DNA of 32,000 nt from Erysipelotrichaceae bacterium. Lineage in GTDB: Bacteria; Bacillota_I; Bacilli_A; Erysipelotrichales; Erysipelotrichaceae. A program made the position numbers and the translations under genes. A model generated the notes under the pieces. That model searched no databases. It was not told the origin of the DNA and was given only the letters and a program-made list of their open reading frames with translations. Of this stretch, positions 1 through 32,000 are shown in pieces (within the stretch, counting starts at the first letter, position 1; the number at the start of each line of letters is the position of its first letter). The stretch spans positions 90,001 to 122,000 of the forward strand of contig OY760660.1 of assembly GCA_963663995.1 (NCBI GenBank), written 5' to 3'.

Positions 1-895
1 GATCAGTGGTAATACTTTGAGTAATTACGTCAACATTAACTTCATTCTCAGCTAATAGTTTAAAAAGATGAGCACTGACTTGTCCTTTATTAACTTTTGC
101 TTCAACACTGACTAATACAACATCATCAATGGCAGTTACGCCAGTTACACTTTTTTGTTCCATATTGCTTTTCTCCTTAATCCAAGTACCTACTTCATCT
201 GAATGGGCACTGCCTACATAGATATTGACTCCATAACGTTGACCAATTTCAATGGATCGAGGCTCCATAATTTTGGCACCCAAGAAAGCCATTTCTTTCA
301 TTTCATCATAGGATATTTCGAGTATTTGTTTGGCTTGTGGAAAAATCCGTGGATCTATCCCATATATTCCACTAACATCAGTATAAATCTCAACATCACA
401 GCCAATCGCAGCCGCTAAGGCTACAGCACTGGTGTCAGATCCACCTCGACCTAAAGTTGTAATATCACCTAATTCATTGATGCCTTGAAAACCAGCCACC
501 ACAACGACCTTGTTTTGGTCAAGTTGTTCAACGATACGTTTAGGATCAATCGAATTAATTTTATTTTTAGTATGTAACCCATGGGTTAAGATACCAGCTT
601 GTGCACCGGTTAAACCAATCGCATCCACCCCTAATTCATCCAATGCCATGGTCATAAGTGAAACAGTGACTTGCTCACCGGTCGACAACAACATATCCAT
701 TTCACGCTTTTTAGGTGACGTCGAAATTTGATTAGCGAGATCGATTAAACCATTGGTTGATTTACCCATCGCTGAAACCACTATAACAAGTTTAAAACCT
801 TCAGCTTGACGCTTTTGAATGCGTAAAGCTAAAGCTTGAATTTTTTCAACAGTTGCGACGGATGATCCGCCAAATTTGAGAACACGAGTTTGCAT
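1..895 (-). CDS. lysC: Aspartate kinase (N-terminal ~298 codons; C-terminus runs off the left window edge)
   Basis: Absent from the ORF track because it is open to the window edge. Minus-strand translation from ATG 895..893 reads MQTRVLKFGGSSVATVEKIQALALRIQKRQAEGFKLVIVVSAMGKSTNGLIDL...TTLGRGGSDTSAVALAAAIGCDVEIYTDVSGIYGIDPR... KFGGSS, VVSAMG and GRGGSDT are amino-acid-kinase/aspartokinase signatures. An ACT-like segment follows and an L-box lies upstream. Confidence 0.9.
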   Translation of the reverse strand, partial: MQTRVLKFGGSSVATVEKIQALALRIQKRQAEGFKLVIVVSAMGKSTNGLIDLANQISTSPKKREMDMLLSTGEQVTVSLMTMALDELGVDAIGLTGAQAGILTHGLHTKNKINSIDPKRIVEQLDQNKVVVVAGFQGINELGDITTLGRGGSDTSAVALAAAIGCDVEIYTDVSGIYGIDPRIFPQAKQILEISYDEMKEMAFLGAKIMEPRSIEIGQRYGVNIYVGSAHSDEVGTWIKEKSNMEQKSVTGVTAIDDVVLVSVEAKVNKGQVSAHLFKLLAENEVNVDVITQSITTD

Positions 896-904
896 ATTTT
901 CTTC

Positions 905-1125
905 CTTAAAAAATAAAAACCACCTGACAAAAGGTCGAGTGGCTGCGTGTTTCCTTTTGCCCTTAACCAGTAGTTAGATATAAGCACACTTAGAAATATT
1001 GTAGGGCACAATAATTCTAAACAGTGATATGTTTATTCAACATACCCCCAGCATCGCACAAGACGCTTCGGCGATGACCCCTCATTCTGTTTAGAACTAA
1101 TGATCACTCGCAACCTCTTATATCT
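905..1125 (-). promoter_or_regulatory. Lysine riboswitch (L-box) leader with intrinsic terminator, upstream of lysC
   Basis: The minus strand reads AGAGGTTGCGAGTGATCATTAGTTCTAAACAGAATGAGGGGTCATCGCCGAAGCGTCTTGTGCGATGCTGGGGG...CACTGTTTAGAA... The blocks AGAGG-GCGA, GAGGGG..TCGCCGAAG, TGGGG and ACTGT match conserved L-box elements as I recall them from B. subtilis lysC. The leader ends in hairpin CCACTCGACC/GTCAGGTGG plus a T-run (plus coordinates ~908..943), immediately before the lysC start. Not checked with a covariance model. Confidence 0.7.
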
Positions 1126-1146
1126 GTGGTTGATTCAGTTTTTCCA

Positions 1147-1175
1147 AAAATACCATTTTTACCCACTAAAGTCAA
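1147..1175 (-). promoter_or_regulatory. Candidate sigma-A promoter for the L-box/lysC transcript
   Basis: Minus strand has TTGACT (1175..1170), a 17-nt spacer ending in TGg, and TATTTT (1152..1147), i.e. an extended -10. It sits ~25 nt upstream of the AGAGG start of the riboswitch. Confidence 0.4.
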
Positions 1176-1225
1176 TGAAAGAAAAGCTCTTTCCCTAATT
1201 TTCTTTCTCTATATATAATAAAGAT

Positions 1226-2215
1226 ATGAAGAAAGCGATTCCAAGCATTGATATAAGCCGATTTATCTTAGCTTTTTTTGTTTTAGTTATTCATTTTAGA
1301 CCGTTTATTGATGTAAGTGAAATGAGCGATTTAATCATCTCTCATGGACTATCGCGTTTAGCCGTACCTTTTTATTTAGTCTGTGCGGGATATTTTCTGC
1401 ATTTAGATAAAATTATTCCCACTATTAAACACTACATCAAACTTTATTTAAAGTGGTCTTTAGCTTATAGTCCTGTTGTTATCTTTATCTATGTTTTCAA
1501 TCAAAGATCTTTCTTAGAAGATTTATTAATTTTTATCAAAGAATTTTTCTTTCAAGGAACCGTTATTCATTTATGGTATTTACCACATTCTGCACTTGCT
1601 CTATTCCTTTTATATTTGTTAAAAAAGAAATTCAAAATCGAAACGATCTTAATCATTTCATTTGTTTTATTTACAATCGGTGTCTTTGCTGATGCTTATA
1701 GTGGTTGGATATCACCAAGTTCATTTTTCTATCCTATTCAACATGCTTACCTAAATCTATTCATCACATCACGTAATGGATTATTCTTTGCTTTATTTTT
1801 TATCAGTTTAGGTGTTTATCTTAAAGATACTAAAGTCTTAAGTTTAAAAATATCTTTGATTGGTTTTATCTTGAGTTTAATATTAATGATTTTTGAGTTA
1901 GTATTTGTGATTTATCCAAAAGACCCAATTGATTATAACTATTACTTTTCTTTAATTCCAACCATGTTTTTTATGTTTCATATGCTTTTAAAAATTGATT
2001 TAAAGGAACGAGCGATCTATAAACATCTTAGAATTATGGCTTCAAACATCTATTTCTCTCATATGTTGATCTTCTATTTGATCATGTTTGCCTTTTCTTC
2101 AGTCGCTTATTCAATGAATCATATTCAGCGTTTTATCATTACAGCTGTCACTTCTACCTTAATTTGTGGCATTATCGAAGCCATAAAAGGATATAAATCT
2201 TCACATAACGCTTAG
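1226..2215 (+). CDS. Acyltransferase family 3 (O-acyltransferase-like) polytopic membrane protein
   Basis: 329 aa and hydrophobic throughout (~10 predicted TM segments). The N-terminal pattern IDISRFILAFFVLVIHF...SRLAVPFYLVCAGYFL resembles the Acyltransferase_3 N-terminal R...H and VP.F motifs. No SD. TATAAT lies 6 nt before the ATG. Confidence 0.6.
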   Translation: MKKAIPSIDISRFILAFFVLVIHFRPFIDVSEMSDLIISHGLSRLAVPFYLVCAGYFLHLDKIIPTIKHYIKLYLKWSLAYSPVVIFIYVFNQRSFLEDLLIFIKEFFFQGTVIHLWYLPHSALALFLLYLLKKKFKIETILIISFVLFTIGVFADAYSGWISPSSFFYPIQHAYLNLFITSRNGLFFALFFISLGVYLKDTKVLSLKISLIGFILSLILMIFELVFVIYPKDPIDYNYYFSLIPTMFFMFHMLLKIDLKERAIYKHLRIMASNIYFSHMLIFYLIMFAFSSVAYSMNHIQRFIITAVTSTLICGIIEAIKGYKSSHNA

Positions 2216-2245
2216 TGCCATTTAATTTTTGGCACTATTTTTTAT
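2215..2245 (+). terminator. Intrinsic terminator after the acyltransferase gene
   Basis: GTGCCA (2215..2220), 9-nt loop, TGGCAC (2230..2235), followed by TATTTTTTA. Confidence 0.6.
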
Positions 2246-2297
2246 TGACAAGCTTATGTTGTGTTTCCTTGTAAGGCCTATCAAGGGATTCTATACT
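2229..2297 (+). promoter_or_regulatory. mtlA promoter region: TTGGCACTAT motif, -35 TTGTAA, -10 TATACT, cre-like palindrome
   Basis: TTGGCACTAT lies at 2229..2238 and recurs twice before mtlR. TTGTAA (2269..2274), an exact 17-nt spacer and TATACT (2292..2297) follow. TGTAAGGCCTATCA (2270..2283) resembles a CcpA cre box, but its central dinucleotide is GC rather than CG. Confidence 0.35.
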
Positions 2298-2350
2298 GTA
2301 GGTGTAGATGATACGTCATCTGTTCTCTATTAACCAAAAAGGAGGTTATT

Positions 2351-3403
2351 ATGAAAGAGAAAGTTCAAAGTTTTGGCCGTTTCTTATCTGGCATGGTCAT
2401 GCCAAACTTACCAGCTTTCGTCGCATGGGGTTTAATTACTGCATTTGTTATCCCTACAGGCTGGACACCAAACGAAACACTATCTGCTTTAGTCGGTCCT
2501 GGTATATTACAAGTATTACCATTCTTGATCGGTTACACTGGTGGTCGGATGGTTGGCGGACAACGTGGTGCTGTTGTTGGTATGTTCGCAACATTAGGTG
2601 TCGTTGTTGGTTCTGACATCCCTCAATTCATGGGTGCGATGGTTATGGGTCCTGCTGCTGGTTATGTTATGAAACTCGTTGATGATGCTTTAGAAGATAA
2701 AGCTCCTGCTGGTTTCGAAATGTTAATTGCTAACTTCACTGCTGGTGGTGTTGCCATCCTAATGTCATTCTTAGGTTTATGGATCATTGGTCCATTCGTA
2801 TCTACAGTTTCATCAATTTTCGGTAGTGGTGCTGATGCATTAGTTAGTGCTGGTTTATTACCACTTGTTTCAATCGTTGTTGAACCTGCTAAAATCTTAT
2901 TCTTAAATAACGCTATTAACCACGGTGTATTATCACCATTAGGTTTAGCTCAATCTGCTGAAATTGGAAAATCAATATTCTTCCTCATTGAAACTAACCC
3001 TGGTCCTGGATTAGGTGTATTATTAGCTGCTACATTATTTGCTAGAGGCGCAATGAAAGACAATGCTCCTTCAGCAATCATTATCCACTTCTTAGGTGGT
3101 ATTCATGAAATTTATTTCCCATATGTATTGGCACAACCATTATTACTTGGCGCAGTTATCGCTGGTGGTATGACAGGTGTATTCTCATTTGTATTACTAA
3201 ATGCTGGTCTAGTTGCTCCTCCATCACCTGGTTCAATCTTTGCTTTATCAGCAATGGCTTCTGGTGATATGATTAAAGTATGGATTGGTATCGCTACTTC
3301 TACTGCAGTTTCATTCTTCGTTGCTTCTGTAATCTACAAATTTGTAGGTGGTAGTGAAGATTTAGACGCTGCTAAAGCTGAAAGTAAAGCAAACAAAGGT
3401 TAA
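2351..3403 (+). CDS. mtlA: PTS mannitol-specific EIIC component (stand-alone C domain)
   Basis: The N-terminus KVQSFGRFLSGMVMPNLPAFVAWGLITAFVIPTGW is near-identical in pattern to the MtlA EIIC N-terminus. 350 aa and polytopic. Strong SD AAAGGAGG. The rest of the mtl genes follow. Confidence 0.9.
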   Translation: MKEKVQSFGRFLSGMVMPNLPAFVAWGLITAFVIPTGWTPNETLSALVGPGILQVLPFLIGYTGGRMVGGQRGAVVGMFATLGVVVGSDIPQFMGAMVMGPAAGYVMKLVDDALEDKAPAGFEMLIANFTAGGVAILMSFLGLWIIGPFVSTVSSIFGSGADALVSAGLLPLVSIVVEPAKILFLNNAINHGVLSPLGLAQSAEIGKSIFFLIETNPGPGLGVLLAATLFARGAMKDNAPSAIIIHFLGGIHEIYFPYVLAQPLLLGAVIAGGMTGVFSFVLLNAGLVAPPSPGSIFALSAMASGDMIKVWIGIATSTAVSFFVASVIYKFVGGSEDLDAAKAESKANKG

Positions 3404-3414
3404 GGAGAAAAATT

Positions 3415-3699
3415 ATGAGCGACATTAAGAAAATCTGTTTTGCGTGTGATGCAGGTATGGGATCTAGCGCTATGGGCGCAACCACGCTAAAGAAAAAAAT
3501 TCAAAAAGCTGGTTTAGACATCAAAGTTGTTCACAAAGCCATCGAGGATGTTCCTAGTGACGCTGATATGATTGTCACACATTCATCCCTTGCTGGTCGT
3601 GCTCGTAAAGAACACCCAAATACTCCAGTGGTTGAAATCACAAGTTTTGTAGGTGCTCCTGAATACGATCAAATCGTTGCAGATTTACTAAAAGATTAA
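3415..3699 (+). CDS. PTS mannitol-specific EIIB component (stand-alone, 94 aa)
   Basis: ICFACDAGMGSSAMGATTLKKKIQKAG contains the phospho-cysteine CDAGMGSS loop of EIIB(Mtl). SD AAGGAG. It starts 11 nt after EIIC. Confidence 0.85.
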   Translation: MSDIKKICFACDAGMGSSAMGATTLKKKIQKAGLDIKVVHKAIEDVPSDADMIVTHSSLAGRARKEHPNTPVVEITSFVGAPEYDQIVADLLKD

Positions 3700-3704
3700 T
3701 AATG

Positions 3705-3727
3705 AAAGAGGCTTTGGCCTCTTTTTA
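3705..3727 (+). terminator. Intrinsic terminator between EIIB and mtlR
   Basis: AAAGAGGC, loop TTTG, GCCTCTTT, then TT(A)CTTTT. Confidence 0.7.
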
Positions 3728-3730
3728 CTT

Positions 3731-3798
3731 TTGGCACTATCTTTCGCGTCACAATTAAATTTTGACACTATCAATAATGAATAGATAAGTTTTATAAT
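3731..3798 (+). promoter_or_regulatory. mtlR upstream region with two TTGRCACTAT motifs and a TATAAT box
   Basis: TTGGCACTAT lies at 3731..3740 and TTGACACTAT at 3762..3771. TATAAT at 3793..3798 is 9 nt before the mtlR ATG. There is no SD and no good -35, which would fit activator dependence. Confidence 0.35.
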
Positions 3799-3807
3799 GA
3801 ATTTAAG

Positions 3808-5937
3808 ATGAGAACACATTCTTTACAACTACTAAGCAGTCGCGTCATTCAAGCGTTAGGTATCTTGAGTGATCGGGATGACTTTATAACAGTTAATCAA
3901 TTGGCTGATCAACTAAAAATCAGTAAACGTACTTTATTTCGTGAACTGAAAGATATTGATACTTTCATTGAGCCTTATGGTGTTCAATTAATTTCAAAAA
4001 CAGGTTTAGGTATTAAATTAGAAGCAAATACTGAAAGTTTAAATGTTTTTAAAAGACAGCTTTTAGAGATTGGTTTATCGCAGTCTGATTTTTCTCGAGA
4101 AGATCGTCAAACGGTTTTATTGGCTGAGTTATTAAAGAATCAACAACTTGATAAGTTTATTGTTTATGCTAATCAATTTGCTGTTTCAGAGGCTACAATT
4201 AGTCATGATATTAATGCTTTAGAACCAATCCTACATAAATATAACTTAAGCTTAATGCGCAAACCTGGTCTTAATTTAAGTTTAGAAGGCGATGAAGAAT
4301 CAAAGCGAAAAGCGATTCGTGATTTTATTTATAATCACTCTGAAGAAAGCAAATTTTCAGCTTTACTGAATACACAATCTCCTTTTGATATCGAATCTTA
4401 TTTTGAGAACCAAGGTCCTGATTCTATTCTTCAAATTCTAAATAAAGATGTTTTATGGGAAGTTATTCATGTCTTAAAGGAAAATGATTTCTTCTGGGTC
4501 AATCGTTTAGCGCAAAACGCTTATGTCGGCTTAATTCTTCATTTAACCATTGCGATAGAAAGAATGTTTAATCATGATGGAATTCAAATGGATAGAGAAC
4601 TCTTGCTTAAACTTAAAAATGATCCAATGTTTGAAAGAGCGAAAGATTTAAGTGAATATTTTGAAGATGAATTTAATTTAGATTTCCCTGAAGAGGAAAT
4701 TGCTTATATATCGATGCATCTTAAAGGGGCACGTTTACTTCATGTAGAGAGTGAAATATCAGATGTTGAAGATCCTGAATTATCATTAGCTGTGCTTCAA
4801 CATTTAATCATGCGATTAATTTATGAATTTGAAAAAGTAACGAATCGAAAACTCAATGATGATGATTTATTAGTCAATGGTTTATTGACCCACTTAAGAC
4901 CAGCGTTAACACGTGTTAAATATAAGATGGAAATTAGAAATCCATTACTCATGCAAATCAAACAACAATATCCTGATGTCTTTAAATTCGCTAAAGAAAG
5001 TGTAAAGAACATCAAACATCCACAGTTTGATCAACTTAATGAAGATGAAATAGGTTTTATTGCTATGCACTTTGGGGCAGCTATAGAGCGTTTAAAACAG
5101 AATGAAAAACGAACGAGTTTAAAAGTTGCGGTCGTTTGTGCATCTGGAATTGGGATTTCATCCTTATTAGCTTCCCGTTTAAAAAGTCATTTTAAAGATT
5201 CAATTAAAGTGGAAGCACGCTCGCAATTAGACAAAAAAGCTTTAGAGAGTGATCAGTTCGATTTTATTGTTTCCACCATGGATAGTGTTCAAACAGATAT
5301 TCCACTCATCCATGTTAATCCACTACTATCAAATGAAGACATAGACAAGATTCAATCATTAATTAATCAAATATCGATTCATAAGATTATTGAAGAGGAA
5401 TCCAAGGAAGAAGTTTCCTGGCATACCAAATTATCTTTGATTGCAGAAATGACAGCGCAAATTGATGCCCTCATTAATCATATTGATATTTATCGAATAG
5501 ATCATGATTTATCAAAAAACGACTTGATTCAAACTATCAGTGAAAAAGTATCGAATCAAGAGGTTAAACAAAAATTGATTATTCACGATTTAAACAGACG
5601 CGAAGACATTGGCGATGTCATCTTAGATGAAGAGAAAATAGTTTTATTACATGCCCGTTCAGCAGCAGTTGATCAAGCAGTTATGTTAGTATTTCGATCA
5701 AAAGATGAAGCGTTCAAAGTTTATCCAAAGAAAGATATAAAAACAATTCTCTTATTACTTGTTCCTTCTACTGCGGTGATGGAATTAAATCGTTGGATTT
5801 CACAATTAAGTGCCGCCATGATTGAGGATGAGGATTATCTTATGGCCTTACAACAAAAGACAAAAGATGAAATTAAAACAGAGGTCGTTCGAATATTAGA
5901 GAATGTATATAAAGATTGGATGCGAAAACAGATATGA
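3808..5937 (+). CDS. mtlR: Mannitol operon transcriptional activator MtlR (HTH, 2x PRD, EIIB(Gat)-like, EIIA(Mtl)-like)
   Basis: 709 aa. N-terminal wHTH (ITVNQLADQLKISKRTLFRELKDI). Two PRD-like blocks with conserved His (AYISMHLKGA, GFIAMHFGAA). An EIIB-like block LKVAVVCASGIGISSLLASRLK and a C-terminal EIIA-like domain. It lies inside the mtl locus. Confidence 0.9.
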   Translation: MRTHSLQLLSSRVIQALGILSDRDDFITVNQLADQLKISKRTLFRELKDIDTFIEPYGVQLISKTGLGIKLEANTESLNVFKRQLLEIGLSQSDFSREDRQTVLLAELLKNQQLDKFIVYANQFAVSEATISHDINALEPILHKYNLSLMRKPGLNLSLEGDEESKRKAIRDFIYNHSEESKFSALLNTQSPFDIESYFENQGPDSILQILNKDVLWEVIHVLKENDFFWVNRLAQNAYVGLILHLTIAIERMFNHDGIQMDRELLLKLKNDPMFERAKDLSEYFEDEFNLDFPEEEIAYISMHLKGARLLHVESEISDVEDPELSLAVLQHLIMRLIYEFEKVTNRKLNDDDLLVNGLLTHLRPALTRVKYKMEIRNPLLMQIKQQYPDVFKFAKESVKNIKHPQFDQLNEDEIGFIAMHFGAAIERLKQNEKRTSLKVAVVCASGIGISSLLASRLKSHFKDSIKVEARSQLDKKALESDQFDFIVSTMDSVQTDIPLIHVNPLLSNEDIDKIQSLINQISIHKIIEEESKEEVSWHTKLSLIAEMTAQIDALINHIDIYRIDHDLSKNDLIQTISEKVSNQEVKQKLIIHDLNRREDIGDVILDEEKIVLLHARSAAVDQAVMLVFRSKDEAFKVYPKKDIKTILLLLVPSTAVMELNRWISQLSAAMIEDEDYLMALQQKTKDEIKTEVVRILENVYKDWMRKQI

Positions 5938-6656
5938 AAAAATTAAATGTTTACGTTGTGTGTGATGGTGGGATGGGCTCAAGTGCACTGGGTGCAAGTT
6001 ATCTCAAAAAATATCTTAAAAATAGTGTTATTGAAGCAGAAGTTGGAAATCGATCAACCAATGAAAAATTGGATGATGCAGATATCATAGTGACTCATCA
6101 TCACTTTGAAGAGATGATTAAACATAAATATCCCAATAAAACAATTTGGGCCATTAATGATTTTGTGAATCGAGAGGAATTCAGAAAGGTTGTAGAAAAA
6201 ATGGAAAACTTAAACCAAAGCAGCATTTTATTAAAATCAAATATCAAAGTTAATTGCGAAGCTTGTACGAGTGACGAAGCAATTGAAAAAGTAGGAAGAG
6301 ATCTTATTAACAGTGGCTATGTTGAAGAGAAATACCTTGAAGGTATGTACGAAAGAGATCATAGTCTATCCGTCTTTATGGGGAATAAAATTGCTTTACC
6401 ACATGGTGAATATGATTATAAGAAAAATATTCTTAAAAGTGGGATTGTTGTTCATATTTATCCGCAAGCGATTGATTGGCATGGAAATGAAGTCAACATC
6501 GTTATTGGTTTAGCTGGACTTGGTGAAGAACATGTTCAAATTTTAGCGAATGTGGCTGGTGTTTTTGGTGACATGGATGAAGTTGAAAAAGTAATCGCAG
6601 AACAAGATGTCGACTACATCTATGAAATTCTAACGGCTGAGGAGGATGAAGACTAA
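5934..6656 (+). CDS. mtlF: PTS mannitol-specific EIIB-EIIA fusion protein (MtlF with an extra N-terminal EIIB domain)
   Basis: The N-terminal ~95 aa (NVYVVCDGGMGSSALGASYLKKYLK...DADIIVTH) are paralogous to the stand-alone EIIB (CDAGMGSSAMGATTLKKKIQK...DADMIVTH). The C-terminal ~145 aa form an EIIA(Mtl/Fru) domain with the phospho-His motif IALPHG. I chose the ATG at 5934, which overlaps the mtlR stop as ATGA. The ORF track offers an in-frame ATG at 5916. Confidence 0.85.
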   Translation: MKKLNVYVVCDGGMGSSALGASYLKKYLKNSVIEAEVGNRSTNEKLDDADIIVTHHHFEEMIKHKYPNKTIWAINDFVNREEFRKVVEKMENLNQSSILLKSNIKVNCEACTSDEAIEKVGRDLINSGYVEEKYLEGMYERDHSLSVFMGNKIALPHGEYDYKKNILKSGIVVHIYPQAIDWHGNEVNIVIGLAGLGEEHVQILANVAGVFGDMDEVEKVIAEQDVDYIYEILTAEEDED

Positions 6657-7786
6657 TGAAAGCTGTACATTTTGGGGCGGGTAATATTGGCCGTGGCTTT
6701 ATTGGTTTACTCTTACGTCAATCTAACTTTGATTTATGCTTTGCTGATGTTTCTGATGTTTTAATTGATGAACTTAAACGTCGTAATTCTTATAGTGTTG
6801 AAGAAATGTCAGATATTTCAAATGTGATTGAAGTGAGTGGTGTTAGTGCACTTCATTCGCTGAAGGATTCACAAGAATTATTTCAAACCTTATCTGAAGC
6901 AAATCTTGTCACAACAGCAGTGGGACCTAATGTCTTACCTATTATTGCGAAAACATTAGTGCCTGTATTAAAGAAAAAAGTAGAGACAAACAACACGAAG
7001 TTTCTAAATATTGTGGCTTGCGAAAATACCATTGGTGGGTCTGATCAAATTAAGAATGCATTATGGGATCAATTAACTGAAGCTGAACAAAAATTTGTAT
7101 CAACTTATGTCGGATTTCCAAACTCAGCAGTTGATCGCATTGTTCCTAACCAAAAAAATGATGATGTTTTATGGGTTAAAGTTGAACCATTCTATGAATG
7201 GGTTATCGATCAAACACAAATCAAAGGGGATTTACCGATTAAGGGAGCTCACTTTGTTGAGAATTTGGAAGCCTATATTGAACGTAAACTCTTTACTGTA
7301 AATACTGGTCATGCATCATGTGCTTATGCCGCCTATGCAAAAGGATACACAACAATTCTAGAAGCAATTTCTGATAAAGATATTGAAGAACATGTTAAAG
7401 CAGTTTTATCTGAAACCGGTGCATTGATGGTTAAGAAACATGGATTTGATGCAAATGAACACGCTGCTTATATCGAAAAAACAATTAAACGTTTTAAAAA
7501 CCCAGCCATTATTGATGAAGTGGTTCGTGTTGGAAGATCACCAATGCGTAAACTCTCTCGACAAGATCGATTTATTCGACCTTTAGTCGAATGTATAGAA
7601 AATGATTTAAAGACCGATGCATTAGTTAATGCCATTCATTCAGTTCTCTCATTTGATTATGCAGAGGATGCTGAAGCGATGCAATTACAAGCTTTAAAAA
7701 AAGAACTCAATTGTTCTGAATTCTATGAAAAAGTTTCTGGTCTAGAGAGCACATCTAAAGCTAATCAATTATTATGTAAATCATAA
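6656..7786 (+). CDS. mtlD: Mannitol-1-phosphate 5-dehydrogenase
   Basis: MKAVHFGAGNIGRGFIG is the Rossmann N-terminus typical of MtlD. 376 aa. SD GAGGAGG. The start overlaps the mtlF stop (TAATG). Confidence 0.95.
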   Translation: MKAVHFGAGNIGRGFIGLLLRQSNFDLCFADVSDVLIDELKRRNSYSVEEMSDISNVIEVSGVSALHSLKDSQELFQTLSEANLVTTAVGPNVLPIIAKTLVPVLKKKVETNNTKFLNIVACENTIGGSDQIKNALWDQLTEAEQKFVSTYVGFPNSAVDRIVPNQKNDDVLWVKVEPFYEWVIDQTQIKGDLPIKGAHFVENLEAYIERKLFTVNTGHASCAYAAYAKGYTTILEAISDKDIEEHVKAVLSETGALMVKKHGFDANEHAAYIEKTIKRFKNPAIIDEVVRVGRSPMRKLSRQDRFIRPLVECIENDLKTDALVNAIHSVLSFDYAEDAEAMQLQALKKELNCSEFYEKVSGLESTSKANQLLCKS

Positions 7787-7810
7787 CTGTGATATTTATC
7801 ACAGTTTTTT
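7787..7810 (+). terminator. mtlD terminator hairpin that is also a perfect TGTGA-N6-TCACA palindrome
   Basis: CTGTGAT, loop ATTT, ATCACAG, followed by TTTTTTT. The core TGTGATATTTATCACA lies at 7788..7803 and overlaps the -35 position of the TATAAT at 7813..7818. Confidence 0.7.
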
Positions 7811-7824
7811 TGTATAATGGAAAC

Positions 7825-8514
7825 ATGTTAAATGAAAACCTAAACTGTCAGATGTGCAAAGCACCAATTTGTATATCACAAATACATTTATTTAGAAGAC
7901 TGACACATCAACAAAGTGAGTTAATCACATCACTCATTCAAAGATACTCTTTTAAGAGAGGTGATATCGTCATTAACCAAGGCGATGAGAGTGATAGCTT
8001 TTGTATCGCAACTAGTGGACGTTTTAAAGCTTATACGGTCAATGAAGAAGGTCGAGCTCATTTACTATATACTTTTAATACTGGCCAATTCTTTGGTCAA
8101 GAAGCGTTGTTTGAAAAACAAGAGATGAGTTATACAGTTGAAGCGATGGAAGATTCAACCTTATGTAAATTATCCTTAGAAACCCTTAAGAAACTTATTT
8201 ATGAATATCCGGATTTAGGTTTTAATCTATTAGCCGAGATGAATGATCGTATTCAAAGTTTAGAAAAAGAACTAACCAATCATAGTACTGAATTATTGAT
8301 TGATCGACTGCAACAATTTTTGTGGGAATTAGCCAAAGACTTTGGAAAAGATAATGGAACGACGGTATCTATGACACTCCCATATTCACAAGAAGATTTA
8401 GCAATGCGACTTGGAACGTCGCGGGAAAGTATTAATCGAACGCTTAAGAGTTTAGAAAAACAGAAAAAAATTAAACTTGAGAAAAGAAAACAAATATTAC
8501 TCTATAAAATGTGA
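7825..8514 (+). CDS. Crp/Fnr family transcriptional regulator with an N-terminal Cys cluster
   Basis: cNMP-binding-like beta-roll (GDIVINQGDESDSFCIATSGRFKAY) plus a C-terminal HTH (QEDLAMRLGTSRESINRTLKSLEKQKKI). From the ATG at 7825, Cys8-x2-Cys11-x4-Cys16. The ORF-track start at 7789 would lie inside the upstream terminator hairpin, so I moved the start. Confidence 0.85.
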   Translation: MLNENLNCQMCKAPICISQIHLFRRLTHQQSELITSLIQRYSFKRGDIVINQGDESDSFCIATSGRFKAYTVNEEGRAHLLYTFNTGQFFGQEALFEKQEMSYTVEAMEDSTLCKLSLETLKKLIYEYPDLGFNLLAEMNDRIQSLEKELTNHSTELLIDRLQQFLWELAKDFGKDNGTTVSMTLPYSQEDLAMRLGTSRESINRTLKSLEKQKKIKLEKRKQILLYKM

Positions 8515-8535
8515 TGTAAATCACATTTTATTTTT
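8508..8535 (+). terminator. Terminator hairpin after the Crp/Fnr gene, again a perfect TGTGA-N6-TCACA palindrome
   Basis: AATGTGAT, loop GTAA, ATCACATT, followed by TTATTTTT. The core TGTGATGTAAATCACA lies at 8510..8525 and overlaps the TGA stop codon (8512..8514). Confidence 0.65.
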
Positions 8536-8579
8536 ACTTGAATTGTTACTCTATGAAAGTAAGACAGGGAGATTATAAA

Positions 8580-9737
8580 ATGAGTGAATTTATTAACAAT
8601 GTATCAAGAGATCGTCAAAACCGATTAAAATCTTTTATTTTTAGACTTCATAATGGTGAAGATAAAGATATAGTAGAAGCTGAATTTAAAAAGGAATTTG
8701 CCTATGTAACAGGGGCTGAAATTGCGCAAATGGAATTTAACCTTGTTCAAGAAGGGGTAAGTGTCGAAGAGATCCAAAACTTGTGTGATGTCCATGCATC
8801 ACTCTTTCAAGGTTCTGTTCAAGATTTACACTCAGATGAGTTAACGATTAATCCATTAACATCTTTTGAAGAAGAGAATCAAAAACTTGCTGATATTTTA
8901 GATGAAGCGATGCTAATTAATGATGCTCGTGATGAAAAGACTTTAAGAGTTCAAATGTTAGCATTCTTAGATGAATTAGATTTTTTAGAGAAACATTATG
9001 CTAAGAAAGAAAATATTTTATTTCCATATTTAGAAAAATCAGGTGACTTCGTTATTTCTAAAGTTATGTGGGGTGTCGATAATAAGATTCGAAAAGCACT
9101 CAAAAAAGCAAAAAAACAAGTTAGTGAAGCTAAAAATATTAAAGCTGAAATCAAAACATTTAAAGAATCGATGAGCCAAGCTAGAGATATGGTCACAAAA
9201 GAAGATCGTGTTTTATTCCCAATGTTAAGAGAGAAGTTAAGTGCTGATCAATTTAAAGAAATTGCAATCAGTTTAGGTGATATTTCATTGACAGAATATC
9301 AAGCTGAAACAATTGATAAAAACATTGATCCAGACGTCATTGCTATGACTATGGGGGCATTGAATACCACTGAAATTAATGCGATTTTTAATACAATTCC
9401 AGTAGATATGACATTCGTTGGTGCAGATAATACAGTTAAATGGGTCAGCCAAGGAAAAGAAAGAATCTTTGATCGTCCTTTCTCAGTAATTGGTCGACCC
9501 ATTGATTTATGTCATCCCCCACAATCTGTTGATATCGTTATGAAAATCGTAGAGGATCTAAGATCTGGACGTAAGGATAATGAAGATTTCTGGATTAACT
9601 TTAAAGGTCAATTTGTCTATATTCGCTACTTTGCAGTGAGAGATGAGAAAGGTACTTTCTTAGGTACTTTAGAAGTAACACAAGCAATTAATGAAATTAG
9701 AAGTTTAGAGGGTGAAAAACGCTTAGCTAGTTTATGA
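8580..9737 (+). CDS. DUF438 / hemerythrin-like / PAS domain protein
   Basis: The N-terminus EAEFKKEFAYVTGAEIAQMEFNLVQEGVSVEEIQNLCDVHASLF fits the DUF438 pattern. A central helical His/Glu-containing hemerythrin-like region follows (LEKHYAKKENILFPYLEK). The C-terminal PAS-like block reads DMTFVGADNTVKWVSQG...FDRPFSVIGRPIDLCHPPQSV...FVYIRYFAVRDEKGTFLGTLEVTQ. SD GGGAG precedes the ATG at 8580. The track start at 8538 has no SD. Confidence 0.8.
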   Translation: MSEFINNVSRDRQNRLKSFIFRLHNGEDKDIVEAEFKKEFAYVTGAEIAQMEFNLVQEGVSVEEIQNLCDVHASLFQGSVQDLHSDELTINPLTSFEEENQKLADILDEAMLINDARDEKTLRVQMLAFLDELDFLEKHYAKKENILFPYLEKSGDFVISKVMWGVDNKIRKALKKAKKQVSEAKNIKAEIKTFKESMSQARDMVTKEDRVLFPMLREKLSADQFKEIAISLGDISLTEYQAETIDKNIDPDVIAMTMGALNTTEINAIFNTIPVDMTFVGADNTVKWVSQGKERIFDRPFSVIGRPIDLCHPPQSVDIVMKIVEDLRSGRKDNEDFWINFKGQFVYIRYFAVRDEKGTFLGTLEVTQAINEIRSLEGEKRLASL

Positions 9738-10102
9738 TGACAAGAAGATTATGGTTGGGTATGGGTCATTTGAGTTTTGCTTTAGCTATGCTTGGCTTAG
9801 TTTTACCACTCTTACCAACGACACCATTTTTAATGCTTAGTGCGACATCCTATTTAAAATCATCGGATAAGGCATATCAAAAACTGATCATGCATCCGCA
9901 ATTTGGTGAAACAATTTCTCAATTTATGCTTGAGAAACGCATTAGTCAAAGTAATCTGATCAAAGCCTTAACGCTATTATGGATTTCAATTCCCATTAGT
10001 ATAGTGATGGTTCACAACATCTATTTAAAAGTCATGCTTTTGATGATCGCAATCACTGTAAGTCTATATCTAATATCATTGGTTAAGAAAAAGAATGATT
10101 GA
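9734..10102 (+). CDS. YbaN/DUF454 family small inner-membrane protein
   Basis: 122 aa. The pattern LGLVLPLLPTTPFLMLSATSYLKSSDKAYQKLIMHPQFG is characteristic of DUF454. The ATGA overlap with the upstream stop suggests translational coupling. Confidence 0.75.
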   Translation: MMTRRLWLGMGHLSFALAMLGLVLPLLPTTPFLMLSATSYLKSSDKAYQKLIMHPQFGETISQFMLEKRISQSNLIKALTLLWISIPISIVMVHNIYLKVMLLMIAITVSLYLISLVKKKND

Positions 10103-10112
10103 TATCATTCCT

Positions 10113-12593
10113 TTATTCTTTTTCTGGCAACATGTTTAATATTACTTCAACAGGTTCAGAATAGCTTGCTTTGAAAGTGAATCGATCAGATTGACCATCA
10201 CCCCAATGAATATAGGTGAAGTTACCTGTATTTCCATCAAATTGAAGTTCACCATGTGTTGGATATTCTACGACAGCGTAATAAACATAATTACTATAAG
10301 GATCATATCCTCTAACATTTCCAGTCATGGATTGCCCATTATAGAAACCAAAACTGGTAGAGAAAGCCACAGGGACAGTAAGTGGGGTAAATGGATTTGG
10401 CACAAAGTCTGATTTAAGATAACCAGTTACTGCTTGTGAGGCGGTTGCTTCGGTTGGTGGTACATATGGATATACGCCCTGTACATGTGTGATATCAACG
10501 ACATTATTTGGTCGACTTACTGCACTTGGATAATCACCATCAGCATAATAGAAATCTAATATTGAATTATTGATGTGACCTGGTAAGTTGAGGTTTATTT
10601 GAGCACGATCTAAGTACGAGATTTGATCAGCCACTGCTTGATCATAACCAACCCATACAGCTGTGACGATTTCGCTTGTTCCAGCAATCATCCATTTATC
10701 TTTTGCGGCACCTTGAGGAATCCCGTATTCTAAACCAGTATCGCCCCAATCTGAGGTACCTGTTTTCGCATAAACTTGATAGGGAGCTCTTAAGACTTGC
10801 ATGAAGTTACCATATGGACCACTAACATCTTGTTCCATCATCATAGCCGTAATAAAAGCGGCTTGAGCAGAGAGTACTTCAGTACTTTCATAACTTGGTT
10901 CTATTGGATCTGAACCATCATTAAACTCAATTTTAGTAATCGTATGCGGGGTTGTATATAATCCTTGATTCAACATGGCTGAATAGGCACCAGCCATTTC
11001 CATTGGTGATGCTTTAAAGGTTGAACCACCAATTCCATAACCTAAGTCAAAGTTTTCAGTATTCACGCGCGAAAAACCAATTGAATTTAAATATGCGACA
11101 ACTTCAAGATTAGAAATTTCTCGAGCAACAGCACCCATGGTTTCAATAGCAGGAATGTTGAGTGAATTTCCTATCGCATAGGCAATACTTACAGGACCAC
11201 GATACTTATCATCCCAATTTCGGATGACGACATCTGTTCCGGTATAAATGATAGGTCTATCATAAAGAATATGTTGTGTTGACCAACCTAAATATTCAAA
11301 GGCTAACGGATAAGTTAGAATGAGTTTCGCACTAGAACCGGGTTGTCGAATCATATCAGTGGCACGATTAAACAAACGTTCACCTTCATAGAAACGTCCG
11401 CCACCAATCGCTAAAATCTCACCTGTTCTCTGGTTCATGGTAATCATTCCAGTCTGGATGATTTCATTTGGCCATTCGACTTCATCCACTTGACCATTTT
11501 CTATTGCTTCAATATGTGATTGTAGGTTAGTATCCAACGATGTATAAATCTTCATTGAAACTAAAGCTGGATCTTTTCCTGTTAAGGCTAAAGTTTCTTG
11601 AATGACTTCATCAACATAAGCTTGATAGGGATGTGTTGTTGTGGTAGTTTCATCACTGTTTTTACTTTGCAAAGTGCCTGTGATTAAATTTTCAATACGA
11701 ACGGACTTAGCAAGTTTATTTTCTTCTTCTGTAATATAACCATGATATTCCATTAAATCTAAAACAATATGCGTTCTTTGGGTCGCAAGATCTAAATTCT
11801 TAATAGGATTATACGCATTTGGTGCATTAATAACACCCGCTAACATCGCGCTTTCGACTAAGCCTAGTTCACTAACATCTTTCCCAAAGTAGAATTGCGA
11901 CGCTGTTTGTATACCGCGACGATTTAGTGGTACCCCAAAGTTAATACGATTTAGATACATTTCTAAGATGCGTTCTTTTTCAACAATTTTTTCAGCTTCT
12001 AGGGCTAAAGCAATTTCTTGTATCTTACGATTAACTCCATCTAAACCAGATCGAGCTGCTAAACTTTCTTCTGTTTCAAAGTAAGTTCCTTTCACTAATT
12101 GCATGGTAAAGGTGGATCCACCTTGTGAGAAAGATAAAGTTTTTAAATTTTCTAAGATAGCTTTTGTGAAACGTGGTACATCAAAGCCTTCATGTTCAAA
12201 GAAACGTGAGTCTTCAACTGCGACAAAAGCGTCAATGGTGATTTGTGGTAAGTCATCAAAATGAATGTTCTCGATGATTTGCGTGCCAATATCAGCGACT
12301 AAGTTTCCGTCTTTATCAAATACTTTTGTTGAGTCCTGTTCAATGAAGTCATTAGCCATTAATTCAGGTGCCTCATTGACGACTGATTGAATATAACTGA
12401 TCCCAATAAATAGACCAATTAATGCGATTGCCATAAGAACCAATAAGAATTCTTTGACGTAGATTAAAAAATGCTTATCAACGGTTTTTTTGTCATCAAT
12501 TTTTTTGTTTTTGGATTGTTTTTGGTTCTTAGGATTGAACGCTTTGATGACTAAGCGTATGTTGTCTAAAAACTCTGCAAAATTAAATTTCAT
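10113..12593 (-). CDS. Class A penicillin-binding protein (glycosyltransferase GT51 plus transpeptidase) with a ~140-aa C-terminal extension
   Basis: GT51 motifs EDSRFFEHEGFD, GGSTFTMQLVK and RKIQE. Transpeptidase motifs PGSSAK (SxxK), SLN and KTGTS. An N-terminal cytoplasmic tail plus one TM segment. 826 aa. Confidence 0.9.
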   Translation of the reverse strand: MKFNFAEFLDNIRLVIKAFNPKNQKQSKNKKIDDKKTVDKHFLIYVKEFLLVLMAIALIGLFIGISYIQSVVNEAPELMANDFIEQDSTKVFDKDGNLVADIGTQIIENIHFDDLPQITIDAFVAVEDSRFFEHEGFDVPRFTKAILENLKTLSFSQGGSTFTMQLVKGTYFETEESLAARSGLDGVNRKIQEIALALEAEKIVEKERILEMYLNRINFGVPLNRRGIQTASQFYFGKDVSELGLVESAMLAGVINAPNAYNPIKNLDLATQRTHIVLDLMEYHGYITEEENKLAKSVRIENLITGTLQSKNSDETTTTTHPYQAYVDEVIQETLALTGKDPALVSMKIYTSLDTNLQSHIEAIENGQVDEVEWPNEIIQTGMITMNQRTGEILAIGGGRFYEGERLFNRATDMIRQPGSSAKLILTYPLAFEYLGWSTQHILYDRPIIYTGTDVVIRNWDDKYRGPVSIAYAIGNSLNIPAIETMGAVAREISNLEVVAYLNSIGFSRVNTENFDLGYGIGGSTFKASPMEMAGAYSAMLNQGLYTTPHTITKIEFNDGSDPIEPSYESTEVLSAQAAFITAMMMEQDVSGPYGNFMQVLRAPYQVYAKTGTSDWGDTGLEYGIPQGAAKDKWMIAGTSEIVTAVWVGYDQAVADQISYLDRAQINLNLPGHINNSILDFYYADGDYPSAVSRPNNVVDITHVQGVYPYVPPTEATASQAVTGYLKSDFVPNPFTPLTVPVAFSTSFGFYNGQSMTGNVRGYDPYSNYVYYAVVEYPTHGELQFDGNTGNFTYIHWGDGQSDRFTFKASYSEPVEVILNMLPEKE

Positions 12594-12778
12594 AGTAACA
12601 TTTCTATTTTAACCTAGCTTTAATCTATTTCAAAGAAAAGAAACCGCAAATGTACTTACAAGTATCCTTTGATTTTATATTTTAATGGAAAATATATTAT
12701 TTTACTCCTGAAAAAATATAAAATAAGTTTCCAGTAAGCCAGCCTTTTGACTTGCTTTTTCTTTGTTATAATAGAAAC

Positions 12779-13552
12779 ATGAATAAAAAAATAGACTTCT
12801 TAAAACAGTATTTACCCAAAATACGAGAAAAATTACTTCAATATCCTATTAAAGAAATTAGCACGAAGTCAAAGTTTGATGACATTGTGACAGATGTAGA
12901 TATACTTGTTCAAAAAGATTTAATCAAAACACTGGAAAATGAATATCCTGATACGACCTTTTTAGCAGAAGAAGAAGGTCAATTAGAACTCAGTGATCAA
13001 TTGTGGATCATTGATCCCATTGATGGAACTAAAAATTTTGTTAGACAACATGCCAACTATTGCATTTCTATTGCTTACTATGAAAACTTAAAACCATTAT
13101 TTGGGATTGTTTATGATATTAAAGAAAATGATATGTATATCGCAGAAAAATGCAAAGGTGCTTATTTAAATGGTGAATTACTTCCTCAATTAAGAGATAA
13201 AATCTTAAATGAGGCAGTTATTGATGTTAACTTAAATACCGTTTATTTTTATAAAAATAAACATCAATTAGATTTAGAAAAACTAAATGAACAAGCTTTT
13301 GCGCATCGATGCATTGGTTCAGCGGCTTTGAGTCTATGTCGTATTGCAGCTGGAACACATGATGTCTATCTCAATAATCGTTTAAATTTATGGGATTATG
13401 CAGCCGGTCAAATTATATTGGAAGAAGTAGGCGGTGTGGTTGAATTTCCATATCACAGTGGTACTTTATTAAATGATAAGAGTGTAACCCTAAATGCTGC
13501 ATCATCATTAAATCTATTAAAAGAAGTTCAAGAAACAATGGTTAAAGTCTAA
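12779..13552 (+). CDS. Inositol monophosphatase family protein
   Basis: Motifs WIIDPIDGTKNF and LWDYAAG. Start placed at ATG 12779 (MNKKIDFLKQY). The track start at 12752 is a TTG that lies within the promoter -35/-10 elements. Confidence 0.85.
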   Translation: MNKKIDFLKQYLPKIREKLLQYPIKEISTKSKFDDIVTDVDILVQKDLIKTLENEYPDTTFLAEEEGQLELSDQLWIIDPIDGTKNFVRQHANYCISIAYYENLKPLFGIVYDIKENDMYIAEKCKGAYLNGELLPQLRDKILNEAVIDVNLNTVYFYKNKHQLDLEKLNEQAFAHRCIGSAALSLCRIAAGTHDVYLNNRLNLWDYAAGQIILEEVGGVVEFPYHSGTLLNDKSVTLNAASSLNLLKEVQETMVKV

Positions 13553-13577
13553 AAAATCTATCTTCATGATAGATTTT
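13553..13577. terminator. Bidirectional terminator between the convergent IMPase-family and amidase genes
   Basis: AAAATCTATC, loop TTCAT, GATAGATTTT, with A/T runs on both sides. It overlaps the amidase stop codon by 2 nt. Confidence 0.7.
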
Positions 13578-14355
13578 ATTTTGGATTAAAGATGTTTTCT
13601 ATGCCTTTAAATAAAGCGTGGGCTAAGCGATCTTGATAAGATTCTTGAATAAGTAGTTGTTCTTCTGCTGGATTAGATAAAAATCCCATTTCAATAACAA
13701 TATTTGGAATTTTTGAAAAGTTGAAGCCAGTTTGATCATCTCTTTCATATGATCCAAATCGATCCATCCCAATTTCACTAATTAAAGTATCTAGAATAAT
13801 GTTGCCATAGTCTTTGCTTGTCTTTGCAATATCAACAGCATAATACATTGGGGCTGGATATAAAACAGATGCTCCATCATAGCTTATATAATTGGATGAA
13901 TCACAGTGAATACGTATCATTAAATCTGCATTAACATAATTTGCGATATTGACTCTTTCAATATTTCCTAACATATCTAAGTGATCATCGCGGGTCATAT
14001 AGACAATATAGTCATGATCTAGAAGTAAATCTTTTAAGATAAATGAAACATTTAAGTTGATATCACGCTCCATTACACCTGTGATATTGCCAGCAGTACC
14101 AACCCCATATTTACGTTTTGTGATATCTACACCTGGAGCAACTGGTTCTTGATCATAATTGAATTGAGTTGAATGACCAGGATCAATGACAATGATAACG
14201 GGATCAGTTTCTTCCTTGATTGGATAGTGATTTATCAATTGAGCATATTGTTTATCTACAAGCGAAAAAGTTATTTCATTGGCTTGTGGCATTAAGCTTA
14301 AAAATAAAATACAAGCTAGCGTAGTAAGTATTAAAAAAACTGTCTTAGCTATCAT
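13576..14355 (-). CDS. N-acetylmuramoyl-L-alanine amidase (Amidase_3 family), secreted or membrane-anchored
   Basis: N-terminal signal/anchor MIAKTVFLILTTLACILFLSL. Motifs VIVIDPGHS, YMTRDD, ADLMIRIHCDS and IVIEMGFLSNPAEE are typical of Amidase_3. Confidence 0.85.
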   Translation of the reverse strand: MIAKTVFLILTTLACILFLSLMPQANEITFSLVDKQYAQLINHYPIKEETDPVIIVIDPGHSTQFNYDQEPVAPGVDITKRKYGVGTAGNITGVMERDINLNVSFILKDLLLDHDYIVYMTRDDHLDMLGNIERVNIANYVNADLMIRIHCDSSNYISYDGASVLYPAPMYYAVDIAKTSKDYGNIILDTLISEIGMDRFGSYERDDQTGFNFSKIPNIVIEMGFLSNPAEEQLLIQESYQDRLAHALFKGIENIFNPK

Positions 14356-14376
14356 AATTTAATGATAAGACAGTTT
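14333..14376 (-). terminator. Intrinsic terminator of the MFS gene, enclosing the amidase start codon
   Basis: The minus strand reads AAACTGTCTTA-(TCATTAAATTATGATAGC)-TAAGACAGTTT followed by TTTT. This is an 11-bp stem. The amidase ATG (14355..14353) sits in the apical region, and its codons 3-8 form the 3' arm and T-tract. Confidence 0.6.
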
Positions 14377-14403
14377 ATTAGATAAAAACAAATGAGCTGG
14401 CTT

Positions 14404-15603
14404 TTAGATTGATTTTTCTGGATCATTTATTTTGATTGCGACAAAGAGGTTTATGAAAGAAAGTGTTCCAACAAGATAAAAGATATATTGAGGTCCATAA
14501 GTTTGCCAGACAAAACCACCGATGACAGCAAAACTAATGCTCATAACATGATCTAAACTAATTCCAAGGGATAAGGTAGGTGTGATATCGCTTGTATCTA
14601 CTGCAATTTTTCTAAGATAAACGGTACGGATAATTCCCATTTGCGCTGACATACGATCAGCAACAAATAGAATATAAGCAAGCAGGACTGGGATTCCTGT
14701 TAGGGCTAAAGTACCATTATAATAACCACCGCTTAAAAATCCATAGGCAAAATAAACAGCGATAAAAGATATAGCATCTGCATATAGCATCTTTTTTACG
14801 CCAAAGCGATCAATCCATCGCCCAAGGGCTGGAATAAAGAATATTCCTGCAAATAATCCAGCCATCGCTAAGAGGGCAATTGTATCTGTTTTCTTAGCAA
14901 GTAGTTCAATAATAACCCATGGTCCATAGACCATCATCATTTGTTTTTGAACACCAAACATAATGACTAAGGTGTAGTAATATTTATATTCTTTTCTAAA
15001 GATAAAACGTGTTTTCTTTGGATGTGAACCATCACCATGCATTTCTTTATTTAAAATAACTAAGGTAATCACAACAACAATGAAGAAAATAGCCGAAAGT
15101 AAGAATACCCATTTGATCTCTGAATTAAATGAAAAGAAACCAGATCTAAAGCCAATGAAAACTAAAGACATGCCCAGCATTTGGAAAAAGGTTGTAATAC
15201 CTTTGTATTGCCCCATTCTTTTTCCAATTTTATCTGGTTCTGCTAAAGATATTCCGATTGAATCTTGCATCGGCATAAATAAGTGCATACCTAAAGAATT
15301 GATAAAGACAAAGATCAACATAATCGAGAAACTAGGCGTGAAGAAACCTAAAGCAGTTATCCCGATAATTGACAATATTTGGGCAATGATAGATATCTTT
15401 ATATCACTTAAAAAGGATAAACTTGCGACAACGACAATCAATAACATACCTGGCGATTCACGTGGGATTTCAATCATCCCTCTTTGCAGTGCAGTGACTT
15501 GATAGACTTCTTTAAAATAATTCGAAAAGATATCGTTGGTTAAAGCAATACCAAAGGCAGTTAAAGCTAATACGATAAAATAGATCTTCATTGATTTTTT
15601 CAT
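14404..15603 (-). CDS. MFS transporter
   Basis: 399 aa with ~12 TM segments arranged 6+6 around a central basic loop (HGDGSHPKKTRFIFRKEYKYY). An MFS-like GRWIDRFGVKK loop motif. SD AGGAG. Confidence 0.8.
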   Translation of the reverse strand: MKKSMKIYFIVLALTAFGIALTNDIFSNYFKEVYQVTALQRGMIEIPRESPGMLLIVVVASLSFLSDIKISIIAQILSIIGITALGFFTPSFSIMLIFVFINSLGMHLFMPMQDSIGISLAEPDKIGKRMGQYKGITTFFQMLGMSLVFIGFRSGFFSFNSEIKWVFLLSAIFFIVVVITLVILNKEMHGDGSHPKKTRFIFRKEYKYYYTLVIMFGVQKQMMMVYGPWVIIELLAKKTDTIALLAMAGLFAGIFFIPALGRWIDRFGVKKMLYADAISFIAVYFAYGFLSGGYYNGTLALTGIPVLLAYILFVADRMSAQMGIIRTVYLRKIAVDTSDITPTLSLGISLDHVMSISFAVIGGFVWQTYGPQYIFYLVGTLSFINLFVAIKINDPEKSI

Positions 15604-15744
15604 GAAATACTCCTAATTAATTGTCGTTCAATTGTGTCATTATAGTTTAAAAACAAGCAAACATCTATCACATCTATAATTGTGGCAAATTTTTTCATCA
15701 TCATAATCACTTTAATAGATTTTAAGTAATAAAAGGATAATAAT

Positions 15745-16173
15745 ATGCCTAAAGAAGAGATTAATATGGAAAAAATTGAAATATCTGTTTTTGTTGAAAA
15801 AGACTTAAGAACTGTATGGGATAAACTAATAAATCCAAAACACATTATCGGATGGAATTTCGCTAGTGATGATTGGCAATGTCCATGGGCAGAGAATGAT
15901 ATGCGTGTTGGTGGAAAAATGAAATCGCGGATGGAAGCTAAAGATGGTTCCTTTGGATTTGATTTTGAAGGTGAATATACTTCCGTTAAAGAATATGATT
16001 CATATTCTTATGTATTAGAAGACAAAAGAGTTGTTGATGTAAAACTGATTGAAGAAGCCAATGGCGTTAAAGTTATTGAAATATTTGATCCAGAAACTGA
16101 AAATCCAGCTGAAATGCAAAGAGAAGGATGGCAATCCATCTTAAATAATTTTAAGAAATATTGCGATCAATAA
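15745..16173 (+). CDS. SRPBCC/AHSA1 (START-like) domain protein
   Basis: IEISVFVEKDLRTVWDKLINPKHIIGWNF...DMRVGGKMKSRMEAKDGSFGFDFEGEYTSV...REGWQSILNNFKKY fits the Activator-of-Hsp90-ATPase-homolog-1-like pattern. An alternative start is the ATG at 15766. Confidence 0.75.
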   Translation: MPKEEINMEKIEISVFVEKDLRTVWDKLINPKHIIGWNFASDDWQCPWAENDMRVGGKMKSRMEAKDGSFGFDFEGEYTSVKEYDSYSYVLEDKRVVDVKLIEEANGVKVIEIFDPETENPAEMQREGWQSILNNFKKYCDQ

Positions 16174-16182
16174 GGAGTTTAT

Positions 16183-16587
16183 ATGATTAACATATATTTT
16201 AACTACAATGGAAATGCAAGAGATGTCATTAATTTTTATCGTGATGTCTTCGATGCTGAAGCACCACAACTAATGACCTTTGAAGATTTTCCAGAGTCCG
16301 ATCCAAGTCATAAAGATTGGATTTCACATGGATTATTAATCGTAAATGATCAACAGTTAATGTTTTCGGATACAATGCCAAATGAACCTGCTGAATTTGG
16401 TTCACATATTACTTTATTAATTGCTTCAAAAAGTGAAGAGGATTTGCGTCGATGGTTTTCACGATTAAATGATGAGGCTAAAATTATTATGGACTTAGGT
16501 CCGACCTTCTTTAGCCCTCTATATGGCGCATTAGTTGATAAGTATCATACAACTTGGCAATTCTATTTAGAATCAGACTCTCATTAG
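16183..16587 (+). CDS. VOC/glyoxalase-fold protein, PhnB-like
   Basis: The N-terminus YFNYNGNARDVINFYRDVFDAE and the C-terminus FFSPLYGALVDKYHTTWQF resemble the PhnB/3-demethylubiquinone-methyltransferase-like VOC family. SD AAGGAG. Confidence 0.7.
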   Translation: MINIYFNYNGNARDVINFYRDVFDAEAPQLMTFEDFPESDPSHKDWISHGLLIVNDQQLMFSDTMPNEPAEFGSHITLLIASKSEEDLRRWFSRLNDEAKIIMDLGPTFFSPLYGALVDKYHTTWQFYLESDSH

Positions 16588-16599
16588 AGAGTTTTTTTA
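16577..16599 (+). terminator. Terminator overlapping the VOC gene stop codon
   Basis: ACTCTC, loop ATTA, GAGAGT, followed by TTTTTTT. Confidence 0.55.
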
Positions 16600-16641
16600 T
16601 CGACTTTTTTTGGAGTATGATAAAGATAGAGGAAAAACTGT

Positions 16642-17283
16642 ATGAGAATTCAGAAAATCAGTTTTATACTAGCTTTATTTGTCAGTTGCATGAGTTTGTT
16701 TTTGGCTAGCTTAAATGATCAATCACAAAATCTTTTCTTGACTCAACTATTTATTGGTTTAACATCTTCATCTTTGATCATTACAATTATTTCTTTATCT
16801 AATTATTTTATGGAACGAAAGAAAGCTTTAAAACATTTCTACACATTATTAATAAAGACGATGAATGTAATCAATAAATACTCAAATGATGTAGACTTGA
16901 AAATACAATGTGAATTACTAATCGGAATATCAAATATTGATATCATCGAACTTGAACTAGCGCTTGAAGAAATTGATTTCATAAAAATGAATGAGAATAA
17001 GTTTCTTAAAGATCATATCTTTGAGCCGATTGAGAATTTATATCATGAAGTTAATCGTTTTAAAGATTGTCTTATTGAACATCATAAGTCCTTGGAATTA
17101 GATGACGAATTGAATGAAGCCTTCAAACAAATGAATGAAATGATGTTGGAAGAAGTTGAAGAAGCTAAGATGCACGAAATAGGAAATCGCTTTTATACCT
17201 TTAAAGAAAGTAATTTCAAGAATATATTTACCTATCAAATCTTAGATGACTTTGAAAAGTATGTTAAATATTTTACGAAATAA
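16642..17283 (+). CDS. Hypothetical protein: two N-terminal TM helices plus an acidic helical C-terminal domain
   Basis: 213 aa. TM1 FILALFVSCMSLFLASL and TM2 FLTQLFIGLTSSSLIITIISL, then a Glu/Lys-rich helical region. SD AGAGGA. I recognise no family. Confidence 0.5.
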   Translation: MRIQKISFILALFVSCMSLFLASLNDQSQNLFLTQLFIGLTSSSLIITIISLSNYFMERKKALKHFYTLLIKTMNVINKYSNDVDLKIQCELLIGISNIDIIELELALEEIDFIKMNENKFLKDHIFEPIENLYHEVNRFKDCLIEHHKSLELDDELNEAFKQMNEMMLEEVEEAKMHEIGNRFYTFKESNFKNIFTYQILDDFEKYVKYFTK

Positions 17284-17293
17284 GAATAGGCTT

Positions 17294-17326
17294 AAAAAAA
17301 CGCTGATTATTGAAATCAACGTTTTT
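17294..17326. terminator. Bidirectional terminator between the hypothetical gene and amt
   Basis: AAAAAAACGCTGATT, loop ATTGA, AATCAACGTTTTT. 8 of 9 bp pair, with an A-run and a T-run flanking the stem. Confidence 0.65.
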
Positions 17327-17336
17327 AATTAAATTA

Positions 17337-18581
17337 TTATTTAACTGAGAAGCTCTTCATTTCGAAGTCAGCATATGCAGTTGAACCGTGTTCTTCAATA
17401 TCAAGACCAGCAATTTCTTCTGCTTCACTAACGCGAAGACCTAATACTAAATCAACTAATTTGAATGTGACAAATGCAGTACCAATAGCCCATGCACCTA
17501 CAGATAGAACACCAACAGCTTGGATAGCTAATTGTCCAAATCCACCACCGTAGAATAGACCACCATCAACTGCGAAGAAACCAACTAATAGAGTACCAAC
17601 AGCACCTACAACACCATGCACAGATGAAGCACCTACTGGGTCATCAATTTTGAAGACTTTATCAATAATTTCGATAGAGAAGACAACGACAACACCAGAG
17701 ATACCACCAATGAAGAATGCACCGATTGGATCAACAGCAGCACAACCAGCAGTAATACCAACAAGACCTGCTAAGGCACCATTTAAAGACATAGATACAT
17801 CTGGTTTACCAAATTGTACCCAAGAAACAATCATCGCTGCGATTGCACCAATTGCAGCTGCAAGATTAGTTGTAACAAAGATTAAGCTAATTGCTTCAGC
17901 ATCTGCTGCACTTGAAGCAGCAAGTTGTGAACCAGGGTTGAATCCAAACCATCCAAACCAAAGGATGAATACACCAAGTGCACCAAGTGTTAATGAGTGA
18001 CCTGGAATCGCATTTGATTTACCGTCTTTAGTATATTTGCCAAGACGAGGACCAAGAATCATTGCCCCAATTAATGCAGTCCAACCACCAACTGAGTGAA
18101 CAGCTGTTGAACCAGCGAAATCAATGAAGCCAGAAGCGCCAGCGATTTCAAGTGTTGATAAGAAACCGCCACCCCAGATCCAGTGACCTGAAATAGGGTA
18201 AACAAATGTTGTGATAACGAAGCTATACATTAAGTAAGAAATGAATTTTGTACGTTCTGCCATAGCACCAGAAACGATTGTAGCCGCAGTAGCTGCGAAG
18301 ACTGTTTGGAAAATCAATGATGTGTAATCATCATAGAATAAGAATCCTGAGAATCCAAATAATCCCATTTGGTCAGCACCATACATAATGCTATAACCAA
18401 CTACCCAGAACATAATTGAACCAACTGCGAAGTCCATTAAGTTCTTCATAATAATATTCCCTGCATTTTTAGCTCTTGTGAAGCCTGTTTCTACCATCGC
18501 AAAGCCAGCTTGCATAAAGAAGACTAAAGCTGCTGCAATAAGAACCCATATAGTATCTAATACGAAACTAATATCTTCCAT
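17337..18581 (-). CDS. amt: Ammonium transporter (Amt family)
   Basis: 414 aa with ~11 TM segments. Amt signatures DFAGSTAVHSVGGWTAL and GVHGVVGAVGTLLVG. SD AAAGGTGA. Directly downstream of a PII gene. Confidence 0.95.
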   Translation of the reverse strand: MEDISFVLDTIWVLIAAALVFFMQAGFAMVETGFTRAKNAGNIIMKNLMDFAVGSIMFWVVGYSIMYGADQMGLFGFSGFLFYDDYTSLIFQTVFAATAATIVSGAMAERTKFISYLMYSFVITTFVYPISGHWIWGGGFLSTLEIAGASGFIDFAGSTAVHSVGGWTALIGAMILGPRLGKYTKDGKSNAIPGHSLTLGALGVFILWFGWFGFNPGSQLAASSAADAEAISLIFVTTNLAAAIGAIAAMIVSWVQFGKPDVSMSLNGALAGLVGITAGCAAVDPIGAFFIGGISGVVVVFSIEIIDKVFKIDDPVGASSVHGVVGAVGTLLVGFFAVDGGLFYGGGFGQLAIQAVGVLSVGAWAIGTAFVTFKLVDLVLGLRVSEAEEIAGLDIEEHGSTAYADFEMKSFSVK

Positions 18582-18595
18582 TGTTTTTCACCTTT

Positions 18596-18943
18596 TTAAA
18601 GCGCTTTAACGCCTTCCTCTCCAGTACGTACTTTGATTACGTTCTCAACAGGGTAGATGAAGATTTTGCCATCTCCAATTTCACCTGTTCTTAATACTTC
18701 TAAAGCTGTATCAACAACTTTTTGAACGGGTACTTCACACACAACGATTTCTACACGTGACTTAGGTAGTAAATCAATACTGTACTCAGATCCTCTGTAG
18801 TACTCAGTTTTACCTTTTTGAAGTCCACAGCCAAGAACATTAGTGAATGTCATACCTGTAATACCGATAGCATTCAACGCCTCTTTTAGTGCTTCAATTT
18901 TGCTTGGGCGAGTAATGATATCTACTTTTGTAATCTTATCCAT
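18596..18943 (-). CDS. glnK: PII nitrogen regulatory protein (Amt-linked)
   Basis: MDKITKVDIITRPSKIEALKEALNAIGITGMTFTNVLGCGLQKGKTEYYRGSEY...GDGKIFIYPVENVIKVRTGEEG is a PII fold with a T-loop Tyr. I moved the start to ATG 18943, 6 nt after AGGAGG. The track start at 19018 adds 25 unlikely residues. Confidence 0.9.
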   Translation of the reverse strand: MDKITKVDIITRPSKIEALKEALNAIGITGMTFTNVLGCGLQKGKTEYYRGSEYSIDLLPKSRVEIVVCEVPVQKVVDTALEVLRTGEIGDGKIFIYPVENVIKVRTGEEGVKAL

Positions 18944-18997
18944 AATCATCCTCCTTTGATTGTTTTCATAACCCTTTGTAAAGTATCCGTTATGAAT

Positions 18998-19017
18998 TGT
19001 TAGCAATATAGCAAACA
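18998..19017. promoter_or_regulatory. 20-bp imperfect palindrome in the PII-amt leader (candidate nitrogen-regulator operator)
   Basis: TGTTAGCAATATAGCAAACA is self-complementary at 16 of 20 positions (TGTTwGCwATATwGCwAACA). It lies 55-75 nt upstream of the PII start and downstream of a minus-strand TATAAT at 19104..19099. Confidence 0.3.
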
Positions 19018-19217
19018 CCTATAACTAACGCAATAGTAAAAATGAAAAAAAGTGTAAAAATATGAAAAATAATTACTGAAAACGCTTTGAAAAGTTTGAT
19101 TATATCTATAAAGTTGAAATATATATTAAAAAGATATGAAAATAAATAAGAAATACATTAAATATATAAAATTAATTGATAAATTCACGAGTTCTTTTAA
19201 TTTCATATTAAATAGAT

Positions 19218-19246
19218 ATAAAAAGAAACTATTTGCATAGTTTCTT
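19218..19246 (-). terminator. Terminator after the MBL hydrolase gene
   Basis: Minus strand AAGAAACTAT, loop GCAA, ATAGTTTCTT, followed by TTTTAT. Confidence 0.65.
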
Positions 19247-19253
19247 GATCTAT

Positions 19254-19955
19254 TTATTGTACGTATAGTGAAATGTTTTTGTATACGTATTTCTTTACTT
19301 TATATTCAAATCTTTCCTCAGGTAAGCCCTCAAGATCATTCTTTAAGAGTTTTTCAACAGCTTCTATGAGTTCTTGAATCATACTTGGTTTAAATTCTAG
19401 GTCATTATGTGAAGCATATATTACGTCTAAGTCACTCAAGTATTGTACTTTCTTTAAACTATTTAAATAATCTTTTAGATCTCTACCATCTCCAAACATA
19501 AAGACAGGACCAACCTGTAAGCTATCTCCACCAATCATAAAGTGTTTGCTTTTTTCATATAAAGCAATACTACCAGGGGTATGACCAGGGATAAGGATCA
19601 CTTCAAAGTGATAGTCAGCTATATCTACCATATCATGTTCTTTTATTTCAATCATCTTGACAGGATTTTCAAAACGTTTTAAATAATGTTGAATTTCAAG
19701 CGGATGCATATAACTAATATCGAATTGATGTACACCACCGACATGATCTCCATCAGAGTGTGTATAAATAACTTCGATTGGAAGATTGGTTATTTCTTCA
19801 ACAGCTTGTTTTAAGTCATCTCTGCCCAATCCTGTATCAATAAGAATTGCTTTATCTTTTCCAATCATTAAAAAACTTCTAACTAAGCCAGCACTCATTA
19901 AATGTTCAAAACAATAGATATTATCTCTTACTAAATAGGGTTTATTCATAGCCAT
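19254..19955 (-). CDS. MBL-fold metallo-hydrolase
   Basis: The YTHSDGDHVGG (HxxxDH-type) motif plus downstream PGHTPGS and ASH are characteristic of the metallo-beta-lactamase fold. SD AGAGGT. Confidence 0.8.
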   Translation of the reverse strand: MAMNKPYLVRDNIYCFEHLMSAGLVRSFLMIGKDKAILIDTGLGRDDLKQAVEEITNLPIEVIYTHSDGDHVGGVHQFDISYMHPLEIQHYLKRFENPVKMIEIKEHDMVDIADYHFEVILIPGHTPGSIALYEKSKHFMIGGDSLQVGPVFMFGDGRDLKDYLNSLKKVQYLSDLDVIYASHNDLEFKPSMIQELIEAVEKLLKNDLEGLPEERFEYKVKKYVYKNISLYVQ

Positions 19956-20003
19956 AGTATTTACCTCTACAAATTAATATAAACCAATTAATCTTTAAAT
20001 AAA

Positions 20004-20029
20004 AAAATCATGCTTAAAAACATGATTTT
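20004..20029. terminator. Hairpin terminator after the aminotransferase gene
   Basis: AAAATCATG, 8-nt loop, CATGATTTT, with A/T runs on both sides. Confidence 0.6.
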
Positions 20030-20054
20030 AATATTTTTATATAGATAGATTTGG

Positions 20055-21248
20055 TTATTTTTCTGGATATTCATTTTTCACAAACGATTCAAGAGCACTT
20101 AAACTTTTTAAAACTTTTTCAGTATCGACGCAGTAAGCCATTCTAAAATAACCATTTACCCCAAAACTATCCGATGGAACTAAGATCAAATTATATTTCC
20201 GAGCTTTCATACAAAAAGCATTGGCATCATCTTCTAAGGCTTTGGGAAGAATATAGAAGGTACCACCTGGTTTTACAACTTCAAAACCAAGTTCAATTAA
20301 TTTCTCATAGATAAGATTCATATTGGTTTCATAAATGCTTAAATCAGATGTTTTATCTAAGACTTCAGCAATCGCTAATTGAATGGCTGAGGCAGGACAG
20401 TTATGACCAATGCCACGACTGATTTGTCCAAACATCGCAACTAGAACATCGCTATCAATAGCTTTTGGATTAACCGCAATATAGCCAATACGCTCTCCAG
20501 GTAAACTTAAACTCTTAGAAAATGAATAACAAGATAATGTATTGTCATAGAAATGACTTGGATAAACAGCTTCATTTCCTTCAAATAATATTTCACGGTA
20601 AGGTTCATCACTAATGATGAAAATTTCATGTCCATATTCTTTTTCTTTCTCTTTAAGAATTTGACATAATTCAAAGATCGTTTCTTTAGAATAGGCTATC
20701 CCCGATGGATTATTTGGAGTATTGATAATAACGGCGTTAACTTTGGGATTAAGTAATGCTTTAAAGGCGTCAAAGTTTATTTGAAAGTCACTGGTATTTG
20801 CTTCAACAATTTTTAAGATTGCACCTGTTTTGCCAACATATTGAGCATATTCAGGGAAGTAAGGGGCAAAGGTAATGACTTCATCACCAGCTTTTGTGAC
20901 AGCACGAAGTGAATGCGCCATTGATGAAGCAGCTCCATTGGTCATGAAGATGTGTTTTGTTTCATAGTTCATGTCGAAGCGTTTGTTTAAACTTAAAGCG
21001 ACTTTTGTGCGAACACTTGTAATTCCTAAAGAGGGTGAATATCCATGAATACTAACAGGATCTTCATTTTTTAATAGTTCAATTAATGTTTGAGTGAATT
21101 TATCATGCGTTGGAACAGAAGGGTTACCCAGTGAATAGTTAAAGACATTTTCTGCACCGATTTCTGATGCTAACTCTATGGCGAACTCAAATTGTTCACG
21201 AATAACGGATTTGCCACCTAATAATTTTTTGTAGTCTTGATTTATCAT
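20055..21248 (-). CDS. Class I/II PLP-dependent aminotransferase (AspC-like)
   Basis: NTPNNPSG and the SFSKSLSLPGERIGY motif with the PLP lysine. 397 aa. Confidence 0.85.
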   Translation of the reverse strand: MINQDYKKLLGGKSVIREQFEFAIELASEIGAENVFNYSLGNPSVPTHDKFTQTLIELLKNEDPVSIHGYSPSLGITSVRTKVALSLNKRFDMNYETKHIFMTNGAASSMAHSLRAVTKAGDEVITFAPYFPEYAQYVGKTGAILKIVEANTSDFQINFDAFKALLNPKVNAVIINTPNNPSGIAYSKETIFELCQILKEKEKEYGHEIFIISDEPYREILFEGNEAVYPSHFYDNTLSCYSFSKSLSLPGERIGYIAVNPKAIDSDVLVAMFGQISRGIGHNCPASAIQLAIAEVLDKTSDLSIYETNMNLIYEKLIELGFEVVKPGGTFYILPKALEDDANAFCMKARKYNLILVPSDSFGVNGYFRMAYCVDTEKVLKSLSALESFVKNEYPEK

Positions 21249-21262
21249 TGTTTATTTTTCCT

Positions 21263-22249
21263 TTATCTATTTACGATATGATCGGGTTCTTCACGATTGA
21301 TCATTTTTCTAATATTTGACCATATCATCGCATAACCTCTTTTGAAACTAGAAGCTGTAATTCCACCAATATGGGGACTAAAGAGTATTTTATCCTTAAT
21401 TTCTAAATCTGTAATTAAACAATTATCTTTTTGGACTGGTTCATCAGCAATACAATCTAAACCTGCCATCTTAATTTTGCCTGATTTGAGTGCTTGAATT
21501 AAATCGATACTATTAACGAGTTCGCCACGAGCTGTATTAATCAAGTACGAACCATCTTTCATTTTGCTGAAGAAATCTTTATTTATACTGTTTCGTGTTT
21601 GGTCGTTAACCGGAATATGGAGTGAAATGAAATCACAGTCTTTTAAGAGTTCATCAAGTGGTAAATATTGAACATTATAACGCTCTTCAACTTCTGAATC
21701 CGCTTGATGATGTGAATAATAACAGACATCAGCTCCAAATGCATTTAATAATTGAGCAGTACTTTTTGCGATATCACCAAAGCCATATAAACCAATTTTG
21801 AAATCAGCTAATTCAAATAGATTAGCATTTTTCATATATTTCTCTTTAGTGATAATTTGACTAGCATTACGTACAGATTGATCCCCAGCTGCCACATCTT
21901 TGAGTACGCCTAACATTAATAATAGTGTTTGTTCAGCGACAGCCATTGCATTCATGCCTTTACAATTACAAACATAAACACCTTTATCACTGGCAGCTTC
22001 TAAATCAATGAAGTTATAACCAACTCCCTCAGAATGAATCATTTTAAGATGTGTCATTTGTTGTATTAGATTTGCACTGACTTTAGACATGGCATCAACA
22101 ATAATGAAGTCTGCATCTTGTCCATCTTTTAAATATTCGTCATCACTCAAGCCATTTTCACAGTCAACGATTTCAAGTTCGCTGATAATGTCGTGTGGAT
22201 TTGAGAAACGATCAATATTACCTTTTTTACCAATGTGTAATATTTTCAT
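21263..22249 (-). CDS. D-isomer-specific 2-hydroxyacid dehydrogenase family protein
   Basis: NAD-binding GLYGFGDIAKSTAQLL. Catalytic-region motifs NTARGELV and SPHIGG. SD GGAGGA. 14 nt upstream of the aminotransferase gene, so probably one operon. Confidence 0.85.
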   Translation of the reverse strand: MKILHIGKKGNIDRFSNPHDIISELEIVDCENGLSDDEYLKDGQDADFIIVDAMSKVSANLIQQMTHLKMIHSEGVGYNFIDLEAASDKGVYVCNCKGMNAMAVAEQTLLLMLGVLKDVAAGDQSVRNASQIITKEKYMKNANLFELADFKIGLYGFGDIAKSTAQLLNAFGADVCYYSHHQADSEVEERYNVQYLPLDELLKDCDFISLHIPVNDQTRNSINKDFFSKMKDGSYLINTARGELVNSIDLIQALKSGKIKMAGLDCIADEPVQKDNCLITDLEIKDKILFSPHIGGITASSFKRGYAMIWSNIRKMINREEPDHIVNR

Positions 22250-22300
22250 GGTCTTCCTCCAAAAAAAAGATATTTTTCAATATCTTTTATCATAAAGCAA

Positions 22301-22942
22301 TTAACTATCAAAATAAAACTCATTATTCATATTTTCAGCATCTTTAAGTCTGACATCTATGAGATTTCTAAGATGTTCAACATGCTCAATTAATTCTTTC
22401 ATCAGTGTTTTATCCAATTGATTTTCTTCAACCATCAAGCACATTTTTGAAATGACCTCTTCATTGTCTAGGGAGATACGATAAGGTCTATGTTCTGATA
22501 GAGCGCTAAAGACATCTGAGATTTGAATTATACGAGATTGATTACTGATTTGATCAGCATTTAAATGATCTAGATAGCCACTACCATCTAGTCGTTCATG
22601 ATGTTCACCTAACCAATTAGCGATTTCTTCAAATCCATCCACTTTTTCAATGACCATTTTAGAATAATAAGAATGTTTCTTGATTAAGTCATATTCTTCT
22701 TCACTGAGTGGTCCTTCTTTATCAATGATTTCATTTGGGACAACTAGTTTTCCTAAATCATGGAGTAAGCCAGCTAAATAAAAATAGGCAGTGTCTTCTT
22801 CAGAATACCCTAAACATTTTGCGAGATACTCAGCAACATTTGCGACATTTTCTGAGTGTCGAGCTGTAAAGGTAGACTTTGCATCAACTAATTTGGAATA
22901 GGTTGACGCAATCGAAATTAAATCAGCTAAATTATAAGACAT
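22301..22942 (-). CDS. HD-GYP-type phosphohydrolase domain ORF (distal part of a split gene)
   Basis: RHSENVANVAEYLAK...GLLHDLGKLVVPNEIIDKEGPLSEEEYDLIKKHSYY...HHERLDGSGYLDHL gives the HD plus HHExxDGxGY motifs of HD-GYP (GYL in place of GYP). Confidence 0.7.
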   Translation of the reverse strand: MSYNLADLISIASTYSKLVDAKSTFTARHSENVANVAEYLAKCLGYSEEDTAYFYLAGLLHDLGKLVVPNEIIDKEGPLSEEEYDLIKKHSYYSKMVIEKVDGFEEIANWLGEHHERLDGSGYLDHLNADQISNQSRIIQISDVFSALSEHRPYRISLDNEEVISKMCLMVEENQLDKTLMKELIEHVEHLRNLIDVRLKDAENMNNEFYFDS

Positions 22943-23038
22943 TTGATTGTTAGCGCTTAAATCGATTAAGAATTGATCATTATCTGATATATGGCTTAAA
23001 CATTCCCAAAATGTCTTGTTTTTTGCGATGTTTTTAAA

Positions 23039-23527
23039 TTACTGAACTAATTGTGGATCAAAGTGATCACTACTGTCTAGTGACTTCTGAATTTCGTTTA
23101 CTTGATTTTCGATAGGTAATTCTTGATTTATCATCAAATCTATACGATCAGCAAGATAAATGATTCGACTTTCTAGTGGAATATTTTCACCCACTAAACC
23201 ATTTTGGTTTAATCCGCTAAATCGATTACGATGTGATCTTACAATTTCTGCTAGTTGACTAAAGAAAGTAGATTCTTTTAGAATTTTATAACCTTCTTGA
23301 GCATGTTCAAAAATGAAATCATCATTATCATCGATGATGATTTGTTGTTTTTCATTCCAATGAATGGCTGCACCTATATCATGAATTAAAACCGCAAATA
23401 CTAAATTAGTAATTTGCTTATTTGATAACTTCAATTCTACAGCAATCACTTGAGAAATATATGCAACACCTAAGTGATGTTTTAAAATCCCAGGATTAGA
23501 AAGTTCCAGGGTTGCAGATAAGCTCAT
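23039..23527 (-). CDS. HD-domain ORF (proximal part of a split gene)
   Basis: LKHHLGVAYISQVIAVELKL...VLIHDIGA...SHRNRFSG...IIYLADRID is an HD-type metal-dependent phosphohydrolase-like domain. No SD is visible. Confidence 0.7.
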   Translation of the reverse strand: MSLSATLELSNPGILKHHLGVAYISQVIAVELKLSNKQITNLVFAVLIHDIGAAIHWNEKQQIIIDDNDDFIFEHAQEGYKILKESTFFSQLAEIVRSHRNRFSGLNQNGLVGENIPLESRIIYLADRIDLMINQELPIENQVNEIQKSLDSSDHFDPQLVQ

Positions 23528-23621
23528 AATTAAATTGACTGGATTAAAATGATTAGTCGGTTTGATATAAATTCCTTATACCTATATTAGGTATATATAG
23601 TTAATATTCTATCAAAATATT

Positions 23622-24101
23622 CTATAAACCTAGTCTTTCTATCCATATATAATGTTGTGGATATAGCTTTCTTAATTGATCTTTCTTATAAAGTTCGAAT
23701 TCATTATAAAGAAATCCAGGGCTAACAATGCATGCGACTAAACTATTTCCTTTATTAGGCACAAAAGATCCAAAGATGGCTCCTGCTTTAACCACAGCCT
23801 GTTGGACACAATTTTCTGCAAAGCCCAAATGTATTATCTCAAGTTTTCCATCTGTGTGAATACAAACTACATCCAAAGGATCTCCTTTTTGATGAATCCA
23901 TATTTCATCAGATTGTAACTTAAGGAAATGAGATACTTCATTGCCATATAAGAAGAAAAGGATAGAGGTATAAAGGGGTCTTGTTTCTCTACCAACTAAA
24001 TCGATCATTTCCTCTGCTTTTAAAGTCTCTTTAAAATACCCACCTTCAGGGTGGATTTCTAATTGATACTTTTCAATATATTGCAGTGTTTCTTTTTTCA
24101 T
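23622..24101 (-). CDS. Cupin superfamily protein (DUF985-like)
   Basis: YIEKYQLEIHPEGGYFKET...YTSILFFL fits the DUF985/cupin_5 N-terminal pattern. 159 aa. Confidence 0.75.
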   Translation of the reverse strand: MKKETLQYIEKYQLEIHPEGGYFKETLKAEEMIDLVGRETRPLYTSILFFLYGNEVSHFLKLQSDEIWIHQKGDPLDVVCIHTDGKLEIIHLGFAENCVQQAVVKAGAIFGSFVPNKGNSLVACIVSPGFLYNEFELYKKDQLRKLYPQHYIWIERLGL

Positions 24102-24193
24102 ATAGCCTCTTTTATACTATTTAAATATTCATATTAAACATCTTGTTGTTTTATAATCCAACAATATCATTAAACATAATTGTTTAAAATAAA

Positions 24194-24222
24194 AACCCTT
24201 TTAGAAAAATCTCAAAAAGGGT
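24194..24222 (-). terminator. Terminator downstream of tRNA-Ser
   Basis: AACCCTTTT, 11-nt loop, AAAAGGGTT. On the minus strand a T-rich run follows (TTTTATTTTAAACA). Confidence 0.6.
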
Positions 24223-24235
24223 TAATTTTACTATC

Positions 24236-24323
24236 TGGCGGAGGACATGAGATTCGAACTCACGGAAGCTTGCACTTCGCCACCTTTCCAAGATGGTGCC
24301 TTAAACCGCTCGGCCAATCCTCC
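24236..24323 (-). tRNA. tRNA-Ser (anticodon GGA), class II with long variable arm, CCA encoded
   Basis: The minus strand reads GGAGGATTGGCCGAGCGGTTTAAGGCACCATCTTGGAAAGGTGGCGAAGTGCAAGCTTCCGTGAGTTCGAATCTCATGTCCTCCGCCA. Acceptor GGAGGAT/GTCCTCC. Anticodon stem CCATC/GGTGG with loop TTGGAAA. T-arm GTGAG-TTCGAAT-CTCAT. Confidence 0.9.
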
Positions 24324-24427
24324 AGCGCTTTGTTATTATATCGAAAAAGACAGTCATTGTCATCTTTTATTACTTATTTTGAAGTGTCCTTCAACACTTC
24401 AGTTTTTAATTATGATAGCGTATAGAT

Positions 24428-25096
24428 ATGTTAGAAGAAATTATTGAACAATTAAAAACGCAATCAAAAGAATCTGTTATAAAAATTTATCAACGGCAAG
24501 GTATTAAGGAAGAGATTTTAGGCGTTCAGAAAGGTATTATTCGAAAGCTTGCTAAAGAACTCAAACAAAATCATGAACTTGCTTTAAAGTTATGGGATTC
24601 TAATATTTATGAAGCTCGTATCTTAGCAATAGAACTCTTTGATGCGGATCTATTTGAAATAGCTGATATAAAAAGATTAGTTGATTCAACGGATTCAATT
24701 ACTCTTTTAGATGAATTAACATTAACAATCTTTGAATCCATTTATCCAAGAATTGATGTATTAGATTTGTGGAAGCATGAAAAGGATTTAAAGTTAGTAC
24801 GCTCAGCATGGAATGCTGCAATAGCGAATGTAATTACAAAGAAATATGATGAAAAGCAACTTGATCAACTATTATTAGCGATTGATAAAACAATCCTAAA
24901 AAGGGATGAATTGGTACAGTATGCAATGAATCGATGTGTAGTTGAAGTTGGTGTTAGAAATAGTAAATTTACTGAGCGTTGTTTATCTTTAGGAGAGAAA
25001 TGGGGGTTGTATAAAGATATGAAAGTATCTAAAGGTTGTACATCACCTTATATTCCTGATTGGATGAATGCAGTTTTAAAAAGAAAATCTAGATAA
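24428..25096 (+). CDS. DNA alkylation repair protein (AlkD-like HEAT-repeat family)
   Basis: The 222-aa all-helical protein reads ...VIKIYQRQGIKEEILGVQKGIIRKLAKELKQNHELALKLWDSNIYEARILAIELFD..., which fits the DNA_alkylation family pattern. Confidence 0.75.
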   Translation: MLEEIIEQLKTQSKESVIKIYQRQGIKEEILGVQKGIIRKLAKELKQNHELALKLWDSNIYEARILAIELFDADLFEIADIKRLVDSTDSITLLDELTLTIFESIYPRIDVLDLWKHEKDLKLVRSAWNAAIANVITKKYDEKQLDQLLLAIDKTILKRDELVQYAMNRCVVEVGVRNSKFTERCLSLGEKWGLYKDMKVSKGCTSPYIPDWMNAVLKRKSR

Positions 25097-25121
25097 AAGG
25101 TCAAGTAAGATTGACCTTTTA
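25095..25121 (+). terminator. Terminator after the AlkD-like gene
   Basis: AAAAGGTCAA, loop GTAAGA, TTGACCTTTT. Confidence 0.65.
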
Positions 25122-25151
25122 TCTTACATATAATAAGATTATAAAGCACAC

Positions 25152-25236
25152 GCCCGAGTGGTGAAATCGGTAGACGCAGTGGACTCAAAATCCACCGCCG
25201 CAAGGCATGACGGTTCGAGTCCGTCCTCGGGCACCA
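25152..25236 (+). tRNA. tRNA-Leu (anticodon CAA), class II, CCA encoded
   Basis: GCCCGAGTGGTGAAATCGGTAGACGCAGTGGACTCAAAATCCACCGCCGCAAGGCATGACGGTTCGAGTCCGTCCTCGGGCACCA. Acceptor GCCCGAG/CTCGGGC. Anticodon stem GTGGA/TCCAC with loop CTCAAAA. T-loop GGTTCGAGTCC. Confidence 0.9.
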
Positions 25237-25242
25237 GTGATT

Positions 25243-25270
25243 TTCAGTAAGATTCAGTAACTTTCAGTTA
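25243..25270 (+). repeat. Three tandem 10-bp units (TTCAGTAAga, TTCAGTAAct, TTCAGTTAat) immediately 3' of tRNA-Leu
   Basis: Exact 10-bp phasing at 25243, 25253 and 25263. The last unit overlaps the start of the 42-bp direct repeat. Confidence 0.75.
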
Positions 25271-25306
25271 ATTATCGACTGTAAACAACGAGAGATCGTT
25301 GTTTTT
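25265..25306 (+). repeat. Direct repeat, left copy (contains the tRNA-Leu terminator hairpin AACAACGA/TCGTTGTT plus T-run)
   Basis: CAGTTAATTATCGACTGTAAACAACGAGAGATCGTTGTTTTT matches 28742..28783 at 36 of 42 positions by hand alignment without gaps. Confidence 0.8.
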
Positions 25307-25522
25307 TAATCTACTACTTTTATGATATTTGATAAATAAAGATTAAATATAGAAAATAAAATATTCATGAATTCTTATAGTGAATTATGGATTATTGAAA
25401 ATGGATTAGATCTTAGACTTAAATCAATTTTTATGGATGAAACTGAATAAAAATTATCACACTTATCGTGGGTAGACGTTTATTTTTGATAGTGATATCA
25501 TGTAGAAAAGGTGGGACTTTTT

Positions 25523-25909
25523 ATGAAAAAAAATAATTATTTAGTTTTATTGTTTACATTCATCATATGTTTTTTTGGATTGGATTTGTTAAATACAAAA
25601 GCAGATACAGGAACTGTAGGTTACACATATCATTATATGGTAAAAGGGATGGTAGATCTAGGTTCTAATGTTAGACATACGACTACCGCAACTTTATATA
25701 ATCCAAGTGGATATATAACTTGTTCAAATACTTACCTTCAATATTCTGAAGTTCCGTATCCAGTCTGTTCTTCTCCTTCAGCTTATACATATGTTGTTCA
25801 AGTTGAAGCAGATATGTCTTGGCAAGCTCATTATCACGTTTCGTCAGCTTATCCATATGCAAGATTTCAATCGCTTTCAATTGATGAATTAATATCTTTG
25901 AATAAATAA
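25523..25909 (+). CDS. Small secreted Tyr/Thr/Ser-rich protein (128 aa; candidate bacteriocin-like effector)
   Basis: SD AAAGGTGGG lies 7 nt before ATG 25523 (the track start at 25511 is a GTG inside the SD). Sec-type signal MKKNNYLVLLFTFIICFFGLDLLNTKA|DTG. Mature protein ~101 aa with 2 Cys and three [PS]S[GA]Y repeats. It is the first gene of a tight three-gene operon. Confidence 0.75.
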   Translation: MKKNNYLVLLFTFIICFFGLDLLNTKADTGTVGYTYHYMVKGMVDLGSNVRHTTTATLYNPSGYITCSNTYLQYSEVPYPVCSSPSAYTYVVQVEADMSWQAHYHVSSAYPYARFQSLSIDELISLNK

Positions 25910-25915
25910 TTATTG

Positions 25916-27964
25916 ATGAAAAAGCTGACAGTTTTATTTGTTTTCATTTTATCTATATTATTGTCTTATTTTACTGCAATTGCTGTTAATGATTATAATC
26001 TAACACAAATAAGCGATGTAAAAGATGACAGTATTTTTAAGTGCAATTTAATTATTAAGGACTATGATAGTGTTGATCGAAACCAACTGATTAATCACAT
26101 CATGGAAGTTGCGATAAGTAATGATTTACTGATTTCAACTGGTTGGGTAGATGATGAATCTAATACTTTCTATTATTATGGAACTCAAGAATATGTTGAA
26201 TTTCTTTTGCTTAATAAAGTACCACGAACTAATAATAATTTAATCAAACTTGATGATAGGGAATTATCATTGAATAGTTTTAGTGATGGTGAATATGGAA
26301 AAATCTATTCAGTTGGAGGATTTCCTACTCATATTCAAAATTTCGAATTTTATTCGTTTGATCAAGTTAAATCTTCTGATATTTCGTTAGATTCAAGAAT
26401 TGAAGTAAGATCCCTTTATGGAAGTAGTAATGTCGATAGTGCAATTCATGAATTATCAAGCTATTATCCTGAATTAGAGATTACATATGAGATAAGAGAG
26501 GGAACAACTGGTGAATTAGATTTTACTTGGCAAAAGAGTATAAGTAACTATGTTGTTTTGTCATTAGTTTTTGTATTTCTACTGATTATGATTTCGATGC
26601 TAGTCATTATCAAAAAACAAGAAAGATTGATTGCAATTAGTAAACTCTTAGGTCATTCGTCGTTTCAAATATCATTAAGATTATTTAGTTTATTTTCTGT
26701 CACACTGGTTTTTACATTTGTTTTTGGTTTGTTGTTTTTTGATTATTTTGTTATTGGTAAATTTGATTTTTATAATTTACTTTACTATCAAATGCAACTG
26801 TTTATAATGTTTAGTTTTGTTATAATGGTGCTTTTAATATTTACTTTATCAATATTTTTTATACAACGTTTAAAAGTTGTTGAGTCTATTAAAACCAGAA
26901 CTGTCGATCAAAAATTATTATATGGTGGACTCATTCTAAAATTCTTATTAGTGGCAGTATTATTGTCATCTTATATTGATATATACCATGAATTTATTTC
27001 TTCCACTGAATCATTTCTTTTTTATCAAATTAATAAAGATGAATTATCTAAAATTTCTTATATTTCTGGATCCATGGAAGAGTTGATTATTTCAGACTGG
27101 AAACAAATATCGACAAACATCGCTGATAAATTCATCGAAGAAAATATTGAGTTATATTGTATTCATTATCCTGAAACTTATGTTGATAATAGAAATCATA
27201 TGGTCAATATTATTTCTGTTAATAAAGCTTATGTTGATAGATATTTACCAAGTATTTCAAATAATCTAAGTGCTTACAATTTAAATAATCATGGAGTCAT
27301 TTTTATTCCTAAGCTGTTAGAAAATGAAATAAGCCAATATGAAAGATTTGTTCCACCACCGTATCTAACAGATGAGATTGTTATATTAGATAAAATTCCA
27401 GATTTATTTTTCTATTTTTCAGTTGAAAATAACAATGATAATACATTGTTATTTGTAACAGAAGTTGCAAATGAGTATACTGGCCCTAAAATTACTTACC
27501 CATGTTTTATTCTTGAAGAATATAAAGGTAGTACATCGATAATAGACTCTGTAATCAATTCAAACTCTATAAATACAATGTTAGTGACAAAGTCCAATGA
27601 GCCAAGTGTCTTTCGAGAAATCACATATAACACATCAGTACTTTTAGAGAATGGTGTACAAGCAATATTATCCTTTGGAATTATTGTTAGCTTTTTCATT
27701 TTGATGCTGATTATATACCTTTACACAAATTTAAAGCTTATCGTGATTAAAAAGAATTTAGGCTATAGTGACTTCCAAACATTTTCATCTTTTTTACATT
27801 TAAATTCAATTATCTATGTAAGTGGTTTGATCTACTTCTGGTATAAAGGGAATTTAGATTGGATTAGTTTTAGCCTACTTGTGATTCTTGTGTTAATGGA
27901 AATATGTGCCATAAAATTCTACTTGTTTATAAACAAAAAGAATTTTAAAAAATGGTTAAGTTAG
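25916..27964 (+). CDS. 683-aa polytopic membrane protein with two FtsX-like modules and two large extracytoplasmic domains (bacteriocin-associated/DUF1430-type putative immunity-export permease)
   Basis: N-terminal TM, ~185-aa loop, 4-TM block, ~230-aa loop, then a C-terminal 3-TM block. After the first TM of each block comes an FtsX-like amphipathic motif (KKQERLIAISKLLGHSSFQISL and TNLKLIVIKKNLGYSDFQTFS). It starts 6 nt after the upstream stop; a TTG at 25913 is an alternative start. Confidence 0.7.
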   Translation: MKKLTVLFVFILSILLSYFTAIAVNDYNLTQISDVKDDSIFKCNLIIKDYDSVDRNQLINHIMEVAISNDLLISTGWVDDESNTFYYYGTQEYVEFLLLNKVPRTNNNLIKLDDRELSLNSFSDGEYGKIYSVGGFPTHIQNFEFYSFDQVKSSDISLDSRIEVRSLYGSSNVDSAIHELSSYYPELEITYEIREGTTGELDFTWQKSISNYVVLSLVFVFLLIMISMLVIIKKQERLIAISKLLGHSSFQISLRLFSLFSVTLVFTFVFGLLFFDYFVIGKFDFYNLLYYQMQLFIMFSFVIMVLLIFTLSIFFIQRLKVVESIKTRTVDQKLLYGGLILKFLLVAVLLSSYIDIYHEFISSTESFLFYQINKDELSKISYISGSMEELIISDWKQISTNIADKFIEENIELYCIHYPETYVDNRNHMVNIISVNKAYVDRYLPSISNNLSAYNLNNHGVIFIPKLLENEISQYERFVPPPYLTDEIVILDKIPDLFFYFSVENNNDNTLLFVTEVANEYTGPKITYPCFILEEYKGSTSIIDSVINSNSINTMLVTKSNEPSVFREITYNTSVLLENGVQAILSFGIIVSFFILMLIIYLYTNLKLIVIKKNLGYSDFQTFSSFLHLNSIIYVSGLIYFWYKGNLDWISFSLLVILVLMEICAIKFYLFINKKNFKKWLS

Positions 27965-27973
27965 GAGACAGTT

Positions 27974-28624
27974 ATGAATGAAATATTGATTGAGTGTACG
28001 AATATAAATAAAAAGTTTAAAGATCAAACCGTTTTTAAGGATTTTAACTTGTCAATTTCTAAAGGTAAATGCCTAGTTATAAAAGGTGAATCCGGAAGTG
28101 GTAAAAGTACCTTGTTAAATATGATTGGGCTATTAGATTTACCCGATAGTGGTCAAATTAAAATATTTGGTCAAGTTAATATTAAACCGTATTCGAAAAT
28201 AGCAGAAAGATTACTAAGAAATAAAATCGCATATTTGTTTCAAAATTTTGCTTTAGTTGATCATATGACTGTTAATGAAAATTTAGATTTAGCACTTAAA
28301 AATGTTAAATCTAAAAATAAAAAACAACTTATAAATGAAACACTCAGTAAAGTTGGCTTAAAAGGTTATGAAGAAAAATATATTTATCAATGTTCTGGCG
28401 GTGAGCAACAACGTATTGCTTTCGCTAGATTGTTAATTAAACCATGCGAGTTAATCTTGTGTGATGAGCCAACAGGTAATTTAGATGATATGAATAAAGA
28501 AGTGATATTAGACTTGCTTTCAGATTTAAAAAATATGGGTAAAACAATTATCATTGTGACACATGACAGTGAAGTTTTAAAACTTGCTGATGAAGTTTGT
28601 AAAATAAATAAAAGTACTTGTTAG
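27974..28624 (+). CDS. ABC transporter ATP-binding protein (MacB/LolD-like ATPase)
   Basis: Walker A GESGSGKST, Q-loop LFQNF, signature CSGGEQQR, Walker B LILCDEPTGNLD, H-loop IIVTHD. SD TAGGAGA. It starts 9 nt after the permease stop. Confidence 0.9.
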   Translation: MNEILIECTNINKKFKDQTVFKDFNLSISKGKCLVIKGESGSGKSTLLNMIGLLDLPDSGQIKIFGQVNIKPYSKIAERLLRNKIAYLFQNFALVDHMTVNENLDLALKNVKSKNKKQLINETLSKVGLKGYEEKYIYQCSGGEQQRIAFARLLIKPCELILCDEPTGNLDDMNKEVILDLLSDLKNMGKTIIIVTHDSEVLKLADEVCKINKSTC

Positions 28625-28741
28625 TGAAATGAACCCCGAAAAGTAGATATTAATTAAAAATAGTATTTAGTGTATTGGCCCAAAATTGTCCTGAAATTCA
28701 AATATAGTTACGGATACTTTTAGTTAGTTACATAATAGAAG

Positions 28742-28783
28742 CAGTTAGATATCGACTAAAGACAACGAGAAATCGTTGTTTTT
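28742..28783 (+). repeat. Direct repeat, right copy (second copy of the terminator-containing 42-mer)
   Basis: CAGTTAGATATCGACTAAAGACAACGAGAAATCGTTGTTTTT. It is preceded (28706..28747) by four (C/T)AGTTA units that echo the TTCAGTWA units at the left junction. Confidence 0.8.
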
Positions 28784-28799
28784 ATATAGAATCTTATTT

Positions 28800-29480
28800 A
28801 AAACCACATGCTATGCGTGTGTGAAAAGAGACTTCTAGAGTGGTAACAGAAAAAAAAGCCCACTTTGGACAAATTAGAAAGGCTGACAACCAAACTAATG
28901 ACCAAAGGAGGGCAACTTGAGCTCAAGCGAAAACAGTTTATCACATACAAGATGGAATTGTAAGGTTCACGTCGTATTCATCCCAAAGTACAGACGGAAG
29001 ATAATTTATGGGAAGTTAAGAGAAGATATAGGACGAATATTGAGACGACTTTGTGAAATGAAAGACGTTGAAATATTAGAGGCACATGCATGTGCCGACC
29101 ATATCCATATGCTTTTGAAGATTCCACCGAAGTTGAGTGTTTCTGGATTTATAGGCTACACGAAAGGTAAAAGTACCTTGATGATCTGTGATCGACATGC
29201 GAGTTTGAAATACAAACAAGGAAACCGAAACTTCAGGGCGAAGGGATACTATGTAAGCACAGTAGGACTGAATGAAAAAACGGTTCAAGATTACATTCGA
29301 AACCAGGAAACAGAAGACAAATTAAGAGACAACATGACAAAGAGAGAATACATAGATCCCTTTAAGGGATAGTAAGTAAGAGAAAACGGTTGTCAGTCTT
29401 TATTACCTCTTTAGAGGTACTGTAAGCAAGATGCCCTTATAGGGCGAAACTAAAACTACCCGTTCTACGGGTAGATAGTT
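28800..29480 (+). mobile_element. IS200/IS605-family element (IS200-type, tnpA only); boundaries approximate
   Basis: Carries a Y1 HUH transposase gene. Subterminal hairpin on the left: CACATGC-TAT-GCGTGTG (28805..28821). Hairpins on the right: ACCTCT-TT-AGAGGT (29405..29418), GCCCT-TAT-AGGGC (29433..29445) and CTACCCG-TTCTA-CGGGTAG (29456..29474). About 680 bp, typical of IS200. Confidence 0.7.
28917..29372 (+). CDS. tnpA: IS200/IS605 family transposase TnpA (Y1 HUH)
   Basis: SLSHTRWNCKVHVVFIPKYRRKIIYG..., HUH motif ADHIHMLLKIPP, and the catalytic Tyr region RAKGYYVSTVG. TTG start 5 nt after AAGGAGG. Confidence 0.9.
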   Translation: MSSSENSLSHTRWNCKVHVVFIPKYRRKIIYGKLREDIGRILRRLCEMKDVEILEAHACADHIHMLLKIPPKLSVSGFIGYTKGKSTLMICDRHASLKYKQGNRNFRAKGYYVSTVGLNEKTVQDYIRNQETEDKLRDNMTKREYIDPFKG

Positions 29481-29519
29481 ATTTAATATTCACAATATAA
29501 AAGAGTGTTATTCAGTTAA

Positions 29520-30067
29520 ATGGAGAAAATAAGATAAAAACTGTATCAATGTTAAAGCAAGAATTAAAGATATTCAGATATAACATCTAGAATATCGATA
29601 TTAGTAGGCAAGGGGGAATTAACACCAATTATTTGTGGTTACTATGAAACAGATAAAACAACACCAGGACATTATTTAGCCTCTCTTATATACGGACCTT
29701 CCTATTTATCATTTGAATTTCATTATCGCATCATGGATTGATTCCTGAAGCAGTTTATCAATTTACTTCAGCAACTTATAACAAGCGTAGAAGAAAAAAG
29801 TATGAGACACCATTTGGTGTATATACCTATTGTGATGTTCCCTAAAATGCATTTTATTTAGCAACTTTTCTTTATCATGAGAATGGATACAGTTGTATCG
29901 TGACAAGTCAGGAAAAAGCTTTTTGCGACATACAATATACTTATGAGCCATGTGCGAATCAAAAGGAGTTATTATTAGTAATTAAGGAACAGAAAAATGC
30001 GATAAAAGAAGTTATTCAAGAAATTGAGGTTTTATTTCAATGTTTGCTAGGAGTTAACTCTAAATGA
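29520..30067 (+). pseudogene. Decayed AbiEi-like (type IV TA / abortive-infection antitoxin, wHTH) gene remnant
   Basis: Readable segments across frames are MEKIR*, KTVSMLKQELKIFRYNI*, VGKGELTPIICGYYETDKTTPGHYLASLIYGPSYLSFEFHYRIMD*, IPEAVYQFTSATYNKRRRKKYETPFGVYTYCDVP* and NAFYLATFLYHENGYSCIVTSQEKAFCD...KELLLVIKEQ. The pattern G-EL..I..G.Y...(5-10)...PSY.S.E.AL...G.IPE.V...TS resembles AbiEi-family antitoxins from memory. There is at least one frameshift (~29740) and an in-frame TAA (29843..29845). No cognate toxin gene follows. Confidence 0.4.
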
Positions 30068-30093
30068 TATAGTTTTAAAAATGGAGAATTTCA

Positions 30094-30897
30094 ATGAAAT
30101 ATACTGATTCAAAACAAGCTCAAGTTTCTGACACGATTAAAATCTCAGAAGAGTCATTTTATAAAACCAATGGAACATCAATTTACTGGCTAGGCGGTGC
30201 TGGTGAATTCATCAACTCACGTGGAACTACGATTATGTTAGATCCCGTTCTTAGAGACTTTGATATGCCACTTCTTTATGAAATGCCTATATTAACAGAA
30301 GAGGTACCGGTATTAGACGCTATTTTGATTACCCATGATGATAATGATCATTATAGTGTACCCACTTGTTTAGATTTGAAGGACAAATGCAAAGCATACC
30401 ATGCACCTAACTATGTGGCTGATTTAATGAAACAACATGGCTTAGATTCAATTAAACATACCATTAATGACGTTTTTAAAGTAAATGATATTTCTATCAA
30501 ATTAACCACTGCTGATCATGCTTGGAAAAATGATTATCCAAAATATGGAAGACAATATGCCTTTGAAGATTATTGTGGATATTGGATTGATACTCCTGAT
30601 GGAAGCATATGGGCAATTGGGGATTCAAGATTATTAGAAGAACAATTGCATATGCCTGAACCTGATGTTATTTTCTTTGATTTTTCAGATAGTAGTTGGC
30701 ACATTGGTTTTGATAACGCGATCAAATTAGCGAACACCTATTCGAATTCCGCATTACTGTTATGTCATTGGGGTTGTGTTGATGCGCCTACAATGACACC
30801 ATTCAATGCTGATCCACAAGATTTATTAGATAAAGTTGTTAACCCAAATAGAATTCACATTCTTGCACCAGGTGAAGAATTTATTCTAAAAAAATGA
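30094..30897 (+). CDS. MBL-fold metallo-hydrolase
   Basis: The metal-binding motif ILITHDDNDHYS, later TTADHAW, and LLCHWG near the C-terminus. SD TGGAGA. Confidence 0.75.
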   Translation: MKYTDSKQAQVSDTIKISEESFYKTNGTSIYWLGGAGEFINSRGTTIMLDPVLRDFDMPLLYEMPILTEEVPVLDAILITHDDNDHYSVPTCLDLKDKCKAYHAPNYVADLMKQHGLDSIKHTINDVFKVNDISIKLTTADHAWKNDYPKYGRQYAFEDYCGYWIDTPDGSIWAIGDSRLLEEQLHMPEPDVIFFDFSDSSWHIGFDNAIKLANTYSNSALLLCHWGCVDAPTMTPFNADPQDLLDKVVNPNRIHILAPGEEFILKK

Positions 30898-30954
30898 AAC
30901 GACTTTATAAAATGCTAAATAGTCTAATCGAGTTTCCCAAGGTATAATAATTCT

Positions 30955-31806
30955 ATGAATATTATTTCTAAGATGAAACAACTTAAACATTTAACACCAA
31001 ATGAACAAACATTAGTAGATTTCATTTTGAAAGATATCGATTATTTTTTAAAGCTAAAGCGAAAAGATATTGCGGTTGAGGCGTTTGTTTCTGTCTCAAC
31101 CATTTATCGTTTAGTTGATAAATTAAAGTTAAATGGGATCAATGAATTTAAAATTGAGTTATTGTCTTCCTTGCAAGAATCAGGTTTTGATACTAATAAA
31201 TTGGATTATAATTTCCCAGTTGATGAATCAGATACGATTCAAGAAATTATCAGTTCTTTAAAGCAACTTGAAAGTAAAACGATTGAAGAAACAATGTTTC
31301 TTTTTGATGCTGATTCTTTGGTCGAAATTGTAAACCGCATGAATGAATCTAGTATGATTAATATTTATACTTCTTCATCGAATATTCATTTTGCTAAGAA
31401 TTTTCAATTTCAAATGAGCGAAATTGGGAAATATGTAAATGTACCTGAAGAGAATTATTTTCAAAGATTATCTGCCGCAAACAGCAATGAATCACACTTT
31501 TCAATCATAATGTCGTTTGGTGGAAGAGGTAAAACAAGTCAAGAAGTTATTGATATTTTAAGGGAGAAGAATCAAGATTTTTTACTCATTGGATCTTCTG
31601 AAAATAATTGGTCTAAACATGCAAAATATAATATTACAATTCCATCTTTAGAGGATCATTACAATAAAATTTCATCCTTTGTTACTCGGCAATCGTTGCT
31701 TTATATTTTCGATATCCTTTATACAAGTCTATTTAATCTAAATTATGACGAAAATCTTAAGTTTAAATTAGAAAACTATAAAAGAATAAATTCAAAATTG
31801 GACTAA
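30955..31806 (+). CDS. MurR/RpiR family transcriptional regulator (HTH_6 plus SIS domain)
   Basis: N-terminal LTPNEQTLVDFILKDIDYFLKLKRKDIAVEAFVSVSTIYRLVDKLKLNG is an RpiR-type HTH. The C-terminal SIS-like region reads INIYTSSSNIHFAKNFQFQM...IIMSFGGRG. No SD. TATAAT lies 6 nt before the ATG. Confidence 0.85.
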   Translation: MNIISKMKQLKHLTPNEQTLVDFILKDIDYFLKLKRKDIAVEAFVSVSTIYRLVDKLKLNGINEFKIELLSSLQESGFDTNKLDYNFPVDESDTIQEIISSLKQLESKTIEETMFLFDADSLVEIVNRMNESSMINIYTSSSNIHFAKNFQFQMSEIGKYVNVPEENYFQRLSAANSNESHFSIIMSFGGRGKTSQEVIDILREKNQDFLLIGSSENNWSKHAKYNITIPSLEDHYNKISSFVTRQSLLYIFDILYTSLFNLNYDENLKFKLENYKRINSKLD

Positions 31807-31830
31807 AAAACTATCTTTCGATAGTTTTTT
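31805..31830. terminator. Bidirectional terminator between the RpiR and HAD genes
   Basis: AAAAAACTATC, loop TTTC, GATAGTTTTTT. Confidence 0.7.
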
Positions 31831-31841
31831 AGTCGTATAAC

Positions 31842-32000
31842 CTACAAATATCTTTCGATGACCTTGGCGATACCATCTTCATCGTTAGAGCTAGTAATTT
31901 CTTGTGCCACTTTTTTTAATTCTTCAACGGCATTTTCCATCGCAACCCCGTGGCCAGCAAACTTGATAATAGATAAGTCATTTTGACCATCACCAAATGC
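31842..32000 (-). CDS. Cof-type HAD-IIB hydrolase, C-terminal 52 codons (5' part beyond the right window edge)
   Basis: Not in the ORF track because it is open to the edge. The minus strand reads AFGDGQNDLSIIKFAGHGVAMENAVEELKKVAQEITSSNDEDGIAKVIERYL*. GDGxND is HAD motif IV in a Cof-like context. Confidence 0.8.
   Translation of the reverse strand, partial: AFGDGQNDLSIIKFAGHGVAMENAVEELKKVAQEITSSNDEDGIAKVIERYL

Follow-up and report, generated by a model that had tools for sequence, protein, structure and literature searches.

A predicted secreted protein of a rare family encoded with a lactococcin-972-type membrane protein and ABC ATPase in an uncultured Erysipelotrichaceae bacterium

The window analysed here, a stretch of 32,000 nucleotides from an uncultured Erysipelotrichaceae bacterium, a gut-type Firmicute, contains at positions 25523-28624 a cassette of three co-directional genes coding for a putative secreted protein (g1), a membrane protein (g2) and an ABC ATPase (g3). 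The cassette probably combines a new effector family, g1, with an already known platform, the membrane protein and ATPase of lactococcin 972 (Lcn972)-type loci. We infer from the sequences that g1 is secreted and antibacterial and that g2 and g3 confer immunity, and we lean towards a bacteriocin-like effector with a Lcn972-type self-protection ABC machine as the explanation of the cassette.

Organization, genomic slot and distribution of the cassette

The features of the locus are the following:
25523..25909, + strand: g1, 128-aa precursor starting with MKKNNY; predicted secreted protein of a family without a model
25523-25603, + strand: g1 signal peptide, as read from the sequence
25604-25906, + strand: predicted mature g1 protein, 101 aa
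25916..27964, + strand: g2, 682-aa integral membrane protein with 7-8 transmembrane (TM) segments and two FtsX-like modules
27974..28624, + strand: g3, 216-aa ABC ATPase, assigned by sequence to the lactococcin-972-type subfamily
25152-25236, + strand: tRNA-Leu(CAA) (ARAGORN, Rfam), the 3' end of which borders the variable slot of the cassette on the left
25265..25306, + strand: left copy of a 42-nt direct repeat (repeat search, terminator scan, alignment)
28742..28783, + strand: right repeat copy (86% identity to the left one), likewise with a hairpin
25460..25501, + strand: conserved upstream control region (18-nt box, -35, extended -10)
28917..29372, + strand: IS200-type Y1 transposase gene (PF01797, E = 4.5e-33)

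The gaps of 6 and 9 nt reported by the first-pass annotation between the three same-strand genes agree with these coordinates. The same annotation gave g2 a length of 683 aa, which corresponds to a start at TTG 25913 and is one residue too many, since its own 6-nt gap implies a start at ATG 25916 and thus 682 aa, the length of the identical database protein P0012. For g1, an alternative start at GTG 25511 is unlikely because MKK opens every homolog and the Shine-Dalgarno sequence AAAGGTGGG occupies positions 25507-25515; g3 follows g2 after 9 nt and has a GGAG Shine-Dalgarno sequence. Upstream of g1, a promoter scan (25473-25501) predicted a -35 hexamer TAGACG, separated by 17 nt from an extended -10 element TGaTATCAT including the TG. 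The -35 hexamer is overlapped by an 18-nt box, CACTTATCGTGGGTAGAC (25460-25477; also given as CACTTATCGTRGGTAGAC), which is near-invariant across 7 loci.

As had been noticed before, the cassette is AT-richer than its neighbours (27.5% GC versus 33.4% in the remainder of the window). Its description as a repeat-bounded patch next to a tRNA and an IS element also held: the cassette sits between the 42-nt direct repeats in a tRNA-Leu integration hotspot, with the IS200-type transposase gene close by. Each repeat copy holds a terminator-like hairpin (AAACAACGAGAGATCGTTGTTT in the left copy), and weaker similarity of the left repeat reaches back to the CCA end of the tRNA. Synteny with the related genome L017 ends exactly at 25236, where L017 carries a tyrosine-integrase island in the same slot instead, and in L001 the same repeat and a tRNA-Leu 3' remnant are found upstream of the cassette. 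The locus thus has several traits of tRNA islands: it is inserted at the 3' end of a tRNA gene, lies between direct repeats, deviates in base composition and has other content in its place in L017; an integrase or recombinase of its own is missing from this set, as the region from 25237 to 30938 codes for no integrase, excisionase or recombinase except the IS200 Y1 transposase, which shares the slot and lies outside the module conserved across loci. An Rfam scan gave nothing beyond two tRNAs.

Relatives of g1 are very rare: searching 1.84 billion representatives exhaustively returned only four 50%-identity clusters of real relatives, the family comprises about a dozen sequences among 15 billion proteins, and no relative is encoded in the GTDB species-representative genomes. 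The survey of related loci for the triad, which had been proposed as a check, revealed that the gene order is kept everywhere except in one decayed locus (L008). All three genes are present in full in the window and in L002, L003, L007, L015, L020, L021 and L022. Contig ends alone interrupt the triad in L014, L016, L011, L001 and L004-6, and all four g1 lineages keep it where the contigs are long enough, at g1 identities down to 38%. Among the loci examined, no g2/g3 pair without g1 was seen. Nucleotide similarity to the other loci starts at about 25455, and the unit common to them is only a 3.2-kb promoter-plus-operon module (25455-28612), the neighbours of which at other loci include Fic, AbiTii, RhuM and SLFN/AlbA genes. 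All three genes are under purifying selection, with dN/dS values of 0.10-0.20 (g1, 0.10-0.13; g2, 0.18-0.20), and g1 is the most conserved of them (dN 0.13-0.17 versus 0.29 for g2).

Relationship of g2 and g3 to lactococcin 972 loci

Canonical Lcn972 operons consist of genes for a Sec-dependent bacteriocin, a presumed immunity membrane protein and an ABC protein (PMC4055356, PMC11796350, PMC12345188). The first-pass annotation had compared the cassette with this layout, and the homology of the two operons is borne out by both g3 and g2. The ATPase, complete as annotated (216 aa; PF00005, E = 8e-32), scores 258.0 bits against TIGR03608 (L_ocin_972_ABC), which exceeds the cut-off (254.85), and FtsE, second among the families, trails by about 80 bits (176 bits). 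With the ATPase of the canonical Lcn972 locus L018 it shares 43% identity (E = 1e-53); the canonical ATPase reaches 254.5 bits, and the partner ATPases of distant loci score 240-241 bits against TIGR03608, with FtsE next at about 168. Judged by these profile scores, g3 belongs to the Lcn972-type ABC subfamily and not to LolD, MacB or FtsE.

The membrane protein has seven strong hydrophobic segments and a weaker eighth one at about 622-642, large loops at 28-205 and 359-574, and two FtsX-like motifs, LIAISKLLGHSSFQ and LIVIKKNLGYSDFQ, that align to one another (E = 0.0013), in line with the 7-8 TM segments, two large loops and two FtsX-like motifs described earlier. With its 682 aa, seven strong TM segments and one weak one, and with its gene flanked by those of the small predicted secreted protein and of the ATPase, g2 has the layout of TIGR01654-type proteins, which are about 650 aa long with about 7 TM segments. 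It matches TIGR01654 with 65.1 bits (E = 4.6e-18; cut-off 189.35) and, with its C-terminus only, DUF1430 (PF07242; 20.5 bits, E = 5.7e-4; cut-off 28.2), and in an hhalign comparison it aligns to the canonical DUF1430 protein over 372 collinear columns (E = 1.5e-4). Orthologs from other lineages score 0-38 bits against TIGR01654. Because these scores are below the cut-offs and the canonical L018 membrane protein scores 476 bits, g2 is homologous to the curated TIGR01654/DUF1430 family yet falls outside of it, and its sequence marks it as a very divergent relative of these 'bacteriocin-associated' proteins. The large distance to the TIGR01654 cut-off (65 versus 189 bits) counts against the explanation that we prefer. 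NCBIfam models gave no Bce family match for g2, and PADLOC assigned no defence-system identity to g1 or g2 and only generic ATPase matches to g3.

Properties of g1 and competing readings of the cassette

The Sec signal annotated on the 128-aa protein could be retraced from the sequence as an n-h-c layout, with KK in the n-region, a hydrophobic core and a predicted cut between TKA and DTG, and the resulting ADTG junction is invariant in 10/10 members of the g1 family. The two mature cysteines reported for g1 are present (C67 and C82 of the precursor); they are missing in three of the four lineages and are no family feature. Invariant across the family are the motifs ADTG, K/R-H-T-T and Q-x-H-Y-H, and four histidines. 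The module codes for neither a C39-peptidase ABC exporter nor a modification enzyme, and by its sequence g1 would share with the Lcn972 family the N-terminal Sec signal, the small unmodified product and the lack of a dedicated leader-cleaving exporter. We also considered g1 as a lipoprotein or as a sortase-anchored protein; the former was rejected as the cleavage site has no lipobox, the latter as there is neither an LPXTG motif nor a C-terminal TM segment.

The mature core of g1 is predicted to form a seven-strand beta domain, followed by a lineage-specific tail of the last ~15 aa. An AlphaFold (AF2) model based on a mature-only alignment including distant members, although of only 10 sequences, gave a seven-strand all-beta domain with a pLDDT of 87.5, whereas full-length g1 with close homologs alone yielded an unusable model (pLDDT 44.7). 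Foldseek searches with the better model returned generic Ig-like beta-sandwiches only, and a viral fold library gave no significant match. The Ig-like beta-sandwich is a fold also found in adhesins and binding proteins.

The claim that g1 is undescribed stands: despite working positive controls, g1 had no match in Pfam, NCBIfam, PDB or PADLOC models, and its relatives are confined to the four clusters mentioned above. It may be, although this is less likely than not, that the g1 family is an evolutionarily independent secreted beta-sandwich toxin that was recruited to a Lcn972-type transporter. If so, TIGR01654/TIGR03608-like pairs would represent a general immunity platform with a swappable effector, and pairs without a recognisable Lcn972 gene would reveal more Sec-dependent bacteriocin families that are so far unknown.

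It is rather unlikely that g1 is a genuine member of the lactococcin-972 superfamily which has diverged extremely but retains the ancestral beta-sandwich and the lipid II-directed action, and that the cassette is a far-flung Lcn972 operon. This would agree with the position of g1 in a homologous operon, with the divergence of g2, which is almost as great and fits co-divergence of the whole operon, and with the predicted all-beta fold, as Lcn972 is described as a beta-sandwich (PMC11796350). Size and low identity would also be compatible, since the validated family member mediterrocin has a mature form of 89 residues and is only 18% identical to Lcn972 (PMC12345188); hence, the roughly 35 aa by which g1 exceeds Lcn972, previously taken as a sign of novelty, are not unusual. 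The profile searches argue against this relationship. In the search with TIGR01653 and PF09683, g1 was unmatched at E <= 1, and Pfam PF09683 recognised 0/10 family members even at E <= 10, whereas TIGR01653 scored the positive controls Lcn972 and P0027 with 107 and 73 bits, respectively, at a cut-off of 32. An hhalign comparison of g1 with a Lcn972 profile gave a probability of 1.1% (1-7% over comparisons); this profile is narrow because the Lcn972 homology search yielded close relatives only, and the broad curated HMMs therefore served as the main membership test. In addition, 2LGN and 9HKJ were not among the 50 best Foldseek matches in the PDB for the g1 model from 10 sequences.

The 'patchy similarity' to Lcn972 noted earlier comes down to a single 12-residue local patch (SWQAHYHVSSAY in g1 versus TWQHGYGVSSAY in Lcn972), which reaches a p of about 0.012 for the window protein and would speak for kinship. 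Other g1 proteins lack it, and against column-shuffled profiles it does not reach significance (11/150). Moreover, the WQ..Y.VSSAY patch lies at the C-terminal end of g1 and at the N-terminus of Lcn972. A circular permutation of the Lcn972 fold was rejected, as tandem duplication improved neither the sequence score nor the profile score and the patch is itself non-significant.

Some observations count against a toxin: g1 is more conserved than g2 and does not diversify as toxins often do, no similarity of g1 to Lcn972 or other known toxins is detectable, and the predicted Ig-like fold is generic. An improbable reading along these lines is that g1 is a secreted accessory protein, i.e. a loop-binding partner, a signal or a surface/matrix protein, of a resistance or export pump g2/g3 of the FtsX/MacB/BceAB kind. 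The resemblance of the predicted sandwich to binding modules, the strong purifying selection on g1 and the conserved operator-like box, which suggests regulated expression, would all suit such a role, and, according to PMC11796350, direct experiments have yet to establish what the B and C genes do even in canonical loci. The subfamily assignment of g3 and the absence of an anchor motif in g1 speak against it, as does the patchy, mobile and AT-rich nature of the cassette in accessory islands, which is typical of competition cassettes. Furthermore, a search for histidine kinases and response regulators in the flanks of the window and in more than 10 related loci found no two-component system or other linked sensor; since no two-component system adjoins the cassette in any locus, the pair does not present itself as a BceAB-type detoxification system. 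Finally, it is hardly credible that the cassette is a decaying island remnant that lost its function, as might be suspected from the slot without integrase, the adjoining IS200 element and the related locus L008, where g1 is frameshifted and joined to a permease/ATPase pair of unrelated origin, because the three open reading frames of the window are intact and equipped with promoter and Shine-Dalgarno sequences, the dN/dS values hold against several loci and eight loci preserve the module over its full length.

Proposed mode of action and comparison with known systems

For a bacteriocin-like effector with its own ABC protection, the reading that we prefer, we propose the following mechanism. 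The genes g1, g2 and g3 and their promoter form a compact operon that is moved horizontally. The Sec pathway would export g1, which would be released in soluble form as an all-beta protein with a mass of about 10-11 kDa and would most likely act as a bacteriocin-like antagonist against related Gram-positive cells. By analogy with the Lcn972 family, the activity of which involves lipid II binding and a block of septum formation, its target may be lipid II, and the four invariant histidines together with the invariant mature N-terminus (D-T-G) might be a candidate target-binding site unlike that of Lcn972. As a single-chain permease with two FtsX/MacB-like modules, g2 would assemble with a g3 dimer into an ABC machine, a homolog of which is encoded in the neighbourhood of lactococcin-972-type bacteriocins. 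This machine would most likely shield the producer, in that ATP-driven movements of the external loops remove or exclude g1 from its envelope target. Type VII ABC systems function in mechanotransmission rather than transmembrane transport, and this would by analogy be the likely mode for g2 and g3 as well.

If g1 is active, the unmodified protein antibiotics exported by the Sec pathway would gain a new family, from poorly studied uncultured Firmicutes. Its activity would also imply that a Lcn972-type membrane protein/ATPase pair can serve effectors invisible to current bacteriocin-mining models, which would offer genome mining a practical route by 'guilt by association'. The advance is incremental, as the operon logic is already known, the g1 family is very rare and no long-standing open question is affected.

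Compared to tRNA-targeting islands, the cassette likewise lies directly 3' of a tRNA-Leu, with direct repeats beginning near the tRNA 3' end, a GC content below the surroundings, a tyrosine-integrase island in the corresponding slot of L017 and a tRNA 3' remnant in L001. It differs in that the slot of the window has neither integrase nor excisionase and that only the 3.2-kb module is conserved.

With BceAB, MacB and FtsEX, i.e. type VII systems, the pair has in common the FtsX-like TM modules, large extracytoplasmic loops and a separate ATPase of the MacB/LolD/FtsE-like group. In contrast to these systems, g3 has TIGR03608 as its best family, about 80 bits over FtsE, and g2 and g3 are always coupled to their own secreted small protein. 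The eight TM segments of g2, arranged in two modules, differ from the four of MacB/FtsX and the ten of BceB, and the cassette, unlike BceAB, has no linked BceRS-like two-component system.

The closest relatives are the Lcn972 operon (lcn972-orf2-orf3, pBL1), scbABC (streptococcin B) and the mediterrocin cluster (mdcF, mdcH, mdcI). Differences from these operons are that TIGR01653, PF09683 and hhalign all fail to recognise g1, which carries invariant motifs and four invariant histidines of its own, that the membrane protein scores 65 bits versus 476 for the canonical one, and that the host is an uncultured Erysipelotrichaceae instead of a lactic acid bacterium or a member of the Lachnospiraceae. 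Shared with them are the order of genes for a Sec-dependent small protein, a multi-TM protein of ~640-690 aa and an ABC ATPase of ~210 aa, the all-beta nature of the small protein (predicted for g1), the mobile or accessory context, a homologous membrane protein (TIGR01654, E = 4.6e-18; DUF1430 C-terminus) and, with 43% identity, the TIGR03608 subfamily of the ATPase.

Cassette genes, promoter and flanking repeats

The three closely packed genes on one strand that the first-pass annotation had described were present, with intergenic gaps of 6 nt (g1-g2) and 9 nt (g2-g3):

25507-25515, Shine-Dalgarno sequence of g1, AAAGGTGGG
25523-25909, g1, same strand as g2 and g3, small secreted-type protein of 128 aa
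25916 (preferred ATG start), g2, membrane protein of 682 aa
27974-28624, g3, ABC ATPase of 216 aa with a GGAG Shine-Dalgarno sequence

The ATG of g2 was preferred because the product has the same length as the identical database protein P0012 and all orthologs begin with MKK; the 683 aa annotated before would result from a TTG start at 25913. The remainder of the annotated g2 architecture was retained, with two FtsX-like post-TM motifs that align with each other (E = 0.0013), eight hydrophobic segments, seven of them strong and one weaker, and long hydrophilic loops at 28-205 and 359-574. Likewise, the Sec-type signal peptide of g1 has, as read from the sequence, the classic n-h-c layout ending in TKA directly before DTG, g3 is a complete ABC ATPase (PF00005, E = 8e-32), and the cassette is more AT-rich than its surroundings (27.5% GC vs 33.4% in the remaining window), all as first proposed.

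Five independent loci are similar to the window in nucleotide sequence from 25455-25460 to 28606-28612, a shared stretch made up of the promoter and the three genes. An 18-nt box at 25460-25477, CACTTATCGTRGGTAGAC, overlaps the -35 hexamer of an extended -10 promoter and is near-invariant in seven loci; the sequence around it is unrelated between loci or about 70% identical. Since this conservation goes beyond the needs of a -35 hexamer, the box may be an operator and is a candidate regulator-binding site; no regulator gene travelling with the module was found among the loci compared. The cassette indeed lies in a repeat-bounded patch, flanked by two copies of a 42-nt direct repeat, at 25265-25306 and 28742-28783 (86% identity), each with a terminator-like hairpin.

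A variable slot next to tRNA-Leu

The nearest species-representative genome is Erysipelotrichaceae MAG OY781039.1 (locus L017), whose flanking gene is 80% identical at the protein level. Its synteny with the window runs from 14902 up to exactly the 3' end of tRNA-Leu (25236) and resumes at 30939; in between, it carries a tyrosine-integrase island instead of the cassette. The 3' side of tRNA-Leu(CAA), 25237-30938 (compare L017:10810-19239), is a variable integration slot. Its content in the window comprises the cassette, an IS200 transposase gene, an MBL-fold gene and, between the latter two, about 0.7 kb of unassigned sequence with only short ORFs on both strands (29373-30093); in L017 the slot is occupied by a tyrosine integrase, DUF4238, DUF2513 and large unannotated genes. 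At locus L001, the cassette lies downstream of uvrB, a non-tRNA site, and is preceded by a tRNA-Leu 3' remnant and the same hairpin repeat, and this suggests that an att-like sequence moved with it. The remnant (L001:7790-7900) comprises about 24 nt of the tRNA-Leu 3' end, terminating in CCA. Elsewhere, the neighbours of the cassette include Fic, RhuM, AbiTii and SLFN/AlbA genes; the cassette is a cargo module of accessory islands.

At window positions 22301-24101, a Cupin_5 gene comes after two distinct ORFs with HD/HD_5 domains (212 and 161 aa), whereas L017:7399-9238 contains one 446-aa double-HD_5 protein with the Cupin gene on its other side; the region has been rearranged locally, and a gene may have been split.

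Family placement of g2 and g3 and linkage of the triad

The proposed HMM searches against curated models returned nothing for g1. For g2, TIGR01654 ('bacteriocin-associated integral membrane protein') was matched with E = 4.6e-18, but at 65 bits vs a cut-off of 189, and the C-terminal DUF1430 match was slightly under threshold, whereas g3 exceeded the curated TIGR03608 cut-off (258.0 vs 254.85 bits; next family FtsE, just 176). As positive control we used a canonical lactococcin 972 (Lcn972) locus, L018, with its 91-aa PF09683 bacteriocin, 638-aa DUF1430 protein and 210-aa ABC ATPase, which scored 73, 476 and 254.5 bits on TIGR01653, TIGR01654 and TIGR03608, respectively. Since g3 scored at the level of the canonical ATPase (43% identity, E = 1e-53), it is as good a TIGR03608-family member as the latter. 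Using hhalign, g2 aligned with the canonical DUF1430 protein over 372 collinear columns (E = 1.5e-4) and is a very remote relative. The operon is homologous to the Lcn972 type, firmly through g3 and remotely through g2.

The survey of related loci recovered the full triad at every locus whose contig reaches far enough, except L008, and no g2/g3 pair without g1 among the loci examined. The ATPases of the distant loci matched TIGR03608 best (240-241 bits).

Products of g1, g2 and g3 homologs by lineage
Window lineage (L002, L003, L007, L020, L021, L022): 128-130 aa, 682 aa and 215-224 aa
P0007 lineage (L014): 112 aa and 672 aa; ATPase cut at contig end
P0009 lineage (L015, L016): 110, 694 and 214 aa
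P0008 lineage (L011): downstream gene 32% identical to g2 (E = 6e-39)

In L008 (5990-8945; compare L011:1-1316), a P0008-like g1 has an 11-nt deletion in the signal-peptide codons, and directly behind the terminator hairpin of this gene follow genes for a 558-aa FtsX-like permease, unrelated to g2, and a LolD-like ABC ATPase. A toxin gene in decay, recombination at the locus or a chimeric assembly could each explain this arrangement.

The g1 family and its relation to lactococcin 972

No match to g1 was found in Pfam, NCBIfam and PADLOC models, nor under E = 1 in profile searches of PDB sequences. An indexed search of 5.8 billion clusters gave five close relatives (73-90% identity), and a HMMER profile search run exhaustively over 1.84 billion representatives just four clusters of real relatives (P0006-P0009, E-values 2.6e-39 to 3e-11); its other two matches, a fragment and a repeat protein, were rejected. 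By these searches, g1 represents a new, very rare family. Its members share an invariant ADTG junction, the motifs K/R-H-T-T and Q-x-H-Y-H, and four invariant histidines; three lineages lack both cysteines of the window protein, whose final ~15 residues are found in the window lineage only. Within the family, the tail FQSLSIDELISLNK (25868-25906, residues 116-128), predicted with low confidence, occurs in that lineage only; it might be a propeptide, form a helix or serve as a partner-binding tag. With dN/dS values of 0.10-0.13 for g1, 0.18-0.20 for g2 and 0.11-0.14 for g3, g1 is under purifying selection, more conserved than g2 and similar to g3.

In every sequence test applied, g1 falls outside the Lcn972 family. 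None of 10 family members matched PF09683 at E <= 10, and hhalign gave probabilities of 6.7% against Lcn972 (query identical to PDB 2LGN) and 1.1% against an eight-member Lcn972 alignment. The 'patchy similarity' noted earlier comes down to 12 residues, SWQAHYHVSSAY vs TWQHGYGVSSAY, with p about 0.012 in a shuffle test of the window protein only; the patch is gone in other members and not significant against column-shuffled profiles (11/150). As it is C-terminal in g1 and N-terminal in Lcn972, circular permutation was tested with tandem duplicates, which brought zero score gain. Nor does the extra length mark novelty: mediterrocin, a validated family member 18% identical to Lcn972, has an 89-residue mature form (PMC12345188), and therefore length alone does not distinguish g1.

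A first AF2 run of g1 was useless (pLDDT 44.7), whereas a mature-only alignment including distant members yielded pLDDT 87.5 and pTM 0.74, with seven beta strands in residues 1-84 and a low-confidence tail. Because this model is all-beta and Lcn972 is described as a beta-sandwich (PMC11796350), the two are predicted to share a broad fold class. Foldseek against 350,542 PDB chains found none at E <= 0.001; the top matches were generic Ig-like sandwiches (EMMPRIN domain 1, E = 0.019, TM 0.44-0.49; CsgC; DUF1425), 2LGN and 9HKJ were absent among the best 50, and a viral fold library gave zero matches.

The cassette described in the first-pass annotation was confirmed, and its interpretation as a bacteriocin cassette was supported in part. 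Its likeliest function is, on balance, that of a Sec-secreted bacteriocin-like g1 protein accompanied by an ABC machine (g2/g3) dedicated to protecting the producer; we infer the killing activity of g1, its target and the immunity role of the partner genes. The TIGR01654 description states that some members adjoin uncharacterised proteins, perhaps also bacteriocins; therefore, the general idea is not new. In the literature searched, we found no paper on the g1 small-protein family or on a non-Lcn972 effector on an Lcn972-type platform. What is new is the g1 family, whereas the Lcn972-type organisation with DUF1430 and ABC partners is known, as in mediterrocin with its DUF1430 seven-TM protein and ABC protein (PMC12345188).
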